The position numbers were made by a program, and so were the translations under genes. The notes under the pieces are model-generated. The model saw nothing but the letters and a program-made list of their open reading frames with translations. It did not search any database and was not told the DNA's origin. DNA of 64,000 nt from a virus: the IMG/VR virus record IMGVR_UViG_3300025646_000012, positions 1-64,000 of that record, one strand, 5' to 3'. Each line of letters starts with the position of its first letter. Position 1 is the first letter of the stretch. Of this stretch, positions 1 to 64,000 are shown one piece after another.

Positions 1-5
1 TAACT

Positions 6-81
6 TGGTGGAGAATAGCGGGATCGAACCGCTGACCTACTGCTTGCAAAACAGTCGCTCTCCCAACTGAGCTAATTCCCC
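6..81 (-). tRNA. tRNA-Ala(TGC)
   Basis: Reverse complement GGGGAATTAGCTCAGTTGGGAGAGC...; anticodon arm ACTGT-TTTGCAA-GCAGT; GGTTCGATCC T-loop; encoded CCA. Confidence 0.95.
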
Positions 82-85
82 AAAA

Positions 86-175
86 TGGCGGTGAGGGTGG
101 GATTCGAACCCACGGTAGACTTCCGCCTACGCTGGTTTTCAAGACCAGATCCTTAAACCACTCGGACACCTCACC
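86..175 (-). tRNA. tRNA-Ser(TGA)
   Basis: Cloverleaf with long variable arm; CTGGT-CTTGAAA-ACCAG; G73, CCA. Confidence 0.95.
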
Positions 176-177
176 AT

Positions 178-251
178 TGGTTGCGCAGGGAGGAATTGCA
201 CCTCCGTCTCCAGTTTATGAGACTGGTGAGTTACTTTTACTCTACCGCGCG
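178..251 (-). tRNA. tRNA-Met(CAT), initiator-like acceptor stem
   Basis: C1xA72 mismatch, G2-C71, C3-G70, A11-U24; anticodon arm CCAGT-CTCATAA-ACTGG; T-loop TGCAATT; CCA. Confidence 0.85.
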
Positions 252-258
252 TCAGTAT

Positions 259-335
259 TGGCGTTCCCGGAAGGACTCGAACCCTCAACCTACTGATTAG
301 AAGTCAGTTGCTCTATCCTGTTGAGCTACGGAAAC
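259..335 (-). tRNA. tRNA-Arg(TCT)
   Basis: ACTGA-CTTCTAA-TCAGT anticodon arm; CCA. Confidence 0.95.
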
Positions 336-337
336 AT

Positions 338-413
338 TGGCTCCCCAGGATGGATTCGAACCACCGACACACTGATTAACAGTCAGTTGCAACTACCGCT
401 GTGCTACTGGGGA
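338..413 (-). tRNA. tRNA-Asn(GTT)
   Basis: TCCCCAG/CTGGGGA acceptor; ACTGA-CTGTTAA-TCAGT; G73, CCA. Confidence 0.93.
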
Positions 414-414
414 A

Positions 415-431
415 TAAATTGTCAAAGAGCA
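415..431 (-). promoter_or_regulatory. rrn-type boxA antitermination site upstream of tRNA array A
   Basis: TGCTCTTTGACAATTTA, one mismatch from the E. coli rrn boxA region TGCTCTTTAACAATTTA; identical copy at 3255-3271. Confidence 0.8.
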
Positions 432-487
432 TGAGCCTTTTAACGTCTTGCTCAGGACCGCTTCGTTCACATCGTAAATTATATATA

Positions 488-601
488 TCAGTCTTTGGAG
501 AATTCTTTCACACGGCGCCGGAATTCATTGAACTCACTGAGCAAGTAACCAGCACCAAATGAAATAAAGATGATAGCTGCAAGAGCGATGTACATTTCCA
601 T
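488..601 (-). CDS. small single-pass membrane protein, 37 aa (not in ORF track)
   Basis: MEMYIALAAIIFISFGAGYLLSEFNEFRRRVKEFSKD*; AAGGA RBS; directly downstream of ORF 613..996. Confidence 0.65.
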   Translation of the reverse strand: MEMYIALAAIIFISFGAGYLLSEFNEFRRRVKEFSKD

Positions 602-612
602 GATATATTTCC

Positions 613-996
613 TTATGCTGCGTGCTTCAGTTCAAATTCAAGATCAGCAAACCGAGGATCGGTATCATTACAAGCGTAGTACCAACCAAAACCATCAAAG
701 AGATAGAGATAGTGAGCACCACAGTAATCGTAACCATTCTTCATGAAGTCCTCAACGGATTCGTAAGGGACCGTAGGTTCATTTACATGAACCGAATCTG
801 CAATCGATGTATCCAGATCATCCTGGAGAGAGGAAAGATAACCAACCGTAGCAACTGCTTTTGCCAATTCAGGAGTATTGTAGAGATTTACAAGAGTACG
901 ACCAACACCTTCAACATAACCATCATAATGAACATATGACGCCTCAACCGAACCATCTTCGTGGTTGTAGAAGCCGATCATTGCATGAGTACCCAT
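613..996 (-). CDS. conserved phage hypothetical protein (Y-x-H-Y-D-G-Y motif), early
   Basis: 127 aa ORF with AAAGGA RBS and an upstream early promoter; MGT..IG...YVHYDGY..GVG pattern recalled from phage hypotheticals. Confidence 0.75.
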   Translation of the reverse strand: MGTHAMIGFYNHEDGSVEASYVHYDGYVEGVGRTLVNLYNTPELAKAVATVGYLSSLQDDLDTSIADSVHVNEPTVPYESVEDFMKNGYDYCGAHYLYLFDGFGWYYACNDTDPRFADLEFELKHAA

Positions 997-1031
997 AGTG
1001 TAGTTTCCTTTGTTTCAAACCTTATATTAGT

Positions 1032-1060
1032 AATATAAACCATTCTACACAAATGTAAAC
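1032..1060 (-). promoter_or_regulatory. T4-type early promoter
   Basis: GTTTAC-N17-TATATT; same architecture at 2141-2169 and 54133-54161. Confidence 0.8.
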
Positions 1061-1108
1061 CCCCCATTTGCATTTTTTTTAAAAATAGTTTTGAGGGATT
1101 TCAATCAC

Positions 1109-1609
1109 TTATACTTTTTCTGCAAAATTTGTTTGATCACCACGACCGTTGACGATGCCATCCGCACCAAAGCTTGCAGCCCAACTCTCTGGTTTCAACT
1201 TTGGTTGGATACCAGTCACACCAAGGACATACCCTGCTGCTTCACTTGCTGCACAGTTTGAACCGTGCTTAGGATCAGTGTTGATATCAAGGTGGATCTC
1301 AATATCAAATTCATCAATGAATGGAGCCAGTTGTGTGTAGAGTTCTACAACCTTCTGAACTTCTTTCATCATACGAACCTTAGGTCGATTCGGCTTCAGA
1401 TCAAAGTCTCTCTCACGTGATACACTTGAAAAGATTCTGCAACCATTCTTGCCGTTCTTGTGTACGATAGCAACAGCGGCAAATCTTGCCATTTGATTGT
1501 TATTGCGATCAATATAACGAACTGAGTCACAACCGAGATAGATCTTTGTTTCTGCATTACATTGAATCAGAAGATCTACCATATCTGTGATTTGGTCTTC
1601 GGTAAGCAT
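1109..1609 (-). CDS. RNase H-like YkuK (DUF458) family protein
   Basis: IYLGCDS, IEIHLDIN and KPESWAASFGAD motifs. Confidence 0.75.
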   Translation of the reverse strand: MLTEDQITDMVDLLIQCNAETKIYLGCDSVRYIDRNNNQMARFAAVAIVHKNGKNGCRIFSSVSRERDFDLKPNRPKVRMMKEVQKVVELYTQLAPFIDEFDIEIHLDINTDPKHGSNCAASEAAGYVLGVTGIQPKLKPESWAASFGADGIVNGRGDQTNFAEKV

Positions 1610-1621
1610 GGTATTTCCTTT

Positions 1622-2110
1622 TTATTTTTTCTGGGTACTGAGATAAAGATCCTCACCTTCTATTTCAGCTCGTTCAGTCCACTTGGTTTCAATTGCACCT
1701 ATTTGAGGTGCATAAATTTCAATAATTTCACCTGTAACATTATCAATGTAATTATTTTTTATTCTAGGTATTGAGTGGGCATAAATTTCAATTTTTACAT
1801 GCCCAAATGCAAAACGTTTATCAATTTCAATACGAATTTTTTTATTTGTTCGTTCATTAGGATTTGGATTACAATAGGTCCCTGCACGATTGTAAAAGCC
1901 GGTAGCTCCACCAGCCTTACCAATTTTTACAAGTTCATCATAAATATACATGCCATAGACAACATCACCCATGGCAATAAGTTCTTTGCGTGTTAAATTG
2001 GTATTGAACTTCATGCGCATCATCTTCTCTCCAGAAGAATCAATGCCTTCTACAAATGTAAAGTAACCTAAGTAAACACCTTTTACCTTGATATTTTCGG
2101 CAAGTGACAT
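1622..2110 (-). CDS. GIY-YIG family nuclease, T4 endonuclease II (DenA)-like
   Basis: VYGMYIYDELVKIGKA...R...KIEIYA...IE resembles T4 EndoII IYAIAINDELVYIGKT...KVEFYA...LE. Confidence 0.6.
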   Translation of the reverse strand: MSLAENIKVKGVYLGYFTFVEGIDSSGEKMMRMKFNTNLTRKELIAMGDVVYGMYIYDELVKIGKAGGATGFYNRAGTYCNPNPNERTNKKIRIEIDKRFAFGHVKIEIYAHSIPRIKNNYIDNVTGEIIEIYAPQIGAIETKWTERAEIEGEDLYLSTQKK

Positions 2111-2140
2111 TGGGTCGGCCCTTTTTCATTTCATAGTAGT

Positions 2141-2169
2141 AATATAATCACTTCTACGAGAATGTAAAC
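2141..2169 (-). promoter_or_regulatory. T4-type early promoter
   Basis: GTTTAC-N17-TATATT upstream of ORF 1622..2110. Confidence 0.8.
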
Positions 2170-2198
2170 CCCTAAAATGCAAATAAATGCAAAAATTT

Positions 2199-2274
2199 TG
2201 GTACTGAGTTCAGGATTCGAGCCTGACCTTCCAGATCCACAATCTGGTGTGCTGACCGCTAACACTAACTCAGC
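2199..2274 (-). tRNA. tRNA-His(GTG), alphaproteobacterial type (no G-1)
   Basis: CCAGA-TTGTGGA-TCTGG; G1-U72, A73; base at -1 is T. Confidence 0.92.
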
Positions 2275-2275
2275 A

Positions 2276-2363
2276 TGGCGGAACGACTGGGAGTCGAACC
2301 CAGTGAACCTCGAAAGGTTCTACAGATTAGCAATCTGCTGCATTACCATCCTGCCCTCGTTCC
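2276..2363 (-). tRNA. tRNA-Ser(GCT)
   Basis: GCAGA-TTGCTAA-TCTGT; long variable arm with TTCG loop; CCA. Confidence 0.93.
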
Positions 2364-2367
2364 ATTT

Positions 2368-2443
2368 TGGTGCCTAGAGAGGGAATTGAACCCCCGACAC
2401 CATGCTCTTCAGGCACGTGCTCTACCAACTGAGCTATCTAGGC
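2368..2443 (-). tRNA. tRNA-Phe(GAA)
   Basis: CGTGC-CTGAAGA-GCATG; CCA. Confidence 0.93.
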
Positions 2444-2448
2444 GTTAT

Positions 2449-2525
2449 TGGAGCTCCCGGAAGGACTCAAACCCTCAACCTTCTGGTTCGTAGCCAGGTG
2501 CTCTATTCAGTTGAGCTACGGAAGC
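2449..2525 (-). tRNA. tRNA-Arg(ACG)
   Basis: CCTGG-CTACGAA-CCAGA; CCA. Confidence 0.92.
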
Positions 2526-2530
2526 AAACT

Positions 2531-2607
2531 TGGTAGACCCTGCGGGTGTCGATCCCGCTTCTTCACCTTGAAAGGGTGAGATCCTAGCCAGCGTAGACGA
2601 AGGGTCC
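2531..2607 (-). tRNA. tRNA-Glu(TTC)
   Basis: TCACC-CTTTCAA-GGTGA; CCA. Confidence 0.92.
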
Positions 2608-2611
2608 GTAT

Positions 2612-2695
2612 TGGTGGGTGTCTTAGGAATCGAACCTAACATGCTTCTCAGCGACGGAGTTACAGTCCGCTGCCTCACCTTGAGGCGACACACCC
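2612..2695 (-). tRNA. tRNA-Tyr(GTA)
   Basis: GCGGA-CTGTAAC-TCCGT; variable arm; CCA. Confidence 0.92.
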
Positions 2696-2697
2696 AT

Positions 2698-2771
2698 TGG
2701 TTGTCCTAGGAAGAATCGAACTTCCATATGACGATTATCAGTCGCCCGCTCTACCGTTGAGCTATAGGACA
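2698..2771 (-). tRNA. tRNA-Ile(GAT)
   Basis: GGCGA-CTGATAA-TCGTC; CCA. Confidence 0.92.
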
Positions 2772-2777
2772 GTATTT

Positions 2778-2853
2778 TGGTGAACCGGGTGGGGATCGAA
2801 CCCACGTTGACACGGATTAAAAGTCCATCGCTACACCACTCAGCTACCGGTCC
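2778..2853 (-). tRNA. tRNA-Lys(TTT)
   Basis: ATGGA-CTTTTAA-TCCGT; CCA. Confidence 0.92.
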
Positions 2854-2859
2854 TTAAAT

Positions 2860-2936
2860 TGGAGTGCGTGACTGGACTCGAACCAGCATGAAACGGATTT
2901 GCAATCCGTGGCCTAACCATTCGGCTACACACGCAC
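2860..2936 (-). tRNA. tRNA-Cys(GCA)
   Basis: ACGGA-TTGCAAA-TCCGT; U73; CCA. Confidence 0.9.
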
Positions 2937-2941
2937 AATAT

Positions 2942-3016
2942 TGGCGAAGGTGGAGAGAATCGAACTCCCGACACGCGGTTTTGGAGACCGCTGCTCTACC
3001 ACTGAGCTACACCAAC
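2942..3016 (-). tRNA. tRNA-Trp(CCA)
   Basis: GCGGT-CTCCAAA-ACCGC; G73; two U.U mismatches in the acceptor stem. Confidence 0.88.
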
Positions 3017-3023
3017 GTATTCT

Positions 3024-3097
3024 TGGATGCCCGAATAGGGGTCGAACCTATATTCTCTGACTCAAAATCAGATGTCCTGCCATTAGACGATCGGGCA
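3024..3097 (-). tRNA. tRNA-Gln(TTG)
   Basis: TGCCCGA/TCGGGCA acceptor; TCTGA-TTTTGAG-TCAGA; CCA. Confidence 0.9.
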
Positions 3098-3098
3098 A

Positions 3099-3169
3099 TG
3101 GGGGTAACTGATTGAATTGAACAATCTCTACAGGCTTATGAGACCCGTGCCTAGACCACTAGAGTTACC
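3099..3169 (-). tRNA. non-canonical tRNA with CAT anticodon (71 nt, shortened D-arm, C73)
   Basis: Perfect GGTAACT/AGTTACC acceptor; CGGGT-CTCATAA-GCCTG; GATTG-TTCAATT-CAATC T-arm; CCA; D region only 15 nt. Confidence 0.7.
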
Positions 3170-3173
3170 ATTA

Positions 3174-3248
3174 TGGTGCCGGTGGAGAGATTTGAACTCC
3201 CGACCTTTGCTTTACAAGAGCACTGCACTACCACTGTGCTACACCGGC
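3174..3248 (-). tRNA. tRNA-Thr(TGT)
   Basis: GCCGGTG acceptor; GTGCT-CTTGTAA-AGCAA; CCA; first tRNA of array B. Confidence 0.93.
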
Positions 3249-3254
3249 GTTTTC

Positions 3255-3271
3255 TAAATTGTCAAAGAGCA
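3255..3271 (-). promoter_or_regulatory. rrn-type boxA upstream of tRNA array B
   Basis: TGCTCTTTGACAATTTA, identical to 415-431. Confidence 0.8.
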
Positions 3272-3308
3272 AGGAAGATTGATGTGATCGCTTCGTTCCA
3301 ATTTGTAT

Positions 3309-3338
3309 AGTATAACCAGTTCTTTTGTAAAAGTAAAC
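3309..3338 (-). promoter_or_regulatory. early-type promoter for tRNA array B
   Basis: GTTTAC-N18-TATACT. Confidence 0.65.
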
Positions 3339-3379
3339 AACTTTGTTTTGTTACTTTTCAATTACTTAGCATTTTTATC

Positions 3380-3416
3380 AAAAAAAACCCTCCGAACCGG
3401 TTGGTTGGAGGGTTTT
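3380..3416 (-). terminator. intrinsic terminator (attenuator hairpin 3:4)
   Basis: AAAACCCTCC-AACCAACCGGTTC-GGAGGGTTTTTTTT. Confidence 0.85.
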
Positions 3417-3440
3417 GGTACTCGTTAACTTACTAACCTG

Positions 3441-3548
3441 TTAACTTCCATACCCCTCCACGTGCTTAGTCCATTCTGAGCCCATAGTGAATCGGCCACA
3501 GAAGACTGTGTTCGTAATCTGGAGTGGATATGTGGTTATAGTAATCAT
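3441..3548 (-). CDS. putative attenuator leader peptide, 35 aa (not in ORF track)
   Basis: MITITTYPLQITNTVFCGRFTMGSEWTKHVEGYGS*; AGGA about 12 nt upstream; overlaps segments complementary to the terminator arm. Confidence 0.6.
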   Translation of the reverse strand: MITITTYPLQITNTVFCGRFTMGSEWTKHVEGYGS

Positions 3549-3614
3549 TGAAAGTAGTATTCCTGTTTTGTCAATATTATATATACATTAGATTTATTGT
3601 AAGTAAATAGTTTA

Positions 3615-4112
3615 ATGAAATATTTAGCAATTTTTGTTTTATTGGGTGGTTGTTTGCCCATTCTACAATTAGAGTCCACCCAATCAACATTTTCTATAGA
3701 TGTTGCCGATGAATTTGTGGGTATGGATGAAAGAAATCACAGAGAAGAACTTAAAGAATTTATGGGTATTGACCCAGTACGATATGAATGGTGCGCTGCA
3801 TTTGTAAATGCTGTGCTTAATATTCAAGGAATTCCTGGATCTGAGTCTGTAAGTGAATACCCACTCTTGGCAAGAAGTTTTTTAACCTGGGGTGAAGAAG
3901 TAACCGACGAACTGAAACCAGGTGATATTATTATTTTTCCACGTGGCAGAGAAGGTTGGCAAGGACACGTTGGTTTTTATGTTCGGACAAAATATATTGA
4001 TGATGTAAAATATTATTTAATACTTGGCGGAAACCAAGATAACAGTGTTACATATGAATTATTTCCAGCAAGGTTTATGATAGCTCAACGAAGATATGTA
4101 ACCGAGGAATAA
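3615..4112 (+). CDS. TIGR02594-family NlpC/P60-like cysteine peptidase with lipoprotein signal
   Basis: WCAAFVN, PGDIIIF, GHVGFY, LGGNQ motifs; N-terminal MK + hydrophobic stretch + LLGG-C lipobox. Confidence 0.8.
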   Translation: MKYLAIFVLLGGCLPILQLESTQSTFSIDVADEFVGMDERNHREELKEFMGIDPVRYEWCAAFVNAVLNIQGIPGSESVSEYPLLARSFLTWGEEVTDELKPGDIIIFPRGREGWQGHVGFYVRTKYIDDVKYYLILGGNQDNSVTYELFPARFMIAQRRYVTEE

Positions 4113-5999
4113 TTATCTAGCGTTTCCAGCACCACCTCCTCCACCACGTCTGACAATTAAATCATTTCCATCTACGGCACCATTACTTGGAAACTGGAAT
4201 GTTTCATATTGTTGTGCAAAATTATTTACAACCGTTTGATTCACACCTTGGGTATTAGCAGCTCTAGCTAATACAGCTTCAGTCTCAGATCTTACAAGCC
4301 GCAGATCTCTTTCAGCCGCTTCAAGTTGTTCTGCATAAAATCCTCCAGTGTCGCCTGTTGCTGCAATATTTTCATTAATTGAAGTGATGCGATCAGCTAA
4401 AGCTTGCATTGTTTCAAATTGAGTGGATAATATATTTTCTGCTTCCTCAGTTGATGAAAATGGAAGATAACCTGATAATCCTAGAAAATCAACAATTCTA
4501 CCAGGCCCGAGAGCTCTTGCAATGCTTGCTTTAATTTCGTCCATACTTGGAATTAAACCTATTAAAAATTCACCAAGTTGAGTTACATATCTGGTAATTT
4601 TTTGAGTAAATGTTTCACCTTCAGGGACAATATTCTCATCTCCAGTAAATGCTCTTTCAATCTCGGATAAGAGTACATTTATTGGATGGAAAACTATATT
4701 AGCTAATACTCTAAAAATTCCTCCGACATTTGATGCAATACCTCTTACTGATGTCCAATTTCCCCACCAAGTATTCCAAGCTTCTCTTGCTTTTGCCTGC
4801 CCTTCTTCGGTAGTATCTTTAGCACCAGTTAGATTTCTTACATGATCAATGGCACGACCAACAGCATCAAATGGTGCTTGAATTAATTCTTTGATCATTC
4901 TAACAAAATCTACATCTTCAACTGTAGCAAGTAATGATGTAAACCAGTTACCACCTTCCTCACCTCTTTTGAAAGTACCATCCTCATTTAACCAGTCTGC
5001 TGGGACAATTTGTTTGATAAGCCACAAAGGCATATCTTTTATTAAATTTGCAAATTCACCAAAGAATGAACCTAAGGTTCCAGAAACAAATCCACCAATA
5101 CCACCACCAATTAAACGATCAAATGTACCCTCTCTATCTTCCATTTCAGCCGCGGCATTTTCAACACCATCAAATAATGAAAATATAAAAGCAATAGGTT
5201 GAAGGAATCTAAAAATACCGCGTACAAGCCTACTATTTGCAAAACCACTAACCGCACCTCTTGCACCACCACCAAGTGCATTTGATATAGTTTTAGTTAC
5301 ACCAGTAAATGTGTTTAAAATTGCTGGTGGAACTCTTAATGCTTTAAAGAAATTACCAATTCTACCAAAAAGATTATTAAGTGAAATAAGAGTTTTTTGA
5401 TAAAAACTTACATCTCTTGCAGAAACAAATCGAGTATTGCCAAATCTAGCAAGTCTTTGAAATTGACCTGCAGCTGCATTAAATGAATATCTTCTTGCAA
5501 AGAAATTATCAATGGCTTTTATTTGATTTGAAAGATATGTTCCAATATTGCCAATACCTCTACCAATACGAAATTCTTTATTCAGATTGGATGCCAAAAT
5601 TCTTAATGGCATAAAAAATGTATTGGCAATTGATCTTACAAAAAAACGAAAATTAGCAAGTGATGGTCCAAGACCTTCTGTAGCAAGAACAAGTCCGGTA
5701 GCAAAAGAAGCAACGCCGCCGACAAATCTAATTACATAACTAATAGCATCGCCAAACATACCACTACCAAAACCCAAGTCTCTCTCTTCAGATCTTGCAA
5801 TGGAAGCTGATTTTCTTCTTTCTTTTTCAGAGTCTGCCTCTTTTTGTCTTAACGCCTGTAATTCCAAGTACTCAAGGAATCCTCGAAGCGTACCAGAAAG
5901 ATTCTCAACAGCTTTAGTGGTATCACCTTGCTCTCTGAGTTGTCTTTCATTATCCGAACGTAATCTAGCAATTACATCGTTAAGAGTTGCATCAGCCAT
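4113..5999 (-). CDS. baseplate hub / tape measure protein (gp29-like)
   Basis: 628 aa, helical and Gly/Ala/Phe-rich with hydrophobic segments; syntenic directly after gp26/gp51. Confidence 0.6.
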   Translation of the reverse strand: MADATLNDVIARLRSDNERQLREQGDTTKAVENLSGTLRGFLEYLELQALRQKEADSEKERRKSASIARSEERDLGFGSGMFGDAISYVIRFVGGVASFATGLVLATEGLGPSLANFRFFVRSIANTFFMPLRILASNLNKEFRIGRGIGNIGTYLSNQIKAIDNFFARRYSFNAAAGQFQRLARFGNTRFVSARDVSFYQKTLISLNNLFGRIGNFFKALRVPPAILNTFTGVTKTISNALGGGARGAVSGFANSRLVRGIFRFLQPIAFIFSLFDGVENAAAEMEDREGTFDRLIGGGIGGFVSGTLGSFFGEFANLIKDMPLWLIKQIVPADWLNEDGTFKRGEEGGNWFTSLLATVEDVDFVRMIKELIQAPFDAVGRAIDHVRNLTGAKDTTEEGQAKAREAWNTWWGNWTSVRGIASNVGGIFRVLANIVFHPINVLLSEIERAFTGDENIVPEGETFTQKITRYVTQLGEFLIGLIPSMDEIKASIARALGPGRIVDFLGLSGYLPFSSTEEAENILSTQFETMQALADRITSINENIAATGDTGGFYAEQLEAAERDLRLVRSETEAVLARAANTQGVNQTVVNNFAQQYETFQFPSNGAVDGNDLIVRRGGGGGAGNAR

Positions 6000-6186
6000 A
6001 TTTCATAGACCTTCGTTTTTCTTCTTCTTTTTGTTCTTTCAGATGATCAAGTAGCATGTTCAAATAAACTTCCCTTTCCCAAGGTATTAGCATTTCAATT
6101 TCAGTCAAAGAGTAATGATGATGCTGCATTAATGAAAAGTTTACAGTATAATGATTTGCTAAATTATCATGAGAAAGGCATATTAA
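5992..6186 (-). CDS. gp51: gp51-like baseplate assembly segment, probably reached by -1 frameshift from gp26 (internal ATG at 6129)
   Basis: Frame reads LICLSHDNLANHYTVNFSLMQHHHYSLTEIEMLIPWEREVYLNML...; YSLTEIE.LIPWERE.Y is the typical gp51 motif of T4-like phages; missing from ORF track. Confidence 0.8.
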   Translation of the reverse strand, partial: LICLSHDNLANHYTVNFSLMQHHHYSLTEIEMLIPWEREVYLNMLLDHLKEQKEEEKRRSMKYG

Positions 6187-6890
6187 AAAAAATCGGACAT
6201 ACCTTCCAGTTTAATATTATTAGTTTCACCACAGCTAACACAATTAAAATCTACATTATGAATCAATCTAGGCATTTGTTCAATATAAGCACTTACTTTT
6301 TGGAATTGATCCTTTGTCATTGAATCAATAAATTCTTCAAGTTCTTTCACTGGAACATCTTTAGTACTAATACGTTCATCATTTGTATGAATAGCTGCAA
6401 TACACTTACCGATCATAGCAAAAGCATTTTGTGCCATAGATTTAGTATCTTTAATTCCAAGAGAAATAAGATCATCATAACTTGGCCATTTCATTTCCAA
6501 AGTAATTTCAGATGTTAATTCAATAGTGTTTGAAATCTTAGGTACATCAATTTTAATAGATGAAACATCAATAGCTATTTCATTACTAGTTTCACAATGT
6601 TTACACTTAATACCAACCTTTGATGTTTCACCAACAGATTTAGCTCTAATCTGAGTAAACATATACTCAACATCAAAGATTGTAAGTTTATCTTTTTCAA
6701 TATCGTTCTGGACACAAGCTGTAATTGTATCCACAACCGCATTTAGAATCGCGTTCATATCTTGCGATTCCATTGCCATCATTAAAACTTTTTCTTCTTT
6801 TACCAAATATGGACGATATTTTACCTTTTTATTCTGAGAAGGGATTACAATATCATACTTTGGTGTGTCATTCAACTTAGGTAAAGTCAT
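6183..6890 (-). CDS. gp26: baseplate hub assembly chaperone
   Basis: LPKL..PKY...YRPYLVKEEKVL, FDVEYMF.QIRAKSVGE, two CxxC, ends EGMSDFF. Confidence 0.9.
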   Translation of the reverse strand: MTLPKLNDTPKYDIVIPSQNKKVKYRPYLVKEEKVLMMAMESQDMNAILNAVVDTITACVQNDIEKDKLTIFDVEYMFTQIRAKSVGETSKVGIKCKHCETSNEIAIDVSSIKIDVPKISNTIELTSEITLEMKWPSYDDLISLGIKDTKSMAQNAFAMIGKCIAAIHTNDERISTKDVPVKELEEFIDSMTKDQFQKVSAYIEQMPRLIHNVDFNCVSCGETNNIKLEGMSDFF

Positions 6891-6899
6891 GGTTTATCC

Positions 6900-7607
6900 T
6901 CATAGTCTTGTTAATATAGTCCCGATAGATGATGTAGCAAAATCAGCTACGGGAGTTGCTTGTCTATTTCGTGTAGTATATTTAGTGTATGCAAAGCTAA
7001 CAGTAAATTCTAAAGGTTGGTCATTTAATGCATTACCTAATGTAATATCCGTAAAAGTTGTTGGAAATGCATTTTCAAGAGTAACTTCGTAAACAACTTG
7101 ATCATTTGTAATAAAATTAAGATCAAATTGACCACGAGCTAAATCAAATCCAAGAATTGTTGGTAAACGATTCTGAATCTCTGTTGGTAAAAGTGGCAAT
7201 CCAATTGGTGTTGAATATACAGGTAGTCCTATACCTTTTTTTAATTGTTCAATTTTAATTTGTGCTGTATATTCGTTTTTATACCCAGGTTCATATGTAT
7301 TTGGATCTACAATTAAACTAGCCCATTGTTCAAAATAATTACGAATACCATAATCATTTAACAATAAAAATGTCATACTAATATCACCGTAAAGATTACG
7401 ATATGCTACTTTTTCTATCTTACCGCCGATTTCTCTATCATATGTTGCAATCTGTTTTCCTGGCATAGTTACATTTGTACAAAGAAGATTTACTTCTTCT
7501 GACGTAACATTACCAATTGAAGGAAGTTGTACTCGAAAGACTGAGCCATTTGCAATGCCGCCTTTACGAGACATAAGTCCTTTCATCTGATCTATGCTAT
7601 ATGTCAT
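6900..7607 (-). CDS. gp54: baseplate tail-tube initiator (gp54/gp19 fold)
   Basis: LCTNVTMPGKQI, RNYFEQW, VTLENAFPT, FTVSFAY tube-protein motifs. Confidence 0.7.
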   Translation of the reverse strand: MTYSIDQMKGLMSRKGGIANGSVFRVQLPSIGNVTSEEVNLLCTNVTMPGKQIATYDREIGGKIEKVAYRNLYGDISMTFLLLNDYGIRNYFEQWASLIVDPNTYEPGYKNEYTAQIKIEQLKKGIGLPVYSTPIGLPLLPTEIQNRLPTILGFDLARGQFDLNFITNDQVVYEVTLENAFPTTFTDITLGNALNDQPLEFTVSFAYTKYTTRNRQATPVADFATSSIGTILTRL

Positions 7608-8194
7608 TGATTAATCTTTCTTCTTGAATCTGCCCAAACTTTTTGTTGACTTTCCTTCTGGAAATCTGCTGTCGGTAAGAATGTAGCAATTTCCCATTCG
7701 GGCGGTTCAACTCTAGCAAATCTACTTCTTACATGATCATTCAAATAATGTTTAATACAAGGTTTAAAGTATTTGTACTTAGAAGCTCTTTTCATTAAAT
7801 CATATGTAATATCAAATTTTGTAGTTTCATTATATCGTTTATTATTTGTTGCATCTAATAAAGCATCTAAAAACTTAGCACGTAATGTTGGTGGAAGATA
7901 ATGTAAATTTAATCCTAAGAATCCACCTTCCGCAGGACCTATTACAATAACCAAAGGAAAAGAATCATAAAAGGGTAGTTCTTTTTTACCTTTTGGATCA
8001 TAGAAAAACATAAACATTGAACCGATAATTGTTCTATTTCTGAGAACAATCGGATCTTCTTTCATTAAGGCATTTCGGTTTATATTACGAAGTTCGGCTG
8101 CTTTCTTACGGAACCACTCACGTGACTGATCAGTCCTAGGTGTGATACCATTACGAAACGCTTCTAATTCAAGTGTTTGAAATAAATTACTCAT
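7604..8194 (-). CDS. gp2: DNA end protector protein
   Basis: GSMFMFFYDPK.K..LPFYD.FPLV, GLNLHYL, PCIKHYL. Confidence 0.93.
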   Translation of the reverse strand: MSNLFQTLELEAFRNGITPRTDQSREWFRKKAAELRNINRNALMKEDPIVLRNRTIIGSMFMFFYDPKGKKELPFYDSFPLVIVIGPAEGGFLGLNLHYLPPTLRAKFLDALLDATNNKRYNETTKFDITYDLMKRASKYKYFKPCIKHYLNDHVRSRFARVEPPEWEIATFLPTADFQKESQQKVWADSRRKINQ

Positions 8195-8199
8195 ATGAT

Positions 8200-8207
8200 T
8201 ATTTATA
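8200..8207 (-). promoter_or_regulatory. T4 late promoter for gp2
   Basis: Exact TATAAATA between gp4 and gp2. Confidence 0.7.
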
Positions 8208-8209
8208 TG

Positions 8210-8698
8210 TTATTTCTTGGTCTTTTTAAATGGCTTTAATGGTTTCAAAGGTTTTAAAGCCTTCGGTAGTATTCCCATGTTTTGGAGAGTTCGTTCGGTC
8301 CAGATTTCAAATATCCAGCCGTTATCTTTTGCAAACTCAGTAGCTGCTTTCCACTTATTTTGATTTTTAACATATGTTAAAGCTTCTGTCAAATATCTTT
8401 TAGATTTATCTGGCCGTTTTGGTAATTGAACTTCTTTTTCTGGTTTGATTTCCACCAGAATTGTTTTACCGTTTGTAAATGTAATTTTTAAATCTACAAA
8501 ATAACGATGATATCTTTTATCAACATCATAAAAATATGGTATAATTATTTCTTCTGATGACCATTCTTTTATTTCTGAATTATCATCACACCAAGCAAAA
8601 CAATTTCTTTCCCACATTGATCGAAAAACTACATTGCTTGAGTCACCTTTATATTTTAAAGGATTTTTAACTTTATATTTACCGGAGTATGTCTTCAT
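8210..8698 (-). CDS. gp4: head completion nuclease
   Basis: YSGKY...NP.KYKGD, RSMWE, WSSEE, HRYFVD, EIKP, NQNKW.AA. Confidence 0.93.
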   Translation of the reverse strand: MKTYSGKYKVKNPLKYKGDSSNVVFRSMWERNCFAWCDDNSEIKEWSSEEIIIPYFYDVDKRYHRYFVDLKITFTNGKTILVEIKPEKEVQLPKRPDKSKRYLTEALTYVKNQNKWKAATEFAKDNGWIFEIWTERTLQNMGILPKALKPLKPLKPFKKTKK

Positions 8699-8705
8699 TT
8701 TTTTA

Positions 8706-8737
8706 TATAAATAATCCCAAATGCACTTATATTTATA
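8706..8737. promoter_or_regulatory. overlapping divergent late promoters (TATAAATA on + at 8706-8713, on - at 8730-8737)
   Basis: Exact T4 late consensus on each strand between gp4 and gp48. Confidence 0.8.
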
Positions 8738-8745
8738 GGATAAAA

Positions 8746-9789
8746 ATGGTTTACAGGAGAAGAGAACTAGCGCCTGGTACTAAGAGATTTCCCCTTGAAA
8801 GACAGGAAGATTACAAGGGTACAATTACATTTAGACCTATAAAGTATACTCCGCCCGAAATAGCTGGTACTGCTTTTGCTTCACTGCGAAGACGAGCAGG
8901 GGAAGGTCTTATTACACAGCTTTTAAATATAGATGAAAGTGTTGTATTTGGTGCTGCAGCAGAAGGATTTCGAGCTGGTTATACCGGTATAGAGGATGTT
9001 GCTGCATCATTTGAAGAAGAAGCATCTGTAACGTTAGATCCAGTCCCAAATGACACAGAAACAATTGTTGATCCTTCACAATCTACGGTTTTAAGAGACC
9101 GTGGAGTAATACTTTATTTACCGACAAATATTGCTATTAATGACGCCGTTAATTATGAAGAATTTGATCTTGGTGCCATAGGAGGAATTGGTCTTGCAGG
9201 AGTACAAGCAGGGCAAGGAGCTTTAAGTGCTCTTGCAAGAGGAACTGGTCAAGCAACTGGTAGTTTAGCTGCTCTTTTATCAGGTAATGTTGCTGATCAA
9301 CGCGGAGCAAGACTTGCTGCATCCAGATTAGCAGAACAAGGCAATGCTACGGTTAGTGGTGTTGTTAGAGCAGGTACTGCAACCACAGTTAACCCTAATA
9401 CAATTAACTTATTTAAAAGTGTTAGATTAAGGGAATTTACTTTTACTTTTAGATTAATTGCAAATTCAGCAAGAGAAGCTCAGGAAATTGAAGATATTAT
9501 AAAATTCTTTAGAACTACAATGTATCCTGATACAATTAATTTTGATCCTGCGGGATTAAATGTTCCTATCGGTTATGAATTTCCAGATAAATTTGAAATT
9601 ACAATGAGATATAATAATGAACCCGTAGCTGTTAAAATTCTTCCTTCCGTTCTTAGAACAATACAAACATCATTAAATGCTACATCTGGAATATGGTACA
9701 GAGATGGTAAACCTGCTGAGGTAGAAATTCAACTTAGCTTTGGTGAAGAAAGAACTCTTAACCGCAACGACATTATTGAAGGTTACTAA
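8746..9789 (+). CDS. gp48: baseplate tail-tube cap
   Basis: LYLP, VNPN...LF..V.LREFTFTF, EA..I..IIKFFR..MYP; start moved to ATG 8746 (AGGA RBS, downstream of late promoter). Confidence 0.8.
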   Translation: MVYRRRELAPGTKRFPLERQEDYKGTITFRPIKYTPPEIAGTAFASLRRRAGEGLITQLLNIDESVVFGAAAEGFRAGYTGIEDVAASFEEEASVTLDPVPNDTETIVDPSQSTVLRDRGVILYLPTNIAINDAVNYEEFDLGAIGGIGLAGVQAGQGALSALARGTGQATGSLAALLSGNVADQRGARLAASRLAEQGNATVSGVVRAGTATTVNPNTINLFKSVRLREFTFTFRLIANSAREAQEIEDIIKFFRTTMYPDTINFDPAGLNVPIGYEFPDKFEITMRYNNEPVAVKILPSVLRTIQTSLNATSGIWYRDGKPAEVEIQLSFGEERTLNRNDIIEGY

Positions 9790-9791
9790 TA

Positions 9792-10529
9792 ATGTTTTTT
9801 ACAAACTATCCAAGAACATTATATCAATTTGGGACAGAACAATCTGCTACTGCAATCCAAAATATTTCAGTTTATGTTGATATTATTGATCAAATAAAAG
9901 ATAATATTAATTTTTATGAAACAACTGAAATTCAAGATGGTGAAAGACCTGATACATTATCACAGGAACTATATGGCACCGTAAGATATTATTGGACTTT
10001 TTATTTACTTAATGATAATATTCGTGAAAGAGGTTGGCCTTTAACTGTTCAAGAAATTAGAGCAAGAGCAATTGAAGATTATCCTAATGTTGTATTAACA
10101 ACCAGAGATGGTAATACTCTTATTGAACATTTCCAAGTTGGTGATACAATCATAGGTCAAACCTCTGGTGCAACTGGTGTGATACTAAAACGCAATTTAG
10201 ATCTAGGTCAGATATTTATAAAACCAATAAATGGTCTAACTTTTATAAGTACTGAAGTTATTAGAGATAACAGTGATCCTGAGTTCCCTCAATCAGTCCA
10301 ACTTGTTTCTGCTGTAAATGAGTATAATGCAATACATCATTATGAGGATGGTAACGGTGTATGGACAGATATAGATCCATTTTCAGCACCAAGTGTTTTA
10401 TTAACTCCTGTAACTTATCTTGACCGTTATCAATCTGCAAATGATGAATTAAGAAAAATAAAAGTTATAAAAAGATCCGCAATTAATCAAATTGCAAAAG
10501 CTTATCAGGAAGCATTGAGAACAGCATAA
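9792..10529 (+). CDS. gp53: baseplate wedge subunit
   Basis: MFF..YP, IQDGERPD.LS.ELYG...YYW...LLN, WP. Confidence 0.88.
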   Translation: MFFTNYPRTLYQFGTEQSATAIQNISVYVDIIDQIKDNINFYETTEIQDGERPDTLSQELYGTVRYYWTFYLLNDNIRERGWPLTVQEIRARAIEDYPNVVLTTRDGNTLIEHFQVGDTIIGQTSGATGVILKRNLDLGQIFIKPINGLTFISTEVIRDNSDPEFPQSVQLVSAVNEYNAIHHYEDGNGVWTDIDPFSAPSVLLTPVTYLDRYQSANDELRKIKVIKRSAINQIAKAYQEALRTA

Positions 10530-11173
10530 TGAATAAAGATATTAATAAAAATATTCTTGAAGAAGTGCATAAAATTGCATTATACTCTACTGCAGAATAT
10601 GTAGTAGAACATATGCATAATATTCTGCCAGAAAAAAATTGGAAAGATGTACATACAAAAGCAATTAAACAAATTTTAAATGATGGATTAATTTTAGAAT
10701 TTGGAGTTTACTCTGGAGAAACTATTAATCACATTGCAAGACATTTACAATCAAGAAAAGTTCATGGTTTTGATTCATTTGAAGGTTTACCTGAAGCATG
10801 GATGCCAGGATACGATAAAGGTAGATTTAAAAGAAATGATATTCCTGAAGTATCAGGAAATGTAAAATTACATATCGGTTGGTTTAAAGATAGTATTCCT
10901 AAATTTTTAAAAGATTATAATGAAAAAATTGCATATCTTCATGTAGACTGTGATTTGTATAGCTCAACCAAAACAATTTTTGATTTATTAGGACATTTAA
11001 TTAAAAAAGGTACTATTATTGTATTTGATGAATACTTTAATTATCCTGGATGGAAAAATGGTGAGTATAAAGCTTTTCAAGAGTTTGTAAATAGTAATAA
11101 TATTACTTATGAATATTTAACATATAATTGTGTATCAGAACAAGTTGCTGTAAAAATAGTGGAAACTAATTAA
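10529..11173 (+). CDS. class I SAM-dependent O-methyltransferase (TylF/MycF-like)
   Basis: LEFGVYSG, GFDSFEGLP, GWF.DSIP, LHVDCDLY.ST, VFDEY. Confidence 0.85.
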   Translation: MNKDINKNILEEVHKIALYSTAEYVVEHMHNILPEKNWKDVHTKAIKQILNDGLILEFGVYSGETINHIARHLQSRKVHGFDSFEGLPEAWMPGYDKGRFKRNDIPEVSGNVKLHIGWFKDSIPKFLKDYNEKIAYLHVDCDLYSSTKTIFDLLGHLIKKGTIIVFDEYFNYPGWKNGEYKAFQEFVNSNNITYEYLTYNCVSEQVAVKIVETN

Positions 11174-12531
11174 TGGTTGGTACACCACAAAATAGAGCGG
11201 AAACACCGTTTGATTATGAACTGGAAAGAGCTATAATAACCTCACCTCAGTTTAATGATGGTGCTACTCTTGATATTAAAAATGTAATTACAGATATTGA
11301 AATTTTCGAGCATTTAGATAAGCCTTATCTAACTGGTAATATTATTCTTGTCGACGATAATAATATTTACAATAACGTTAATTTTTCTGGTTCCGAAAAA
11401 ATATCATTAAGATTTAGATTACCTGATGCTGATGCAATACCTATTGATAAAGATTTTATTATTGAAAAAACTATAAAAAATGCAAGAGGCAACGATAAAC
11501 AGTCTGCAATTCTTTTTCACATTGTTGAACAACACGCATTTGATTCTACAATTATAAATGTAAATAAAGCTTATACTGGTAAACCTGTAGAGATTATCCA
11601 AAAAATTATTACTGATAATCTAGGTAAGGAATTTTCAACACCAATTATTTTAGATGCTCAAGAACCAATGAAGGTTTTAATACCAAACCTTACTCCATTA
11701 CAAGCAGCAACTTGGATTCGTGATAGAGCAACAACAATTGACGGTGTTCCTTTTTATTTTTTTGCTACATTAGCAAATGATAAGCTTCATATAATTCCGT
11801 TAGATGATATGCTTGCTACTGCACCTGATTCTAGACCGTATGTTTACTCACAAATATCAGCATCATTATTAGTATCAAGATCTATAGATGAACAAGCCTA
11901 TTTAATACAGGAATTTAGTACTAGATCAAATGATAATATTATATCACTTGTAAAAATGGGTTATGTAGGCTCACAGAATTATTTTTATAATTCAATTACC
12001 GGAAATTTTGTAGATAATAGAGGTACATTTTTTAATCTATCAGAAGTTTTAAATACCTTAAAAAATAAAGATATAATTCGTAATAATCAAAATCAATTCG
12101 GTTATGCAAGTAATTATAAATTAAATAATGTTTCATTTACACAATTAAAATCTGTGGTTCGTACTGATATTACACCTACAAATACATATAATAATATTAA
12201 TAATTATAATCAAGCCCCAGATGCAAACAAACATAAATTAAAAATTGTTTCTGAGGCGTTAAGAGAATTAATAGTAAGAAATTCAATTGATATTGCATTA
12301 CCAGGACGCAATTTTCTAAATGGCAGATATAGTAATACAATTGGTAATCAAATTAGATTAAGATTTCTTTCAACATCGACTGCATCTAGACCTGGTACTG
12401 AACAAATAGATACTAAAAAATCTGGTGATTATTTAATGTATGCAGTAAAGCATCATTTTAAAAAAGAAAGATATGATGTGATTGCAAGTTGTGTTAAGCT
12501 TGCAGATCTAAATGAGGAGCCACCTGAATGA
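11173..12531 (+). CDS. baseplate hub protein (gp27-like)
   Basis: IEIFE.L.KPYLTG, FYFFAT, SGDYL...V.H.F; located between gp53 and gp5. Confidence 0.65.
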   Translation: MVGTPQNRAETPFDYELERAIITSPQFNDGATLDIKNVITDIEIFEHLDKPYLTGNIILVDDNNIYNNVNFSGSEKISLRFRLPDADAIPIDKDFIIEKTIKNARGNDKQSAILFHIVEQHAFDSTIINVNKAYTGKPVEIIQKIITDNLGKEFSTPIILDAQEPMKVLIPNLTPLQAATWIRDRATTIDGVPFYFFATLANDKLHIIPLDDMLATAPDSRPYVYSQISASLLVSRSIDEQAYLIQEFSTRSNDNIISLVKMGYVGSQNYFYNSITGNFVDNRGTFFNLSEVLNTLKNKDIIRNNQNQFGYASNYKLNNVSFTQLKSVVRTDITPTNTYNNINNYNQAPDANKHKLKIVSEALRELIVRNSIDIALPGRNFLNGRYSNTIGNQIRLRFLSTSTASRPGTEQIDTKKSGDYLMYAVKHHFKKERYDVIASCVKLADLNEEPPE

Positions 12532-13370
12532 GTTTCTATGGTGATAATATTAATAGATTCTTTTTTGGTATTGTTGTTAATAATAATGATGCTGATTTAA
12601 ATCTTGGTAGAGTTCAAATTAGAATCCCTGGTTTACACAGCTCAGAAATTCGTAATTATGACCTACCTTGGGCACAAGTTATGTTACCAACAACTGAGCC
12701 AGGTGTAGGTGGTGTTGGAGCAAACCCTATGATTGCAAATGGTGCTCAAGTATTTGGTGTGTTTTTGGATGGAAAAGATTCACAGATTCCTTTGGTACTC
12801 GGCACAGTACCTAAAATTGATAGACCATCAGTACAACAAAGATCTACATTTATCGGTGATACAATACCACCTGCATATACTACAACTAGTCAAGATAACG
12901 GACCAAGAAATGGATCAAGGATTATACCTCCTGAATCATTAGAAGGTTCAACTAATGCAGAAAAAGTATATAGATTTTTTGTAAATAATGGATTTAATCC
13001 AGAACAAGCTGCAGGTTGGGTTGGTAACTTTGCTGTAGAATCTACGGTCAATATTGACCCAACCGCTTATAATCCAAACGATGTTGGTGCTGAAGCCTTC
13101 GGTATTGCCCAGTGGCGAAAGGAAAGATATGATGCACTAAGAGCTTGGGCAGGAGAAACTGCACAAGATTATAGGACATTGGAAACTCAGCTTGGATTTG
13201 TACTATATGAATTAGAAGGTAGTGAAAGAACTGCTGCAACAAATATTCGTTCAACACGTACTGTTGAAGATGCAGCAAGAACAATTGATTTATTATATGA
13301 AAGAAGTGATGGAACAAAAAGAGAAGTAAGAGTCACATATGCCCGTGATGCATTAGCGAGGTTCAGATAA
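12528..13370 (+). CDS. gp5: gp5 N-terminal OB fold fused to a phage tail lysozyme domain
   Basis: FFGIV....D...LGRVQIRI.G.H...LPWA, VFG.FLDG...Q.P.VLG; then AAG..GNF..ES and FGIAQW...R. Confidence 0.85.
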   Translation: MSFYGDNINRFFFGIVVNNNDADLNLGRVQIRIPGLHSSEIRNYDLPWAQVMLPTTEPGVGGVGANPMIANGAQVFGVFLDGKDSQIPLVLGTVPKIDRPSVQQRSTFIGDTIPPAYTTTSQDNGPRNGSRIIPPESLEGSTNAEKVYRFFVNNGFNPEQAAGWVGNFAVESTVNIDPTAYNPNDVGAEAFGIAQWRKERYDALRAWAGETAQDYRTLETQLGFVLYELEGSERTAATNIRSTRTVEDAARTIDLLYERSDGTKREVRVTYARDALARFR

Positions 13371-14920
13371 TGGTTACGGTTCCGCAAATTAATATAACTA
13401 ATTTAAATCAATCTTTATCTTCTTTATTAAATAGAGTTAATTTTGATGTAATTCAAACTGCTGCTGCAAATACAGCAACACAACTTCAAGCTGCAACAAC
13501 TACTACCTTAGGAGTCAACGTAAATGATGTGGTAGGAGGTTGGCAAGGCCTAACTGCTGAAGTTGATGTTGTTGATATTACTTCTGTTTCTAATCGTGGT
13601 ATTGCATTATTACAAGAAAATCCACCAGGTGTAAATTTAGTAAGTACTTTTGATGGAGGTGCTAAAACTGCACTTCAATCCATTACTGGTCTAAATTCCG
13701 AAATTACGGAAGGATTAAATGTAATAGTTGCAGCACTTCCTACAGCTGAGGGTGTTGGTGCCGCATTAGAAAATCTTTCAACCTTAAATATAGATCAACT
13801 TGCACCAGCAATGCAATCAATTGCACCACAAGAATTACAGTCACTTGCTGCTACATCTGCTATTAGCCAATTAACTAATTCTGGTATTTTTAATAATTTT
13901 TCAAGTACAGTTACTGCGGTTACTTCTAGTTTCCAAAATTATTTAAATCAAGGATTTGGCCAAACTATAAAAGATTTAATTGAAGCTGATACTCAACCAG
14001 TTAGATTTGCAATTACTCAGTTAACTCAAGATACAGGTATTCGTGTACCAGAATCTATTAAACGACAAGTAACTTTACTTTTAGATCAAAAAGACTTTCT
14101 TGGAGCAGCTCAACTTTTAGAGCCGTTTTCAAATCTTGATATTATTTCTTTAGAAACTGAATTATCTCAAGTAAATACAACTGCAAGTAGTTTAATTAAT
14201 CAATTTAATCCAGCAACAAGCGCATTTGGTACTTCAACAGCACCAGTTTTTTCTTTAGGAAGTTTAGAAAATACTTGGAATGATACGGATACATCTGTTC
14301 GAAGACCGGGATCAAGTAGTAGTAATTCATATGCATTTACTATTATAGGTAGTATGGAAGAATTGGAAGCTGAGTTAAGAACAGCAACAAGAGAAATTAC
14401 AGAAACAGTTATTCATTGGACAGCTAACTATATTGATCAAGCTCACATTGGTGCTGAAGATGTACATGCTTGGCATTTAGAACGTGGATTTAGTGGTTGT
14501 GGTTATCATTATATTATTAAACGTGATGGTAGTATTCAACGTGGTAGACCAATTAATCTTGAAGGAGCTCATGCTGCTGACTTAGGTCACAATAATTATA
14601 GTATTGGTATTTCACATGTGGCCGGTTACAATTGTACTTCCGGAACACCAAATCCAGATAGATATATTTCAGCTGAATCAATTAATGATGCACAATGGAG
14701 ATCGCAGCGTGATTTCCTTGAAGTATTCTATAGAGTATTTCCAGGCGGACAAGTACTCGGTCATAATCAAATTGCACAGAGTGGTAAAGTTGATCCGGGT
14801 TTTGATGTTGACGCATATATCCTAAATACATTTGGTAAAAGAAATGTATACGCATATAATAGAGACCTACCACCATTGAGTAGAGCCGAACTTATTGCGG
14901 CACGAGGAGTAGTTGTATGA
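13370..14920 (+). CDS. virion-associated N-acetylmuramoyl-L-alanine amidase (T7 lysozyme-like C-terminal domain)
   Basis: VIHWTA, WH..RGF..CGYHYII.RDG.I..GRP....GAH, SIGI, LGHN, K.DPGFDV. Confidence 0.85.
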   Translation: MVTVPQINITNLNQSLSSLLNRVNFDVIQTAAANTATQLQAATTTTLGVNVNDVVGGWQGLTAEVDVVDITSVSNRGIALLQENPPGVNLVSTFDGGAKTALQSITGLNSEITEGLNVIVAALPTAEGVGAALENLSTLNIDQLAPAMQSIAPQELQSLAATSAISQLTNSGIFNNFSSTVTAVTSSFQNYLNQGFGQTIKDLIEADTQPVRFAITQLTQDTGIRVPESIKRQVTLLLDQKDFLGAAQLLEPFSNLDIISLETELSQVNTTASSLINQFNPATSAFGTSTAPVFSLGSLENTWNDTDTSVRRPGSSSSNSYAFTIIGSMEELEAELRTATREITETVIHWTANYIDQAHIGAEDVHAWHLERGFSGCGYHYIIKRDGSIQRGRPINLEGAHAADLGHNNYSIGISHVAGYNCTSGTPNPDRYISAESINDAQWRSQRDFLEVFYRVFPGGQVLGHNQIAQSGKVDPGFDVDAYILNTFGKRNVYAYNRDLPPLSRAELIAARGVVV

Positions 14921-16893
14921 CAACAATTAATGATGAATTACAGGAACGTATAGCCAGACTCGGCCCTATTATTATAGAGCAAGGTTTAGAGCAGGATTTG
15001 TCTGTAGATCCTACCGGTTTATTTCCACAAATTCAAACATGGTTTACGTCAAGTCTAAATAGACTTTCCTATGGTGCTGATGTTAGTACAATAAATCTTG
15101 GCGGAGGATTTAATCAAACTGATGTAGCATTAGGTACACCAGTAGCATCAATGCGTACACGTAATCGTGCAATTACAACTGGTTCAGGTCATAGTTTAGA
15201 GTTAGATGATACACCTGGTAATCAACGTATTATTTTTCGTCATAATACAGGTAATGGTATAGAAATTAAATCAGATGGTAGCATGATTATTTCTGCCGGG
15301 AAACAAATCATTTCAGTTACCGAAGACCAAAAAATTATTATTGAAGGTAATGCTACAATTATATATGGCGGTAATGTTGATATGCAAGTAGCAGGAGATT
15401 TTAATCTTTCAGTTGCTGGTGATTATAATTTATCTGTTGGTGAAAATAGAAATGAAAATGTAGAAGGAGCATATCGTTCTACAACTGAAGGTAATCAAGG
15501 TCATATTATTAAAGGTAGTTTATCAAATACTATCCTTAAAACTTCAACAAATACTATTCTTGGTGATAATAATACAATTACAAAAGGTAAAGCACGTTAT
15601 ACATCACAAGGTGATATGCAGATTGCTTCTGGTGCAACTACTAGACTATCCGCAAAAACAAATATGTTCCAAAGTGCTTCAAATATGAATATTGCGGCAT
15701 CTGATTTATCTGTATTTGGTGCAACAGGTACATTCGGTGGGGAAAATATAGTAATATATGGTAAAGGTGCTACATTTGGTGAAGGTGTAACGGCACCAAC
15801 ATTTCATGGTGATTTGGATGGTAATGCTGCAAATACATTTGCTCAATCATATGGTGAAGCAGCTACATCTGGGGGCGGATCAATTACAAATACTGCAACT
15901 CCAACCACATCACAACCAACATCCACTGTTCTGAGTAATTATTTAAATAATACACCATATGGAACAGTAACAGTAAGTGTTGATATTGGTGATCACTTCT
16001 TACGTGCGCTGAATCGTTCTGATGCAACTGGAGGTCTTTCCTCTAGAGATCTTACTACTTCAGAAATCCGTGCTCTACTAAGAACTGAAGGTGTTCGTAA
16101 TGATCCTAAATTTATTGGTAATGCAATTGCATCAGGTACACTTTCTCCATCTTATTCACAAATAAATCCACCAAATATTACCCGAATATCTGGTCGTGCT
16201 CCTGAACCTTATAGAGGTAATAATCCAGCCGGGCGTAGAGCCCCAGGTTCAGATACAAGATTCTTGGTACCTGATGATTTAACTGAAACAGGATTCTTAC
16301 CTTATATTCCAATTACATCTTCAACAATAATTACAAGAAAAACACCTATTGCTGAAGGTGTATATCTTTCTCGTTATCTTGGTGGTATAGGACAGCAAGG
16401 TAGATTATCACAAATACCTGTAACAAGACGTCAACAAATTGCCAGAAATTTACAACCAAATGCAGAAATATTTAGAAGAATTCTTTCAAATAAAGAATCA
16501 GATTTTAATAATCATAGATTAATAGTTGCGGAAGGATTATATCAACCAACTGATGCTGAACAAGCATTTTCAGGTTGGTCAACAAGTATTAATAAATTAC
16601 GTTCTGAAGGTAGAGCAGTTGTATATGAATTTCATAACTCAAACGGCTTAATTGATATTGCAAAGACATTTGATCTTGCTGTTTACTTAAAAACAGTAAC
16701 AGTATTTGAAAAATTAATTTTGGATTATGACACATATGCTATTGATGGGGCATTAAATACTCAGATTATTATTATTATGCCAGAACTCAGTTCCAATTAT
16801 GAGGTTTCCGATGGTGGGTTTATAAAAGATGTGGAAACACGTTATAATGGATCAATTATGTCAAGTACGGATCTTTTGGAAATTAACTTATAA
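14917..16893 (+). CDS. gp5 C-terminal beta-helix (spike) protein with an extra C-terminal domain
   Basis: SGH.LELDDTPG..RI...H..G...EI..DG followed by V.GD/GN beta-helix repeats. Confidence 0.8.
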   Translation: MTTINDELQERIARLGPIIIEQGLEQDLSVDPTGLFPQIQTWFTSSLNRLSYGADVSTINLGGGFNQTDVALGTPVASMRTRNRAITTGSGHSLELDDTPGNQRIIFRHNTGNGIEIKSDGSMIISAGKQIISVTEDQKIIIEGNATIIYGGNVDMQVAGDFNLSVAGDYNLSVGENRNENVEGAYRSTTEGNQGHIIKGSLSNTILKTSTNTILGDNNTITKGKARYTSQGDMQIASGATTRLSAKTNMFQSASNMNIAASDLSVFGATGTFGGENIVIYGKGATFGEGVTAPTFHGDLDGNAANTFAQSYGEAATSGGGSITNTATPTTSQPTSTVLSNYLNNTPYGTVTVSVDIGDHFLRALNRSDATGGLSSRDLTTSEIRALLRTEGVRNDPKFIGNAIASGTLSPSYSQINPPNITRISGRAPEPYRGNNPAGRRAPGSDTRFLVPDDLTETGFLPYIPITSSTIITRKTPIAEGVYLSRYLGGIGQQGRLSQIPVTRRQQIARNLQPNAEIFRRILSNKESDFNNHRLIVAEGLYQPTDAEQAFSGWSTSINKLRSEGRAVVYEFHNSNGLIDIAKTFDLAVYLKTVTVFEKLILDYDTYAIDGALNTQIIIIMPELSSNYEVSDGGFIKDVETRYNGSIMSSTDLLEINL

Positions 16894-16899
16894 AAGGTA

Positions 16900-16907
16900 T
16901 ATAAATA
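16900..16907 (+). promoter_or_regulatory. late promoter for gp25-gp6-gp7
   Basis: TATAAATA. Confidence 0.75.
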
Positions 16908-16944
16908 ATGTGGTATACTATAACCCCCATATAGGAACTATATT

Positions 16945-16973
16945 ATTATACCATGTTTTTTGAAAATGTAAAC
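16945..16973 (-). promoter_or_regulatory. orphan antisense early-type promoter
   Basis: GGGGGTTTAC-N17-TATAAT; no minus-strand ORF of 60 aa or more immediately downstream. Confidence 0.7.
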
Positions 16974-16995
16974 CCCCTTTTTAGAAAAAAGTAAG

Positions 16996-17439
16996 ATGGT
17001 AACAAGAGCTTTTGCAGTTGAAGATGGTAATTTAAATACGGCGTCATTGGTGACCAGCCGTAATAGATTATATAAAGATATTGATCTTACTTTTGCTAAA
17101 AAACCATCAGGTGAGATTTATAAGAAAACCGATGCAGCTGCCGTAAAACAAGCGGTAAAAAATTTATTATTAACAAATAAATTTGAAAAACCATTTCAGC
17201 CAGAATTCGGCGGCGATTTAAATAATTTACTTTTTGAATTGGTTGATAATGATACCGTATATGAAATTGATGGCGCAATTAGAGAAGCAATTAGAAAATA
17301 TGAACCAAGGGCAAGAGTTAGACAAGTTGCAACAAATCTACAGCCTGATGCAAATAGCATAAGTGTTACAGTAACATTTCAGATTATTAGTACAGAAGAA
17401 ATAGTAACGCTTGATACAACCATTACGAGGTTAAGATAA
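16996..17439 (+). CDS. gp25: baseplate wedge subunit
   Basis: YKDIDL.F, AVKQAVKNLLLT...EKPF.P.FG, YEPR. Confidence 0.93.
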   Translation: MVTRAFAVEDGNLNTASLVTSRNRLYKDIDLTFAKKPSGEIYKKTDAAAVKQAVKNLLLTNKFEKPFQPEFGGDLNNLLFELVDNDTVYEIDGAIREAIRKYEPRARVRQVATNLQPDANSISVTVTFQIISTEEIVTLDTTITRLR

Positions 17440-17440
17440 T

Positions 17441-19276
17441 ATGGCTACAAATATTCAGTCAACCCAGCTTGACTTTGCCACAATTAAGAATAGCTTAAAA
17501 ACTTATTTAGCTCAACAAACTGAGTTTACAGATTATAATTTTGAAGCCTCTGGTTTATCAAATATCTTAGATGTTCTTGCACATAATACACACTTTAATG
17601 GTTTAATTGCAAACTTTGCTTTAAATGAATCATTTCTTAATACCGCACAGTTAAGATCATCTGTTGTATCACACGCTGAATCACTTGGTTATAATCCAAG
17701 ATCAATTACATCCGCAATTGCTTATTTAAATATTTCCGTAAGAAATACGGATACTGGACGACCAACAACGGCAACACTTCCTAAGTATTCAATATTTACA
17801 GCTACAGTTGATGATGTAACATATTCTTTTTATACTCTTGAAGCATATACTGCAACTGATGATGGAACCGGAAATTATGTATTTTTAAATTCCAATGGTA
17901 CTACTGGTATACCAGTTGTTGAAGGTACATTAAGAACAAAGACATTTTATGTTGGTTCCACAACAGATAGATTAATTTATATTGTACCTGATACTACCAT
18001 TGATACCTCAACCGTCACAGTAAATGTATTTAATTCAGCAACATCATCAGATTTTCTTACATATACACCTTTATATGATGCAATAACTGTAAATACAGCT
18101 TCAACATTATATCAATTAAGAGAAGCACCGAATGGTTATTATGAATTAATTTTCAGTGATGGTATTACAACAGGTAGAGCTCCTGTTGCCGGCAATAAAA
18201 TTGTTCTTACATATCTCTCATCAAATGGAGCAGTTGCAAATACTGCATCAGGCTTTGTTGCATCAAATCAAATTGATATTGGTGGTACAAATTATAGTTT
18301 AATTGTAACAACATCATCTGCAGCATCTGGAGCCAGTGCCAAAGAATCAATTGAATCAATTCGTCAAAATGCTCCAATTTCATTTGCTGCACAGCAAAGA
18401 CTTGTGACCGCGGATGATTATAAAGCTTTAATTCTTACTAAATATCCAGTAGTATCAGATTGTATTGCATGGGGGGGAGAAGATAATTTACCTGAACCAG
18501 AATATGGAAAAGTATTTGTAAGTTTAAAATTTCCTGATAATTATTCCGAAGCAGCAAAGACTACAATTAAAAATAGTATTCAATCAAACTTGATTACACC
18601 ACTCTCAATTATGACAATTAATACTGAATTTGTTGATCCTACTACAACATTTCTTGAGTGTTCAACTTTCTTTAGATTTAACCCGAACAGAACTAATGTA
18701 ACATTAAAAACTACCGAGAATAGTGTTTCAAATCTTATTACAAATTATTTTACAACTAATCTAAATGTATTTGGTGAACCATTTAGAAGATCAAATTTAT
18801 TAACACAAATTGATAATTTAAGTGATGCCATTTTAAATTCAAGAATGGATGTAAATATTCAACAAAGATTTACTCCGGTTCTAGGTACATCAAATTCATA
18901 TACTCTATCATTTCCTGTTGCTCTTGCAGCACCAGATGATGTTAATTATATCATTACATCAAATCAATTTACATTGAATAATAAAATTTGCATTATTAGA
19001 AATAAACTTGGGACAAATACTCTTCAAGTTGTGGATACAGATAATAATGTCCAAGTTAGTAGTATAGGTTCTTATAATCAAAATAATGGCGTTGTAACAA
19101 TTACTGGATTTGCACCAATAAGTATATCTGGTGGATTAAATTATATTAGAATTACTGCAACTCCAGCTAATCAAAGTACAATTATTCCTCTTAGAAATTA
19201 TGTCCTAAATATTGATACAACCAGATCATTTGCATCAGGTATAGTTGATTACGGTAAGACACAAGTAGCTCTTTAA
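17441..19276 (+). CDS. gp6: baseplate wedge subunit
   Basis: LDF..IK..LK.YL, F.DYNFE.SGL, NESFL..AQLRSSVVS.A..LGY.P, ESIESIR.NAP, Q.R.VT..DY. Confidence 0.95.
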   Translation: MATNIQSTQLDFATIKNSLKTYLAQQTEFTDYNFEASGLSNILDVLAHNTHFNGLIANFALNESFLNTAQLRSSVVSHAESLGYNPRSITSAIAYLNISVRNTDTGRPTTATLPKYSIFTATVDDVTYSFYTLEAYTATDDGTGNYVFLNSNGTTGIPVVEGTLRTKTFYVGSTTDRLIYIVPDTTIDTSTVTVNVFNSATSSDFLTYTPLYDAITVNTASTLYQLREAPNGYYELIFSDGITTGRAPVAGNKIVLTYLSSNGAVANTASGFVASNQIDIGGTNYSLIVTTSSAASGASAKESIESIRQNAPISFAAQQRLVTADDYKALILTKYPVVSDCIAWGGEDNLPEPEYGKVFVSLKFPDNYSEAAKTTIKNSIQSNLITPLSIMTINTEFVDPTTTFLECSTFFRFNPNRTNVTLKTTENSVSNLITNYFTTNLNVFGEPFRRSNLLTQIDNLSDAILNSRMDVNIQQRFTPVLGTSNSYTLSFPVALAAPDDVNYIITSNQFTLNNKICIIRNKLGTNTLQVVDTDNNVQVSSIGSYNQNNGVVTITGFAPISISGGLNYIRITATPANQSTIIPLRNYVLNIDTTRSFASGIVDYGKTQVAL

Positions 19277-20244
19277 TGGTACAACAAACTTTATTAGATT
19301 TTAATAGAAGAGATTTAAATCTTACCGAAAGTAAGATAAAAGAAGTATTACCTTCTTACTATCTTTCAGAATATCCAGATCTTGTAAAATTTCTTGAATA
19401 TTATTATGATTGGTTGGATTCTGATGCTACTTATGGTTTTGATAATAAAATACAAAATCTTTATAAATTAAGAGATTTAAGATCAACTGAATTATCTTTT
19501 CTAAATCAAATATTTTATGAAATAGGTCAGGGATTAGTTTCTGCTGATTATTTTGTTGATCCACAATTGGTTTCAGGTTTACTTGCAAACTTTTATAGAA
19601 TTAAAGGTTCTCTATATTCTGCCGAAGGTTTCTTTAGAGCATTTTATGGTGTTCAACCTGATATCATATATCCAAAAAATAGTTTGTTTATTGTCGGTCA
19701 ATCCCAGATAGGACCTGAATCATTAAAAATTATTCAAAATGGAGCTTTATATCAGGTATTGTCTGTATTAGTTAGATCAGGTATACCTATTTCCAATTGG
19801 AGAGATATCTATAAAGCCTTTGTACACCCGGCTGGATTTTATTTAGGCGGTGAGGTTGTTATTGAATCGATAGGTAATCTAAATCTAGGATTAATGCCTG
19901 ATATTTTTGCTGATAGTAATGCAGGACTATTCGGAATTGAAGAAACATCATTTATAACACCAATTTCAGTTTCTTCTATCACACTTATTGTACCAGATGA
20001 GGGTGATGCTGATTCAGCTGCTGAACGTCTTGTTACAACAACAATACGTGATTATCAAACTATTACCGTTGAACAACTTATTAATTCTTATAATGATATT
20101 CAAGAACTTCTTGATGCAAACTCACCAACGTTTGATGATGATAGTTCACTTGGTAATAAAGCAATTAAATTCTCTAGCGGTCTTGAAACTATGGATCAAG
20201 ATGCATTTGCTGGTCTATATGGTACCGATAGTACTGGATTCTAA
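19276..20244 (+). CDS. gp7: baseplate wedge initiator (gp7-like)
   Basis: FLEYYY.W, FYR.KGS..S...FFR, YQ..S, HPAG. Confidence 0.75.
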   Translation: MVQQTLLDFNRRDLNLTESKIKEVLPSYYLSEYPDLVKFLEYYYDWLDSDATYGFDNKIQNLYKLRDLRSTELSFLNQIFYEIGQGLVSADYFVDPQLVSGLLANFYRIKGSLYSAEGFFRAFYGVQPDIIYPKNSLFIVGQSQIGPESLKIIQNGALYQVLSVLVRSGIPISNWRDIYKAFVHPAGFYLGGEVVIESIGNLNLGLMPDIFADSNAGLFGIEETSFITPISVSSITLIVPDEGDADSAAERLVTTTIRDYQTITVEQLINSYNDIQELLDANSPTFDDDSSLGNKAIKFSSGLETMDQDAFAGLYGTDSTGF

Positions 20245-20253
20245 TAGAAACTA

Positions 20254-20261
20254 TATAAATA
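20254..20261 (+). promoter_or_regulatory. late promoter
   Basis: TATAAATA. Confidence 0.75.
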
Positions 20262-20294
20262 ATATTAATCTAATTCGTTAAAGGGCTTTATTAA

Positions 20295-21284
20295 ATGACT
20301 AGGCAAAATATCGGCATAGGTACTTCAGCTAATGACGGTACTGGAGATACACTCCGCATTGCCGGTGAAAAAATTAATGACAATTTTATTGAGTTATATC
20401 AAAAACTTGGTGGTGATAGTGATGCATTATCAACAGGTATTACATTTACTGATGAGGCAATTGTCTTTGAAGGTTCCTCTACTGATGATTATGAAACATT
20501 TCTATCAGCAATAAACCCTACTGCTGATAGAGATATCTATTTGCCTAATGCTAGCGGAACGATTTTACTTGATTCTGCATCTCAAACACTTACAAATAAA
20601 ACTTTAACATCACCAGTTTTAACAACACCACAAATTAATGATACATCTGCTGATCATCAATATATTGTAGCTGTAAGTGAATTAACTGCAGATAGAACCA
20701 TTACTTTTCCTTTACTTGCAGGTAATGATACATTTGTATTTGCAGATCATATTCAGACACTTACAAATAAAACACTGACATCACCTATTCTCAATACAGC
20801 AAGAATAGGAACATCAATTAATGATACAAATGGTGCTGAATTAATTAAAGTTACAGCTACTGCTTCTGCCGTAAATGAAATTACTCTTGCCAATGCTGCA
20901 ACTGGTAATAAACCAACAATTACAGCTTCAGGTAACGATACTAATATTACCGTTCAAATTAACGGTAAAGGTACTGGTTCTGTAGAGATAAATAAATTTG
21001 CAATTACTTCTTCTACAATTACAGTAGATGGTGCTGCATCAACTAGTGCAGGTTATATTATCTGTAATAAAGGGACTGCTCTTGCGGTTTCTCTTGCTGA
21101 TGGTACTGTTGTTGGAGAAACTAAAATTTTTACAAATAAAGGTGTCGGCACTGCAACAATTACACCATCTAATTTTGCCTCTGGAACAAGTTTTGCAATT
21201 GCACAAAATGAAGGTGCTCAAGTTATTTGGGATGGGACAAATTGGTTCTTAATTGGTAACCAAAGCGTTACAACCATAGCATAA
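20295..21284 (+). CDS. baseplate / tail-fibre connector (gp9/gp10-like N-terminus)
   Basis: RQNIGIG..ANDGTGD.LR..G.KIN.NF.ELY; QTLTNKTLTSP repeats. Confidence 0.75.
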   Translation: MTRQNIGIGTSANDGTGDTLRIAGEKINDNFIELYQKLGGDSDALSTGITFTDEAIVFEGSSTDDYETFLSAINPTADRDIYLPNASGTILLDSASQTLTNKTLTSPVLTTPQINDTSADHQYIVAVSELTADRTITFPLLAGNDTFVFADHIQTLTNKTLTSPILNTARIGTSINDTNGAELIKVTATASAVNEITLANAATGNKPTITASGNDTNITVQINGKGTGSVEINKFAITSSTITVDGAASTSAGYIICNKGTALAVSLADGTVVGETKIFTNKGVGTATITPSNFASGTSFAIAQNEGAQVIWDGTNWFLIGNQSVTTIA

Positions 21285-21304
21285 TACTATAACAGGAAAA
21301 ACAA

Positions 21305-22657
21305 ATGACAGGTATTATTACTGACAGTCTTAAAAGGGTTCTCCTTGATAATTTAATCACGGAAGTAGCTACTGCTGGAGCTTCTTATTATATCGGTATT
21401 GGTAATTCACAAGACTGGGATAGTTCTGATACTGCGCCTACGCCAACTAACACCCTAAGAGAAGAACGTAATTTAAGACTTAGATTACAATCAATTAAAT
21501 CTGCGGAAGATGTATCTTATGTTGTACCAAGAAATAACTGGACAGCAGGTACAATTTATTCAGGTTGGGATGATAATGCTTCCAGCCATCCAACCACACC
21601 TTATTTTGTTATAACTGATGATAACTCTGTTTATATGTGTCTTAAACAAGGTAGAGATAATACTGGTGCTGCAATTGCATCAACTGTAAAACCAACTGGA
21701 GCATCTATATCATCATTTCTTACAGCTGATGGTTATATGTGGAAGTTTCTATACACTCTTACAGCTGGTGATGCAAATAAATATTTAACTGCAAATTATA
21801 TGCCTGTAAAATTTATAACATCAACCGATAGTTCCTCTCCTGCTGCTGATATTGAACAAAAAGGAATTCAGGATGCTGCAATTCCAGGTCAAATAGGCTC
21901 AGTTCGTATTATTAATGGCGGTTCTGGATATGTATCAGCACCAACGGTAACCATAATTGGAGATGGTGATAGTGCTCAAGCAACTGCAATTATTTCTGGT
22001 GGATCAGTTGTAAATATTTCATTGGATTCAAATGGTAGTGGAACAATACTTCATGGATCTGGATATACAAGTGCAACTGTTTTATTTAGTACCGGTACTG
22101 CAACAGCAAGAGTAGTTCTACCTCCTGTAGGTGGTTTTGGTGCTAATCCAATTAATGATCTACGTGCAAAAGCTGTTATGTTTAATACCAAACCATCAGG
22201 TGCTGAAAATGATACTTTTATTACAGATAATGATTTCAGACAAATAGCTTTAATAAAAAATCCAAAAGTACCTGTTACTGATTCGGATTTTACACAATCG
22301 TCTGGCTTTGCGGCAAAAGCATTAAAATTTGTAACTCCAGTTGCTACAGCATTTACCGCTGATAATACCATTGAAGGTGCATCATCTGGAGCTAAAGCAT
22401 ACGTTGATACATATAATGTATCAACTGGGATTCTTCGTTATCATCAAACAGAGGCTACTGGATTTACTAATTTCTCAGGTGGTGAAGCTGTAAGTGAAAC
22501 CGATGGCGCTGGATCTGGTACTCTAGATAGTAGTGGTACTTTTGATCCGGGTGCAATTGATTTTAGATCTGGCGAAATTCTTTATATTGAAAACCGTGCA
22601 GCTATTTCAAGAGCAGTAGATCAAACTGAAGATATTAAAATTGTAATTCAACTATAA
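21305..22657 (+). CDS. gp8: baseplate wedge subunit
   Basis: VVPR.NW..G..Y, VYMCL, DGY.WKFLY, NDFRQI.LIKNP, SGEILYIENR..I.R...Q.EDIK. Confidence 0.9.
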   Translation: MTGIITDSLKRVLLDNLITEVATAGASYYIGIGNSQDWDSSDTAPTPTNTLREERNLRLRLQSIKSAEDVSYVVPRNNWTAGTIYSGWDDNASSHPTTPYFVITDDNSVYMCLKQGRDNTGAAIASTVKPTGASISSFLTADGYMWKFLYTLTAGDANKYLTANYMPVKFITSTDSSSPAADIEQKGIQDAAIPGQIGSVRIINGGSGYVSAPTVTIIGDGDSAQATAIISGGSVVNISLDSNGSGTILHGSGYTSATVLFSTGTATARVVLPPVGGFGANPINDLRAKAVMFNTKPSGAENDTFITDNDFRQIALIKNPKVPVTDSDFTQSSGFAAKALKFVTPVATAFTADNTIEGASSGAKAYVDTYNVSTGILRYHQTEATGFTNFSGGEAVSETDGAGSGTLDSSGTFDPGAIDFRSGEILYIENRAAISRAVDQTEDIKIVIQL

Positions 22658-22671
22658 GATATGGAATAAAA

Positions 22672-25600
22672 ATGGTAAGTAACGTTACAAGCACCACATT
22701 CAGCCAAACTTATAGAGATGATTTTGCTGATAGTGATAACTACTATAGAATCTTATTCAGAGGTGGTAGAGCTCTTCAAGCAAGAGAACTAACCCAATTA
22801 CAAACAATCATCCAAAGAGAAGCAGAAGCACACGCAAGATTTGTATTTAAAGAAGGTGCTGCGGTTCACTCAGGTGGTGTTCAAGTTAATACAAGATTTG
22901 AATTTGCTAAATTAAATACTGGTACTTATACATTACCTACAAATTTTTCAACACTTATTGGTGAAACTTTTACAGGTTTAACTTCAACAATTAAAGTTAG
23001 AATTGTAGATATTGTTGAAGCTGAAGGTTCAGATCCTGCTACAATTTATATTGAATATGTAAATAATAATTCAATTTCTGGTACCACTAGTCCTGTTCGT
23101 CTTACTCCCGGTGAGATTATTAATGGTGATGTGAGCGGTACAAATCTTCAAATTCAAACTACTAATACCACAGCTAATCCAGCGGTTGGTCGTGGTACTA
23201 GACTTTCTGTAAAAGAAGCAGTATATTTTGTAAACGGTCATTTTGTATTTACTGCTTCTCAGGATATTCTTGTTTCAAAATATACTAGCACACCAACAGA
23301 AAAAGTTGGATTTACTGTAACAGAACAAATTGTTACAGCACTTGATGATACAGCTCTTTATGATAATTCAAATGACACTCCTAATCTAACTGCTCCTGGT
23401 GCTGATCGTTATAAGATTTTCTTAACTCTTGCTCTTGAAACAAATGTTGATTCAGATACTACATTTATTCCTGCCTTCGATATTGTTGATGGTAATTTAG
23501 CTGCAGCTAAAATGCCCGGCGATGAAAGTCTAAGTATCATCCGTGATATTATGGCAAAAAGAACATTTGAAGAATCAGGTAATTATACTGTTAAACCGTT
23601 TATTATGAAAACTCTGGATAATGATTCAGATAATACCAAACTTGATATTAATATTGCACCTGGTATTGCATATGTTCAAGGTTATAGATACGAAACATTC
23701 TCACCAATACGTATTCCAATTGCAAAACCAAGAACTACTGTTACAATTAATAACGACGTAATTGCCGCCGAATATGGTAACTATGTTCTTGCAAGTAACT
23801 TTCTGGGCATGCCAGCTATTGACACATTTGCTACGGTTAATTTAAGATCTGCGGTAACACATGGTGGTTCAACAATCGGTTCTGCTAGAATCAGAGCAGT
23901 TGAAAAGTTCGGATCAACTTATAGAATATATCTTTTTGATGTATCAATGAATGCCGGCCAACAATTTAGTTCCGTAAGAAGTATTGGCACAAGTACTGCA
24001 CAATATTCGGATTTAATACTTGAGAATGGTGTTGCAGTTATTAAAGATACTGCAAATAACAATCTTCTTTTTGACTTATCCAAAACTAGACCTTCAGCCC
24101 TATCTGATATTTCTCTCACAACTCAGAGAAAACTTACAGGCACAACTACAGGTTCTGGTACAATTCAATTTAATCTATCCGCCCCTGGCGAAACATTTGC
24201 CAATTCATCAAATTGGTTATTAACTGTTGATAGCTCTGGTGCAGAACAAACAATTAATATTACCGCAGGTGGTAATGGAAATGCATCTGTAACTCTTGGT
24301 ACTCTACCCACTAGTTCTGCGGTCTCATTGGCGGCTTACATTAATAAGGGTTCCGCAACGGTTAAGACCAAGACCCTAACTAATAGAACGGCTACTATCG
24401 CACCAGAAGGTGATAATAGTGTACAATTGGAAAGAGCAGATATCTATAGAATCAACGAGATTCGTGATGGGTCTGCTTCAGGTAATATAATTACAAATTA
24501 CTATATTCTTGACAATGGTCAAAGAGATAATTTCTATGCTGAAGGCGTATTGTATCTAAGAAGCGGATATAGTGCTCCTGCTGGTAACGTATATGTAGAT
24601 TTTGACTTCTTTGATCACGGTGCTTCAGGCGATTTCTTTGCGGTTAACTCTTACACCGGACAAGTTAATTATGAAGATATTCCTGCTCACAGACAAAGAA
24701 ATGGTGAAATTGTCCAGCTAAGAAATGCAGTAGACTTTAGATCCAGAAAAGCGAATACCGCTGGTGATTTTACCAGTACTGGTGCTGTTCGTATGGAAAT
24801 CCCTGCAAATACAGATTTAATCACAGCTGATGTATCTTATTATCTAGGCCAAGCATATAGAATTGTAATTGATCAAAGTGGTTCATTCCAGGCAATTGCT
24901 GGAGAAAGATCTTTATATCCCATATATCCATCAACTCCAGAAAATTCAATGGAGCTTTATAGATTACTAGTTAATCCATATACACTTGATGATAGTGATG
25001 TGTCTCTGACTTATGTTGATAATAGACGATATACAATGAGAGACATTGCAGATCTTGAAACTCGTATGGATAAAATTGAGGAAATTACTACTCTTAATCT
25101 ATTAGAACTTGAAACAGCAACTCTTGAAGTTCTTGATTCAAATGGTAATAATCGTCTAAAAATTGGTTTAACAGCTGATAACTTTACCGATCACTTCCAA
25201 AGTGCTAGAAATAGCATTGAATATAAAGCATCAACCGATGCATTTAACAGAGAATTAAGACCTTCATTTGTAACTAGATCTTCGGAACTTGTTTATGATT
25301 CAGATAATTCACAATTTGTGTCATTAATTGGTGATACCGTATATCCTTTATATGAAGAAGTTCTTTATACTGTAAATGATAAAGCTTCAGATGCAATTCC
25401 TGTAAACCAATTTAATCTTGGTGTTACTGTAGGCCATATTAAATTATCACCATCAACTGATACTTGGTTTGATACAGAAAGAGTTCCTGCAAAAATTATT
25501 GATGGTGGAACCAAAATTGATCCTAAAAATAATTCTCTTTGGAATGATTGGGGCTTTAACTGGTCTGGTGTTTCGGAAAGTAAATTAAAAGAAAATTATT

Positions 25601-26736
25601 CTGAAACATTAACTAAAAAAGAGGGTAGAACAACTACCACTGTTACAAGTACCGTAAAGAAAGATGAAATTGTTGCAACATCAATGGGTGATCAAATCCT
25701 TTATGAAACCTCAATTCAATATCAAAGATCTAGATTTATATTCTTCAAAGCTCAAGGTTTAAGACCGAATACTAGATATTTTCCATTCTATAATGGAACT
25801 GATGTTTCAAATTGGATAAGAGCAGGATCAGGTTTATTCCAATATTTTGCTGCATTACCAACAAATAGTGTCTATCTTGATCCTGGTGATAAATATAAAA
25901 ATGCAACAGAGTTTCCACTTGACCTTGGCGGAAAAACAAGTCAAATATTTAGTAATTCACAAGGTGTTGTTGAAGGTATTTTCTTTGTACCAAATACCGA
26001 TTCTATTAAATTCCTAACAGGAACTAGACAATTTGTATTAATAGATATTAGCACACTTGATAGAACTTCTGCTCTATCTTATGCTCAAACTGAATTTGTT
26101 TCAACTGGTACAATGCAAACATATCAAGAATCCATTAAACATACTAGAAGATATATTGTTGATACATCAATTGTTACAACTACTGAACCTTCATACGATA
26201 AAAGAGATGATGCTACTAATAGTTCTAGTGGTGGTGATGGTGGTAATGATGGTCCTATGAATTGGTATAGCGCCGATGGATCCTGGGTAGGTGCCGGTTA
26301 TGCTGGTTATCCATCAACTACAGAGTATGGTAAGTCTTATTCAAAAGAATTTGCTGCGGCTGATAAAGCTGGAGATGTAGCTGGACCAAACGGCGGATCA
26401 AATGATAAAATTATTTGTACCGCAATGAATGAAACATATGGATTTGGTTCTTTCCGTCAAAAGATCTGGCTTGAACAATCTCGTGATCTACCAGAAGAAT
26501 ATCAAATTGGTTATCATGCAATTGGTCTACCTCTCATTCAGTATGCTTATCGTACTAAGAAACCTGGTCACATGGCAATTAGAAGAACTCTGGAACACAT
26601 TGCTAGACATAGAACTGCGGATATTTGGAAACAGAAACATGGTAAAAGAGATTATGTTGGCGCAATAGAACGTGCTATTTTAGAACCTATATGTTATGTA
26701 ACTGGATGGGCAATTAAAAGAATAGGAAACCGCTAA
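22672..26736 (+). CDS. large virion structural protein (VrlC/DUF4815-like), N-terminal part, with C-terminal KIICT domain
   Basis: Y.DDF....YYRILF..G..LQARELTQLQ, APGADR, RTFEESGNY.V, RRYTM.DI..LE.R. Confidence 0.8.
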   Translation: MVSNVTSTTFSQTYRDDFADSDNYYRILFRGGRALQARELTQLQTIIQREAEAHARFVFKEGAAVHSGGVQVNTRFEFAKLNTGTYTLPTNFSTLIGETFTGLTSTIKVRIVDIVEAEGSDPATIYIEYVNNNSISGTTSPVRLTPGEIINGDVSGTNLQIQTTNTTANPAVGRGTRLSVKEAVYFVNGHFVFTASQDILVSKYTSTPTEKVGFTVTEQIVTALDDTALYDNSNDTPNLTAPGADRYKIFLTLALETNVDSDTTFIPAFDIVDGNLAAAKMPGDESLSIIRDIMAKRTFEESGNYTVKPFIMKTLDNDSDNTKLDINIAPGIAYVQGYRYETFSPIRIPIAKPRTTVTINNDVIAAEYGNYVLASNFLGMPAIDTFATVNLRSAVTHGGSTIGSARIRAVEKFGSTYRIYLFDVSMNAGQQFSSVRSIGTSTAQYSDLILENGVAVIKDTANNNLLFDLSKTRPSALSDISLTTQRKLTGTTTGSGTIQFNLSAPGETFANSSNWLLTVDSSGAEQTINITAGGNGNASVTLGTLPTSSAVSLAAYINKGSATVKTKTLTNRTATIAPEGDNSVQLERADIYRINEIRDGSASGNIITNYYILDNGQRDNFYAEGVLYLRSGYSAPAGNVYVDFDFFDHGASGDFFAVNSYTGQVNYEDIPAHRQRNGEIVQLRNAVDFRSRKANTAGDFTSTGAVRMEIPANTDLITADVSYYLGQAYRIVIDQSGSFQAIAGERSLYPIYPSTPENSMELYRLLVNPYTLDDSDVSLTYVDNRRYTMRDIADLETRMDKIEEITTLNLLELETATLEVLDSNGNNRLKIGLTADNFTDHFQSARNSIEYKASTDAFNRELRPSFVTRSSELVYDSDNSQFVSLIGDTVYPLYEEVLYTVNDKASDAIPVNQFNLGVTVGHIKLSPSTDTWFDTERVPAKIIDGGTKIDPKNNSLWNDWGFNWSGVSESKLKENYSETLTKKEGRTTTTVTSTVKKDEIVATSMGDQILYETSIQYQRSRFIFFKAQGLRPNTRYFPFYNGTDVSNWIRAGSGLFQYFAALPTNSVYLDPGDKYKNATEFPLDLGGKTSQIFSNSQGVVEGIFFVPNTDSIKFLTGTRQFVLIDISTLDRTSALSYAQTEFVSTGTMQTYQESIKHTRRYIVDTSIVTTTEPSYDKRDDATNSSSGGDGGNDGPMNWYSADGSWVGAGYAGYPSTTEYGKSYSKEFAAADKAGDVAGPNGGSNDKIICTAMNETYGFGSFRQKIWLEQSRDLPEEYQIGYHAIGLPLIQYAYRTKKPGHMAIRRTLEHIARHRTADIWKQKHGKRDYVGAIERAILEPICYVTGWAIKRIGNR

Positions 26737-28340
26737 TGTCAGCTCAAACATCTGAAAAATCACAACCGATTGCTCAAACATTTATGGTAAATCACGCAAG
26801 CGGCATTTATATAACAAAGGTTGGGTTATTTTTTGCCACAAAAGCTGATAATGCGGATTATCCAGTTCAAGTTCATATTAGACCAACCGTAAATGGTGTT
26901 CCTGATAGTCATAAAATTTTGGAAAATAGTATTGTATTTAAAGCAGCAAGTGCAATTACAACATCAACTGATGCTACAGCTGAAACTATTTTCCAATTTG
27001 AAGAACCAGTATATTTAGAAGGTGGTAAAGAATATGCGGTTTGTGTAAATTCAAATGCAAAAAGTAATGCATATCAAATTTATTCATCAAAACTAGGTGA
27101 ATTTGCCTTAGGTAGTACAACAGCAAGAATTCAAAGCGATCCTTATGCTGGGGTATTTTTCAAATCTTCAAATGGGAAAACATTTGAAGCTGATAATACA
27201 CGAGATCTTACATTTAAAATTTATAGAGCAAACTTTTTATATGAAAATGCGCTGGTAAGATTTAATGCAGCACCACCACCGGTAAAACTTCTACCAACGG
27301 ATCCATTTAAGTTTACTGCATCAGATGCAACGTTAAGAGTGTATCATTCAAATCATGGATTCCAGGTAAATGATACAGTTTACATTTCTACTGATTCAAG
27401 TGGATTTGATTCATCATCTACTGTAAATGGTGTTTTTGGTTCAAGTATTCTAGGATCAAGAGTTATTACAGCAATTGACCAAACCGGTTATACTTTTGAG
27501 ATGGATTCTACAGCAGATTCATCAATCTTTGGTGGTGGCACTGGTATTCTTGCAACCCAACAATATATGTTAGATGCATTTAAACCTAATGTTGAAATTC
27601 TACAACCAACTGGTTCTACTTATAGTATGTACTCCACATTAACTTCAGGTAAATCATATGCTGGATCTGAAACTGCATATGGAACAATCGGACCTATTCC
27701 GACTGAAAATAAAAATGATACTTTTTTAAGAAATCCTGCTGTAATTACAACTGAAGCAAAAGAAACCTCATTAGGTAGAAATACATTTACTCTTGAAGTT
27801 GAATTAAATTCAAAAAGTACATACGCGGCACCTTCTGTGGATCTACAAAGAGCATCAATAATTACTATTCATAACATTATTGATAATCAAGATTCATCAG
27901 CTACTGTAGGCTTTAATGTTCCAATTGATTTTGTAAATGAAACAACTGCTGGATTTGGTTCAGCATCTGCTAAACACTTAACGGTACCGTTTGTATTAAC
28001 TGAACCTGCTACAGGTATAAAAGTTCTAGTTGATGTAAATAGACCAAACGGAACAGATTTTGATCTTTATTATAGAACTTTACCAACAGGTTCTGATAGC
28101 GTTATTAATGAAATTGATTGGACTCTTGCATCAAAAGTAGAACCATCATCAAATCATAATAATCTACCTACGGATACTAATCCAAATCTATTCAGAGAAT
28201 ATAGATATACCATTGGTGGTGATTATGTAGGTCAATTAATTCCATTCAGTACTTATCAAATTAAGATTGTAATGAAATCAACATCATCAACTGATGTTCC
28301 AAGATTTAAAGCACTCAGAACTATTGCTCTAGGTACATAA
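26736..28340 (+). CDS. virion structural protein (VrlC/DUF4815-like C-terminal part)
   Basis: PIAQTF, LFF..K, F.F..PVYL, G.FFKS.N..T, DL.F.IYRA.F, FS.YQIKIVM...PR...LR.IA. Confidence 0.75.
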   Translation: MSAQTSEKSQPIAQTFMVNHASGIYITKVGLFFATKADNADYPVQVHIRPTVNGVPDSHKILENSIVFKAASAITTSTDATAETIFQFEEPVYLEGGKEYAVCVNSNAKSNAYQIYSSKLGEFALGSTTARIQSDPYAGVFFKSSNGKTFEADNTRDLTFKIYRANFLYENALVRFNAAPPPVKLLPTDPFKFTASDATLRVYHSNHGFQVNDTVYISTDSSGFDSSSTVNGVFGSSILGSRVITAIDQTGYTFEMDSTADSSIFGGGTGILATQQYMLDAFKPNVEILQPTGSTYSMYSTLTSGKSYAGSETAYGTIGPIPTENKNDTFLRNPAVITTEAKETSLGRNTFTLEVELNSKSTYAAPSVDLQRASIITIHNIIDNQDSSATVGFNVPIDFVNETTAGFGSASAKHLTVPFVLTEPATGIKVLVDVNRPNGTDFDLYYRTLPTGSDSVINEIDWTLASKVEPSSNHNNLPTDTNPNLFREYRYTIGGDYVGQLIPFSTYQIKIVMKSTSSTDVPRFKALRTIALGT

Positions 28341-28342
28341 TA

Positions 28343-28558
28343 ATGGATTTAATTAAAGTTGAAGGTCAGCCTGGGTTAGCAAGAGATAAAAGAACTGGTG
28401 CAATTTTAAATATAAATAGTACCGAGGTTAACCGAATTAAAGAACTGAGAAAAAATCAAAGAGATTTAAAAAAGGTTGAGCGCGAAGAAATTAACCAGCT
28501 TAAAAGTGATGTTGCAGAAATTAAAATGATATTAAGCAAAATTGTAGAGAAGCTATAA
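28343..28558 (+). CDS. conserved small T4-like virion protein with coiled coil
   Basis: KVEG..GL.RD..TGAI.N; EI..LK.DV.EIK..L. Confidence 0.7.
   Translation: MDLIKVEGQPGLARDKRTGAILNINSTEVNRIKELRKNQRDLKKVEREEINQLKSDVAEIKMILSKIVEKL
28411..28418 (+). promoter_or_regulatory. candidate internal late promoter upstream of the short-fibre / repeat-protein / glycosyltransferase cassette
   Basis: TATAAATA inside ORF 28343. Confidence 0.4.
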
Positions 28559-28878
28559 TGTCAGTTATTAATATTGATCTTTCGGATACTATTATAAGTT
28601 GGAGAAATAAAACCAACCAAATAGCTACAAATCTTGGTGATCTTTCTCTTCTGACTGATTCAGCAGCATCAATTGTATCATCAATTAACACTTTACAAGC
28701 CGGATATGATAGTGATATAATAGCACTAAGAACTGATGTTTATGGCGATAGTGGTGGTATTCTAGATTTATCTGCACTAAATACTACTGATAAAACATCT
28801 ATCATTTCTGCAATTAATGAACTTGATCGTAGATTAGTTGATGTATATAATTCAAGCGGCGTTTTATTGAATACATAA
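28558..28878 (+). CDS. short fibre-like virion protein
   Basis: D....WR.KTN N-terminal motif; L.T.DK.SI..AINE; ends DVYNSSGVLLN. Confidence 0.65.
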   Translation: MSVINIDLSDTIISWRNKTNQIATNLGDLSLLTDSAASIVSSINTLQAGYDSDIIALRTDVYGDSGGILDLSALNTTDKTSIISAINELDRRLVDVYNSSGVLLNT

Positions 28879-28888
28879 GGAATAAAAT

Positions 28889-30181
28889 ATGGGAACCCCA
28901 ATAAAACTTGAAGGTGGCTCTGGTGACCTAAAGGAAATGTCAACAGGTGAAGAAGCTTGGTTAGCATATCAGTGCGGTTTACAACTTGCTGCTTCCACAA
29001 CTTCTGATCCGGGTGCTTTAACTACATCATCGGCTGGTAATACCAATATTGGTTCATATACAAATACATTTTTTAATGAAGCCGTGGGTACTCATCCTGG
29101 TTCATCTATTACATCAGGCTCAACAACTACTACAGTTTATCAAGCAACAGGTACTGCAACTGAAGCTGGCGCTGATTTTCATAGACCTATCCGTTGGAAC
29201 GGAACTGGTTTTGAGGAAATGGATGATACCGAATTAAATACTTTAGTTGATAGACTTTTAGGTCTTGTTTTTGCTAATTCATATCCTGGTGATTATTATT
29301 TGGCATCGTCATCTCCCGGCGGAACTTATGATACCCATATTTCAAGTATATTTTCAGATACAAGAACTGATGGAACTACGGTAACTTACAATATCTATCA
29401 AAGACAATCTATAGCCTCACCACCGAGTGAAGTTAAATGTGTTAAGATATTTAATGATACAACATCATTTGATGGTCTTAAGGAAATGAGCAATACTGAA
29501 ATTGCTTATACTTTGGGACAAAGAATGAAAACTCGTATTATGAGTTCTGCAAATAATATTGGTGCATATCAACTCAGAAGTTCTGCCCAGGGTGCTCCTG
29601 TTTCTGGTGGTACTTGGGTATCTAGAGGAACTGCAACCGATACTAAAAATACAACTGCTGATGTAGATTATTCTGCAATTTATACTCAAGTTATAGCAGA
29701 AAACTATATAGGTAATTACACCAGAGATAGAACACAGAACTTTGTGGGTAACTATACCAGAGATAGAACACAGAACTTTGTGGGTACTTATACCAGAGAT
29801 AGAACACAGAACTTTGTTGGTAATTATACTAATCCTAATGCTATTAATTATCAAAGAACTAGAATTGTAAGCAGGGTTACGTATTATGCAGGCCGTATAG
29901 ATTATCCGTATTGGATAGGTAATTATGTTGGTGATTATTTAGGCCCCGCATCATATGCTGGAGATTATGTCGGTAACTTTATTGGTAACTATGCTGGCGA
30001 TTATGTGGCTAATTACGTTGGTAACTATGATGGAGACTATGTAGGTAACTTTATTGGTAACTATGATGGTGACTATGAAGGTAACTTTGAAGGCAATTAC
30101 TTAGGAAATTATTTGGGTGAAACAATTAATTCCGGAACAACAACCATAGAAACATATACATTATATGTGAGAACTGCTTAA
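28889..30181 (+). CDS. virion protein with three N-terminal (L/F)xEM repeats and C-terminal tetrapeptide repeat arrays
   Basis: LKEMS / FEEMD / LKEMS repeats; (GNYTRDRTQNFV)x3; (G-N/D-Y/F-x)n. Confidence 0.75.
   Translation: MGTPIKLEGGSGDLKEMSTGEEAWLAYQCGLQLAASTTSDPGALTTSSAGNTNIGSYTNTFFNEAVGTHPGSSITSGSTTTTVYQATGTATEAGADFHRPIRWNGTGFEEMDDTELNTLVDRLLGLVFANSYPGDYYLASSSPGGTYDTHISSIFSDTRTDGTTVTYNIYQRQSIASPPSEVKCVKIFNDTTSFDGLKEMSNTEIAYTLGQRMKTRIMSSANNIGAYQLRSSAQGAPVSGGTWVSRGTATDTKNTTADVDYSAIYTQVIAENYIGNYTRDRTQNFVGNYTRDRTQNFVGTYTRDRTQNFVGNYTNPNAINYQRTRIVSRVTYYAGRIDYPYWIGNYVGDYLGPASYAGDYVGNFIGNYAGDYVANYVGNYDGDYVGNFIGNYDGDYEGNFEGNYLGNYLGETINSGTTTIETYTLYVRTA
29711..29830 (+). repeat. 36-bp coding tandem repeat, about 3.3 copies
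   Basis: Unit ggtaa(t/c)ta(c/t)accagagatagaacacagaactttgt(g/t) encoding GNYTRDRTQNFV. Confidence 0.9.
29918..30118 (+). repeat. degenerate 12-bp coding repeat (G-N/D-Y/F-x)
   Basis: GNYV GDYL ... GNFI GNYA GDYV ANYV GNYD GDYV GNFI GNYD GDYE GNFE GNYL GNYL. Confidence 0.85.
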
Positions 30182-30197
30182 TTATACGGAGATAATA

Positions 30198-30659
30198 ATG
30201 ATTGATAGAAAATGGGCTGATGATTCTTTTTGGGAAAGCTATGATCGAAATAGAATTACCACAGTTTTAATGACCACAGACGCTGAAGGTAGAGTAACAA
30301 AACAACAATTAACGGTAAATCGACTTAATCCTGACGGCACCGAAAATTCGGACTTCCAAGAAATTCTAAATTCTCTTACAGAAGAAAAAATTACGGAAAA
30401 TACTCAAAAACGTAACGAAAAAAAAGCCGCTGAAAGAGAAGCTAAAGAACAACAAAGACTAGAAAGAGAAAAAGCAGCGGAATTACAAAAGCTTTTTGAA
30501 GCAAAAATTCAAGCATTTGAAATTGATGAAATTAAGAATTCCAGAAATAGACTTTTAAAAGCTAAATTAAGAAAAGCTAAAAACCTAATTGAAGTGAATC
30601 TCTATTCAATGATGATTGTTATGGAAGAACTAGAAAATGGATCAGAAGCAACCGAGTAA
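30198..30659 (+). CDS. hypothetical protein with charged coiled coil (possible fibre chaperone)
   Basis: GGAG RBS; LF.AK...FEI.EIK.S.NR..K..LRKAK. Confidence 0.7.
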   Translation: MIDRKWADDSFWESYDRNRITTVLMTTDAEGRVTKQQLTVNRLNPDGTENSDFQEILNSLTEEKITENTQKRNEKKAAEREAKEQQRLEREKAAELQKLFEAKIQAFEIDEIKNSRNRLLKAKLRKAKNLIEVNLYSMMIVMEELENGSEATE

Positions 30660-31377
30660 AGGTTATTTAATAGTAGCTTCTCGTACAAAAGAATTTTATA
30701 AGATGGGTATTAATCTTATAAGATCTTTAAAAGAATTTTATCCTGAAGCACAAGTATGTTTCGTCACAGAAAAACTATTCTGTGACGGCAATGAATCTAT
30801 TGCTGATCATCTTTTTTATTGTGGCGATAATCACAGAGAAAAACTTTGGGCATTATCTCAAACACCATTTGATATTACAATGTATATTGATGCTGATTGT
30901 GAAATATTTCACGAAGATATAAAAAATGCGTTTGATATGTTAGATGGTCACGACTTAATGTTTACGCCTTTAATTGAGGAAAGAGCACATTATTTTAAAA
31001 AAGGTATATGGGAAAACGGCCGTTTAAAATTAAATGGAGGTGTATTTGTTTATGATATAAGAAATCCTTTAGTAAAAGATTTTATGAATGATTGGAATAT
31101 TTATTATAAACAACAACTTTTAGGTATATGGTGGCCAGATTTAAAAGATGGTAAACCTGATTATGATAAACATCCGGAACATTTAAGGCGATGGGATCAA
31201 TTCACATTATGGTGGTTAACTAATGTTAACGAAAAATATAAAGATATAAAATTAAAAATATTTAGTGAAGATGAAAGATGGAATTGGTATTCGTCTTTTA
31301 ATGAAAAAGAAAATAAATCTGGTAAAGATATAATCATTTATCATTATTCATCACATGCTTATAAAGGAAAATATTAA
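30637..31377 (+). CDS. GT-A fold glycosyltransferase-like protein
   Basis: TPFD.T.YIDADC (DxD), NGGVF, WDQ, C-terminal HY. Confidence 0.75.
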   Translation: MDQKQPSKGYLIVASRTKEFYKMGINLIRSLKEFYPEAQVCFVTEKLFCDGNESIADHLFYCGDNHREKLWALSQTPFDITMYIDADCEIFHEDIKNAFDMLDGHDLMFTPLIEERAHYFKKGIWENGRLKLNGGVFVYDIRNPLVKDFMNDWNIYYKQQLLGIWWPDLKDGKPDYDKHPEHLRRWDQFTLWWLTNVNEKYKDIKLKIFSEDERWNWYSSFNEKENKSGKDIIIYHYSSHAYKGKY

Positions 31378-32039
31378 TGAATAATATAATGAAATCAGTG
31401 GATATAAAAAATAAGGATATTTTAAATATTCTTAATGAATTTATAGATTTATGGTGGGATAAAAAAGAAACGGATTTACAAAAATTTTATCTTGGTGCAA
31501 AAGAAGAAAATAGAGAAGACTATATTAGTGATGAATATAAAATTAAAATTATGAATATGGGATCATTTCATAATGGATACCCTGAAAAATTAAGAGGATA
31601 TAGTATAAAACCAACTGAAAGTAGCACAAGATTTTCTGATATTGAAATTACAAAAAAATATATTGAAATAAATGAAAAATTACAAGTATTACTGAGTACA
31701 AAACATAATGCATTATGTGCAATATATCCACCTGAAGGATTTATTTCATGGCACAATAATGCAAATGCCTCTGCATATAATCTCATTTTTACATGGTCCG
31801 AGAATGGAAATGGTTATTGGAAGCATATAGATCCATATACAGGTAAAGATGTGGTTGTACAAGATATTCCAGGTTGGCAATGTAAGGCATTTTATTTTGG
31901 TGCTTATGAGGATAAACCAGAAGATATTGTATATCACATGGCATCCACTGATTGTTGGAGAATGACGGTTTCATATATGTTTGATAGACATCATAAGCAA
32001 TTCTGGGAAGATGTTATTGAGGAAATTGAAACTGAATGA
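31377..32039 (+). CDS. 2OG-Fe(II) dioxygenase-like (double-stranded beta-helix) protein
   Basis: YPP.GFISWHNN...YH.A....WR.T.S; HxN...H triad plus distal Arg. Confidence 0.6.
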   Translation: MNNIMKSVDIKNKDILNILNEFIDLWWDKKETDLQKFYLGAKEENREDYISDEYKIKIMNMGSFHNGYPEKLRGYSIKPTESSTRFSDIEITKKYIEINEKLQVLLSTKHNALCAIYPPEGFISWHNNANASAYNLIFTWSENGNGYWKHIDPYTGKDVVVQDIPGWQCKAFYFGAYEDKPEDIVYHMASTDCWRMTVSYMFDRHHKQFWEDVIEEIETE

Positions 32040-32701
32040 TCGACATATGTGTTACACATTTTGGTAACAAGTATAGTACAAAATATCTAGATAATTTACA
32101 AAATGGAATTGCCAGGAATTACTCTGGCAATTTTAATTTTTTAGTATTATCAGACTGCCCAAATGGTCATTGGGATAAAATAAGTTTTTTTGAAACTGAT
32201 AATCCAACAATTATTATGGACATTGATATATTAGTTACTGGTAATTTAGATGAATTAATTAATTATAATGTGCAAGAAAATACCCTTGCTGCATTTCCAA
32301 GATGGTGGAGAAATGGCGGTTGTCCTATTAATGGTGGGTTTTATAAAATAAATCCTGGACCAAATATATGGTCCGTAATTGATAAGTTCTATTCGGATCC
32401 AGAATTTTGGATTGAATATTATGGTAAGCTTGTAGGAACACCAGGTAAAGGCGAGCAAGATTTTATCAATGACTCAGTATACTATATCAATAAATTACCC
32501 GGTCAGTGGTTAGGTATTCATACCGAAGGTTCTAAAAGATATGATCCAAATATAATGAATAAATATTATAATGAATATAATATGCCTTTAATGAAAAAAG
32601 ATAAATTTGGTGATCAGGTAAAACTAGTTCACTTTATTTACGATGATAATATGATTGAAAATAAATCACAAATGGTTTTGGATCTTTGGAATACAACGTA
32701 A
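32036..32701 (+). CDS. GT-A fold glycosyltransferase-like protein
   Basis: G.KYS..Y...L, W.KI..F, MDIDI, INGG, GEQ, VHF. Confidence 0.75.
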   Translation: MIDICVTHFGNKYSTKYLDNLQNGIARNYSGNFNFLVLSDCPNGHWDKISFFETDNPTIIMDIDILVTGNLDELINYNVQENTLAAFPRWWRNGGCPINGGFYKINPGPNIWSVIDKFYSDPEFWIEYYGKLVGTPGKGEQDFINDSVYYINKLPGQWLGIHTEGSKRYDPNIMNKYYNEYNMPLMKKDKFGDQVKLVHFIYDDNMIENKSQMVLDLWNTT

Positions 32702-33411
32702 TTGTAGTAAAATGGGGAACTAAATTCACCCCAGAACATGTAAATAGACTTTATAGAATGGCAAAGCGTAATATAACTTTGCCATTTAATTTTTATTGCT
32801 ACACTGAAGATCCAACCGGAATATATGATGAAGTGAATATCATACCACTTGATATATCACTAGAATTAGAAAAATGGTGGTGGAAACTTACATTATTCAG
32901 GAAAAATAATTTAGGTAATGGAGTTAATTTATTTTTGGATTTGGACGTAGTAATACAAAGTAATATTGATTATTTTTTTATAAAAGCAAAACATAATAAA
33001 ATAATACTAATATCACAAGATGATGATAACTGGCACATTTTTGCACAATTGAACCATGATCCTAAAACAACCCCGGCATATAATTCTTCTATTATGATTT
33101 GGTATAATAATGAAAATCAGGAAATTTATAAAAAATTTATAGATAATTACAAATTATATACAAAAATTTATTACGGTATTGATAGATTTTTAAGTTACGA
33201 AATATCTTCAACAAAATTTTTAAGTTTAAATAATAGTGATTATTATTATAGAAATTCAATTCGGGAAAATGAAATTTCTGAGAAATTATATTTCATAAGA
33301 TTTCCAGGTGGTAAAACGTTAGTTAATTTTAATAAAAATATACCAATATGTGTATTTAATGGTTGTCATGAAGATTTTTTTTATCAAGGTATGGAAAAGT
33401 TTTTATTATAA
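32686..33411 (+). CDS. GT-A fold glycosyltransferase-like protein
   Basis: KWG.KF....V.RLY.M..RN, CYTED, WWWKL.LF, FLDLDVVI, NSSIM, GID; TTG start. Confidence 0.78.
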   Translation: MEYNVIVVKWGTKFTPEHVNRLYRMAKRNITLPFNFYCYTEDPTGIYDEVNIIPLDISLELEKWWWKLTLFRKNNLGNGVNLFLDLDVVIQSNIDYFFIKAKHNKIILISQDDDNWHIFAQLNHDPKTTPAYNSSIMIWYNNENQEIYKKFIDNYKLYTKIYYGIDRFLSYEISSTKFLSLNNSDYYYRNSIRENEISEKLYFIRFPGGKTLVNFNKNIPICVFNGCHEDFFYQGMEKFLL

Positions 33412-33414
33412 ATA
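33407..33414 (+). promoter_or_regulatory. late promoter
   Basis: TATAAATA. Confidence 0.75.
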
Positions 33415-33444
33415 GTACAAATCTCTATAATAAAAAGGTCCGAA

Positions 33445-33777
33445 ATGGCACAATATGAAGAATTATATATTGAACAAGGATCCACTTTTCAATATGTTAT
33501 CACTCTATCCAACCCAGCTGGCGGAGCTTTTGATTTAACTTCTTATACAGCAAGATCACAGTTGAAAAGAAGTTATAAATCCGTATCAGCTACAGATTTT
33601 ACAATTACATATCCTAATCGTGCAGCTGGGCAAATTCAGTTAAATTTAACTGATGAAAATACTGCTCTATTAAAACATGGTAATTATGTTTTTGATGTTA
33701 TTATTGAAAGTTCGTCAGGAGAAATTTATAGGGTAATAGAAGGAATTGCTTTTATTGACCCTGGTGTTACAGAATAA
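33445..33777 (+). CDS. small tail-fibre attachment protein (BppU/LtfC-like)
   Basis: IEQG.TF, DLT.YTA.SQ, G.I.L.L....T, YVFDV, RV.EG...I.PGVT. Confidence 0.65.
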   Translation: MAQYEELYIEQGSTFQYVITLSNPAGGAFDLTSYTARSQLKRSYKSVSATDFTITYPNRAAGQIQLNLTDENTALLKHGNYVFDVIIESSSGEIYRVIEGIAFIDPGVTE

Positions 33778-33792
33778 CGAGTGTAACTAGGT

Positions 33793-34947
33793 ATGGTCAA
33801 TAGAATCAATAATAATTTACCACCTTTTCTTGTAAAATCTGAAGATGTAAGTAAAAATAATCTTTTTACCGTATCTAATGTAAATCAAGGTGTTAAATTA
33901 TCAAGTTATGCTTATACTGATAGTACTGGTACTCTTGATACTATTTTGGTTAGTATTTTAAGAAGATTTTTCTATAATGATTCTTCTTTAGCATCTGATA
34001 TTAATATATTAAATATTGGAAAATTTCTTAGTGATTCTACTGGCGTAATAACCGACATTTTAAATTATGATTTTTCTAAAAGATTTATAGAAGGAACGGA
34101 TCCTTCTACAGATCAATTTGTTTATAGTGCCTTAAAAGCCATTCTAGATTCCGCATCACCTATAGATTTTATTAATTTTAACTTTAATAAAACTCTTAAT
34201 GATAATATAACTGTATCAGAAAGATTAAGTTTATCTAAATCCAAACTAGTTGATAGTAGCGTTACTTCTGCTTTAGATCTTCTAGGTATTGATGATGGTA
34301 TTACATATGGATTGAGTAAAGTCTTTAATGATAGCATTAATGTATCTGATCTCTTTACATCTCTTTATGCGGTAGGTAGACAACCTTTAGATTCATCGTC
34401 TATATCAGACGTAAATACCATATCATTTGATAAAGTTAATTTTGATTCTTCCACAATTTCAGAAGATCATATCTATACGCTAGATAAAATTCTAAATGAT
34501 AGTAGTTTTATATCAGAATTATTAGCTAATTCTCTTACAAAACCTTTTTCAGATTCAGAAGAAGCTACTGATCTTATTTCTCTAGAATCACATAAGGTTT
34601 TCTTTGATTCCATAGAATCACCAACCGATTTAATTAATACATTAGCGGTTGTAAAAAATCTTAATGATTCACTTAATCCAAGTGAAATTTTAAATTATAA
34701 TATTGATAAAATAATAACTAGTGAAGTTCTATCTCCTATAGAAATATTAGTTAGAAACTTTTCTAAATCCTTGACTGATAGTTCCTTTGCAACCGATCTT
34801 CCCCAATTGAATTTGAACAAACCAAATTTTGCAGATGATAGCGTTAATATTAGTGATACAGGATTGATTTCTGTCCAAGATTATTTCTTAGAAATATATG
34901 TGTCTGATTTACAACCTTATGTTGAAAAATCAAATACCACTTTCTAA
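33793..34947 (+). CDS. virion fibre protein with about 18-aa K-x-x-x-D-S repeats
   Basis: Recurring K.(L/F).DS....(D/E) units. Confidence 0.7.
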   Translation: MVNRINNNLPPFLVKSEDVSKNNLFTVSNVNQGVKLSSYAYTDSTGTLDTILVSILRRFFYNDSSLASDINILNIGKFLSDSTGVITDILNYDFSKRFIEGTDPSTDQFVYSALKAILDSASPIDFINFNFNKTLNDNITVSERLSLSKSKLVDSSVTSALDLLGIDDGITYGLSKVFNDSINVSDLFTSLYAVGRQPLDSSSISDVNTISFDKVNFDSSTISEDHIYTLDKILNDSSFISELLANSLTKPFSDSEEATDLISLESHKVFFDSIESPTDLINTLAVVKNLNDSLNPSEILNYNIDKIITSEVLSPIEILVRNFSKSLTDSSFATDLPQLNLNKPNFADDSVNISDTGLISVQDYFLEIYVSDLQPYVEKSNTTF

Positions 34948-34951
34948 TTTA

Positions 34952-34959
34952 TATAAATA
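34952..34959 (+). promoter_or_regulatory. late promoter
   Basis: TATAAATA. Confidence 0.75.
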
Positions 34960-35006
34960 ACCACATAACCATTCAAATTACCCTAGATATTAGGAGAAAA
35001 ATAAAA

Positions 35007-35450
35007 ATGATAAACGATATCGTTAAACCAAAAGGTAATCTTCAAATTCTTTTGACTGGACCTGATGGTATTGTTAAAACCAATCATAATGTAGATAACC
35101 TAGTTGTAACTACTGGTAAACAGTGGATTGCAGCTCGTATGTATGATTCCGCAGAACCTGCACAAATGTCACATATGGCAGTTGGTACAGATAATACAGC
35201 GGCGGACGTTGCAGATACTACTTTGGCTGTTGAAGCTGCTCGTGTAGCTTTAACTTCAACAACTGTTTCAACTAATACTACTCAGTATGTAGCTTCATTC
35301 CCAGCAGGTACTGGTACTGGTGCTCTTGTTGAAGCTGGTATCTTAAATGACTCTTCAGCTGGTACTCTACTTTGCAGAACTGTGTTCCCAGTTGTTAACA
35401 AAGGTGCTGATGACACTCTATCTATTACCTGGACTATTACAATTAACTAA
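35007..35450 (+). CDS. tail-fibre base / collar protein
   Basis: NLVVTTG...IA.R, HMAVGT, EAGI.N....GTL..RTVF.VVNK...D.L.ITW.IT. Confidence 0.7.
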   Translation: MINDIVKPKGNLQILLTGPDGIVKTNHNVDNLVVTTGKQWIAARMYDSAEPAQMSHMAVGTDNTAADVADTTLAVEAARVALTSTTVSTNTTQYVASFPAGTGTGALVEAGILNDSSAGTLLCRTVFPVVNKGADDTLSITWTITIN

Positions 35451-35497
35451 TTAATTAATTTAATAAGTAATTGTAATTTATTGGGAGTATAATAGGC

Positions 35498-38400
35498 GTG
35501 ACTAGTATTACATTAAGATCTGTAAAAGGATCACCGCTTACAAATAATGAAGTTGATTCAAACTTTAATAGTCTTAATGTATATAAAGTTGAATTAACTG
35601 ATTCAACAGGATCAATCATTGTTCCTGCTGGTACCACTGCTGAAAGGGATGATAGCCCTGTCAATGGGTATTTAAGGTATAATACCGAGACAGATAAGCT
35701 AGAGGTATATGCAGGAGGTAGTTGGTCCAATATTGGTGAACTTACATCATCAATATCTTATAATACTTCCAATGGTACTTTAACTCTAACAACAAGTGAT
35801 AGTAGTTATACAACTGTCATAAATTTACAACCTTTTACCACTACAAATCTAACCGAAGGTGATAATCAGTACTTTACAACTGCTCGAGCAAGAAACTCTT
35901 TAGTAGCAGGTTCTGGTATTCTATATGATTCTGCTACTGGTGTTATTAGCCAAGGAGAATCACCATTTGATTTATTTGACTCGGCTGATTTTGATATTTC
36001 TTTTGCAGCTAAAACTACAGATGATCTTACTGAAGGTTCTACCAATCTTTATTATGATTCAGCTACAACTGTAACTGTAGCAAGAAATTCTGTAAGTGTT
36101 ACTGATGCAGGTGGTGATGGTAGTTTAACATATAATGCTGGTACTGGTGTTATAACTTATACTGGTCCAAGTGCGTCTGAAGTTAGAGCACATATCTCTG
36201 CAGGCACTGGCGTATCTATTACGGACGGTCAAATATCAATTGGCCAAGCAGTAGCAACAACTAGTGATGTAACCTTTGCGCAGATTACCGGCGATTCAGC
36301 TATTCTTGATGCAATTGCATTTAATGCTCAAACTTTTCCACCAGGCGGTGGAGCTATTCCTGGTACTCTATTCTGGGATTCAGATGAACAAAAAGGTCTT
36401 AGCTTTGTAACAAGAACCCGTGAAGGATTTGTTGGTGCTACTATTAACGTAGGTCAAGAATTACTGGTTTACGTTCATAACCAAACCGGCGAACAAATTA
36501 ATAATGGTGACGTTGTTTATGTCTCTGGTACTGCACATGGTTTACACCCATCAATTACAAAAGCGCAAGCAAACGTAGGTGCACCAGGTCAATTCCTGGT
36601 TGCTACTCAGGACATTGCCGATAATGCTCATGGTTATGTCACCAAATTTGGTTTAGTAAGAGATGTTAATACCGGAGGATTAGTTGCTGGTGATGATATT
36701 TACCTTTCAGCTGACTCAGCTGGTAAATGGACAACTACTTCTGTAACAATTGATAATGGATATCCTGCCCATATAGGTGTAGTTGTTAAGGTTGATTCTT
36801 CAGAAGGTACAATCCTTGTTGATCCTTGGAACGAAAACTTTGAATATCTTCGTATTGAAGATCGTTTAAAAGTAACAGGATCTATTGAAGGTTCAACACT
36901 TTCACTTGACTCAAGTGCTTACTTTACACCAATTGATCAGCTTGTACGTCCTACTTACCTTGAAGGTACTGTATGGTATGACGAAGATGAAAAAGGTTTA
37001 GCTTTCCACGGTCCAGACTCAGAATTTACACATTATATTGACCAAAGAGATTTGGTAAGAGGCCGTAATAGTTCAGGTTCTTTAATTCCAAAAGGTACCC
37101 CAGTTTATACTGATGGTGTACATATTCCAGGTAACCCAGTTCACGGTCACCATCCTTTGATTTATCCTGCCGATGCAGCTGATGCCGCTAAGTACGAAGT
37201 AATTGGTATTACTGCTCATGACATTGCTGATGGTGCACATGGCTGGATAGTTGCACGTGGTTGGATTCAAGGAATTAATACTGCAGGTCTTGTATCTGGT
37301 GATAGATTCCATCTTGCTCCTGGTGGTGGTTTCCAATCTGCTGCACCATCATATCCTAACTATCCAATTGATCTTGGTATTGCTCTTACTGTTGATTCAA
37401 CCGGCGGTGGTGGATCAATCTATGTTGATATTAATAGCCATACCCAAGAACAAATTAGAATTACAGGAGATGGCCGTGTAGATGGAAACTGGACAATTGG
37501 AGGCAACTTAAACGTTGTTGGTACAACAACATCTACAGTTAATCAGTCTGTTACAGTACCAAGTCAATTTATTAGATTGGTTGATGGTAATACAGTTGGA
37601 ACAGGATTTCTTGGTACTACTGGTGCAGGCGGTTTAAATGACGCTACGTTCATTGGAAAATATTTAGGTGACTCTGATCTTTATTATTTTGTACGTATAA
37701 GTGCAATCGATTCTGCAGGTGGTGGTGGAGATACCATTGAATGGGGTATCTCAGACTCTGCTACGATGGGTTATGGTTCACTCTTAGGAGGTTATGGTTA
37801 CGGTCTTGGGTTTGAATCAGATGGCGGTCAAGCTACATGGAAACTTGGGGTAGATGGTACAATTGCACCACTTAGAAATGGTATCTCTATCCAGTTTATT
37901 AACTCTACCGGACACAAAGACTCAGATGAATGGGTAGCTAATCCAGTAGAGATTAATCTTGATCTTGGTCTAATTGGTAACTATAACCCAACTGGACCGG
38001 GCGGCTTAAGATATACTGGTATATTTAGAGATGTTACAGATAGCCGTTGGAAATTCTTTGAAGGCTATGATTCCTCAATTGATTCATCAACAACTATAAT
38101 TAATACATCTAATCCAGGTTTTACTTTATCTGATGTTCAAGCTGGTACATTCTACGGTGCACTAAGCGGTAATGCATCAAGTGCAACTACTGCTACACAA
38201 CTTACAACCGGTAGAACATTTAGCCTAACTGGGGATATTACTGCAACTGGCGTATCCTTTGATGGTACTGGAAACGTACAACTTACTACAGTATATAATC
38301 CAGGTTCTATTGTAAATGACGATATTAATGCTTCTGCAGCAATTGCTGATACAAAACTTGCTACAATCAGTAGTTCAGGTAAAGTTCAGAACTCAGCAAC

Positions 38401-40006
38401 TACTGCTACAAATGCAAACACAGCTTCAGCAATTGTAGCAAGAGATGCATCAGGTAACTTCTCTGCAGGTACAATTACCGCAGATATTAATAGAGACGCG
38501 TTTACAACAGTAACCGCTGGAGTATACGGTTCTGCTGCACTAGTACCAGTTATTACAGTAGATGCAAACGGCTTTATTGATAGTATTGGTGAAGTTTCAG
38601 TTGCAGGTGTTTCAGCAACAACATTTGATTCTGCGACTGCTACATACACAATCTCTACCGCAGATGGTGGTTCTTATGCAACAAGAGTATATTCACAAGA
38701 ATTAACAAGAACAGCGGTTAGTGCTGGTACTGGTATAACTTATAGTAGCTCAACAGGTGTTATTGCAACAAATGATGGAGCTATTGTTCACGATAACCTA
38801 TCAGGTTTTGTTTCCAACGAACACATAGATCACTCTACTGTTTCAATTACTGCAGGTGCTGGTTTAACCGGCGGTGGCACAATTGCAGCAACAAGAACTC
38901 TTAATATTGGTGCTGGTACTGGTATCACAGTTAATGCAGATGATATTGCAATTAGTAATACTGGTGTGGTTGCAGCAACATATGGCGATTCATCAACAAT
39001 CCCAAGAATTACTGTTAATGCTCAAGGTCAAATTACGGCTGTAGTGGGAGCAACTGTTAATATTCCTCCTGGTTATGGTGATGCTGATGTTGATGCGCAT
39101 CTATCCGGTGGTACTGGTATTACCTATAGTGCAGGTGTAATCAGTACTAATGATGGGCAAATTATTCACGATAACCTATCAGGTTTTGTATCTGATGAAC
39201 ACGTAGCTCACTCTGGAGTTACCATTACGGCTGGTTCCGGTTTAACTGGTGGTGGTACAATTGCTGCCTCAAGAACACTAAATGTTGGCGCCGGTTCTTA
39301 TATTATAGTTAATGCTGACGATGTTGCTGTAGATGCTACATCTGCTAATACTGCCTCAAAGGTTGTGGCAAGAGATGCTTCCGGAAACTTCTCTGCAGGA
39401 ACAATTACTGCGACTCTTACAGGTAATGCTTCTACCGCAACTACCCTACAAACGGCTAGAACAATTGGTGGTGTATCATTTGATGGTTCTGCTAATATCA
39501 ACTTACCGGGTGTTAATACAACAGGTAACCAGAATACTACAGGTAACGCAGCTTCAGCTACATATGCATCAGCTGTAACATTAACCGCAGATAATAGTAC
39601 TGATGCAACTAACTATCCTTTATTTGCAAATGCTGCTACTGGTAACCTATCACCAAGAACCGATACTGGGTTAACATATAATCCATCAACTGGTGTATTA
39701 ACATCCACAACATTTACTGGTGCATTAAGCGGAAATGCTTCTACCGCTACTGCATTACAAACGGCTAGAACTATCGGTGGGGTAAGCTTTGATGGTACTG
39801 CCAATATTAACTTGCCTGGAGTTAATACTACTGGTAACCAAAACACAACTGGTACTGCTGCAGGTATTACCGGATATAGTGGAACATATTGGACTTCTAA
39901 TAACGACGGTGCCGGTACTGGTCTTGATGCAGATTTACTTGATGGTCAACATGGATCTTACTATCGTATCGATGTTTATAACGCGGCAGGTACATTATTG
40001 AACTGA
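35498..40006 (+). CDS. long tail fibre protein, 1502 aa
   Basis: LR..KGSPLT..EVD.NF N-terminus; T/G/S/A-rich repeats; ARTIGGVSFDG; LDADLLDG near the C-terminus. Confidence 0.85.
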   Translation: MTSITLRSVKGSPLTNNEVDSNFNSLNVYKVELTDSTGSIIVPAGTTAERDDSPVNGYLRYNTETDKLEVYAGGSWSNIGELTSSISYNTSNGTLTLTTSDSSYTTVINLQPFTTTNLTEGDNQYFTTARARNSLVAGSGILYDSATGVISQGESPFDLFDSADFDISFAAKTTDDLTEGSTNLYYDSATTVTVARNSVSVTDAGGDGSLTYNAGTGVITYTGPSASEVRAHISAGTGVSITDGQISIGQAVATTSDVTFAQITGDSAILDAIAFNAQTFPPGGGAIPGTLFWDSDEQKGLSFVTRTREGFVGATINVGQELLVYVHNQTGEQINNGDVVYVSGTAHGLHPSITKAQANVGAPGQFLVATQDIADNAHGYVTKFGLVRDVNTGGLVAGDDIYLSADSAGKWTTTSVTIDNGYPAHIGVVVKVDSSEGTILVDPWNENFEYLRIEDRLKVTGSIEGSTLSLDSSAYFTPIDQLVRPTYLEGTVWYDEDEKGLAFHGPDSEFTHYIDQRDLVRGRNSSGSLIPKGTPVYTDGVHIPGNPVHGHHPLIYPADAADAAKYEVIGITAHDIADGAHGWIVARGWIQGINTAGLVSGDRFHLAPGGGFQSAAPSYPNYPIDLGIALTVDSTGGGGSIYVDINSHTQEQIRITGDGRVDGNWTIGGNLNVVGTTTSTVNQSVTVPSQFIRLVDGNTVGTGFLGTTGAGGLNDATFIGKYLGDSDLYYFVRISAIDSAGGGGDTIEWGISDSATMGYGSLLGGYGYGLGFESDGGQATWKLGVDGTIAPLRNGISIQFINSTGHKDSDEWVANPVEINLDLGLIGNYNPTGPGGLRYTGIFRDVTDSRWKFFEGYDSSIDSSTTIINTSNPGFTLSDVQAGTFYGALSGNASSATTATQLTTGRTFSLTGDITATGVSFDGTGNVQLTTVYNPGSIVNDDINASAAIADTKLATISSSGKVQNSATTATNANTASAIVARDASGNFSAGTITADINRDAFTTVTAGVYGSAALVPVITVDANGFIDSIGEVSVAGVSATTFDSATATYTISTADGGSYATRVYSQELTRTAVSAGTGITYSSSTGVIATNDGAIVHDNLSGFVSNEHIDHSTVSITAGAGLTGGGTIAATRTLNIGAGTGITVNADDIAISNTGVVAATYGDSSTIPRITVNAQGQITAVVGATVNIPPGYGDADVDAHLSGGTGITYSAGVISTNDGQIIHDNLSGFVSDEHVAHSGVTITAGSGLTGGGTIAASRTLNVGAGSYIIVNADDVAVDATSANTASKVVARDASGNFSAGTITATLTGNASTATTLQTARTIGGVSFDGSANINLPGVNTTGNQNTTGNAASATYASAVTLTADNSTDATNYPLFANAATGNLSPRTDTGLTYNPSTGVLTSTTFTGALSGNASTATALQTARTIGGVSFDGTANINLPGVNTTGNQNTTGTAAGITGYSGTYWTSNNDGAGTGLDADLLDGQHGSYYRIDVYNAAGTLLN

Positions 40007-40012
40007 TAAATA
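40005..40012 (+). promoter_or_regulatory. late promoter variant GATAAATA (also at 42383-42390 and 47548-47555)
   Basis: One mismatch from TATAAATA; lies just upstream of gp13, gp15 and gp20 respectively. Confidence 0.55.
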
Positions 40013-40033
40013 CTTAAAAAAGGATTTAATATA

Positions 40034-40789
40034 ATGGCTGTAGTCAGTTCAAGACAAGGACTTATAGATCATTGCCTAAGAAGATTAGGTGCTCCTGTAA
40101 TTGAAATTAACGTCGATGATGATCAAATTGAAGATCGCGTTGATGATGCATTACAATTTTATCAGGAATATCATTCTGATGCAACATCTAGAATCTATTA
40201 TGCTTATCAATTTACTCAAGCAGATTTAGATAACGCATATATCACATTACCGGATAATACCTTATTTGTTATTCGTGCGTTACCTCTTACTCAATCATAT
40301 GCAGCATCTAGAAGTTTCTTTGATGTAAAATATCAGTTAATGTTAAATGATATGGCACAAATGGGAACTTATATTGGTGATCTTGCTTATTACGAGCAAA
40401 TGCAGCAATATATTTCCTTACTTGATAGACAATTAAGTGGTATGCCACAGGTTTCATATCGCAGACATCAAAATAGATTGCTTTGGTATAGTGATATGAA
40501 TGACCAAGATATTAGAGTTAATGATTATATTGTTTTGGAAATGTACACTATAATTGATCCACAAACTCATACCAAAATCTATAATGATATGTTTGTAAAA
40601 GATTATACAACCCAGCTAATTAAACAACAGTGGGGTGCCAATCTTATCAAGTTTGAGGGTATGCAACTTCCCGGTGGTGTTACATTAAATGGTAGACAAC
40701 TCTACGATGATGCTACTTCAGAAATAGCAACATTAAGAGAAAATATGAGATTGGAACACGAACTCCCGCCTGATTTCTTTGTGGGTTAA
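40034..40789 (+). CDS. gp13: neck protein
   Basis: CLRRLGAPVIEINV..DQ.EDR...ALQ, K.QWG.NL.KF.G.QLPGGVTLNG. Confidence 0.95.
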   Translation: MAVVSSRQGLIDHCLRRLGAPVIEINVDDDQIEDRVDDALQFYQEYHSDATSRIYYAYQFTQADLDNAYITLPDNTLFVIRALPLTQSYAASRSFFDVKYQLMLNDMAQMGTYIGDLAYYEQMQQYISLLDRQLSGMPQVSYRRHQNRLLWYSDMNDQDIRVNDYIVLEMYTIIDPQTHTKIYNDMFVKDYTTQLIKQQWGANLIKFEGMQLPGGVTLNGRQLYDDATSEIATLRENMRLEHELPPDFFVG

Positions 40790-40791
40790 TT

Positions 40792-41667
40792 ATGGCTACA
40801 AACCATTATTTTAATCAAGGTACAACCACAGAACAACTTCTGTATGAAGATATTGTCATTGAATCTTTAAAGATCTTTGGCCAAGATGTTGTGTATCTTC
40901 CCAGAGAATTAACTAATAAAGATACCATTTTTAATGATGATTCCATTTCTAAATTTACAAAATATAATAAAATAGAAATGTATATTGAAAATATAGAAGG
41001 TTTTGATGGAGAAGGTGATCTATTTACAAAATTTGGTGTAGAGATTCGTGATGAAGCTTCCTTTATTGTATCAAGACGTCGTTGGAATAGATTAGTAAAA
41101 TCAGAAAATAATCCAATTCAATTTTATAGACCTAGGGAAGGAGATTTAATTTATCTTCCTTTATCTAGATCAATTTTTGAAATTCAAAAAGTTGAAACTG
41201 AATCGCCTTTTTATCAATTAAAAAATCTTCCAGTATTTAGATTAAGAGCTAGCCTGTTTGAATACAATGATGAAGATTTTGATACGGGAATTGATGCAAT
41301 TGATACGGTTGAGTCTGTAGGTGCTTATCAAAATGCCCTTACTCTATCAACAACACCAATGTCATTCATTGTTGGTGAAACCGTTACACAAACACTTGCA
41401 AGTGGTGTTGTAATGAGAGGTGAAGTTACCGAAAAGAATGATTCCGATAGTATTCTATATATTGCGCACATAGGATCAAATGATGGTACATTTGGTCAGT
41501 TTACCACTGGAACCATTATTGGATCAACTTCTTCTGCTACTGCTACTGTAACTGCTGTAGGCGAAAGAAATAATATTGATCCGAATAATCAAAATTCAAT
41601 CTTCAGTAATATTGATTTTATAGATTTTAGTGAAACAAATCCATTTGGAGATCCTAATATTACATAA
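40792..41667 (+). CDS. gp14: neck protein
   Basis: EQ.L.ED...ES....GQDV.Y.PR, GF.G.GD..TKFG, RP.EGDLIY, DFSE.NPFG. Confidence 0.95.
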   Translation: MATNHYFNQGTTTEQLLYEDIVIESLKIFGQDVVYLPRELTNKDTIFNDDSISKFTKYNKIEMYIENIEGFDGEGDLFTKFGVEIRDEASFIVSRRRWNRLVKSENNPIQFYRPREGDLIYLPLSRSIFEIQKVETESPFYQLKNLPVFRLRASLFEYNDEDFDTGIDAIDTVESVGAYQNALTLSTTPMSFIVGETVTQTLASGVVMRGEVTEKNDSDSILYIAHIGSNDGTFGQFTTGTIIGSTSSATATVTAVGERNNIDPNNQNSIFSNIDFIDFSETNPFGDPNIT

Positions 41668-42371
41668 TGAAAATTTTATTATATCAATATTTTGATCCAC
41701 CAATAAATTTTAATAAAAATTATTGGGATTATTCAATTTCATCTATTAAAAAATATGCGGAAAAAATAGATGTTGAATATGAATTTATATCAGGGGGAGC
41801 ACCTTATCACCCTCAGTATGGTATACTAATACCTTTTATAGAAAGATGGTGTGATGATTATGATTTGTTAATTTATGTTGACTGTGATATATTAGCAACT
41901 TCAAATAGTAAAAATATTGTTGAATATGTAAATTTTGAAAATATTAATATAAATCATATGAATACAGGCCCTCTTATAGTAGATCCAATTGAATCACAAA
42001 GCCCTTGGTTTGAAGACGGTCATGCAAATTCTGGTGTTGTTGTATTTCCTAAAAAAATCTATTTAGATTTTATTAATTATTTGGGTAATTTAAAACACCA
42101 TTGGGCTAGAGATAAACTTAATGGTAATTTTAATGCTCCTAACACTTTCGGCGGTGGTGATCAACAAATTTTAAATATGTACGCAAAAGAAAATAATAGA
42201 AAACTATCAAACTTACATTATGATTTTAATTTTCACATGTCAAGATATGATCAAAGTCAAAGATTTTGTAGTTCATTAATACATTATCACGGTGGTTTAT
42301 CCAAGCGAAGAAATAATAATAATAGAAAATTAATGATAGAAGATTATTTCTGTGATAAAATATTAAAATAG
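41667..42371 (+). CDS. GT-A fold glycosyltransferase-like protein
   Basis: YA.KI...Y, YVDCDI (DxD), NSGVV, GDQ..LN, IHY; very AT-rich. Confidence 0.78.
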   Translation: MKILLYQYFDPPINFNKNYWDYSISSIKKYAEKIDVEYEFISGGAPYHPQYGILIPFIERWCDDYDLLIYVDCDILATSNSKNIVEYVNFENININHMNTGPLIVDPIESQSPWFEDGHANSGVVVFPKKIYLDFINYLGNLKHHWARDKLNGNFNAPNTFGGGDQQILNMYAKENNRKLSNLHYDFNFHMSRYDQSQRFCSSLIHYHGGLSKRRNNNNRKLMIEDYFCDKILK

Positions 42372-42414
42372 ATTTTTATTTTGATAAATATATTAATAAC
42401 CTGGAGTTAAATTA

Positions 42415-43203
42415 ATGTTCGGCACATATTTTTATCATCAAAGAATCAGAAAATCTGTAGCCGTTTTTGGTGCTTTATTCAATAATTTATATGTTCTAAG
42501 AAAAGATGCGGCTGGAGCTGTTATTAGTCAAGTTAAAGTTCCATTAAGTTATGCACCAAAAAGGGACTTTATTGATAGAATTGCCAATATGGCAAAAGGT
42601 GAAGAAGCTGAACGTTTAATTGCGGTAAAACTTCCTCGTATGTCCTTTGAAATAATTGCTATTACTTATGATTCAACCAGACAATTATCCAAAACAAATA
42701 ATTTTGGTTTAACCAGTCCAACAGGTACTGGATTTAAAAGTAAATTTTTTGCACCGGTTCCATATAATATTAATTTTCAATTAAATATCTATGCTAAAAC
42801 TCATGATGACGCTCTACAAGTTGTAGAGCAAATTATACCATATTTTAATCCTCAGTATACTCTTACCATAAAACCTATTGAAAATTATACATCAATAAAA
42901 GAAGATAGTCAAGTTATTCTTCAAGCTGTTTCATTTACTGATGATTATGAAGGTGCTCTTGAACAAAGACGTAGTATAATATATACTCTTGACTTTGAAA
43001 TGAAAATTAATTTCTATGGTCCTGTTAATGATGGAAAAATTATTCGTAAAGCAGATGTTGATCTATATTCAATGGGCACTGGATTAAATGATTCGGATGA
43101 ATTCCTTGAAAAGATTCGAGTTCTACCTGATCCTGCCGATGCTAGTCCAGACAGCGATTATGGATTTACAACATTAATATTTGGAGCTTTAGATAGTGCA
43201 TGA
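42415..43203 (+). CDS. gp15: tail sheath stabilizer / terminator
   Basis: YFYH..IRK....FG.LFN, VPL.YAPK, LPRMSFE, PVPY, EQI.PYF.P. Confidence 0.95.
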   Translation: MFGTYFYHQRIRKSVAVFGALFNNLYVLRKDAAGAVISQVKVPLSYAPKRDFIDRIANMAKGEEAERLIAVKLPRMSFEIIAITYDSTRQLSKTNNFGLTSPTGTGFKSKFFAPVPYNINFQLNIYAKTHDDALQVVEQIIPYFNPQYTLTIKPIENYTSIKEDSQVILQAVSFTDDYEGALEQRRSIIYTLDFEMKINFYGPVNDGKIIRKADVDLYSMGTGLNDSDEFLEKIRVLPDPADASPDSDYGFTTLIFGALDSA

Positions 43204-43568
43204 TTGATTCTGATATTAAAGATAATGATTTTGAATATGCTAGACAAGTTTATCATGACATCTTGGTAAAAGGTTCCGAAGCTATGGATGATATGATGGA
43301 AGTTGCTAGATCAACTGAACATCCAAGAGCTTTTGAAGTTCTTTCTACAATGATGAAAACCCTTGCTGATGTAAATGGTAATCTTTTAGATCTTCATAAA
43401 AAGAAAAAAGATATTGATAAAAAAGATATAGCTGCTTTACCTATACAACAAAGTGGTACTACTAATAATCTATTTGTGGGATCAACTACGGAACTACAAA
43501 GATTCCTATTGAATCAGAATAGATCTGATAATGTAATTGATATAAATCAATACCAAAAAGATGAATGA
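43200..43568 (+). CDS. gp16: terminase small subunit
   Basis: D.EYAR, A...EHPRAFEV, NNLFVGST.EL. Confidence 0.9.
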   Translation: MIDSDIKDNDFEYARQVYHDILVKGSEAMDDMMEVARSTEHPRAFEVLSTMMKTLADVNGNLLDLHKKKKDIDKKDIAALPIQQSGTTNNLFVGSTTELQRFLLNQNRSDNVIDINQYQKDE

Positions 43569-45168
43569 TTCATATAATGGCAACCTAAACGTTAAACGTG
43601 ATGGGGTTGTCCAAAATTTTACCGCACATGAAATACATGAGTATATGCAATGCATGCAAGATCCAGCATATTTTGCAAAAAATTATTGTAGGGTAATTTC
43701 TCTTGATAGGGGTTTAGTACCTTTTAATCTATATCCTTATCAAGAAAAAATGTTTAAACATTTTAATGATAATAGATTTAATATTGTATTAGCTTGTAGA
43801 CAATCTGGTAAATCAATTTCATCCGTTGCGTATCTTCTTTGGTATGCTTTATTTCATCCTGAAAAAACTATTGCTGTTCTTGCTAATAAAGGCGCTACTG
43901 CTCGTGAAATGTTAGCACGTATTACATTAATGTTGGAAAATTTACCATTTTTTCTACAACCTGGTACAAAAGCATTAAACAAGGGATCCATAGAGTTTAG
44001 CAATAATAGCCGTATAGTAGCTGCGGCTACATCAGGGTCCTCGATCCGAGGTATGTCAGTGAACCTTCTTTACTTGGACGAATTTGCGTTCGTAGAGAGA
44101 GCGTCTGAATTTTACACCTCAACATATCCGGTTATTTCGTCCGGTAAAGATACCAAGGTTATTATTACATCCACTGCAAACGGCATTGGTAATATGTTCC
44201 ATAAAATCTGGGAAGGTGCTGTTCAAGGAACAAATGAATATAAACCATTTCGTGTTGATTGGTGGGACGTTCCTGGACGAGATGAAAAATGGAAATTACA
44301 AACCATTGCAAATACCTCTCAGTTACAATTTGACCAAGAATTTGGAAATACATTCTTTGGTACTGGTGATACTTTAATTGCTTCTCATATTCTTTTGGAA
44401 CAAAGAGCTCATGAACATAGGTCATATCTTGAAGGTGGTTGCTTATTAATTTATGATGAGCCAATAAATAATCATAATTATGTTATGGTTGTTGATGTGA
44501 GTAAAGGTCGAGGTCAAGATTATTCAACATTTAATTTAATTGACATCAGTGTTAGACCTTTTAAGCAATCTGCTGTATATCGTAATAATACTATTTCACC
44601 AATTTTATTTCCAAATATCATTTATAAGTATGCAAAAGCATATAATGAAGCTTATGTTATTGTAGAATCTAATGACCAAGGATCCGTGGTTGTAAATGGA
44701 CTTTACTATGATTTAGAGTATGAAAATCTACACATGGAATCTATGATTAGATCAGATAGAATTGGTGTGGAAATGAATAAAAAGGTAAAACGTATCGGAT
44801 GTTCTGCAATTAAAGATATTATTGAAAATCGTAAATTACACATCGTAGATCCAGAAACAATTTTGGAAATGTCTACTTTTATTGCAAAAGGTACTTCATA
44901 TGAAGCATCCGAAGGTAATCATGATGATCTTATGATGAATTTAGTTCTATTTGGTTATTTTGCTACAGGTAGAAATTTTGAAGAATTAACTACTGTAAAT
45001 TTAAAAGAGATGATGTTTGCTCAAAGAGTAAAAGAAATTGAAGATGAATTAGTCCCATTTGGATATATTGAAGATGGTATTTCAAATAATGATACAGAAG
45101 TTCTTGGTGATATAAAAACTGTATGGACAGTAGATAGAGATTTCAAATTTGGTCAAGTGGATTTTTGA
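43561..45168 (+). CDS. gp17: terminase large subunit
   Basis: RQSGKS Walker A, LDEFAF Walker B, STANG, DVS.G.G.DYS, HDDL. Confidence 0.97.
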   Translation: MNDSYNGNLNVKRDGVVQNFTAHEIHEYMQCMQDPAYFAKNYCRVISLDRGLVPFNLYPYQEKMFKHFNDNRFNIVLACRQSGKSISSVAYLLWYALFHPEKTIAVLANKGATAREMLARITLMLENLPFFLQPGTKALNKGSIEFSNNSRIVAAATSGSSIRGMSVNLLYLDEFAFVERASEFYTSTYPVISSGKDTKVIITSTANGIGNMFHKIWEGAVQGTNEYKPFRVDWWDVPGRDEKWKLQTIANTSQLQFDQEFGNTFFGTGDTLIASHILLEQRAHEHRSYLEGGCLLIYDEPINNHNYVMVVDVSKGRGQDYSTFNLIDISVRPFKQSAVYRNNTISPILFPNIIYKYAKAYNEAYVIVESNDQGSVVVNGLYYDLEYENLHMESMIRSDRIGVEMNKKVKRIGCSAIKDIIENRKLHIVDPETILEMSTFIAKGTSYEASEGNHDDLMMNLVLFGYFATGRNFEELTTVNLKEMMFAQRVKEIEDELVPFGYIEDGISNNDTEVLGDIKTVWTVDRDFKFGQVDF

Positions 45169-45183
45169 CCAATTTTAAAAAAT

Positions 45184-45191
45184 TATAAATA
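45184..45191 (+). promoter_or_regulatory. late promoter for gp18-gp19
   Basis: TATAAATA. Confidence 0.8.
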
Positions 45192-45254
45192 ATGGTAATT
45201 GATAGTTTTACCGTATTATGAAAACATATTAATACCACTGAAAAGGATCGAGAT

Positions 45255-46997
45255 ATGGCAATTTTTAGTCCCTCTGAATCCCCAGCAATTGTCGTAAAAG
45301 AGATTGATTTAACAGGTGTAGTACCTAACGTTCAATCTACTACTGGCGCTTTTGTAGGGAATTTTCGCTGGGGTCCAGTTAGACAGGCAACTCTGGTAGA
45401 TACAGAGACTACACTAGCTTCGACCTTTGCAACACCAAATACTACAAACGCTGCGGATTTCTTGTCAGCAGCTTATTACTTGAGATATTCAAGTTCACTT
45501 TACGTTGTACGTGAAATTGATGCAGCTGCACGGAATGCAAATGCCGCTGGCTTAAGTTCAGTTGTAGTTAGAAATAAAAATCACTTTGATTCACTAGATG
45601 GAACTTTTGGTTCCGATTCTGGTGATACAAATACCGGAGCATGGGTTGCAAGATTTCCTGGTGCTCTAGGTAATTCATTACAAGTTTCAATCTGTCCTGT
45701 TGGTTCAGATTCTAATGGAACATACTTTTCACAATGGGCTTATGTAGCTCAGTTTGATGGAGCTCCTGGTACTTCAGCATATGCAAGTGCCAGAAGCGGA
45801 GCAAATGACGAGTGCCACGTAGTTGTTATTGACCAAGATGGTCTATTTACTGGAACTCCTGGTACCGTACTTGAAAGATATGCTTATGTATCTCTTGCAT
45901 CTGATGCAAAGAATGCAGATGGTTCAACCAATTATGTTAAAGACGTAATTAATAATGGATCAGCATACATTTATCTTGCAACTTTTGAAGGTACATTAGA
46001 TGATTTAACAAATGCTGGTACCAGCGCAGCAAATCAAACCTTTTCTGCATCAGCAACAGATGTAATTACAACGTCACTTACAGCCGGTGTTGATTCAAGT
46101 ACTCTAGGTACTGCGCAGTACGCAACAGGCTTTGATCTATTTGAAGATGTTGATACCATTACCGTTGACTTCCTTATTGCACCAGGTCTTGCATCTTCTG
46201 CAAATCAGGTTACTGTTGTTAATGATCTAGTATCAACTGCTCAAACAACCCGTAAGGATTGTATTGTTGTAACATCACCTAACAGAGAAGCAGTTGTAAA
46301 TGCAGCAACACCAGTTGCTACATCAATCATTACTACTGATCAATTTACTCGCTCATCATACTTGGTAGTTTCAAATAACTATCTAAAAGTATATGATAAG
46401 TATAATGATCAATATATCTTCATTCCGGATGCTTCATCAGTTGCTGGTATCATGGCTGCTTCAGATCTTTCAACAGCTCCTTGGTACTCACCTGCTGGAC
46501 AAAGACGTGGTGCTGTTCTTGGTGTAACTGGTCTTGCTTATTCTGCAACCAAAGCAGAAAGAGATACACTCTATAAAGCAGGTGTTAATCCAGTTGCAAA
46601 TATTCCTGGACAGGGTACACTCCTATTCGGTGATAAAACATTCCTAGCTAGACCATCAGCCTTCGACCGTATTAACGTTCGTCGCTTGTTCCTAACTATG
46701 GAAAGAGCAATTGCAATTGCAGCACGTAACGTTATGTTTGAATTTAACGATGAATTCACACGTGCGGAATTTGTAAATATCGTGGAACCATTCTTGAGAG
46801 AAATCCAAGGTAGACGCGGTATTACTGATTTCCGTGTAGTCTGTGACGAAACAAATAATACGGCTGCTGTTGTGGATAGAAACGAATTCATTGCTAACAT
46901 CTTCATTAAGCCTGCACGTTCAATCAACTACGTAACTCTAAACTTCGTAGCTGTTAGAACTGGTGTGGACTTTGAAGAAGTTGTCGGCACTGTATAA
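45255..46997 (+). CDS. gp18: tail sheath protein
   Basis: SP...V.EIDLT, G.F.WGP, PW.SPAG..RG, FDRINVRRLF, FEFND..TR, KPARSIN. Confidence 0.97.
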   Translation: MAIFSPSESPAIVVKEIDLTGVVPNVQSTTGAFVGNFRWGPVRQATLVDTETTLASTFATPNTTNAADFLSAAYYLRYSSSLYVVREIDAAARNANAAGLSSVVVRNKNHFDSLDGTFGSDSGDTNTGAWVARFPGALGNSLQVSICPVGSDSNGTYFSQWAYVAQFDGAPGTSAYASARSGANDECHVVVIDQDGLFTGTPGTVLERYAYVSLASDAKNADGSTNYVKDVINNGSAYIYLATFEGTLDDLTNAGTSAANQTFSASATDVITTSLTAGVDSSTLGTAQYATGFDLFEDVDTITVDFLIAPGLASSANQVTVVNDLVSTAQTTRKDCIVVTSPNREAVVNAATPVATSIITTDQFTRSSYLVVSNNYLKVYDKYNDQYIFIPDASSVAGIMAASDLSTAPWYSPAGQRRGAVLGVTGLAYSATKAERDTLYKAGVNPVANIPGQGTLLFGDKTFLARPSAFDRINVRRLFLTMERAIAIAARNVMFEFNDEFTRAEFVNIVEPFLREIQGRRGITDFRVVCDETNNTAAVVDRNEFIANIFIKPARSINYVTLNFVAVRTGVDFEEVVGTV

Positions 46998-47018
46998 TAG
47001 CGTCAGAGGAGAAATAAC

Positions 47019-47549
47019 ATGGCTATTCTAGGAGTTGATGACTTCAAGTCCAAATTAAGAGGTGGTGGCGCTAGACCGAATCTATTCAAAGCGACCATTA
47101 ACTTCCCAGCTTATGCACAGGGTGATGTAGAAATTACATCATTCCTTTGCTCTGCTGCTCAGCTACCGGCTTCAACAATGTCAACTATCACAATTCCTTT
47201 CCGTGGTAGAGAATTGAAAATGGCAGGAACCAGAACATTCGATAGTTGGACTCCGACTATTATAAATGATACCGACTTTGCAGTCCGTAATGCTATGGAA
47301 CGCTGGATGAACGGTATGAACAATCACAGACAGAATACTGGTCTTACTAATGTAAACGATTATTCTGCAGATCTTATTGTTGAACAACTTGACAAAGATG
47401 GGTCAACACTTAAGACTTACAACTTCCGTGGTTGTTTCCCGACCGCCGTTTCCGCAATTGAACTTGCCTATGGAACAAATGACGTCATTGAAGAATTTAC
47501 TGTTGAATTCCAAGTTCAATATTGGGAATCCGTTGGTACTACCAGCTGA
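47019..47549 (+). CDS. gp19: tail tube protein
   Basis: GGARPNLF, PFRGR..K.AG.RTF..W, IEEF.V.F...YW. Confidence 0.97.
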   Translation: MAILGVDDFKSKLRGGGARPNLFKATINFPAYAQGDVEITSFLCSAAQLPASTMSTITIPFRGRELKMAGTRTFDSWTPTIINDTDFAVRNAMERWMNGMNNHRQNTGLTNVNDYSADLIVEQLDKDGSTLKTYNFRGCFPTAVSAIELAYGTNDVIEEFTVEFQVQYWESVGTTS

Positions 47550-47564
47550 TAAATAAAGATATAA

Positions 47565-47586
47565 GGTAGGGCTTAACGGCCCTACC
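47565..47586 (+). terminator. stem-loop between gp19 and gp20
   Basis: GGTAGGGC-TTAACG-GCCCTACC; weak U-tract, so may be a stabilising hairpin. Confidence 0.55.
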
Positions 47587-47611
47587 ACTTCAATTTTTCT
47601 AAGGATAGATT

Positions 47612-49201
47612 ATGGCTGACGGTCCAGTAATGAAATTATTTGGCTTTGAATTAAGAAGAGCCAACCGTGAAGTAAAAGATAAGATTCCTTCTATAGTACC
47701 TCCATCTGATGAAGATGGTGCAGGTTATGTTACTGCGTCTGGTTCCCATTGGGGTCAATACATTGACTTTGATGGTGATAATACAAAAGATGCGGTTGAA
47801 TTAATTCAAAGATACAGAGCAGTATCCATGCATCCAGAAGTGGACATGGCAATTGATGAAATTGTAAACGAATCAATTACAACATCAGAACTAGAAGCTC
47901 CTGTAAAACTAAATTTAGATGAAGTTGATGATTTAAGTGAATCGCTTAAAAAACAATTCCAAGAAGAATTTGATAATATACTTGATATGTTATCATTTAC
48001 CGACAATGGTTCCGATATGTTCAAGCGTTGGTATATTGACGGAAGAATAGTACATCATCTTCTTATAAATGAATCTAACCCTAAAGCTGGTATCCAAGAG
48101 ATTCGTCCAATTGATGCACTTAAGATCCGTAAAGTAAAAGAAATTAAAAAGAAAAAAGATCCTAAAACTGGCGCATCAATTGTAGATACTGTAAGTGAAT
48201 TTTATATTTTCCAAGATAAGATTAACGGTAGTAATAATTATTCAAATAGTCATAATGCCGTTAGAATTTCTCCTGATGCAGTTAGTTACGTTACGTCAGG
48301 TTTGCTTGATGAACAGCGTAGAAAAGTAGTTTCATATCTTCATAAAGCATTGAAGCCGATTAATCAGCTTCGTATGATGGAAGACTCACTTGTTATCTAT
48401 CGTCTGGCTCGTGCTCCTGAACGCCGTATTTTCTATGTTGATGTTGGTAACCTACCACGTGGTAAAGCAGAAGAGTACATGAAGAATATCATGACTCGCT
48501 ATAAGAATAAAATTGTATATGATGCTGCAACAGGTGAGATTAAAGATGATCGTAAGCATATGTCAATGCTTGAAGATTTCTGGCTACCACGTCGTGAAGG
48601 TGGTAAAGGAACTGAGATTACAACGCTACCTGGTGGTGAAAACCTAGGTCAGATCGACGATATTATTTACTTCCAAAAGAAACTATATCGTGCATTAAAT
48701 GTTCCGGTAAATAGACTTGAACAAGAATCACAATTCTCTCTTGGTAGATCATCCGAAATTTCCAGAGATGAACTTAAATTTCAGAAGTTTATTGATAGAC
48801 TACGTAGAAGATTCTCTAATCTATTTCTAAATATTCTTAAGAAACAATTAATTCTAAAAAACATTATTACTGAAGAAGATTGGGAATCTTGGAAGTCAAA
48901 TATTATTGTTGACTTTGTAAGAGATAATCATTTTACAGAATTAAAAGATGCGGAAATTTTCCAATCAAGATTAAATGTTCTTTCACAAGCTCAAAATTAT
49001 GTTGGAGAATATTTTTCTAAAGAATGGATTATGAGAAAAGTACTTTATTTAGATGATGATGAAATTGAGAAAATGAAAGAAGAAATGGAAGCGGAAAAAG
49101 TAGAAGCACAACCGCCAGAAACCGAACAACCTGAACAAGATCAAGAAGAAGATCAAGAATCAGGTAATACACATACTATTAACTTAAAGGTGGCAAAATG
49201 A
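47612..49201 (+). CDS. gp20: portal protein
   Basis: WY.DGR, SYLHKA.KP.NQLRMMED..VIYR..RAPERRIFY.DVGN, EDFWLPRREGG.GTEI.TLPG. Confidence 0.98.
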   Translation: MADGPVMKLFGFELRRANREVKDKIPSIVPPSDEDGAGYVTASGSHWGQYIDFDGDNTKDAVELIQRYRAVSMHPEVDMAIDEIVNESITTSELEAPVKLNLDEVDDLSESLKKQFQEEFDNILDMLSFTDNGSDMFKRWYIDGRIVHHLLINESNPKAGIQEIRPIDALKIRKVKEIKKKKDPKTGASIVDTVSEFYIFQDKINGSNNYSNSHNAVRISPDAVSYVTSGLLDEQRRKVVSYLHKALKPINQLRMMEDSLVIYRLARAPERRIFYVDVGNLPRGKAEEYMKNIMTRYKNKIVYDAATGEIKDDRKHMSMLEDFWLPRREGGKGTEITTLPGGENLGQIDDIIYFQKKLYRALNVPVNRLEQESQFSLGRSSEISRDELKFQKFIDRLRRRFSNLFLNILKKQLILKNIITEEDWESWKSNIIVDFVRDNHFTELKDAEIFQSRLNVLSQAQNYVGEYFSKEWIMRKVLYLDDDEIEKMKEEMEAEKVEAQPPETEQPEQDQEEDQESGNTHTINLKVAK

Positions 49202-49458
49202 GCATTGAAGATTTTATTAATAACGTAATGGATAAAGATTATACCACTGCACAACTAACGTTTGCAGATCTTATGCAAGCAAGAATGCAAGATGCACTTG
49301 ATCAACAAAAGATTGTTGTAGCTGGACAAATGTTTGGCGAAGAAGAAGATACTGATGATATTGAAGATGAAGATCTAGAAGATGCCTTTGAAGATGAAGA
49401 TCTAGAAGATGAAGATTTAGAAGATGACAACATAGAAGAAGATGACGAAGACGATTAA
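49198..49458 (+). CDS. gp67: prohead core protein (gp67-like, acidic tail)
   Basis: Position after gp20; D/E-rich C-terminus. Confidence 0.65.
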   Translation: MSIEDFINNVMDKDYTTAQLTFADLMQARMQDALDQQKIVVAGQMFGEEEDTDDIEDEDLEDAFEDEDLEDEDLEDDNIEEDDEDD

Positions 49459-50071
49459 TGAAAATGATTATAAGAATATTTCACTTAATCATTTAAATTT
49501 TTGTCTATTAAATCAAAATCTTTTTACTGATGAACATTTTTCTATTATTCAATATTCAAATCCTATAGTATTAGATAGATATTTTTCTATTGGTAGACAA
49601 ATTTATAATGAAATAGCAAGAACACCCAGATCAAATACATATTTAAATATGGGAATGGGCGCTGGATTTTTAGAATATTATGTAAAGAATTATGGTAAAA
49701 TAAATTTAGAATCAGTTGAATGGGATCAACAAAATGAACATTTTTCTAAATTACGAAAAAGCTTTGACGTTGATGATCAATTAACATATACTTGTAATAA
49801 TATAAGAAATAACGATTTTAAAATATTTAATTGTGATAAAATGTATGATTTTATAATTTTAACAAGATTTTATCCTATTAATAAAAAATATTCGGATACA
49901 CTAAAAGTAAAAGAAATATTAAATAAACTTAAAATTTATTCAAATAAATTTATTATAGTTGATAATCCTATTAATTATAGATCTGAAACATTAGAATATT
50001 TTGAAAGTAAAAAATGTAATAAACTTCAGTTAAATAAAACTGATTTAAATCCTTGGATTATAGAACTTTAG
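49442..50071 (+). CDS. class I SAM-dependent methyltransferase-like protein
   Basis: YLNMGMGAGFLE motif I, SVE motif II, YDFII; very AT-rich; exact start uncertain. Confidence 0.6.
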   Translation: MTKTINENDYKNISLNHLNFCLLNQNLFTDEHFSIIQYSNPIVLDRYFSIGRQIYNEIARTPRSNTYLNMGMGAGFLEYYVKNYGKINLESVEWDQQNEHFSKLRKSFDVDDQLTYTCNNIRNNDFKIFNCDKMYDFIILTRFYPINKKYSDTLKVKEILNKLKIYSNKFIIVDNPINYRSETLEYFESKKCNKLQLNKTDLNPWIIEL

Positions 50072-50084
50072 AATTTTTATTTTA

Positions 50085-50092
50085 TATAAATA
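50085..50092 (+). promoter_or_regulatory. late promoter for gp68-21-22-23
   Basis: TATAAATA. Confidence 0.8.
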
Positions 50093-50116
50093 ATTACAAT
50101 TAATAAAGAGTATGAG

Positions 50117-50314
50117 ATGAAAACACTAAAAGATCTAAGATCTAAATCAGAAACCAAAAAAATTAATGGTTACCCTGTAACATTCACAAATGCACCAGGT
50201 GGTAAAGTAAAGGTAACTATTGATGGTGATGAATTAGATACATATCCTACTCAAGCCGAAGCCGAAAAAATGGCTAAGGAATTTATGAAGCAATACAAAG
50301 GTAAAATGAAATGA
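50117..50314 (+). CDS. small prohead-associated protein (gp68 position)
   Basis: IDG..LD.Y.....AEK.A.EF; synteny. Confidence 0.6.
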   Translation: MKTLKDLRSKSETKKINGYPVTFTNAPGGKVKVTIDGDELDTYPTQAEAEKMAKEFMKQYKGKMK

Positions 50315-50973
50315 AGTTGATTGCAGAGTATAATGACCAACATCTAGAGGTTATTACTGAAGCTCGTGAAAATGGTGGTAAGAATCATTTCATTGAAGGC
50401 GTGTTTATGCAATCAGAATCAAAGAATAGAAATGGGCGTATTTATCCAAGACCTGTTATGGAACAAGCTGTAAATAAATATGTCACAGAACAAGTTAAGA
50501 CTGGTAGAGCAGTAGGTGAATTAAATCACCCTGATGGTCCTACCATTAACTTGGATAAGGTATCCCACAAGATTGAAGCCCTTGATTGGAAGGGCAATGA
50601 TGTTGTGGGTAAGGCACGTATACTAGAAACTCCAATGGGTAATATCGTAAAAGGTTTACTTGAAGGTGGAGTCCAACTAGGTGTGTCAACTCGTGGTATG
50701 GGTAGTCTTGAGGAACGTAATGGCGTAATGTACGTCAAGGACGACTTTATTCTTAGTACGGTTGATATCGTACAAGATCCATCTGCACCGACAGCTTTCG
50801 TCAATGGTATCATGGAAGGTGTAGAATGGATTTGGAATAACGGCATTATTGAGCCTCAAGTAATTGAAAAAATGGAGACTGAAATTAAGACTGCATCACG
50901 TACTAATCTCTATGAGACACAGGTTCGTGAGTTCAAAAATTTCCTCTCGTTGCTGAAAAAGAAAACACATTAA
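50311..50973 (+). CDS. gp21: prohead protease
   Basis: IEG.FMQ....NRNGR.YP, GEL.HP, GVSTRGMGS, DIV.DPSAP.A. Confidence 0.97.
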   Translation: MKLIAEYNDQHLEVITEARENGGKNHFIEGVFMQSESKNRNGRIYPRPVMEQAVNKYVTEQVKTGRAVGELNHPDGPTINLDKVSHKIEALDWKGNDVVGKARILETPMGNIVKGLLEGGVQLGVSTRGMGSLEERNGVMYVKDDFILSTVDIVQDPSAPTAFVNGIMEGVEWIWNNGIIEPQVIEKMETEIKTASRTNLYETQVREFKNFLSLLKKKTH

Positions 50974-50983
50974 GGAGTCAAAC

Positions 50984-51916
50984 ATGACTGATCAAGTAAA
51001 AGAACAGGATGTTGAGCTCGACGACGAGATCGAAGAAGCTCATGATCCTAAGAATGCAGAAGAGCAATCTATTGCTTCAGTAGCCAAAGCTGCAACTGCA
51101 ACCAAACAGGCACCTGCACGTAAGGGTGACAAAAGAAATTCAGAGCCAAGCCACCTCAAGGCAGCTCCGAAGAATGGGTCAGCGAAAATGGAATCTGCAG
51201 ATGTAGATATAGATTTCAATGACGAACTCGGTTCTCTAGTAGAATCAGAAGCAACTCTTTCAGAAGAATTTAAGGAAAAGGTTTCACTTATCTTTGAAGC
51301 AAATGTGAAGGCAAAAGTTGCGGAAGAAATCGATCGTCTTGAAGAAGCATATGCAACTCAACTTGAAGAAGAAGTATCTGCAACTAAAGCAGAGCTTGTA
51401 GAAAAAGTTGATAGCTACCTCAACTACGTGGTTGAAAATTGGATGGAAGAAAACAAACTGGCAATCCAGTCTGGTCTTCGTGCGGAAATTGCAGAGGATT
51501 TCATGAAGGGTCTTAAGACTCTATTCACTGAATCCTATGTTGATGTTCCTGAATCCAAGGTCGACCTAGTAGACGAACTTCACAGTTCAGTAGAAGATCT
51601 ATCTGATAGATTAAATGAAGCAACTGAAGCACTTCTGCAATCAGCTGCTGTAATCGAGTCATATCAGCGTGAAGAAATCATTCGTGAGCATTCACGTGGT
51701 TTAGCTGATACTCAGATAGAAAAGCTAAGAACTATGGTTGAAGGTTATGATGTTGATGAAGACTTTTCAAGAAAAGTTGAAACCATCAAAGAATCACTCT
51801 TCACCAAAAAAGCTGTAATCACTGAAAGCGTAGAAGAAGATGACACTACTGATACAGTAGAAGTTTCAGCAACTATGGCTCAGTATCTTGCAGCAATCCG
51901 TAAATCAAGTAACTAA
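50984..51916 (+). CDS. gp22: prohead scaffolding protein
   Basis: LSEEFK.K...IFEA, VD.YL.YVVE.W..EN, F..GLK.LF.E. Confidence 0.93.
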   Translation: MTDQVKEQDVELDDEIEEAHDPKNAEEQSIASVAKAATATKQAPARKGDKRNSEPSHLKAAPKNGSAKMESADVDIDFNDELGSLVESEATLSEEFKEKVSLIFEANVKAKVAEEIDRLEEAYATQLEEEVSATKAELVEKVDSYLNYVVENWMEENKLAIQSGLRAEIAEDFMKGLKTLFTESYVDVPESKVDLVDELHSSVEDLSDRLNEATEALLQSAAVIESYQREEIIREHSRGLADTQIEKLRTMVEGYDVDEDFSRKVETIKESLFTKKAVITESVEEDDTTDTVEVSATMAQYLAAIRKSSN

Positions 51917-51938
51917 TAATACCAAGGAGTAAATTCCA

Positions 51939-53291
51939 ATGATGGAATCATATGACAATCTAATTAAAAAATGGGCTCCCGTTCTTAATGAAGAATCAGC
52001 CGGCAAAATCGCAGACTCTCACCGCCGTGCAGTTACTGCAGCGGTTCTAGAGAACACTGAGAAGGCTCTTCAGGAACAGCGCACCCAGCAGAACTTCCTA
52101 GCAGAAACTCCAGCAAACAATGTTGCTTCTGCTTCAAACTGGGATCCAGTTCTTATCTCACTCGTACGTCGTGCAATGCCAAATATGATTGCATACGACA
52201 TCTGCGGTGTGCAGCCAATGACTGGCCCAACTGGCTTGATCTTCGCAATGAAGTCACGCTATTCAGCAGGTAATACCAATGCAACTGAAGCGCTTTTCAA
52301 TGAAGCAAACACTGCATTCTCAGGCGACTCATCAGTCACTCAGACTTCAGGTCCATCAGGTCTTTCAGGTCTTGCGGATGACTCTTCAAACTCTGATCCA
52401 GTTCGTACTGTTGACTCATCTATCGATGATGCTCGTGGTACTGGTCCAGATGTTGCTGGCGGTATGCCAACTGCAGATGCAGAACGTCTAGGTTCATCTG
52501 CTTCAGGTTCAACTTTCAATGAGATGGGCTTCACCATTGAACGTGCAACTGTTACTGCAAAGTCACGTGCATTGAAAGCAGAATACTCACTAGAACTTGC
52601 TCAGGATCTTAAGGCAATTCACGGCCTTGATGCTGAGACAGAACTAGCAAACATTCTGTCAACTGAAATCCTTGCAGAAATCAACCGTGAAGTTGTTCGC
52701 ACTATCAACAGCCAAGCTAAGACTGGTGCTCTTACTTCAAACGTTGCTATTCAGGGTATCTTCGACCTTTCAACTGATGCCGACGGCCGTTGGTCAGTAG
52801 AAAAGTTCAAGGGTCTGATCATGCAGATCGAGCGTGAAGCTAACGTAATTGCAAAAGAAACTCGTCGTGGTAAGGGTAACTTCATCCTTTGCTCATCAGA
52901 CGTAGCTTCTGCACTTGCAGCTGCTGGTATGCTTGACTACACTCCAGCTCTTTCAACTAACCTAAACGTTGATGATACTGGCAACACTTTTGCTGGTGTT
53001 CTTAACGGTCGTACTCGTGTGTACATCGACCCATATGCGGTTGCTGACTATGTAACTGTTGGTTACAAAGGTACTAACGCATACGATGCTGGTCTCTTCT
53101 ACTGCCCATATGTACCTCTAACTATGGTACGTGCGGTTGGTGAAGCAGACTTCCAGCCAAAAATCGGCTTCAAGACTCGTTACGGTATGGTATCCAACCC
53201 ATTCGTTGGTTCCACTCCTGCAAACGGTCTTGCAACTGCTAAGACTAACCAGTACTACAGAATCTTTCGCGTGGACAACATTCTGCAGTAA
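51939..53291 (+). CDS. gp23: major capsid protein
   Basis: LVRRAMP..IAYD..GVQPM.GPTG.IFAM, AKSR.LKAEYS.ELAQDLKA.HG, YCPYVPL, FQPKIGFKTRYG. Confidence 0.99.
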   Translation: MMESYDNLIKKWAPVLNEESAGKIADSHRRAVTAAVLENTEKALQEQRTQQNFLAETPANNVASASNWDPVLISLVRRAMPNMIAYDICGVQPMTGPTGLIFAMKSRYSAGNTNATEALFNEANTAFSGDSSVTQTSGPSGLSGLADDSSNSDPVRTVDSSIDDARGTGPDVAGGMPTADAERLGSSASGSTFNEMGFTIERATVTAKSRALKAEYSLELAQDLKAIHGLDAETELANILSTEILAEINREVVRTINSQAKTGALTSNVAIQGIFDLSTDADGRWSVEKFKGLIMQIEREANVIAKETRRGKGNFILCSSDVASALAAAGMLDYTPALSTNLNVDDTGNTFAGVLNGRTRVYIDPYAVADYVTVGYKGTNAYDAGLFYCPYVPLTMVRAVGEADFQPKIGFKTRYGMVSNPFVGSTPANGLATAKTNQYYRIFRVDNILQ

Positions 53292-53300
53292 TCTGCTAAT

Positions 53301-53327
53301 AAAAAGGGAGGGGAATCAACCCCTCCC
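53301..53327 (-). terminator. intrinsic terminator for the convergent early genes
   Basis: GGGAGGGG/CCCCTCCC stem with TTTTT on the minus strand. Confidence 0.75.
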
Positions 53328-53336
53328 ACACAAACT

Positions 53337-53362
53337 AGGGCGGCTTCGGTCGCCCTTTTTTT
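53337..53362 (+). terminator. intrinsic terminator after gp23
   Basis: AGGGCGGC-TTCG-GTCGCCCT-TTTTTT with a C(UUCG)G tetraloop, typical of T4. Confidence 0.9.
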
Positions 53363-53657
53363 ATGCTACTTTCCAGTCAAAGCTATCCTTGGTTTCAAGA
53401 CTTTCGGCACCATCGTACTCAGTAATGATAAACTCAGTACCAATAGGAATCCATTCAATCCTTACACCACTGGCACCACCTGCATAACCAAGGGCTTCAT
53501 CATCACAGATACGTACGATCTCATCAATTTTACCATCCAAAAACAATTGGTTGAAACGTGCATCCATTGGATCAATTTCGTTCCAAGTGGACCAACCAGC
53601 ACCAAAGCCACCGGATACGGCAACTGCTACCATTCCATCACGAATAATCTTTTCCAT
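53361..53657 (-). CDS. conserved phage hypothetical protein
   Basis: VAV..S.GFGAGWSTW...W.P.G..F.I.EYDG.E. Confidence 0.75.
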   Translation of the reverse strand: MEKIIRDGMVAVAVSGGFGAGWSTWNEIDPMDARFNQLFLDGKIDEIVRICDDEALGYAGGASGVRIEWIPIGTEFIITEYDGAESLETKDSFDWKVA

Positions 53658-53659
53658 TT

Positions 53660-53872
53660 TTATACTCCAAGAATCCTAGAAATTTCCTTTGATTCACTCG
53701 GTAGAGGTTTACCGGTCATCATATGTTCTTCTAATTGTTCAAAATAAAATGCTGAATCAGGTTCGTCTGCATTTTTTAGAATATTTTTACATTCACGGAA
53801 GAAGTTTTTGAGCCTCATATCTTGAAGCCCATCACTTGCTGCGGCTTTATGTGTTTTACCTGCACGTTGCAT
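53660..53872 (-). CDS. hypothetical protein
   Basis: 70 aa ORF closely spaced with neighbours in the early cassette. Confidence 0.65.
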   Translation of the reverse strand: MQRAGKTHKAAASDGLQDMRLKNFFRECKNILKNADEPDSAFYFEQLEEHMMTGKPLPSESKEISRILGV

Positions 53873-53874
53873 TT

Positions 53875-54102
53875 TCAGAAGTTCTCCCAGTTCATTTTCA
53901 TTCCAACATTTGTCTCTGCATTACGCTTAGCAGATTCAAAATCAACAAAAGGACCGGCGGAAGTAAAATCATCCAGAAGGCGGCCCTCGGGGGTATAGAT
54001 CATAAACTTTCCATCACACATCCGATAGATCTCAACGGGTTTGATCGAGTTGGTTGCTTTGTAGATGTGTGAGTGAGTTTCAGATTGATTGAAGGTCATC
54101 AT
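53875..54102 (-). CDS. hypothetical early protein, 75 aa
   Basis: Start set at ATG 54102, after GAAAGGA RBS and an early promoter. Confidence 0.65.
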   Translation of the reverse strand: MMTFNQSETHSHIYKATNSIKPVEIYRMCDGKFMIYTPEGRLLDDFTSAGPFVDFESAKRNAETNVGMKMNWENF

Positions 54103-54132
54103 GGTGTGGTTCCTTTCACTTCCTATAGTTAT

Positions 54133-54161
54133 AATATAATCATTTCTTCTTAAATGTAAAC
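54133..54161 (-). promoter_or_regulatory. T4-type early promoter
   Basis: GTTTAC-N17-TATATT. Confidence 0.8.
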
Positions 54162-54227
54162 CCCCTACGTGCATTTTTTTCAAAAAAAGTTTTATGGAAT
54201 TTCAATCACTTGTAACTTTTTTGCATT

Positions 54228-54267
54228 ATTTACATCTATGGTGTGATGTGATATAATTATATAAATA
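54228..54267 (+). promoter_or_regulatory. tandem early-like (ATTTAC-N18-TATAAT) and late (TATAAATA, 54260-54267) promoters for gp3-uvsY-uvsW
   Basis: Both motifs read directly from the sequence. Confidence 0.65.
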
Positions 54268-54291
54268 GTAGAAAGGAACAGAGGATACGTC

Positions 54292-54855
54292 ATGCCATCT
54301 CTTAACCCCAATGCATCGGTAGATCTATCACCTACCAGTAATAATAGTTCATTGACCACAACCAACTTCTTGCAGCCTACTGGTTTCAAGATGGTGATCA
54401 ATCGTAAGAATTTTCCTAACTTACAATTCTTTTGTAATGGATTTACACACCCTGATGTTGGCGTGAATGCTGCTGATGTTGCATATAAGCGTATTAGTTC
54501 CATTCCGTTTGCTGGTGATAAATTTACCTTTGGTGAACTTTCGGTCCAGGTTCTTCTTGACGAAGAGATGAATTCATATGAAGAAATGTATAACTGGATG
54601 GAAAGAGTTGTAGAAACAAATGAAACCAGACCAATGGGTAAACCTGGTGAACCTATTGACTATGGTACACTACCACCAACTTATGCAGACGTAACATTAT
54701 CCATCCTAAATAGTTCAAACAACCTTTCAAGAGAAATACGATATATTGATTGTATGCCTACATCCTTAGGTAGTATTAACTTTGAAACCGTTGCAGGTGA
54801 CCAGTTCTTAACTTACACAGTAAGCTTTAGATACTCTTATTTTGAATTCCGTTAA
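54292..54855 (+). CDS. gp3: tail tube terminator / completion protein
   Basis: NFLQP.GFK..I, FFC.....P, GD...F..L...LLDE...Y.E.YNW, D.TL.IL.S.N, P.SL. Confidence 0.85.
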   Translation: MPSLNPNASVDLSPTSNNSSLTTTNFLQPTGFKMVINRKNFPNLQFFCNGFTHPDVGVNAADVAYKRISSIPFAGDKFTFGELSVQVLLDEEMNSYEEMYNWMERVVETNETRPMGKPGEPIDYGTLPPTYADVTLSILNSSNNLSREIRYIDCMPTSLGSINFETVAGDQFLTYTVSFRYSYFEFR

Positions 54856-54871
54856 TTTATGAAGGTTTATT

Positions 54872-55318
54872 ATGATCGACTTGAACACTATCTTGGATAT
54901 GTGGGCAGAAGACTGCCAAATTAATAATCTGAAGTTGGATGAAACTTCAAAAAATACACCAACATTGCATGCAAAGTATCTTCGGCTTCTGTCGGAGGCA
55001 AAACTTATGCTCAAAAAAACGGAGCGTGACCAAAAAGTATTGCTTCGAGATAAATGGCTATATTATAATGGTAAAATGGATCAAGAACAATTAGAATCAA
55101 AAGGTTGGTCACCAGATCCGTTTGATGGTCTTAGAATTTTAAAAGGTGAAATGGATTATTACTATAATTCAGACCCTGAAATTCAAAAATCAGAAGAAAA
55201 AATTGAGTACTGGAAAACGGTTATAAGTACTCTGACTGAAATAGTAGATAATCTTAAATGGCGCCATCAAACCATCGGCAATATTATAAGATGGAAACAA
55301 TTTGAAGCTGGTGGTTAA
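54872..55318 (+). CDS. uvsY: recombination mediator
   Basis: W..D..I...LD.....P.LHAKY, YY.G, I.N.I.W..F..G. Confidence 0.9.
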   Translation: MIDLNTILDMWAEDCQINNLKLDETSKNTPTLHAKYLRLLSEAKLMLKKTERDQKVLLRDKWLYYNGKMDQEQLESKGWSPDPFDGLRILKGEMDYYYNSDPEIQKSEEKIEYWKTVISTLTEIVDNLKWRHQTIGNIIRWKQFEAGG

Positions 55319-56793
55319 TGGTTGATATAGTTGTAAAGCTTAAAGATTATAGTATGCTTACTATCCAGTGTGATAGAGGCATATCTGCAGAGTTGAGTGA
55401 TTACTTTTCATTCTTTGTACCTGGTTATCGTTTCATGCCAGCCTTTAAAGCACGTGTATGGGATGGTAAAATTCGTTTGTTTAATCAAATGACAGGTGAA
55501 TTAAATGCGGGGCTTTACATTTATGTAGTTAAATTTTGTTCTGAACGTGGCTATACAATGGATACCGAGGAAACCGATTATGGTTTACCTATCGGTATCA
55601 CCAAAATAGATTCCGATAAGCTACAGGAGTTCTATAAGGTACTAAAGTTACCATATGATACCCGTGATTACCAACACGATGCAGTAAAAATCGGCTTAGA
55701 ACGTAAGAGAGCGATCCTGGTATCGCCTACCGGCTCTGGTAAATCGTTTATTATGTATTTGTTGATGCGGCATATACTTGGTACAGAAAAAGGTAAAATT
55801 CTAATCATTGTTCCAACAACATCTCTTGTTGAACAACTCTGGCAAGACTTTGCTGATTACGGTTATGATTCTGAAAATAAAGTACATAAGATTTATTCAG
55901 GTAAAGATAAGACTACAAATAAAAGAGTTATTATTTCCACATGGCAATCCATTTATAAGTTTCCTAAAAAGTGGTTTGAACAATTTGATGCCGTTTTTGG
56001 TGACGAGTGTCATGGCTTTAAATCAAAATCACTATCATCCATTATGAATAAATCAACCGAAGCAAAATATAGATTCGGGTTGACAGGTACTTTAGACGGC
56101 ACCCAAACGCATAAGCTGGTGTTGGAGGGGTTATTTGGTCCAGTATATCAGGTTACCATGACCAAAAAGTTACAAGAAGAAGGTACACTAGCACCACTTG
56201 ATATTACCATTCTAATGCTTAAATATACCAGTGAAACTAGACAGATAAATACCAATAATGATTACCAAAAGGAAATTGAATTCCTAATTAATCATGAGAA
56301 AAGAAATAAATTTATTCGTAATCTAGCCCTATCACAGACAGGTAATACACTCGTATTATATCTGAGAGTTGATGGTCATGGAAAACCTTTGTTTAATATG
56401 ATTCGTGAAAAAGCTGATGAGAATAGAAAAATATTTTTTGTATCTGGTGATGTTGAAGCTGAGGATAGAGAATCAATAAGAAAAATTGTTGAGACACAAA
56501 AAGATGCTATCATTGTTGCAAGTTTAGGGACCTTTAGTACTGGTATCAATATACGGAATTTGCATAACATTATTTTTGCGTCACCGTCCAAGTCCCAAAT
56601 TAAAGTTCTTCAGTCGATCGGCCGTGGACTACGAGTATCAGATGACGGAAGAGTAACAAAACTTTTTGATATTGCAGATGATTTACATTGGAAACAAAAG
56701 AAAAATTTTGCTCTTATACATTCTGCGGAACGTGTAAAAATATACTCAAAAGAAGAATTCAAATATAAAATTGTACAGGTGGAATTAGAATGA
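55318..56793 (+). CDS. uvsW: SF2 DNA/RNA helicase
   Basis: WDGKIRLF, PTGSGKS, DECH, GLTGTL, FSTG.NI.NL, QSIGR.LR. Confidence 0.97.
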   Translation: MVDIVVKLKDYSMLTIQCDRGISAELSDYFSFFVPGYRFMPAFKARVWDGKIRLFNQMTGELNAGLYIYVVKFCSERGYTMDTEETDYGLPIGITKIDSDKLQEFYKVLKLPYDTRDYQHDAVKIGLERKRAILVSPTGSGKSFIMYLLMRHILGTEKGKILIIVPTTSLVEQLWQDFADYGYDSENKVHKIYSGKDKTTNKRVIISTWQSIYKFPKKWFEQFDAVFGDECHGFKSKSLSSIMNKSTEAKYRFGLTGTLDGTQTHKLVLEGLFGPVYQVTMTKKLQEEGTLAPLDITILMLKYTSETRQINTNNDYQKEIEFLINHEKRNKFIRNLALSQTGNTLVLYLRVDGHGKPLFNMIREKADENRKIFFVSGDVEAEDRESIRKIVETQKDAIIVASLGTFSTGINIRNLHNIIFASPSKSQIKVLQSIGRGLRVSDDGRVTKLFDIADDLHWKQKKNFALIHSAERVKIYSKEEFKYKIVQVELE

Positions 56794-57236
56794 GTGGATC
56801 AGATTTTAATAAAAGCATTAGACAATTTAAATTATCCAATGGTGATGAAATAGTATGTGATGTTGTAGAATGGCCAAGTGAGGATGATGATCATAATGGG
56901 TTAATAGTTCGTAATGCCTATAAAATTTTCATGGTAAATACTCTTAATCCAACAGAAAATAGATACTATCAATTTCGTCCTTGGTTGGTATATCAAGATA
57001 AAAAAGACTATTTCCAAGTATTAAATGCTGATCATATTATTGCGGAAGCAACACCTGCTGATGAACTTCTTGTACATTATTATAGAGTAATAAATGATAC
57101 TGATGAAAATGAAAAAGAATTGGAAGATAAAATTGCTAAATTGGAAAAAGTATTAGAAGAATATATGTCGGATAAAACATTTAATGATAGTGATTCAAAT
57201 AATCTAATCCAATTTCCGGGCAGAAAATTACATTAA
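56790..57236 (+). CDS. conserved T4-like protein (Sm-like fold)
   Basis: KL.NG.EIV..V...F.PW; position after uvsW. Confidence 0.55.
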   Translation: MSGSDFNKSIRQFKLSNGDEIVCDVVEWPSEDDDHNGLIVRNAYKIFMVNTLNPTENRYYQFRPWLVYQDKKDYFQVLNADHIIAEATPADELLVHYYRVINDTDENEKELEDKIAKLEKVLEEYMSDKTFNDSDSNNLIQFPGRKLH

Positions 57237-57895
57237 TGATAAGAACTGATCAAGAAGCATGGGAACAATATCCCCATCACCACAACTGGTTTAACAAGCT
57301 ATGGGTATCTGAGAAGCTAGGATATAAATGTGGACCGGGCGGAACAGCACCCAAGACTAGTGGGTGGTATGTTGTTAGACCCACATATAATCTTTCCGGT
57401 ATGGGTGTAGGCGCTAAGAAAGTATTCATTGAGGCTGGCGACTTGAAAGCTGTTCCTGCCGGCTACTTCTGGTGTGAATGGTTTGAGGGAACTCATTACT
57501 CTGCCACATTCAAGTTTATTCATGATCACAAGCCTAGATGGGATGTTGTTTCTTGCTGGGAAGGACTTTCAAATCCAGCTATGTTGCAACAATTTAGAGA
57601 ATGGTATCGTACAGAAGAAGTTCCTTATGTTCCTTGGGCATTAAATGAATTATCTGATGTAGGAATTATAAATGTCGAATTCAAAGATGATAAAGTGATT
57701 GAGGTTCATCTGAGAGATACACCTGATCCTGACTATGATCATATTATTCCCACATGGATGTCAGATCAAGCCAATGGAAAAGTTCTTTCCGAACGTAATG
57801 ATCGGTTGACAAAAGATGGTTATAGATGGGTATCTGACTATGATGATGCCGATGGCCAACTTTCTGATCCTCGTACTGGTTTCTGGGTAAAGTGA
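57236..57895 (+). CDS. putative ATP-grasp fold protein
   Basis: VRP.YNLSGMG.G, EWFEG.H.S, INVEF...VIEVHLR resemble ATP-grasp motifs. Confidence 0.5.
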   Translation: MIRTDQEAWEQYPHHHNWFNKLWVSEKLGYKCGPGGTAPKTSGWYVVRPTYNLSGMGVGAKKVFIEAGDLKAVPAGYFWCEWFEGTHYSATFKFIHDHKPRWDVVSCWEGLSNPAMLQQFREWYRTEEVPYVPWALNELSDVGIINVEFKDDKVIEVHLRDTPDPDYDHIIPTWMSDQANGKVLSERNDRLTKDGYRWVSDYDDADGQLSDPRTGFWVK

Positions 57896-57926
57896 TATAC
57901 CACCCATCTCTAACATGTACTATGTT

Positions 57927-57996
57927 ATTATATCAACATTTCTAATCTTGTAAACAACTATTTTTTGTTTACATATCAATATTTTTGTGTTACAAT
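57927..57996. promoter_or_regulatory. back-to-back early-type promoters (minus 57927-57955; plus 57967-57996)
   Basis: GTTTAC-N17-TATAAT on minus; GTTTAC-N18-TACAAT on plus (towards gp55). Confidence 0.65.
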
Positions 57997-58020
57997 ATAA
58001 AAAACAAAATGGATTTTATT

Positions 58021-58620
58021 ATGGCAAAAGAAAAACGAGCAAGCATTCATTATGTAAACAATAAGGATTTTTCCGAAGCAGTGGTAGAATACTGCACTCT
58101 AATTGCTGAAGCAAAAGAGAAAAAACAACCATTACCTGTTGTACCGGATTATATTGCATTATCTTTCCTACGAATTGCCGAAGGTCTTTCACATAAATCT
58201 AATTTCATTAGATATACTTACCGTGAAGAAATGGTAATGGATGCAGTTGAAAATTGTTTAAGAGCAATTGAAAATTATAATATTGATGCTGCAACAAGAA
58301 CTGGTTTACCAAATGCCTTTGCTTATTTTACCCAAATTTCCTGGTATGCATTCCTTCGTCGAATTGCAAAAGAGAAAAAGCATCAGGATGTCAGACTAAG
58401 ATATCTCTCTCAATCTGGTATTGAGGATTATATTGTATCAGGTGATCTGGATCCAGTATCAATCCAAGCAATGCAAAGCTTTATTGACACACTTAAGGAT
58501 CGTATTGATAAGGTAAAAGAAAAAGATGATGATCTAAAAGAATTTGTAAAAAAAGAAAAGCATAGAAAAAAATATCAACTTTCAGTAGATTCTGATTTAA
58601 TGGACTTTTTTGAAGAATGA
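58021..58620 (+). CDS. gp55: late transcription sigma factor
   Basis: HYVNN..F, IA.GLS...NF..YTY..EM..D..ENC, N.FAYFTQI...AF.RRI.KE. Confidence 0.96.
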   Translation: MAKEKRASIHYVNNKDFSEAVVEYCTLIAEAKEKKQPLPVVPDYIALSFLRIAEGLSHKSNFIRYTYREEMVMDAVENCLRAIENYNIDAATRTGLPNAFAYFTQISWYAFLRRIAKEKKHQDVRLRYLSQSGIEDYIVSGDLDPVSIQAMQSFIDTLKDRIDKVKEKDDDLKEFVKKEKHRKKYQLSVDSDLMDFFEE

Positions 58621-59678
58621 AATTTGCAATTTTGAATGATACCCATTGTGGTGTTCGTAATAGTTCTGATATATTTCTTGATAATGCAGAGAAATTCTAT
58701 AAAGAAATATTTTTTCCTTATTTAATTGAAAATGGAATTAAGCATATTCTCCACCTCGGCGATTACTATGACAATAGAAAATTTATTAACTTCCGTGCAT
58801 TGAATCGTAATCGTAATCATTTTCTTAAGAAACTAAGAGAATATGGAATTACAATGGACATTTTTGTAGGTAATCATGATACCTATTATAAAAATACTAA
58901 TAATCTAAATTCATTAAAAGAATTGTTTGGACATTATACCGATGTGGTGAATATTATCCATGAGCCAACAAATGTCCAATATGGTGATGTAACTTTTGCT
59001 TTGATTCCTTGGATTAATCAGGAAAATGAAAAGACAACCATGCAATTTCTAAAAGAAACCAAGGCAACACACGTTGGTGGACATTTTGATATTATTGGTT
59101 TTGAAATGCTAAAGGGTGTTGAAAGTACACATGGTTTGGATCCATCAATTTTTGAACGCTTCCAAGCCGTATATACTGGTCACTACCATGTAAAATCATC
59201 TAAGAATAATATCCATTACCTCGGATCCCAAATGGAATTTTTCTGGAGTGATGCACATAACGACAAATATTTCCATGTATTTGATACAGAGACCCAGGAA
59301 CTTATCAAGATCCGAAATCCACACACACTGTTCCATCGTATTCATTATGATGATACAAATTTTAATTATTTGGAATATGACTTCTCTTTGGTTGAAAATA
59401 AATTTGTAAAAATTGTTGTCATAAACAAAAGTGACGTGTTTACATTTGACCGGTTTGTTGATAAGATACAATCATGTAAAATACACGAGCTTAAAATCCA
59501 AGAGAACTTTAATGAGTTCATTGGTGAAAAAGTGGATGATGACACAATTCTGCTAGAAGATACCACGTCACTCCTCAATAGTTATATTGATGGTGTTGAT
59601 ACCGAACTTGACAAGGATCGGATTAAACTTCAAATGCATGAACTAATGACTGAGGCACAGACCCTAGAAGTAGCATGA
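58617..59678 (+). CDS. gp47: recombination endonuclease subunit (Mre11/SbcD-like)
   Basis: DTH.G.R, LGD..D.R, GNHD, GH, GHYH, YLG. Confidence 0.96.
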   Translation: MKFAILNDTHCGVRNSSDIFLDNAEKFYKEIFFPYLIENGIKHILHLGDYYDNRKFINFRALNRNRNHFLKKLREYGITMDIFVGNHDTYYKNTNNLNSLKELFGHYTDVVNIIHEPTNVQYGDVTFALIPWINQENEKTTMQFLKETKATHVGGHFDIIGFEMLKGVESTHGLDPSIFERFQAVYTGHYHVKSSKNNIHYLGSQMEFFWSDAHNDKYFHVFDTETQELIKIRNPHTLFHRIHYDDTNFNYLEYDFSLVENKFVKIVVINKSDVFTFDRFVDKIQSCKIHELKIQENFNEFIGEKVDDDTILLEDTTSLLNSYIDGVDTELDKDRIKLQMHELMTEAQTLEVA

Positions 59679-61390
59679 TTATATTTAAAAGTTTGAGATG
59701 GCGCAACTTTTTGTCCACAGGCAATAATTGGACAGAAGTTGATTTTCTTACCCATAAAACACATCTGGTTGTAGGACACAATGGTGCCGGAAAATCCACT
59801 ATGTTGGATGCATTGGCATTTGCTCTATTTGGTAAACCGCATCGTAATATCAATAAACCACAACTTGTAAATTCAATTAACAACAAAGATTGTTCCGTTG
59901 AGGTTATTTTTACCGTTGGTGGTTTTGAATATAAGATTATCCGTGGTTTAAAACCTGTTGTATTTGAAATTTATAGGAATAACGTCCTATTAAATCAAGA
60001 GTCACATAATAAAGAATACCAAAAGATTCTAGAACAAAACATTCTAAAACTTAATCACAAAAGTTTCCATCAGATTGTTGTTCTAGGTTCATCTTCGTTT
60101 ATTCCGTTTATGCAATTGCCTGCACAACATCGTAGGGATGTCATTGAAGATCTATTGGATATTGGTATCTTCTCAAAGATGAATATTATCCTTAAAGAGA
60201 AAAATTCCAATCTCAAAGATAAAATCCGTGATGTGGAATATCAAATTGAGGTTCTAAAAAATAAAATTGAAACTCAAAAGAAATACATTACCGATATTAA
60301 TAGGATTAATAAGGATCTTAGAGAACAAAAAGAGGCACATATCAGAACTCTTAGAGATGAATCTGCGGAACTCAGCCGTCAAAATGATGAGTTACTTATA
60401 AAAATTAGTCATAATAATGCGGTTTGGCCATTTACACTTCAAAAACTACAAAAGAAACAATCTTTATTGTTCCAATATCAAACACAATTTAATACAGATA
60501 TTAAAACTGTAGTTAAAGATGCTAAATTCTTTGAAGAGAATGATGATTGTCCAACATGTACACAAAAGATTGATGAGAGTGTAAGACAATCCAAATTGGA
60601 TTATGCTAAAAATAGAGCAAAAGAATTACAAGATGCTCTATCAAAACTTAACACAGAGATTGAAAATATTGCATCAGAATTAAAAACCGCACAAGATAGA
60701 ATTACCGATATAAATACATGGCAGAATGAATTGAACAATAATTCACAAACCATTCATCGGATCAATTCTCAAGTTAATTTGATTCACGATGAAATAGAAA
60801 ATCTTACAGATACAACCAGTGACATATCTCTGGCTAAAAATGATCTACAAAAATTTATTGATGAAAAAGACTCTAGGTTTGAGGAGAAGCTCAAGCATAG
60901 TGAACAATACCAATATAATGCAGCTATTGCAGAAATGCTCAAAGATACTGGTATCAAAACAAAGATTGTGAAGCAGTATCTTCCGGTCATCAATAAATTG
61001 GTAAATCAATATTTACAAACGCTTGACTTTTTTGTACACTTCCATTTGGATGAAGCATTTACGGAATCAATCAGATCTAGACATAGAGATAGTTTTTCGT
61101 ATGATTCGTTCTCTGAAGGTGAAAAACAACGCATTGACCTGGCTCTACTATTCACTTGGCGCCAGGTAGCTAAAATGAAAAATTCAATTGCTACAAATCT
61201 ATTGATTTTGGATGAAACATTTGATTCATCTCTTGACTATGAAGGTGTGGACAATCTAATGAAAATTATCTACAGCCTTGATGATAATACAAATGTTTTT
61301 GTTATTTCGCATAAAGGGGATATTCTGGACGGTAAATTTGAAAATAAAATTGAGTTTGTAAAAGATAAAAATTTCAGCAAAATTAAGTGA
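59675..61390 (+). CDS. gp46: recombination endonuclease ATPase (Rad50/SbcC-like)
   Basis: NFLS.GN, G.NGAGKST, CPTC zinc hook, FSEGEK.RIDL, LDE..D. Confidence 0.97.
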   Translation: MIIFKSLRWRNFLSTGNNWTEVDFLTHKTHLVVGHNGAGKSTMLDALAFALFGKPHRNINKPQLVNSINNKDCSVEVIFTVGGFEYKIIRGLKPVVFEIYRNNVLLNQESHNKEYQKILEQNILKLNHKSFHQIVVLGSSSFIPFMQLPAQHRRDVIEDLLDIGIFSKMNIILKEKNSNLKDKIRDVEYQIEVLKNKIETQKKYITDINRINKDLREQKEAHIRTLRDESAELSRQNDELLIKISHNNAVWPFTLQKLQKKQSLLFQYQTQFNTDIKTVVKDAKFFEENDDCPTCTQKIDESVRQSKLDYAKNRAKELQDALSKLNTEIENIASELKTAQDRITDINTWQNELNNNSQTIHRINSQVNLIHDEIENLTDTTSDISLAKNDLQKFIDEKDSRFEEKLKHSEQYQYNAAIAEMLKDTGIKTKIVKQYLPVINKLVNQYLQTLDFFVHFHLDEAFTESIRSRHRDSFSYDSFSEGEKQRIDLALLFTWRQVAKMKNSIATNLLILDETFDSSLDYEGVDNLMKIIYSLDDNTNVFVISHKGDILDGKFENKIEFVKDKNFSKIK

Positions 61391-61400
61391 GGAACATATT

Positions 61401-62075
61401 ATGCAGCTGAACGAACAAGCAATGCAAGTGCTAAAAAACTTTGCAACAATTAATCCTAATATTGTTATCGAACAAGGTAACGTCATTCGAACACTTTCCG
61501 AAGGTAAAAATATCTTTGGTAAGGCAATTGTAGATCTTGACTTTCCAGTAAAGTTTGGTATCTACGACCTTAATGAGTTTTTGAATGTCCTTGGTCTTGT
61601 TGATGAACATTCACTTACCTTCAATGATAAATATGTTGTTGTAAATGACAACGTAGGTTTGTCAAAGGTAAAATATTTCTTTACGGATACGGATTATCTT
61701 ACCACGTCCAATAAGGATATTGCAATGCCTTCGACTGAGGTTAGATTTAACCTCACAAATGACACTCTAAATAAACTCAAGAGAGCGGCTTCTGCTCTTG
61801 GTCATGATGTTGTTTCTATCCGACCAAATAATGGTGCAATTAGTTTGACCGTATTTGATAAGGATAATCCGACCTCGAACTCTTTCACTATTGATGTTGA
61901 TGGATCTTATGAAGGTTCTGATTTTGATTTTATTATTACAATTTCAAATCTAAAACTCATTCCTAATGACTATCAAGTGGAAATTTCATCTAAACTTATC
62001 TCACATTTTATTAACAAAGATTCTAAGGTTGAATATTGGATTGCCTTGGAAAAATCATCTAAATATGGAGCTTAA
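61401..62075 (+). CDS. gp45: DNA polymerase sliding clamp
   Basis: LKNFA.IN, F.IYDL.EFL, NLK....Y.V, YWIALE. Confidence 0.95.
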   Translation: MQLNEQAMQVLKNFATINPNIVIEQGNVIRTLSEGKNIFGKAIVDLDFPVKFGIYDLNEFLNVLGLVDEHSLTFNDKYVVVNDNVGLSKVKYFFTDTDYLTTSNKDIAMPSTEVRFNLTNDTLNKLKRAASALGHDVVSIRPNNGAISLTVFDKDNPTSNSFTIDVDGSYEGSDFDFIITISNLKLIPNDYQVEISSKLISHFINKDSKVEYWIALEKSSKYGA

Positions 62076-62077
62076 TA

Positions 62078-62293
62078 ATGGCAACTAAAATTGCAAATCA
62101 AGAAAATCATTCACAAATTTACGATCTTTCCAACCGTGTAGCACGTAGTACAATTGCAGTAATTGATACTCTTACCCAACGTGGTGCATTTAAGGGTGAG
62201 GAACTTTCTACCATCGGCGGATTGAGGGATCAAGCTGCTCATCTAATTCAACTTGCAGAAGCATGGCAGGCTGAGAACGCATCAAATAGTTAA
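62078..62293 (+). CDS. conserved small phage protein
   Basis: ID....RGAFKG.EL..IG.LRD; GGAG RBS. Confidence 0.7.
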   Translation: MATKIANQENHSQIYDLSNRVARSTIAVIDTLTQRGAFKGEELSTIGGLRDQAAHLIQLAEAWQAENASNS

Positions 62294-63117
62294 TGATAAA
62301 CGAAATTACATTAAATATTACAGAATTATGTAATCTTAAATGTGGATTTTGTCCTAGATCTACATGGTATCCGAATCAAAATTTAAATATGAGTTCGGAT
62401 ACCATTCATGCAATTTGTAACCAAATTTTAAAATTACCTAATTTTAAAGATTTTATTACCAATGGAAGTTTAAGAATTATAGGTAGAGGTGAACCTACAT
62501 TACATCCTGAATTTGATAAGATAATTGAGATTATATCATCATATAATATAGATAATATTGTTCTTTATACTAATGGGATAAAACTAAAAAAAATTAAACA
62601 CATTTCCCATAAAATTAAACAAATAAGATGGGCAGTATATTCTGATAATGATGCAGATTTTATAGAAGCAATTTCAGAAATAAAAACATATAATTCTAAA
62701 AATAAACTTGTTTTTATGAAACCCGATAATGAAAAAGAAGGTGGCACTGTCCGTCACTATTTTATAAATGGAACCTTATTTTTAAATAGTAATTATCCCT
62801 TTCTTGATAATAGAGCAGGATCTATAGAAAATCCCATTTATGAAAAACATTTTAATTATAAACACGCAACCTATCACGATGGTAAAAAATGTTATTATAT
62901 AGATAATAAAATTTACATAGATTGGAATGGTAATTATAATTTATGTTGTAATGATTGGTCGGGCAGAGTATTAGGTAACATATTTAAAGAAGATATTATA
63001 AGTTATTATGAAAAAAATAATATCCTAAAAAAATATAAAGAAGGCATAAAAAATAAAAAGCCTTTAAATCCTTGTAAAAGTTGTTCAATACTAACGTGCA
63101 TAAGAAATAATGTATGA
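62293..63117 (+). CDS. radical SAM protein with SPASM/twitch domain
   Basis: CNLKCGFC, GEP.LHP, TNG, NRAG, C...IDW.G...LCC.DW...LGN, C..C. Confidence 0.88.
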   Translation: MINEITLNITELCNLKCGFCPRSTWYPNQNLNMSSDTIHAICNQILKLPNFKDFITNGSLRIIGRGEPTLHPEFDKIIEIISSYNIDNIVLYTNGIKLKKIKHISHKIKQIRWAVYSDNDADFIEAISEIKTYNSKNKLVFMKPDNEKEGGTVRHYFINGTLFLNSNYPFLDNRAGSIENPIYEKHFNYKHATYHDGKKCYYIDNKIYIDWNGNYNLCCNDWSGRVLGNIFKEDIISYYEKNNILKKYKEGIKNKKPLNPCKSCSILTCIRNNV

Positions 63118-63129
63118 CGTAATAAATGA

Positions 63130-63159
63130 GTTTACAAGTATAAGAAAATGATATAAAAT
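63130..63159 (+). promoter_or_regulatory. early-type promoter for gp44
   Basis: GTTTAC-N18-TAAAAT. Confidence 0.5.
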
Positions 63160-63193
63160 TGATGTATGCACTATATAATGAAAAGGGCTTATA

Positions 63194-64000
63194 ATGTCTA
63201 ATGATTTTCTTTGGGTAGAAAAATATCGTCCTCGTAAAATTGCAGATACAATTCTACCAAAACCTCTTAAGGATACCTTCCAAAAAGTAGTTGATTCTGG
63301 TGAGATGCAAAACATGCTTTTTACCGGCACAGCAGGTCTTGGTAAAACAACTGTTGCCAAAGCCTTGTGTAATGAACTAGGTCTTGACTATATTATTATT
63401 AACGGATCCGAAGAAGGTAATATTGATACCCTCCGTGGTAAGGTAAAACAATTTGCCTCATCAGTTTCACTTCAAGGCGGCTATAAAGTTGTAATCCTTG
63501 ACGAAGCTGATTACCTTAACCCTCAATCAACACAACCTGCTCTCCGTGGGTTTATTGAGGAATTTAGTAATAATTGTCGCTTTATCCTTACCTGTAATTT
63601 TAAAAATCGTATCATTGAACCTCTCCATTCTCGGTGTGGTGTGTATGAATTCAATACCACCAAAAAGGAAATGGCAGAACTTGCCGCTCAATTTATGAAA
63701 AGAATTGAGTACATTCTTGATCAAGAGAATGTTGACTACGGTAAGAAAGATATTGCAAATCTTATTATGAAACACGCACCAGATTGGCGCCGTGTAATTA
63801 ATGAATTGCAGAGAAGAGTAAGTACCGGTGAATCGGCGCATAAAGAGGACATTAGCAATTATAATGATCTGTTTATGTATCTTAAAGATAAAGACTTTAA
63901 GAAAATGCGTGGTTGGGTTGTAAATAATATGGATGTGGATACCGCTGCTATTATGCGTTCACTCTATGATAATATGTTCCAATATGTGAAACCACACTCA
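63194..64000 (+). CDS. gp44: clamp loader large subunit, runs off the window end
   Basis: MSNDFLWVEKYRP, GTAGLGKTT Walker A, ILDEAD, ALRGFIEEFS.NCRF, PLHSRC. Confidence 0.96.
   Translation, partial: MSNDFLWVEKYRPRKIADTILPKPLKDTFQKVVDSGEMQNMLFTGTAGLGKTTVAKALCNELGLDYIIINGSEEGNIDTLRGKVKQFASSVSLQGGYKVVILDEADYLNPQSTQPALRGFIEEFSNNCRFILTCNFKNRIIEPLHSRCGVYEFNTTKKEMAELAAQFMKRIEYILDQENVDYGKKDIANLIMKHAPDWRRVINELQRRVSTGESAHKEDISNYNDLFMYLKDKDFKKMRGWVVNNMDVDTAAIMRSLYDNMFQYVKPHS

What the first reader, a model, noticed from the sequence alone, without database searches (positions are those of the whole stretch)
3380..3548. Leader-peptide attenuator upstream of the 13-tRNA array: a possible sensor of tRNA depletion
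Seen (minus strand): a 35-codon ORF (3548-3441), MITITTYPLQITNTVFCGRFTMGSEWTKHVEGYGS, followed by a strong terminator. Four segments can pair in mutually exclusive ways. Segment 1 CATATCCACTCCA (3532-3520) pairs with segment 2 TGGAGGGGTATG (3460-3449), 12 bp with one bulge. Segment 2 can instead pair with segment 3 CCAAAACCCTCCA (3418-3406), extended by an inner GTTAAC/GTTAAC helix, forming an antiterminator. Segment 3 pairs with segment 4 GGAGGGTTTT to form the terminator. Segment 2 lies in the last codons of the peptide. The peptide contains 18 of 20 amino acids (only Ala and Asp absent), including all 13 served by the downstream tRNAs. It has 7 Thr using all four Thr codons (tRNA-Thr is first in the array) and many GC-ending or rare codons (GGC, GGG, CTC, GTC, ACG, CAG, CGA, ATA). 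Established: this is the 1:2 / 2:3 / 3:4 geometry of trp, thr and his attenuators, and host anticodon nucleases deplete tRNAs during infection. Inference: stalling caused by loss of almost any tRNA would allow read-through into the phage tRNA array, an inducible counter-defence I do not know to be described. Caveat: a separate early promoter (3309-3338) lies downstream of the terminator, so the attenuator would give a second, conditional input, and the RBS spacing is long.
Basis: partly seen in the sequence, partly recalled or inferred. Interest (0 to 1): 0.88.

Follow-up and report, generated by a model that had tools for sequence, protein, structure and literature searches.

The report
Ribosome-gated terminator before phage tRNA genes
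A tiny reading frame wired to a switchable transcription stop sits in front of the tRNA genes of this lake phage and at least 13 relatives. It probably lets the phage make more tRNA when protein synthesis runs slowly.

Summary

I found 13 further distinct homologous cassettes in uncultured T4-like phage contigs. All lie inside tRNA arrays on the tRNA strand.

- **Shared layout:** promoter, open 20-40-codon frame, a "segment 2" complementary to the terminator's 5' arm, a stop codon inside the predicted antiterminator stem, a stop-to-terminator gap of 21-34 nt, then a strong terminator.
- **Peptides:** they are barely conserved.
- **Covariation:** segment 2 covaries with its own terminator (0 of 20,000 permutations).
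- **Read-through:** in 7 of 14 cassettes a promoter-less tRNA or a boxB/boxA leader starts 10 nt or less after the terminator, so read-through must occur.

Not supported:
- The 1:2 helix is no better than shuffles and is not conserved.
- There is no run of regulatory codons.
- The window's leader is no richer in array-served codons than ordinary genes (62% against 58%).
- Across the family, leaders match their own arrays only modestly (p about 0.01-0.07).

**Verdict:** most likely a ribosome-gated antiterminator/terminator attenuator of the tRNA array (about 0.58). A tRNA-depletion or counter-defence role is untested inference. No expression data exist. Earlier notes of this scan describe the same idea on unrelated phage DNA.

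The parts
3576..3603 (-). sigma-70-like promoter of the leader transcript (CTTACA-16-TATAAT)
   Evidence: 10 of 12, the best match in 1-6200. All 13 relatives show a TTGACA/TTTACA-type -35 upstream by eye. An automatic strict score of 9/12 or more was reached in 8 of 14.
3561..3564 (-). AGGA, possible Shine-Dalgarno, 12 nt before the ATG (long)
   Evidence: The spacing is 11-13 nt in 8 of 13 cassettes. The phage's own genes mostly use 6-10 nt.
3441..3548 (-). leader ORF, 35 codons plus stop
   Evidence: Frame 0 is open in 13 of 13 cassettes examined, while frames +1 and +2 carry stops in 11 and 13 of 13. Chance of being open is 0.08-0.28 per cassette.
3520..3532 (-). segment 1 (pairs with segment 2 in the window's minimum-energy fold)
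   Evidence: It is not better than shuffles (44 of 300) and is not conserved in position among relatives.
3449..3460 (-). segment 2 (core GGAGGG 3459-3454), alternative partner of the terminator's 5' arm, in codons 30-33
   Evidence: It is the best upstream partner of the terminator arm. It ends 1-11 nt before the stop in 11 of 11 parsed cassettes and covaries with its own segment 3.
3424..3445 (-). apical hairpin GTTAAC...GTTAAC; its 5' arm contains the stop codon TAA (3443-3441)
   Evidence: Every one of 13 cassettes has a small hairpin here with a different sequence. The stop codon lies inside the predicted antiterminator stem-loop in 13 of 13.
3403..3418 (-). segment 3 = 5' arm of the terminator (3416-3403) with two preceding C
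3380..3398 (-). segment 4 = 3' arm of the terminator (3398-3384) and T run
   Evidence: -20.0 kcal/mol. A natural variant contig keeps the stem through paired changes.
3309..3337 (-). second promoter-like site between the terminator and the tRNA leader
   Evidence: 9 of 12. An equivalent site is present in 5 of 14 cassettes.
3259..3299 (-). rrn-type leader: boxB-like hairpin (GGAA 3299-3296 / TTCC 3276-3273) and boxA-like TGCTCTTTG (3271-3263)
   Evidence: The stem covaries (GGAA/TTCC, GGGA/TCCC, AGAAA/TTTCT). It matches 8 of 9 positions of the E. coli rrn boxA consensus UGCUCUUUA (PMC6614797, passage read).
2199..3248 (-). first tRNA block: Thr, CAT-tRNA-like, Gln, Trp, Cys, Lys, Ile, Tyr, Glu, Arg, Phe, Ser, His

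Best explanation
This is a ribosome-gated transcription attenuator in front of the phage's tRNA array.

**How it would work**
- A sigma-70-type promoter (3603-3576) makes a short leader RNA that carries a 35-codon ORF.
- Segment 2, inside the last codons of the ORF, can pair with the 5' arm of the terminator. Together with the small hairpin that contains the stop codon, it forms an antiterminator.
- If a ribosome has reached the end of the ORF when RNA polymerase makes the terminator, it covers segment 2 and melts the inner hairpin. The terminator then forms and transcription stops at about 3380.
- If the ribosome lags or stalls earlier in the ORF, segment 2 captures segment 3 first. In most relatives the same is predicted if the ribosome is absent. 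Polymerase then reads on into the boxB/boxA leader and the tRNA genes.
- The output is therefore more tRNA-array transcription when decoding is slow.

**Shown by sequence comparison:** the parts, their order, the covariation, and the need for read-through in relatives.

**Inferred:** translation of the ORF, the timing logic, and the physiological signal. In the window a separate promoter behind the terminator also feeds the array, so the gate would add a conditional input.
For: 1. **Family.** There are 14 distinct cassettes with the same order of parts, all inside tRNA arrays on the tRNA strand.
   - Among the distinct, non-truncated boxB contexts of the viral-contig scan, 11 of 11, plus the window's own, have a cassette about 10-300 nt upstream.
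   - So do 5 of the 5 genuine metagenome hits that have upstream sequence.
2. **Frame.** Frame 0 is open in 13 of 13, while the other frames are closed in 11 and 13 of 13.
   - Peptides are almost unalignable and have the composition of translated random sequence.
   - A 1-nt indel between L041 and L055 changes the frame through segment 2, yet the ORF stays open.
   - A variant contig carries a net 3-nt deletion in the ORF.
3. **Segment 2.** The best upstream partner of the terminator's 5' arm ends 1-11 nt before the stop in 11 of 11 parsed cassettes. Shuffles did as well in 0-27 of 300.
4. **Covariation.**
   - Own segment 2 against own segment 3 gives -14.7 kcal/mol, against -12.0 for other cassettes. 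This was reached in 0 of 20,000 permutations, and also in 0 of 20,000 with 3 close relatives removed.
   - In a fixed register, pair 3 is A-U in 10 and G-C in 4 cassettes.
   - In five cassettes segment 2 has a C opposite a G of segment 3, where the terminator's own T tract gives only G-U. L045 and L049 show it in the fixed register. L016, L032 and L048 show it once a bulged C is allowed.
5. **Geometry.** The stop-to-segment-3 distance is 21-29 nt in 12 of 13 cassettes and 34 in one. The stop lies inside the predicted antiterminator in 13 of 13.
6. **Model.** With a ribosome in the first two thirds of the ORF, segment 3 is paired to segment 2 with probability mostly 0.5-0.98. The probability drops sharply, to near its minimum, once the P site reaches the last 6-10 codons.
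7. **Specificity.** Of 73 terminator-like hairpins in all held loci plus the whole 121-kb genome, 18 have an upstream complement of -12 kcal/mol or better. Only 9 of those also have an ORF ending between the two, and all 9 are family members.
8. **Read-through is needed.**
   - In L029 and L040 the boxB/boxA leader starts 10 nt or less after the T run.
   - In L041, L032, L048, L050 and L097 a tRNA gene starts 5-7 nt after it. There is no room for a promoter.
Against: - There is no expression data. The only RNA run held one contig, from a relative, touching the boxB/boxA part.
- The AGGA to ATG spacing is long (12 nt; 11-13 in 8 of 13) compared with 6-10 in the phage's genes, so translation is unproven.
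- At equilibrium the terminator state is 4-11 kcal/mol more stable than the antiterminator in 11 of 13 cassettes. The switch therefore must be kinetic.
- The 1:2 helix of classical attenuators is not supported.
- One natural variant (L124) has an uncompensated A-to-C change in the middle of segment 2.
- In 5 of 14 cassettes, the window included, a promoter follows the terminator, which makes the gate partly redundant.
- The window's second tRNA array has the boxB/boxA-like leader but no cassette.
- There is no run of regulatory codons. In the window the leader's codons are served by the array no more than ordinary genes' codons are (62% against 58%).
Confidence: 0.58

Rival explanations
1. This is a stand-alone early gene for a small protein, with its own promoter and a leaky terminator. 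The tRNAs behind it are made by unregulated read-through, and the 2:3 complementarity has another role or none.
For: - The unit has a promoter, an open frame and a terminator.
- A Cys codon sits at codon 17 or 18 in 8 of 13 leaders, with both TGT and TGC used.
- Several leaders share short motifs such as QI.N, GRF and EW.
- Phage terminators are often leaky (general knowledge).
Against: - Peptides are nearly unalignable, and their composition equals that of the off-frames (Cys 4.3% against 3.7%).
- Close pairs differ by non-synonymous changes. All 3 ORF differences between L029 and L124 are non-synonymous.
- A frame shift through the C-terminus is tolerated (L041 against L055).
- There was no Pfam match for 4 of 4 peptides tested at E up to 1, apart from one hit below the cut-off.
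- This reading does not explain the covariation of segment 2 with segment 3, the stop codon inside the antiterminator stem, or the fixed stop-to-terminator distance.
Confidence: 0.14
2. This is an untranslated riboregulator or small RNA. The antiterminator/terminator choice is set by a protein, an RNA (for example a tRNA) or temperature rather than by a ribosome, and the ORF is incidental. Alternatively, the roughly 190-nt terminated RNA itself acts in trans.
For: - The leader is strongly structured (z = -4.16).
- The Shine-Dalgarno spacing is long.
- In 12 of 13 cassettes 2:3 forms without any ribosome in the model.
- Terminated attenuator RNAs can act in trans in other bacteria (PMC6614838, abstract seen in the listing).
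Against: - The frame is open in 13 of 13 with the stop always just after segment 2. The product of the per-cassette chances of an open frame is about 7e-12, but this is not corrected for relatedness.
- An in-frame deletion and a frame-preserving stop shift occur in natural variants.
- There is no Rfam family, T-box included, at E up to 1 in the window or in L029, nor at gathering score in five loci.
- No conserved single-stranded motif was seen.
Confidence: 0.16
3. It is a chance ORF next to an ordinary terminator that merely insulates the tRNA array from upstream late transcription.
For: - In the window alone, the 1:2 and 2:3 pairings are only borderline against shuffles (44 and 17 of 300).
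- The minus-strand 628-aa gene ending at 4113 could send transcripts towards the array.
Against: The whole arrangement is conserved in 14 distinct cassettes with covariation.
Confidence: 0.03

Closest known systems
Leader-peptide transcription attenuators of enterobacterial amino-acid operons (trp, his, leu, phe; multivalent thr and ilvGMEDA). Textbook knowledge, recalled; PMC1183508 abstract seen in the listing.
   Same: Both have a short ORF upstream of an intrinsic terminator, mutually exclusive antiterminator (2:3) and terminator (3:4), and a ribosome at the end of the ORF that masks segment 2 so that termination follows. A slow ribosome gives read-through.
   Different: There is no run of regulatory codons and no supported 1:2 helix, so untranslated RNA would read through in most members. 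The genes controlled are tRNAs, not biosynthetic enzymes. The element is carried by a phage. It matches no Rfam leader family.
Ribosome-stalling attenuators in front of antibiotic-resistance genes, which sense general inhibition of translation. Recalled: Term-seq work of 2016; not read here.
   Same: Both have a small upstream ORF of no conserved peptide sequence, and any stall in it flips a terminator/antiterminator pair. They sense translation stress rather than one amino acid.
   Different: The known cases respond to drugs and control resistance proteins. Here the output would be tRNA genes, and the inducer is unknown.
rrn-operon antitermination leader (boxB, boxA, boxC; Nus factors, SuhB). 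PMC6614797, passages read.
   Same: The element directly behind the cassette is a hairpin followed by TGCTCTTTG, 8 of 9 positions of the boxA consensus UGCUCUUUA. The order is boxB then boxA, as in rrn leaders. It precedes stable-RNA genes.
   Different: It is a neighbour of the finding, not the finding itself. Binding of NusB/NusE was not tested. No GU-rich boxC was looked for.
Anabaena long tRNA array (trn operon), silent until translation is impaired. PMC8421152, abstract read; a repressor, TrcR, is named in the abstract of PMC10272220 (listing).
   Same: An accessory tRNA array is expressed more when the translation machinery is in trouble. This is the same logic proposed here.
   Different: That control is by a transcriptional repressor in a bacterium, not by a leader ORF and terminator in a phage.
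Earlier notes of this scan on other phages (e1-5618024, e1-3450868, e1-4047519, e1-4040834, e1-3412744, e1-4045671, e1-5943215, e1-4047717).
   Same: They report the same idea: a promoter, mini-ORF and terminator in front of phage tRNA blocks, with an in-ORF copy of the terminator arm.
   Different: They concern unrelated DNA; a look-up with 3250-3610 found no look-alike. Those notes stress leaders built from the array's amino acids, which in this family is only a weak signal.

Membership tests
Classical leader-peptide attenuator (trp/his/thr type) | Short translatable ORF upstream of a Rho-independent terminator | tested here: met
   The ORF is 3548-3441 and the terminator 3416-3380. The same holds in 13 relatives. 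Translation itself is not shown.
Classical leader-peptide attenuator (trp/his/thr type) | Mutually exclusive antiterminator (2:3) and terminator (3:4) | tested here: met
   conserved, correctly placed and covarying.
Classical leader-peptide attenuator (trp/his/thr type) | 1:2 anti-antiterminator / pause hairpin | tested here: not met
   It is present in the window's fold, but shuffles do as well in 44 of 300. In relatives the figure is 15-277 of 300, with no conserved position. Without a ribosome, 12 of 13 are predicted to form 2:3.
Classical leader-peptide attenuator (trp/his/thr type) | Run of codons for the regulated amino acid at the stall site | tested here: not met
   There are no tandem runs. 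The 7 Thr of 35 are found in the window only.
Classical leader-peptide attenuator (trp/his/thr type) | Match to Rfam leader models (Thr, Trp, His, Leu leaders) | tested here: not met
   No such hit at E up to 1 in 1-6000.
tRNA-matched leader attenuator of phage tRNA arrays (proposed in earlier notes of this scan, unpublished) | Leader built from the amino acids or codons that the downstream tRNAs read | tested here: inconclusive
   - **Window:** 62% of leader codons are readable by the array, against 58% in 41 long ORFs.
- **Nine cassettes:** 55% in the leader frame against 37% in the off-frames (p = 7e-7). Own against permuted arrays gives p = 0.07.
- **Real genes:** in the eight cassettes with long ORFs, the expectation from real genes is about 46%, my hand sum.
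- **Ten cassettes:** p = 0.012 by amino-acid presence and p = 0.028 by residues. Trp agrees in 10 of 10.
- None of this is corrected for shared descent.
T-box riboswitch | Specifier loop and T-box antiterminator recognised by the Rfam model | tested here: not met
   No hit.
rrn-type boxB/boxA antitermination leader (neighbouring element) | boxA sequence close to UGCUCUUUA, preceded by a hairpin | tested here: met
   TGCTCTTTG lies at 3271-3263 after the hairpin 3299-3273. It is conserved with stem covariation in 12 distinct viral-contig contexts and 6 metagenome contigs. The consensus is from PMC6614797.
rrn-type boxB/boxA antitermination leader (neighbouring element) | Recruitment of NusB/NusE and resistance to Rho | not testable with these tools
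   This needs biochemistry or genetics.

The most novel reading that the evidence does not exclude
Freshwater and marine T4-like phages gauge the host's decoding capacity with a disposable test ORF. When ribosomes lag, polymerase passes the gate, picks up the boxB/boxA (Nus) modification and runs through the whole tRNA array. The lag could come from a tRNA shortage through codon mismatch, host shut-off or tRNA-cleaving defence nucleases. The leader's amino-acid set drifts together with the array's tRNA set: Trp agrees in 10 of 10 cassettes, Cys in 9 of 10 and Gln in 10 of 10. The gate would thus be a feedback loop on exactly the tRNAs the phage can supply, that is, an inducible counter-measure to tRNA depletion.
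Probability: 0.22. Interest if true: 0.85.

Novelty: new variant of a known kind. Interest (0 to 1): 0.62.

Why it matters
Why phages carry tRNA genes, and how those genes are expressed, is still debated. The competing ideas are codon compensation and replacement of tRNAs destroyed by host defences; PMC10264068 and PMC11555353 bear on this, and I saw only their abstracts in the listing.

A translation-sensing gate in front of the arrays would mean that phage tRNA supply is regulated by need, not constitutive. It would extend leader-ORF attenuation from amino-acid and synthetase genes to tRNA genes themselves. My four literature searches found no description of such a control. They cover open-access papers and bioRxiv only.

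The cassette is small, about 190 nt, and self-contained, so it can be tested in reporter constructs even though the phages are uncultured.

Tried and rejected
**Searches that found nothing useful**
- Rfam. Only tRNAs and sub-threshold noise appeared in the window 1-6000 at E up to 1, in five relatives' loci at gathering score, and in L029 3150-4000 at E up to 1.
- Cultured phages.
  - blastn of 3250-3700 and of L029 3560-3760 against the phage collection gave no match.
  - The nearest cultured relative by baseplate wedge protein, Phage C48C1 (45.6% identity), gave only chance-level matches to a relaxed boxB pattern: 2 matches against 2 in the control.
  - So no culturable carrier was found.
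- The exact 35-nt terminator string found 0 matches in viral contigs.
Only 6 have a boxA-like sequence behind; the other 112 are taken as chance.

**Sequencing runs**
- All runs are kept as contigs.
- The single RNA run has one contig of a relative covering 3150-3181 and 3271-3299. Nothing covers the leader.
- This says nothing about expression either way.

**Alignments**
- MAFFT alignments A1-A4 did not keep the helices in register.
- I therefore did not use fold_alignment or the count of structure pairs and built no covariance model.
- Covariation rests on my own scripts.

**Ideas tested and dropped**
- 1:2 pairing: tested and not supported.
- Cys enrichment in leaders looked striking (4.3% against 0.5% in the proteome). 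It equals the off-frame value (3.7%), so it reflects non-protein-like composition. Non-initiator Met is enriched (6.8% against 2.7% off-frame) and this remains unexplained.
- Segment 2 as an internal Shine-Dalgarno sequence (GGAGG). This was rejected as the general explanation, because L049, L056 and L050 have GGGG-type cores that follow their own terminators. A contribution in the GGAGG members is not excluded.
- Pfam on 4 of the 14 leader peptides found nothing above the cut-off.

**Not done**
- No search of the large protein collections with the peptides.
- PHROGs was not run on the peptides.
- No structure prediction.
- Supplementary files of papers were not consulted.

**Coverage of the first locus set**
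- Of the 37 loci found through the neighbouring hydrolase gene, only four distinct ones hold a cassette: L005=L006, L016, L029=L030 and L032.
- In L003, L004, L027 and L034 the equivalent spacer holds a different small ORF without this terminator.
Full report
**What is there**

- A 35-codon ORF runs from 3548 to 3441.
- An AGGA lies 12 nt before its ATG.
- A strong terminator has a 14-nt arm, loop AACC and a 15-nt arm with one bulge (-20.0 kcal/mol), followed by eight T.
- The whole leader (3375-3575) folds better than all 200 shuffles (z = -4.16).
- A promoter-like site at 3603-3576 (10 of 12) precedes the ORF, and a second at 3337-3309 (9 of 12) follows the terminator.

Behind the second promoter lies a hairpin plus TGCTCTTTG. 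This matches 8 of 9 positions of the E. coli rrn boxA consensus UGCUCUUUA, and the order is boxB then boxA as in rrn leaders (PMC6614797, passages read).

The array's first block is 12 tRNAs by ARAGORN plus one sub-threshold CAT-anticodon tRNA-like gene.

**The genome**

The genome is an uncultured T4-like myovirus.
- Baseplate, tube and sheath families match.
- The nearest cultured relative has only 45.6% identity in the wedge protein.
- The record is 121 kb and judged 67% complete.
- The DNA runs that hold most of the stretch are labelled freshwater metagenomes.

**Relatives**

- Searching viral contigs with the neighbouring hydrolase gave 37 loci.
- Searching with the conserved boxB motif gave 19 loci.
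- A metagenome scan gave 118 stretches, of which only 6 are genuine.

From these I extracted 13 further distinct cassettes: L005, L016, L029, L032, L040, L041, L045, L048, L049, L050, L055, L056 and L097. Near-identical copies and variants also turned up (L006, L030, L071, L082, L124, L166).

Every cassette lies inside a tRNA array, on the tRNA strand. Among the distinct, non-truncated boxB contexts of the viral scan, 11 of 11, plus the window's own, have a cassette upstream. The window's second array (boxB/boxA-like at 468-415) has none, so the cassette is common but not obligatory.

**What is conserved**

- **The reading frame, not the peptide.**
  - Frame 0 has no stop in 13 of 13, while frames +1 and +2 have stops in 11 and 13 of 13. 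The chance of an open frame is 0.08-0.28 per cassette.
  - The peptides are 20-40 residues, barely alignable, and have the composition of translated non-coding DNA.
  - Close pairs differ by non-synonymous changes (L029 and L124).
  - L041 and L055 differ by a 1-nt indel that changes the frame through segment 2, while the ORF stays open and stops a few codons later.
  - A variant contig in another lake run has a net 3-nt deletion in the ORF and rebuilt the upper terminator stem by paired changes.
- **Segment 2.** The best partner of the terminator's 5' arm anywhere upstream ends 1-11 nt before the stop codon in 11 of 11 parsed cassettes. Shuffles did as well in 0-27 of 300.
- **Covariation.**
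  - Each segment 2 fits its own segment 3 better than those of other cassettes: -14.7 against -12.0 kcal/mol. This was reached in 0 of 20,000 permutations, and the result is the same after dropping three close relatives.
  - When the terminator core changes from CCCTCC to CCCCGG, CCCCGA, CCCCC or CCCCTC, segment 2 changes with it.
  - In five cassettes segment 2 carries a C opposite a G of segment 3, where the terminator's own T tract can only offer G-U. L045 and L049 show this in the fixed register. L016, L032 and L048 show it once a bulged C is allowed. This shows selection on 2:3 independent of 3:4.
- **Geometry.**
  - A small hairpin of ever-changing sequence sits between the ORF end and the terminator.
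  - The stop codon lies inside the predicted antiterminator stem-loop in 13 of 13.
  - The stop-to-segment-3 distance is 21-29 nt in 12 cassettes and 34 in one.
- **Specificity.** Among 73 terminator-like hairpins in all loci and the whole genome, the combination of an upstream complement and an ORF ending between them occurs 9 times. All 9 are in family members.
- **Need for read-through.** In L029 and L040 the boxB/boxA leader begins 10 nt or less after the T run. In L041, L032, L048, L050 and L097 a tRNA gene begins 5-7 nt after it. These RNAs can only be made by polymerases that pass the terminator.

**What is not supported**

- **The 1:2 helix.** It exists in the window, but shuffles of the upstream sequence do as well in 44 of 300. 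In relatives the best partner of segment 2 is no better than shuffles (15-277 of 300). It lies anywhere from the ribosome-binding region to mid-ORF.
- **Behaviour without a ribosome.** In a simple model (RNA up to the terminator loop, ribosome footprint removed), the untranslated leader forms 1:2 only in the window: the probability of 2:3 is 0.15. In the other 12 the probability of 2:3 is 0.52-0.87.
- **What the family switch really is.** It has three segments: 2:3 against 3:4, with the ribosome at the ORF end as the factor that removes segment 2. In the model, 2:3 is favoured while the P site is in the first two thirds of the ORF and collapses over the last 6-10 codons.
- **Kinetics.** At equilibrium the terminator state is still 4-11 kcal/mol lower in 11 of 13. 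The choice must therefore be kinetic, as in classical attenuators.

**Codon content**

- The window's leader has 7 Thr, and tRNA-Thr comes first in the array. The relatives do not share this.
- In the window, 62% of leader codons are readable by the 17 downstream tRNAs, against 58% in 41 ordinary long ORFs.
- Over nine cassettes, the leader frame is richer in array-readable codons than the off-frames (55% against 37%, p = 7e-7).
- Over the eight of them with long ORFs, it is only modestly richer than real genes (about 46% expected; my hand calculation).
- Matching each leader with its own array rather than a permuted one gives p = 0.07 for codons. It gives p = 0.012 for amino-acid presence and p = 0.028 for residues.
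- The clearest single signal is Trp. It is present in the leader and as a tRNA in 5 cassettes, and absent from both in 5. This includes the close pair L048 (both present) and L032 (both absent).
- These tests are not corrected for shared descent or for trying several statistics, so I call them suggestive.

**Most likely mechanism**

It is a ribosome-gated attenuator. Timely arrival of the ribosome at the stop codon gives termination. A lagging ribosome gives read-through into the boxB/boxA leader and the tRNA genes. In most members an absent ribosome would do the same.

I infer, without test, that the boxB/boxA element then makes the elongation complex resistant to Rho over the long untranslated array. 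That would make the cassette the gate and boxA the commitment step.

Whether the physiological signal is general slowing of elongation, a shortage of particular tRNAs, or damage by host tRNA nucleases cannot be decided from sequence.

Points against this reading:
- the long AGGA to ATG spacing;
- the lack of any expression data;
- an uncompensated segment 2 change in L124;
- the promoter behind the terminator in 5 of 14 cassettes.

**Comparison and novelty**

It works like the trp/his/thr attenuators. It fails two of their defining features, the 1:2 helix and a regulatory codon run, and it matches no Rfam family.

In logic it is closer to stall-sensing attenuators of resistance genes (recalled). 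Its proposed output resembles that of the Anabaena tRNA array, which is induced by translational stress through a repressor (PMC8421152, abstract).

Four literature searches found no leader-ORF control of tRNA genes in phages. Earlier notes of this scan report the same idea on other, unrelated phage DNA, and a sequence look-up found no look-alike of this family.

I class it as a new variant of a known kind.

Noticed in passing
window 3259-3299 and 415-468 (minus strand); L029, L040, L045 and others: An rrn-type boxB hairpin plus a boxA-like TGCTCTTTGACAA precedes both tRNA arrays. It is conserved, with covarying stems, in 12 distinct viral-contig contexts and 6 metagenome contigs.
   Followed up: partly
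window about 3099-3169 (minus strand); similar genes in L032, L040, L045, L048, L056: A CAT-anticodon tRNA-like gene with a degenerate D arm. It scores 26.7 bits in Rfam, below threshold, and ARAGORN calls it only at a relaxed setting. Relatives carry the same odd 'tRNA-Met' with the anticodon at position 30-31.
   Followed up: partly
L029 about 3240-3700 (minus strand); L005 454-560 (minus strand); also L045, L041: Behind boxA, many relatives have a conserved GNRA-capped hairpin (GTCYTAG..GTAA..GATGATRGAC). They also have long stems of the type TCTATTTTCACATGCA ... CAGTGCAGYTGAAAATAGA that enclose tRNA-like pieces. There is no Rfam match. They may be processing signals or unknown RNAs.
   Followed up: no
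L007-L013, L035, L036: Relatives carry permuted (two-piece type) tmRNA genes with tags of the ANDN...ALAA kind near the same hydrolase gene. This hints at alphaproteobacterial hosts (recalled association).
   Followed up: no
L016, L029, L041, L045, L055, L097 upstream of the leader ORF: Most of these six have TTGACA followed after 15-16 nt by TATAAATA; L045 has TTCGAA after 17 nt. The second motif equals the T4 late-promoter motif (recalled), so these leaders might be transcribed both early and late.
   Followed up: no
ends of leader ORFs in L016, L032, L048, L041, L049, L056: Six of 14 leaders end in ATG-stop. In four of them the ATG lies 3-4 nt after GGAGG, a start-stop-like arrangement that could hold a ribosome on segment 2 without translation of the whole ORF.
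   Followed up: no
window 488-601 (minus strand); L055 between the terminator and tRNA-Met: Small hydrophobic ORFs sit inside the tRNA regions. One is 37 aa in the window, directly before the second array's boxB/boxA-like leader. One is about 25 aa in L055.
   Followed up: no
leader ORFs, codon 17 or 18: A Cys codon, either TGT or TGC, stands at codon 17 or 18 in 8 of 13 leaders, although the peptides are otherwise poorly conserved. Non-initiator Met is also enriched (6.8% against 2.7% in the off-frames).
   Followed up: partly
L124 (variant of L029): Segment 2 reads GGCGGG instead of GGAGGG with no change in segment 3, while the same contig shows a compensated pair in the terminator stem. This is a counter-example to strict conservation of 2:3.
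   Followed up: partly
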